Shown in pieces: positions 1 to 6,644 of a stretch of DNA of 6,644 nt (position 1 is its first letter; each line of letters opens with the position of its first letter). A program made the translations under genes and the position numbers. The notes under the pieces were generated by a model, which was not told where the DNA came from, ran no database searches, and saw only the letters and a list, made by a program, of their open reading frames with translations. The stretch is from Candidatus Hermodarchaeota archaeon. Lineage in GTDB: Archaea; Asgardarchaeota; Heimdallarchaeia; Hodarchaeales; Hodarchaeaceae. Where the stretch lies: the NCBI GenBank assembly GCA_048886185.1, contig JBHLKY010000020.1:81650-88293 (forward strand), given 5' to 3'.

Positions 1-2280
1 AATACAGGTGGTGGGTACAGTTACTATATTAATCCAAGAAATTCACGGATTACTAGAAGAAAATACAATTCTCTCCCATATGATCGTCCAGGGAGGTATG
101 TGTATATTCGTGATAATAAAACAGGTGAATACTACTCACCAACTTGGCAACCAGTATTAAAAGAGCTTGATTCATATGAATGCCGACATGGTCTGGGATA
201 TACCAAAATCTCTTCCTCATATAAGGGAATTAAAAGTAGTATTCTCTATTTTGTCCCTATCGATGAAGATATGGAAATATGGAAAATTTCTATTGAAAAT
301 ACAACAAATGTGGATAAAAAATTAGGTCTTTTCTCATATGTAGAGTTTGTCCCTGGTGACGCGTATTCTGATGTTATTGATCATCCTAACCACTCCCACT
401 TCTTATATGCTAATTTTGATCCTGAGGAAAAGGCAATCTATGCGACTAACAAGATTGGGATATCCTTCCTACCTGAAGAAGACCAGTATAAAGATGATGG
501 CTGCTGGGGGAAGTTTGTATTCTTTAAGTCAACGCTAGATATCGTTGCTCATGACTGTAATCGTGATCATTTCATCGGTAGTCCCTATCGTTCTGAATCA
601 AATCCATTAACAGTTGAAAAAGGCCAACTAACTAATTCGATGCTAAATTCGGGCCATGCCTGTGGCGCCTTGCAAAGCAATGTTACTATCAAAACTGGGG
701 GAAAACTTGAATTCTGTATAATGATGGGTGTTGTTGACAGACTTGATTACAAAACCCAAACCCGTAAGATTCTTAATGAATGGACTCCTGAGAGGATCGA
801 GAAAAGTCTTGGTGATTTGAAGAACTATTATGAAGATCTTTTTAGTGCTATACATGTTAAGACTCCAAATGATAAGGTAAATAGACATATAAATGTTTGG
901 AACAAGCTTCAGGCAAAGGTTAATTTCACTGTCTCTCGAGATGCTTCTAGATATCACTGGGGTCTCTCTTATGGTATGGGTTTTCGAGATACCTCTCAAG
1001 ATCTTCTAGCTATGATTATGTTTGATGCTCCAGCTGCTAAGGAAGTCATTAAAGAGCTTGCCAGACAGATGTTCAGTGATGGAACTACATATCATAACTT
1101 CTTCCGAGTGTCTCATGATGGTATTAAAACAGGCCACTCGGATGATCCACTATGGCTGCCTCTTGCAGTTCAGTACTACTTGAATGAAACAGCTGATTTT
1201 GCATTTCTTGATGAAATTGAAATGTATGCCGATGGTAAAAGCGGTACCATCCTTGAACACTGCTATCGTGGTATTGACCAGGTCTGGAGTCAGAGAAGTG
1301 AAAGAAATATACCACTTATTCTTAATGGTGATTGGAATGATGACCTGAATGAATGTGGTAGGCATAAAAAGGGAGAAAGTATGATGGTGGCAGAACAGCT
1401 TTGCGTTGATCTTCAGTTTATGATTGAGATACTAACTTATACCAAAAGAGATCCTAAAAAGGTTAAAGAGTATAATAAAATCAATAAAATCATCACTGAG
1501 GAAATGAACAACTCTTGCTGGGATGGAAAATGGTACCATCGTTTTACCAAAGACGATGGTTCTGTACAGGGCACACATAAGAATGAGCAGGGGCAGATTT
1601 ATCTGAATGCACAATCTTGGGCTGTTATCAGTGGAATAGCAAAAGAAGAACGTGCGGTACAGTGTCTTGATTCTGTTCTCGAATATCTCGATTCAAAAGT
1701 TGGTCCTCGTATCTGTGCTCCAGCATATACGAAATCCGATGCTACCATTGGTGCAGCAACACGAGAAGCGCCAGGTAAAAAAGAAAATGCTTCTATTTTT
1801 AACCACCCTGTTACTTGGTTCATTCAAGCAAATACGATTCTTAAGAGGGGTAACATAGCATTCGAACAATATTATAAAACGCTACCAGAAATCCTATCTG
1901 AAGATCAAGATCTGTTTGCAGTTGAACCTTATGTGTACTGTGAATTTACAACTGGTCCCGATCATAAGGAATACGGGAAGGGTGGTCATTCATGGTTAAC
2001 AGGAACAGCTTCATGGATGTATTTTTGTGGTGTGAATTTCATTTTGGGCATTAAACCCACTTATGATGGCCTCATAATTGATCCATGTATACCAAGTGAA
2101 TGGGATAGTTATACTGCAATTAGGAAATTCAGGAATTCTACTTATAATATTTCAGTAAAAAATCCTAATCATAAAGAATCAGGAATATCTGAAGTCAAGC
2201 TAGATGGAAAATCATTTGAGAGCAATAAATTTCCCGTTTTTGATGATGGTAAGGAACATGTGATAGAAATCATCATGTGA
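1..2280 (+). CDS. GH94 glycoside phosphorylase (cellobiose/chitobiose phosphorylase-like), 5'-partial
   Basis: Frame +1 is open from base 1 (NTGGGYSYYINPRNSRITRRKYNSLPYDRPGRYVYIRDNKTGEYYSPTWQPV), matching the conserved GH94 N-terminal 'SNTGGGYS...GRY.YIRD...YWSPTWQP' segment. The GTG at 100 is therefore internal and the true start lies upstream of the window. Motifs: GMGFRDTSQD (973-1002), GDWNDD with the predicted catalytic acid Asp at 1339-1341, KENASIFNH (1780-1806, phosphate-binding His), SWLTGTASW (1990-2016), and C-terminal GIKPTYDGLIIDPCIPSEW. Stop TGA at 2278-2280; 759 aa lie in the window, consistent with a ~800-aa GH94 enzyme. Substrate cannot be assigned from sequence. Confidence 0.95.
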   Translation, partial: NTGGGYSYYINPRNSRITRRKYNSLPYDRPGRYVYIRDNKTGEYYSPTWQPVLKELDSYECRHGLGYTKISSSYKGIKSSILYFVPIDEDMEIWKISIENTTNVDKKLGLFSYVEFVPGDAYSDVIDHPNHSHFLYANFDPEEKAIYATNKIGISFLPEEDQYKDDGCWGKFVFFKSTLDIVAHDCNRDHFIGSPYRSESNPLTVEKGQLTNSMLNSGHACGALQSNVTIKTGGKLEFCIMMGVVDRLDYKTQTRKILNEWTPERIEKSLGDLKNYYEDLFSAIHVKTPNDKVNRHINVWNKLQAKVNFTVSRDASRYHWGLSYGMGFRDTSQDLLAMIMFDAPAAKEVIKELARQMFSDGTTYHNFFRVSHDGIKTGHSDDPLWLPLAVQYYLNETADFAFLDEIEMYADGKSGTILEHCYRGIDQVWSQRSERNIPLILNGDWNDDLNECGRHKKGESMMVAEQLCVDLQFMIEILTYTKRDPKKVKEYNKINKIITEEMNNSCWDGKWYHRFTKDDGSVQGTHKNEQGQIYLNAQSWAVISGIAKEERAVQCLDSVLEYLDSKVGPRICAPAYTKSDATIGAATREAPGKKENASIFNHPVTWFIQANTILKRGNIAFEQYYKTLPEILSEDQDLFAVEPYVYCEFTTGPDHKEYGKGGHSWLTGTASWMYFCGVNFILGIKPTYDGLIIDPCIPSEWDSYTAIRKFRNSTYNISVKNPNHKESGISEVKLDGKSFESNKFPVFDDGKEHVIEIIM

Positions 2281-2312
2281 CCTTTTTCAAATCTCAAAGA
2301 TCAAGAGACAGT

Positions 2313-2352
2313 TAGTTATAATATGGGTTAATGGATAATATTGTTATAACTA
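2313..2352. repeat. Inverted repeat TAGTTATAA-N22-TTATAACTA in the GH94-mutase intergenic region
   Basis: Perfect 9-bp arms at 2313-2321 and 2344-2352. The right arm overlaps the palindrome GTTATAAC (2343-2350) and the left arm overlaps TATAAT (2317-2322). The repeat is seen directly but its function is unknown. Confidence 0.45.
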
Positions 2353-2442
2353 TCAAATTGATTTTTAATAGCCTAGTTATCATTAATAACCATCATTAAT
2401 TGATACAAATAGTCGGTAGAAAGAGTATAGAGTCGAAAAGAG

Positions 2443-4587
2443 TTGGATGTAAAACAATTTGAAAAATTACTGACAAAAAATGAAGAAATCCTAAATAAAT
2501 TGAATCAAAGAAAGATTCTCTTAATTTCAAACCTTCTGAGTGGAGGGCTTTTACTAGATAAAGAAATAATTGAGTCAAATGCAGCAGTTTTCCCTGATGA
2601 TAGTTCTAGAATTATAGCTATCCTATTAAACTCTGAATATATTGTAAATTATCCTCATCCAGTATTAATTGATTTTTCAAAAACAATAGAATTTTATAAG
2701 AATAATCTCGCTCTACCTGAAAGTGAAAGAATTGAATCTTCCTTTTTAATGTCAAGGATTAATTTTATGGGAACAGATGGTATTCGTGGCAAAATATGTT
2801 TAGAGACAGAGGACTACTTGAAAGATTTTACAACTAAAAATATCCTAACTCCTGAACTTATCAGAAATTGCGTATTTTCATACGCCAATTTATTAGTTTG
2901 TAAGAAGATAATAGGAAAAAATGACACAGTTTGTATTGGAGACGATGGAAGGGATAAAATAACTAATGGAAAATTTAAGGAAGCTGTAATTGATGGTTTT
3001 CTTAGGGCAAATATTCATGTTTATGATTTAGGAATTGTACCTACAGGTATTGTGCCCTATCAAATTCTAAAAAAGGATTTTAAAGCAGGAGCTGTTTTAA
3101 CAGCCAGTCACAACCCATCGAATCAAAATGGGATTAAGTTCTTTCTTTATGGGAGAAAACTTCTACCTGAAGGAGAATTGGGTGATTTTACACTTTCAGC
3201 TTTAATGTATTTTTATTATATGCAGAAAACGTTACCAAAAAGAAGAGCTTCAATCACTATTTCAGAAAATATAGTAGTTGAAAGCACTAATTTTATTCTT
3301 TCAGTTTTACCACAAAATATTACAGACCTTCTAAAGGATAAAGTAATTATTTTTGATTCTGCAAATGGAGCATTTACAGAAATTGGAAAAAATGTTCTAG
3401 ATGCCTTGCAATTAGATTATAAGAATATTAATGACACTCCTGATGGACACAATATAAACAAGAATTGTGGAATAGCAGAATTGGAAGGTCATGATATTTT
3501 CCTCTTTGAATCCATAGTAACTTATCCTCGATTAATAAAGGAAATCTTCTCCATTGGGAAGATGAATGATCCAGGTAAGGTATTTGGTATATCCCTAGAT
3601 GGTGATGGCGATAGAGGATATGTAGTTCATTACAATAAAGAAAAAGATTGTGTTTATGTTATTAATGGTGATAAATGTGGTTATATTTTGGCTGAATATT
3701 TCCTAAAATCGAGAAAAATTAAAGCTAAAGATGTTTATTTTGTATTAACAATTGAATCTGATTTAATGGCTGCCACCAATGTTGAGAAGAATCTTGGCAT
3801 TAAAACAAAAATCGTCAGTGTTGGCGATAAATGGATAGGAAATTTTGATGAGGGAGAATTATTGATTGGAGTCGAAGTTTCTGGTCATGTAATTTTTCCA
3901 ATTGAGTTTATCAATGAATTAAATCAAAAAGTTAGACTTTTAACTGGAAATGGTCTTTTGACTAGTTTATTGGTATTAACAGCCATAAAAGAGTTGGATC
4001 TCTCAATAGAGAAAATTTCTCGGCCTTTTATACCAGGAATTTCTGAAACCTTTTATGTATTCTTCATTGACAAGTCTAGATTCTATAAAGGTAGTACAGT
4101 TTGGATAAAAGATATTGAATTGATAAATAGTGAAATTTCACGGTTAATTGAAAATAAAAGGCTAGGTTCGGATACTAAACTCGTGATAGAGGAAAAAGAA
4201 GACCCAAATGTGTTGTACATAAATATTGTTGATGCAAATGAGATACAAGGGTGCATTTTTATAAGGAATTCTGGAACAGAGGATAAAATTGCCGCATATA
4301 CTCTTGGAAAACAAGAAATGAAGGATATTCTTTACAAAATTGGTGAAAAATTAAGGAAGAATCACTCTTTATTGATGAAAAATAAGGATAAAATTGAGTT
4401 TAAATATGAAAGCCTAATAAAAACTATTCTATGCAAACAACCTATAATAAATCTGCAAGAATTAAAGGGAGTAATGGAACAGACTCTGGAACATCCAATA
4501 AATGAAAATAACCTCTATAATGTAGTATATGGGCTTAAGAAAGAAGGAACTATTAAATTAGACGATCAAATCGTACAATTACAATAG
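2443..4587 (+). CDS. Alpha-D-phosphohexomutase, phosphoglucosamine mutase (GlmM)-like, with N- and C-terminal extensions
   Basis: 714-aa ORF with all superfamily motifs in order: GTDGIRG (2770-2790), TASHNP with the phosphoserine at 3106-3108, metal-binding DGDGDR (3598-3615), VGDKWI, sugar-binding GVEVSGH (3868-3888; GlmM has GGEQSGH), and phosphate loop RNSGTE (4264-4281). The start is uncertain: TTG at 2443 is the first start after the in-frame TAG at 2428-2430, and the alternative is ATG 2749 (MSRINFMGTDGIRG). Stop TAG at 4585-4587. Confidence 0.9.
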   Translation: MDVKQFEKLLTKNEEILNKLNQRKILLISNLLSGGLLLDKEIIESNAAVFPDDSSRIIAILLNSEYIVNYPHPVLIDFSKTIEFYKNNLALPESERIESSFLMSRINFMGTDGIRGKICLETEDYLKDFTTKNILTPELIRNCVFSYANLLVCKKIIGKNDTVCIGDDGRDKITNGKFKEAVIDGFLRANIHVYDLGIVPTGIVPYQILKKDFKAGAVLTASHNPSNQNGIKFFLYGRKLLPEGELGDFTLSALMYFYYMQKTLPKRRASITISENIVVESTNFILSVLPQNITDLLKDKVIIFDSANGAFTEIGKNVLDALQLDYKNINDTPDGHNINKNCGIAELEGHDIFLFESIVTYPRLIKEIFSIGKMNDPGKVFGISLDGDGDRGYVVHYNKEKDCVYVINGDKCGYILAEYFLKSRKIKAKDVYFVLTIESDLMAATNVEKNLGIKTKIVSVGDKWIGNFDEGELLIGVEVSGHVIFPIEFINELNQKVRLLTGNGLLTSLLVLTAIKELDLSIEKISRPFIPGISETFYVFFIDKSRFYKGSTVWIKDIELINSEISRLIENKRLGSDTKLVIEEKEDPNVLYINIVDANEIQGCIFIRNSGTEDKIAAYTLGKQEMKDILYKIGEKLRKNHSLLMKNKDKIEFKYESLIKTILCKQPIINLQELKGVMEQTLEHPINENNLYNVVYGLKKEGTIKLDDQIVQLQ

Positions 4588-4701
4588 AGGTAATCTACTA
4601 CTATAAATCTTCTCTTGTTTGAAGCAATTTTACTCCTATTCTTTTCCATATCTCGATATAGAATGATTCAGATGTTGTTAATTTGTTTACTAAGAAAATT
4701 A

Positions 4702-5865
4702 CTATTTTATGGAGAAAAGCACTTCACCTTTGCATATTGTAGTAAGAACATTAAGCTCAGTGTCAAGAATCACAATATCCGCAACAAAATCTGGAGCTAA
4801 ACACCCGTAATTTGATAATTTCATTGCTTTTGCAGGATTTAATGTTGCCATTTGTACAGCTTCTTTTAGATCTAAGCCTATTTGAGTAACCATATTCTTG
4901 ATTGCGACATCCATAGTCAAAGTGCTACCAGCTAGTCTTCCTGTATCCTTTATTCTACTGATTCCATCTTTGAGTACAGTTTTTAAACCGCCTAATTCAT
5001 ATTCACCATTTGCAAGACCTGTTTCAGCTATGGAATCAGTTATTAAAACTAATTTCTCAATACCCTTTAGTTTAACTACTGTAGTAATGGTTCCTGGATG
5101 AAGATGAACCAGATCTGTAATCAATTCTGCATATACATCATCCCTTACTAAATATGCTCCAATTATTCCTGGTTCTCTATGATGAAAGGGTCTCATACCA
5201 TTGAAAAGATGACTACACATAGTAATACCAGCATCAAATCCTAATATCGCTTCTTTGTATGTTGCATTTGTGTGTCCAACTGCAACAACAATTCCCATTT
5301 CCCTAGCAAATTTAATGTATTCCACTGCCTTAGGAAGTTCAGGTGCAATAGTAATTCTTTTAATATTATTGCCAGAATTTCGAATTAATTCCTTTAATTC
5401 TTCTATATTTGGATTTCGAGCATATTTGATATTTTGAGCTCCTGCTTCTTTCCCCGTGTTTATATGGGGGCCTTCTAGGTGAAGTCCCAGTATTTCTGCT
5501 CCCTCCACTCTCTTTTTAATTACATTTCTTACTACATCACATACTTGTAATAAAATTTCTTGGGACTGGGTCACGGTTGTAGGTATAAAAGAAGTTACAC
5601 CATGTTTCAAAAGAGATTTTGATATTTTAACAAGACCCGACACGTTATTCGTTGTTACATCACAACCACCATAGCCATGTGTATGAATATCAGAAAACCC
5701 AGGGATAGCTATCCCATTAGGATAATATAGAACATCCTTGTATTGCGAGATCTCATTCCAACTTACAAGCTTCTTTATTTTATCTTTTTCAATAATAATG
5801 GCAACTTTCTTAAGTTCTTCTGTTGGCGTTATTGCCCTATCTATTTTTAAAACCAGTTGTTCCAT
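4702..5865 (-). CDS. nagA: N-acetylglucosamine-6-phosphate deacetylase
   Basis: Amidohydrolase NagA motifs: PGFSDIHTHGYGG, GLHLEGPHI, TIAPE, VGHTNAT, SHLFNGM, DLVHLHP, catalytic LITDS, LAGSTLTM, ATLNPAKAM. I prefer ATG 5865 (MEQLVLKIDRAITP, 387 aa) over the ORF-track start at 5937, because it has an AAGGA SD-like site 9 nt upstream and gives a typical NagA length. Stop TAG at 4704-4702. Confidence 0.95.
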   Translation of the reverse strand: MEQLVLKIDRAITPTEELKKVAIIIEKDKIKKLVSWNEISQYKDVLYYPNGIAIPGFSDIHTHGYGGCDVTTNNVSGLVKISKSLLKHGVTSFIPTTVTQSQEILLQVCDVVRNVIKKRVEGAEILGLHLEGPHINTGKEAGAQNIKYARNPNIEELKELIRNSGNNIKRITIAPELPKAVEYIKFAREMGIVVAVGHTNATYKEAILGFDAGITMCSHLFNGMRPFHHREPGIIGAYLVRDDVYAELITDLVHLHPGTITTVVKLKGIEKLVLITDSIAETGLANGEYELGGLKTVLKDGISRIKDTGRLAGSTLTMDVAIKNMVTQIGLDLKEAVQMATLNPAKAMKLSNYGCLAPDFVADIVILDTELNVLTTICKGEVLFSIK

Positions 5866-5874
5866 ATTGAAGCT

Positions 5875-5879
5875 TCCTT
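5875..5879 (-). promoter_or_regulatory. Shine-Dalgarno-like site for nagA
   Basis: The minus strand reads AAGGA-agcttcaat-ATG (5865), a 9-nt spacer. Confidence 0.5.
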
Positions 5880-5951
5880 GGAGTAATAGTAATCCTATAG
5901 CTAATATTGCTTGACCAACATGGCGATCTACCACCAAAAATATTCCTATAA

Positions 5952-5974
5952 GTTTTTATGTTTTATGTAAAAAC
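5952..5974. repeat. Inverted repeat GTTTTTA-N9-TAAAAAC in the divergent nagA/SIS intergenic region
   Basis: Perfect 7-bp arms at 5952-5958 and 5968-5974, with an internal tandem TTTTATG-TTTTATG (5954-5967). It lies near the middle of the 162-bp divergent gap. It is low in complexity, so its function is uncertain. Confidence 0.35.
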
Positions 5975-6016
5975 CAAATAATACTTCTTTGTTTTAATGC
6001 TAGAAACCAGAATTAT

Positions 6017-6020
6017 GGAG
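6017..6020 (+). promoter_or_regulatory. Shine-Dalgarno site for the SIS gene
   Basis: GGAG followed by a 7-nt spacer (ATAAATT) and ATG 6028. Confidence 0.7.
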
Positions 6021-6027
6021 ATAAATT

Positions 6028-6644
6028 ATGCCTGCTGACCAATATTTTGAGGCAATTAGTCGAGTTCTTCTGAGAATTCGTGAAACTCAATCTGAAAAAA
6101 TTAAAAGAGCTGCTCAGGTCATGGCGGAATCCATTGAACACGGAGGAGTTGTTCACATGTTTGGTAGCGGACATTCAGTTATACCAGTCCTCGATATTTT
6201 TCCCCGTTATGGTAGCTATCCTGGTTTTCATCCACTGTTAGACCCGAGGCTGATGTGGTTTAATATTGTTGGGCCAGGAGGGGTTCAAGAGTTGCTTTGG
6301 CTAGAACGTCAAAAGGGTTATGCCGATATCCTTCTCAAACGTAATAGGCTTAATAAAAAAGACATTATGTTAGTTTTCTCTCACGGGGGCATCAATGCTG
6401 TACCTGTTGATATAGCATTAGGAGCCAAGAATTTAGGCCTCTTTGTAGTCGCTGTTACTTCAATGGAAAATCAAGAGAATAGTTTTAATACTCATCATGG
6501 AAGAAGATTATGTGATATAGCGGATATTACAATTGATAACTGTGTACCACCCGAAGATGCACTCGTTAAAATAAAGGGGAAGCGAGAACCAATCGCAGCT
6601 GGTTCCACAGTCGCAATAGTTACCATTGCAATGACTTTGGTAGC
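6028..6644 (+). CDS. SIS-domain sugar-phosphate-binding protein, UPF0309 family (NagS-like), 3'-partial
   Basis: Absent from the ORF track because it runs off the window end. My translation from ATG 6028 is open to 6644 (205 codons): MPADQYFEAISRVLLRIRETQSEKIKRAAQVMAESIEHGGVVHMFGSGHSVIPVLDIFPRYGSYPGFHPLLDPRLMWFNIVGPGGVQELLWLERQKGYADILLKRNRLNKKDIMLVFSHGGINAVPVDIALGAKNLGLFVVAVTSMENQENSFNTHHGRRLCDIADITIDNCVPPEDALVKIKGKREPIAAGSTVAIVTIAMTLV. FGSGHS, D...vfSxxG.N..PV, V+AVTS, G.RL.D+AD+.IDN..P..DA and GST are the UPF0309/GmhA-like SIS pattern. A GGAG SD lies 7 nt upstream. Confidence 0.9.
   Translation, partial: MPADQYFEAISRVLLRIRETQSEKIKRAAQVMAESIEHGGVVHMFGSGHSVIPVLDIFPRYGSYPGFHPLLDPRLMWFNIVGPGGVQELLWLERQKGYADILLKRNRLNKKDIMLVFSHGGINAVPVDIALGAKNLGLFVVAVTSMENQENSFNTHHGRRLCDIADITIDNCVPPEDALVKIKGKREPIAAGSTVAIVTIAMTLV

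Follow-up and report, generated by a model that had tools for sequence, protein, structure and literature searches.

The Hodarchaeales are usually placed closest to eukaryotes among archaea, so their metabolism and their traffic in bacterial genes bear on models of eukaryote origin. A stretch of 6644 nt from a Hodarchaeales (Asgard) archaeon from sediment, hereafter the window, carries four sugar-related genes, which raises the question of whether these genes form one pathway and which sugar they act on. Our analysis indicates that they are two modules and not one unit, namely a GH94 phosphorylase with a long phosphohexomutase, and a divergent NagA/SIS pair. We consider it probable that the GH94-mutase cassette, which follows a native operon for a ROK-NagB-(degenerate PIG-L) fusion and a GH2 enzyme of the CsxA type, makes this locus an accessory amino-sugar catabolic island carrying out chitobiose-type phosphorolysis. 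The locus offers a clean, datable case in which two linked genes from bacteria were inserted as a cassette into an archaeon's own amino-sugar operon.

The window coincides with the last contig of scaffold C20. A 100-N gap (C20:81550-81649) precedes it and the scaffold stops at its right-hand edge, so that both outer genes are truncated: compared with intact orthologues of 798 and 251 aa, about 39 residues are missing from the N-terminus of GH94 and about 46 from the C-terminus of the SIS protein, respectively. Matches to Pfam, TIGRFAM and PRK profiles confirmed the four open reading frames at the positions and in the families originally predicted. A candidate 1412-aa GH2-GH94 fusion proved to be false, as it reads through the N-run and relatives have separate 868-aa and 798-aa genes. 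The GH2-GH94 adjacency here depends on the scaffold join and is contiguous in the loci L004, L005 and L008.

Features of the 6644-nt window, with positions counted from its first nucleotide
Feature	Position	Strand	Basis
GH94 glycoside phosphorylase, 759 of ~798 residues	1..2280	+	PF06165 and PF17167; PDB matches to CBP and ChBP
DWND motif, aa 444-447 of GH94	1330..1341	+	Alignments and motif table
GH94 acceptor-site segment G-A-A-T-R-E-A-P-G-K-K-E-N...F-N-H-P	1750..1809	+	Alignments and motif comparison
AT-rich 162-nt spacer between GH94 and mutase	2281..2442	none	GTTATAAC and GTTAT-N5-ATAAC palindromes
714-aa alpha-D-phosphohexomutase, TTG start	2443..4587	+	Pfam PGM_PMM I/II/III; loops; AF2 model
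NagA, 387 aa from Met25 (ORF 4702-5937)	4702..5865	-	TIGR00221
Conserved 19-nt element CCTATAAGTTTTTATGTTT in the NagA/SIS divergent spacer, TATA-like	5945..5963	none	Spacer comparison
UPF0309-type single-SIS protein, 205 of ~251 residues (ORF 6028-6642)	6028..6644	+	PF13580 (SIS_2) and PRK02947

That the GH94 enzyme and the long mutase work as a pair, as had been proposed, is supported by their arrangement in other genomes. GH94 lies directly upstream of the mutase on the same strand in 26 of the 43 in-group bacterial loci with enough flank, compared to none of 23 loci from a distant out-group; the spacer of 162 nt in the window is only 17 nt in L004. In the closed genome G010, which has no cassette, a ROK-NagB-X gene and a GH2 gene are followed on the opposite strand by SDR, GH116-like and CBP-type GH94 genes. 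The gene order of L004 and L005 is the same except that GH94 and the mutase stand between GH2 and SDR; the cassette is thus an insertion of exactly two genes in the native locus of relatives. The mutase is carried by 2 of the 83 genomes of the class and by two further MAG assemblies (L004 and L005). In the mutase tree, the four archaeal proteins form one clade (100% support); its sister is a Spirochaetales MAG (96), and both fall within a Spirochaetota/Fibrobacterota clade (99). We read this as a single acquisition of the cassette from bacteria of this kind. The archaeal GH94 orthologues are 92-94% identical to the window enzyme, and its nearest bacterial relatives are from Chitinivibrionales (63%) and Chitinispirillum (55%). 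The closest bacterial GH94 loci include NagB, GH20 or GH2: in the sister locus L012, NagB, GH94 and the mutase follow one another and face a GH20 gene, while L028 includes a CsxA-like GH2. The two modules of the window separate in relatives. The cassette adjoins NagA in G000 and G003 but lies beside NagB with no NagA/SIS alongside in L004 and L005, and NagA/SIS is found without the cassette in G008 and G010, which argues against the view that all four genes are one conserved unit.

The flank supplies functions that the window lacks. It had been noted that no kinase, nagB or transporter is visible, which is correct for the window itself; directly upstream on the same strand, however, lie a gene for a 1012-aa ROK + NagB + PIG-L-like fusion and then the GH2 gene, which places a NagB domain two genes upstream. 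Since the ROK-NagB fusion belongs to the native locus of relatives, kinase and nagB are provided by the flank. The region around the locus revealed no complete transporter. The GH2 protein matches the exo-glucosaminidase CsxA at 504 bits versus 89 bits for mannosidases, and the PIG-L-like domain has lost the canonical metal/catalytic motifs (HPDD to RPGD, HxxH to HGLK). Our search found no GH18, and a GH19 search was uninformative as its controls were also blank, which suggests that these sediment archaea scavenge disaccharides that other organisms release from chitin or glycans. The lack of a GH18 and of a complete nearby transporter nevertheless counts against the chitobiose reading.

From this gene content we infer the following substrates and reactions. 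An imported disaccharide, either chitobiose or a similar GlcNAc-beta-1,4 compound derived from chitin oligomers or N-glycan cores, would be phosphorolysed by GH94 with phosphate to GlcNAc-1-P and GlcNAc; the mutase would convert GlcNAc-1-P to GlcNAc-6-P and the ROK domain would phosphorylate the free GlcNAc. NagA, supplied by the separate conserved NagA/SIS module, would then deacetylate GlcNAc-6-P, and in the last step the NagB domain would yield fructose-6-P and ammonia. The route would save one ATP per disaccharide. The predicted order from disaccharide to sugar-1-P, sugar-6-P and NagA is the best reading of the locus, with the type of sugar indicated by ROK-NagB, the CsxA-type GH2, NagA, and the GH20 and NagB genes of the sister locus. 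Most likely, the cassette allows the archaeon to cleave disaccharides from chitin at a lower cost in ATP.

The mutase belongs to the alpha-D-phosphohexomutase superfamily. All four superfamily loops (phosphoserine T-A-S-H-N-P, metal D-G-D-G-D-R, sugar G-x-E-x-S-G-H and phosphate R-x-S-G-T-E) are present, as TASHNP (Ser222), DGDGDR (residues 386-391), GVEVSGH (476-482) and RNSGTEDK (608-615), and are invariant across 16 family members. In the AF2 model (pLDDT 89), the four-domain core matches GlmM/PMM structures and, judged by loops and model, the enzyme is catalytically intact. The core is flanked by an N-terminal domain (residues 1-105) and a C-terminal domain (residues ~625-714) with a winged-helix fold, as seen by structure comparison. 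GlmM structures are nearest to the core (TM 0.76-0.80), while the TM to eukaryotic AGM1 (PDB 2DKC) is only ~0.5. The nearest profiles are likewise GlmM models, though far under their cut-offs (TIGR01455, 138 bits versus 447), and the GlmM equivalog architecture of ~445 aa lacks the two extra domains of this 714-aa protein. We designate it a putative GlcNAc-1-P/GlcNAc-6-P mutase. GlmM acts on GlcN phosphates, and a core nearer to GlmM than to AGM1 counts against an N-acetylated substrate.

This structural likeness would also fit a cassette that acts on de-N-acetylated sugars, in which GH94 would cleave a chitosan-derived GlcN disaccharide to GlcN-1-P and the mutase would deliver GlcN-6-P to NagB, bypassing NagA. 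The operon partner GH2, a CsxA-type exo-beta-D-glucosaminidase, and the L004/L005 cassettes, which have NagB and no adjoining NagA, are in keeping with such a route. However, it calls for a phosphorylase activity not yet described, as no GlcN-1-P-forming phosphorylase is known (review PMC8950772). Moreover, the sister bacterial locus encodes a GH20 N-acetylhexosaminidase, the cassette abuts NagA in both G000 and G003, and the T-R and H-P positions that GH94 has in common with the chitobiose phosphorylase (ChBP) of Vibrio suit an N-acetyl substrate better. We therefore judge this alternative unlikely.

The GH94 enzyme has the N-terminal supersandwich domain and the (alpha/alpha)6 catalytic domain of GH94 phosphorylases. 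A Pfam search matched PF06165 (E 2e-63) and PF17167 (E 2e-109), and the protein covers these profiles in full except for the first 18 positions, which are lost in the gap. The second Asp of DWND, a motif kept in all GH94 relatives compared, aligns with the catalytic Asp492 of Vibrio ChBP (structure 1V7V). The enzyme has neither the GE-I-S-x-Y-P-P-G-Y-K-E-N segment nor the long lid of cellobiose phosphorylase (CBP; EC 2.4.1.20): Glu649 and Tyr653 of CBP correspond to Ala and Glu, and the lid loop after DWND contains 15 residues versus 24 in CBP and 11 in ChBP. Its active-site pattern is non-CBP. The T-R and H-P positions shared with ChBP lie in the Val631/His644 region, where the residue at the Val631 position itself differs; the roles we ascribe to the acceptor positions that discriminate CBP from ChBP are in part our assumption. 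By score, CBP ranks first among PDB entries (499 bits), ahead of 1V7V (426 bits) and 8bou (358 bits), and the acceptor segment alone also scores higher to CBP than to ChBP, so that the ChBP-like signal resides in few positions. We annotate the protein as a putative N,N'-diacetylchitobiose-type phosphorylase (EC 2.4.1.280). The names that databases give to the window-type GH94 clade and to the ~700-aa mutase family are themselves assigned by inference, which counts against this reading.

These scores could instead indicate that GH94 phosphorolyses cellobiose or another beta-glucoside and that the mutase is a dedicated phosphoglucomutase converting Glc-1-P to Glc-6-P, with NagA and SIS as mere neighbours. 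Automatic pipelines do label GH94 relatives 'cellobiose phosphorylase', and the four-gene adjacency is not conserved. Besides the missing CBP residues and lid, the same genome already encodes a textbook CBP-type paralogue (C22b, with GEISSYPPGYKEN..FCHT and a long lid) beside GH116/GH3-type genes, and the second GH94 of L004/L005 also has the CBP acceptor segment and long lid. The conserved neighbours of the cassette are NagB, ROK, GH2 glucosaminidase and GH20, and the single housekeeping PGM-like gene of the genome, distinct from the mutase at 26% identity, leaves little need for a second one linked to the operon. On balance we find a glucoside substrate quite improbable.

In the second module, NagA matches TIGR00221 with 334 bits (cut-off 226) over model positions 5-379 of 380 and, by a single tblastn match, is the only copy in the genome. 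Its start is most likely Met25 (ATG at window 5865), as judged from the sequence: the ATG is preceded by AAGGAAG, and in the closest relative a stop codon interrupts the 24-codon 5' extension. The SIS protein matches SIS_2 (PF13580) and PRK02947 (221 bits, cut-off 135), and in the PDB 3cvj (97 bits) and the GlcNAc-6-P dehydratase NagS (9eol; 83 bits over 199 residues, ~30% identity). Of the 83 genomes of the class, the same 4 encode NagA and SIS, whether or not the cassette is present, and all four keep the divergent pairing; as these genomes are close kin, the co-occurrence counts as roughly one event. Although the NagA/SIS spacers vary in length, the 19-nt CCTATAAGTTTTTATGTTT is identical in G000, G003, G008 and G010 and is probably a TATA-like promoter element. 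The SIS gene of G010 is the first of an operon that further encodes a GH42/GlmA-like glycosidase and a ROK kinase.

This close link to NagA, with a phyletic pattern that matches perfectly, raises the possibility that the SIS protein is a true NagS-type dehydratase serving, with NagA, a second, non-canonical GlcNAc-6-P route. The residues essential in NagS, His53, Arg64, Glu94 and Asp179, where Ser91 and Asn228 are also important (PMC12680351), align with His49, Arg60, Glu93 and Asp177 of the SIS protein. The same four residues are, however, kept in BH3325 (3cvj) and in inactive-type relatives, and thus mark the family and not the activity. Ser91 and Ser121 are replaced by Glu and Gly, and the Asn228 position lies beyond the contig end. 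NagS activity is limited to Streptomycetaceae, and homologues from Clostridium, Paenibacillus and Acidothermus with 26-36% identity are inactive in vitro and in vivo (PMC12680351). With ~30% identity to Streptomycetaceae NagS, where at least ~59% would be expected of a member, NagA as its neighbour in place of the dmdR1 of the nagS-dmdR1 synteny (PMC12680351), and an archaeal host, the SIS protein falls outside NagS proper, and the label 'NagS-like' was overstated because homologues of ~30% identity have been tested as inactive. Nor is the suggested non-canonical downstream route needed, since the upstream fusion provides a NagB domain and NagB is present in all genomes that carry the SIS gene. 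We accordingly give the dehydratase reading little credence. The SIS protein, a sugar-phosphate enzyme by family, presumably acts on some amino-sugar phosphate and is not required for the proposed chitobiose chain.

A reverse, synthetic use of the cassette, in which the mutase would supply GlcNAc-1-P for GH94 to build a beta-linked oligosaccharide, is in principle allowed by the reversibility of GH94 reactions (PMC8950772) but is very unlikely, as the conserved neighbours all have catabolic roles (NagB, NagA, kinase, exo-glycosidases) and the locus is without a glycosyltransferase or export gene. At least three further GH94 subfamilies likewise have this type of mutase as their partner, which counts against tying it to chitobiose. 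We tentatively raise a wider proposal, which is possible though doubtful: the ~700-aa family, with its GlmM-like core, unique N-terminal domain and winged helix, may be a dedicated converter of sugar-1-P to sugar-6-P for at least four GH94 subfamilies, three of which (those of rumen Treponema, of Firestonebacteria and a third type) are without a characterised enzyme and could harbour novel specificities, and the UPF0309 protein linked to NagA may catalyse an as yet undescribed reaction of amino-sugar phosphates in archaea. As a large family tightly linked to GH94, these mutases would be useful for enzyme discovery and one-pot GlcNAc-1-P chemistry.

Several known systems resemble parts of this locus. 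In Thermococcus kodakarensis, chitobiose is used through the PIG-L deacetylase Dac, the exo-glucosaminidase GlmA, a GlcN kinase and GlmD. The native part of our locus (GH2 and ROK-NagB-PIG-L-like) recalls this archaeal amino-sugar route in having an exo-beta-D-glucosaminidase and a PIG-L-family domain. However, the glucosaminidase of our locus is GH2 (CsxA type) and not GH35, its deaminase is NagB and not the SIS-type GlmD, its PIG-L-like domain is without the canonical motifs, and the phosphorolytic branch has no counterpart in Thermococcus. The Vibrio (GlcNAc)2 catabolic operon with ChBP, reportedly described by Park, Keyhani and Roseman in 2000, shares GH94 phosphorolysis of chitobiose and a predicted GlcNAc-1-P mutase followed by NagA and NagB. 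Its ChBP and the window GH94 have in common the catalytic Asp of DWND and the T-R and H-P positions, but the window enzyme belongs to a separate subfamily. The Vibrio mutase, an ordinary PGM/PMM-type protein of ~470 aa, has neither of the additional terminal domains. AGM1 is of the same superfamily as our mutase and catalyses the same proposed interconversion of GlcNAc-6-P and GlcNAc-1-P, but it stands on a different branch, works in the opposite physiological direction and has no winged-helix tail. NagS (SCO4393) shares the UPF0309 single-SIS family, the His/Arg/Glu/Asp set and a genetic link to NagA.

The closest precedent is in the Fibrobacterota, where the same pathway was proposed by genome inference for Chitinispirillum alkaliphilum and Chitinivibrio alkaliphilus, with the same enzymes in the same order: a GH94 N,N'-diacetylchitobiose phosphorylase, an 'N-acetylglucosamine-1-P-mutase', GlcNAc kinase, NagA and NagB (PMC4814513). 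Their mutases, members of the ~700-aa family, are 47% and 44% identical to ours, respectively, the window GH94 is 55-63% identical to the Chitinivibrionia enzymes, and the Chitinivibrio pathway also includes a GH2 'chitobiase'. In those two genomes the mutase does not adjoin a GH94, a point against our reading, whereas in our locus it directly follows one. The locus further differs in its archaeal host, in a single protein that combines kinase and deaminase, and in that GH18 was not detected (GH19 being uninformative). The pathway logic, already known from bacteria that live on chitin, is thus not new, and the locus represents a new host and not new chemistry.

The original prediction assigned the four open reading frames of the window to the GH94, phosphohexomutase, NagA and SIS families, and both the ORF calls and the Pfam and NCBIfam matches confirmed these assignments. 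A further ORF of 118 aa, antisense within the GH94 gene, matched no family and is most likely spurious. The window (G000:C20:81650-88293) forms the end of an 88-kb scaffold and has a 100-N scaffold gap directly to its left. Reading through this gap produces an apparent GH2-GH94 fusion of 1412 aa, which is an artefact, as relatives have separate genes of 868 aa and 798 aa; the intact 798-aa GH94 gene lies at L004:7587-9983. Assembly of reads from four sediment DNA runs onto the window gave short contigs only, none of which spanned the gap or extended beyond the SIS gene; the loose contig ends show that real sequence runs into the gap from either side. At least 81% of the words of the window are present in four sediment metagenomes from one study, and no RNA data set was listed as containing it.

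Features of the locus, its flank and related loci
Feature	Location	Strand	Remarks
GH16, GH130 (mannoside phosphorylase family) and one ABC permease lacking partner genes	L001:9135-12233 (C20:71134-74232)		Upstream of the fusion gene
ROK kinase, NagB-family deaminase and PIG-L/LmbE-like fusion, 1012 aa	L001:14629-17667 (G000:C20:76628-79666)	Same as GH94-mutase	Just upstream of window
GH2	Directly upstream of window	Same as GH94-mutase	CsxA exo-beta-D-glucosaminidase match
GH94	Window 1-2280	+	5' end open; Pfam, NCBIfam
Antisense ORF	Window 643-999	-	Inside GH94 gene
GH94-mutase spacer	Window 2281-2442		AT-rich
Phosphohexomutase, 714 aa	Window 2443-4587	+	Pfam, NCBIfam
Mutase N-terminal alpha/beta domain	Window 2443-2757		aa 1-105 (105 residues)
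Mutase C-terminal winged-helix domain	Window 4315-4584		aa ~625-714
NagA	Window 4702-5937	-	Pfam, NCBIfam
19-nt element	Window 5945-5963		NagA/SIS spacer
SIS_2/PRK02947 (UPF0309) protein	Window 6028-6642	+	3' end open; Pfam, NCBIfam
Two further GH94 genes of G000	C22:2804-5083; C22:15298-17535		One classical CBP type; other with third acceptor pattern GGITTFPPGLKEN..FCHT
SIS operon of the closed genome G010	L091:11037-15998	-	SIS (full length, 15243-15998), 730-aa GH42/GlmA-like glycosidase, ROK kinase, GNAT-OB protein
Further mutase-linked GH94s	L035-L059; L041-L054; L022/L025/L033		Rumen Treponema/Spirochaetales (L035-L059); Firestonebacteria (L041-L054)

The host MAG is 4.84 Mb in size, with 35% GC and 96% completeness. 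No archaeal SSU rRNA was found in its assembly, and its taxonomy was therefore taken from the same-genus genome, the Hodarchaeota WORE3 MAG, and from the names of the close homologues; these belong, for every gene, to MAGs with the name Hodarchaeales, Hodarchaeota or Promethearchaeota. Genes of the locus recur in syntenic order in other Hodarchaeales assemblies, on contigs of 52 kb and 80 kb, and its native parts are also present in a same-genus closed genome of 4.9 Mb; the locus is therefore no binning artefact.

The original prediction chained the four genes into one pathway; by their neighbourhoods they are two modules, GH94-mutase and NagA/SIS, rather than a single unit. The proteins of the window were compared by tblastn with 79 loci holding mutase relatives. 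Among the in-group loci, 43 have an upstream flank of 2.5 kb or more, and in 26 of these a GH94 gene is the immediate upstream neighbour in the same orientation; GH94 was absent from all 23 distant out-group mutase loci. In the closed genome (G010) the ROK-NagB-X fusion gene is followed by GH2 on the same strand and then by SDR, GH116-like and CBP-type (cellobiose phosphorylase) GH94 genes on the opposite strand. Two further Hodarchaeales assemblies (L004 and L005) have this same order except for an insertion of GH94 and the mutase at the GH2/SDR junction, with no adjoining NagA/SIS pair, while in G000 and WORE3 NagA (-) and SIS (+) follow the GH94-mutase cassette instead. The divergent NagA/SIS pair also lies at another place, without the cassette, in G010 and a second genome of the class (G008). 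Among the 83 class genomes, matches to the long mutase were present in two, to NagA in four and to the NagB fusion in five; the SIS gene, counted within the 31-genome sample of relatives, occurs in the four NagA genomes.

An 81-sequence maximum-likelihood phylogeny of the mutases places the four archaeal proteins in a single clade (support 100), with a Spirochaetales MAG as its sister (support 96); this group as a whole falls within a Spirochaetota/Fibrobacterota clade (support 99). Among bacteria, the GH94 is nearest to proteins from Chitinivibrionales (63% identity), whose gene lies next to that for its mutase on a single contig, and from Chitinispirillum (55%). The simplest reading is a single transfer of the GH94-mutase pair from bacteria to archaea.

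The overall PDB scores of the window GH94 are highest to CBP, but this ranking is uninformative for specificity because the C. thermocellum CBP tops the list for every GH94 subfamily tried. The loop after the DWND motif has 15 residues in the window GH94, compared to 24 in CBP and 11 in the Vibrio N,N'-diacetylchitobiose phosphorylase (ChBP). The acceptor segment reads GAATREAPGKKEN..FNHP, that of CBP, with the Glu649/Tyr653 equivalents, GEISTYPPGYKEN..FCHN and that of Vibrio ChBP GFVTRVYQGVKEN..FSHP. Both C22b, a GH94 paralogue in the same genome, and the second GH94 of L004 and L005 are textbook CBP types, lying beside GH116/GH3 genes. Thus, judged by its loop and acceptor residues and by the presence of a textbook CBP paralogue, the window GH94 is not a classical CBP, and it has a few positions in common with ChBP. 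The functional meaning of these shared positions is in part presumed. Gene context adds independent weight on specificity: the sister bacterial locus (L012) has the order NagB, GH94, mutase, with GH20 on the opposite strand, and locus L028 contains a CsxA-like GH2.

The mutase contains all four phosphohexomutase loops, which are invariant across its family. The core of its confident AF2 model (pLDDT 89, pTM 0.87) is nearest to GlmM and archaeal PMM/PGM (TM 0.76-0.80), compared to a TM of about 0.5 for eukaryotic AGM1. Neither terminal extension has a Pfam match. Foldseek searches with the C-terminal domain returned only winged helices (cullin WHB, MarR/OhrR, RosR, PadR and MCM WH), with TM values up to 0.79 and weak E-values of 2e-3 and above; Lys646, Glu652, Glu656, Gly697, Lys700 and Glu701 are invariant in this domain. 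The modelled winged helix could possibly bind DNA or a partner protein. The genome has one other PGM-like gene, 26% identical to the mutase. Family members in Chitinispirillum and Chitinivibrio are named 'N-acetylglucosamine-1-P-mutase', a name that stems from genome papers (PMC4814513), and no enzyme assay was found for this ~700-aa family. At least three further GH94 subfamilies, with the distinct acceptor segments AYKRNAPGKKENGSFFRH, GRTTINQPGFAENGGVYCHA and WNIEKEPPAMKENGGIFMH, adjoin mutases of the family; since none is close to any characterised enzyme, their specificities may be new. The 162-nt GH94-mutase spacer of the window contains a palindrome, GTTATAAC, and an inverted repeat, GTTAT-N5-ATAAC, which could be an operator or a chance occurrence in AT-rich DNA; the corresponding spacer has 149 nt in L005 and 17 nt in L004.

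That kinase, nagB and transporter genes are lacking, as originally noted, is correct for the window itself, but its flank holds the ROK-NagB fusion and a lone ABC permease. The GH2 gene product scores 504 bits to CsxA versus 89 bits to beta-mannosidases. As its third domain the fusion carries a diverged PIG-L/LmbE domain, whose motifs have degenerated in this clade (SPHPDDD to SCRPGDD and DPHGTH to DPHGLK), while relatives of the fusion at 51-52% identity keep the canonical motifs. A role as a Thermococcus Dac-type deacetylase is therefore unlikely, as both metal and catalytic motifs are affected. Bacterial 'long NagB' proteins of ~630 aa also combine NagB with PIG-L, and the pair occurs in Dictyostelium too. 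Further upstream, the genes also include a ThuA gene, and the GH130 gene is syntenic in G010 and L005. The presence of GH130 along with GH94 hints at phosphorolytic use of the N-glycan core Man-GlcNAc-GlcNAc.

The SIS protein matches BH3325 (3cvj, 97 bits) and NagS (9eol, 83 bits) in the PDB. Four residues are essential for NagS, and the SIS protein and BH3325 both keep them; NagS Ser91 and Ser121 are replaced in the SIS protein. According to the NagS paper (PMC12680351), orthologues are limited to Streptomycetaceae, and homologues with 26-36% identity showed no activity. The SIS protein is not a substitute for NagB, because all four genomes bearing its gene also carry the NagB fusion. At the G010 site, SIS is the first gene of an operon and NagA runs divergently from it; past NagA lie genes for a PfkB kinase and a GH-like TIM barrel. 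This region is a second amino-sugar-type cluster. The GH42/GlmA-like and ROK genes of this operon were not found in G000 with the queries used. Four genomes share the element CCTATAAGTTTTTATGTTT without change in their NagA/SIS spacers, although these spacers are 162 or ~350 nt long; it probably represents the TATA/BRE region of the promoter of SIS. The perfect co-occurrence of NagA and SIS, their divergent pairing and this conserved element argue for a role of the SIS protein with amino-sugar phosphates, though the co-occurrence counts as about one event since the four genomes are close kin.

Phosphorolysis, with the GH94-mutase cassette working together with NagA and a canonical NagB, is the best reading of the locus, and we consider it probable. 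The original pathway is thus retained in its phosphorolytic core, but not as a four-gene unit nor with the non-canonical exit it had envisaged, given the NagB fusion upstream. No GH18 was found in the genome, which has two GH20 genes; a GH19 search was blank, as were its controls, and is therefore uninformative. With no GH18 found, GH20 present and GH130 in the locus, the organism looks like a scavenger of oligomers freed by others or of N-glycan cores. This kind of pathway is already known from bacteria, and the Chitinispirillum/Chitinivibrio genome papers (PMC4814513) propose exactly the pathway of the original prediction. New here are the archaeal host, an insertion with a clean history, and the size and GH94 linkage of the mutase family.
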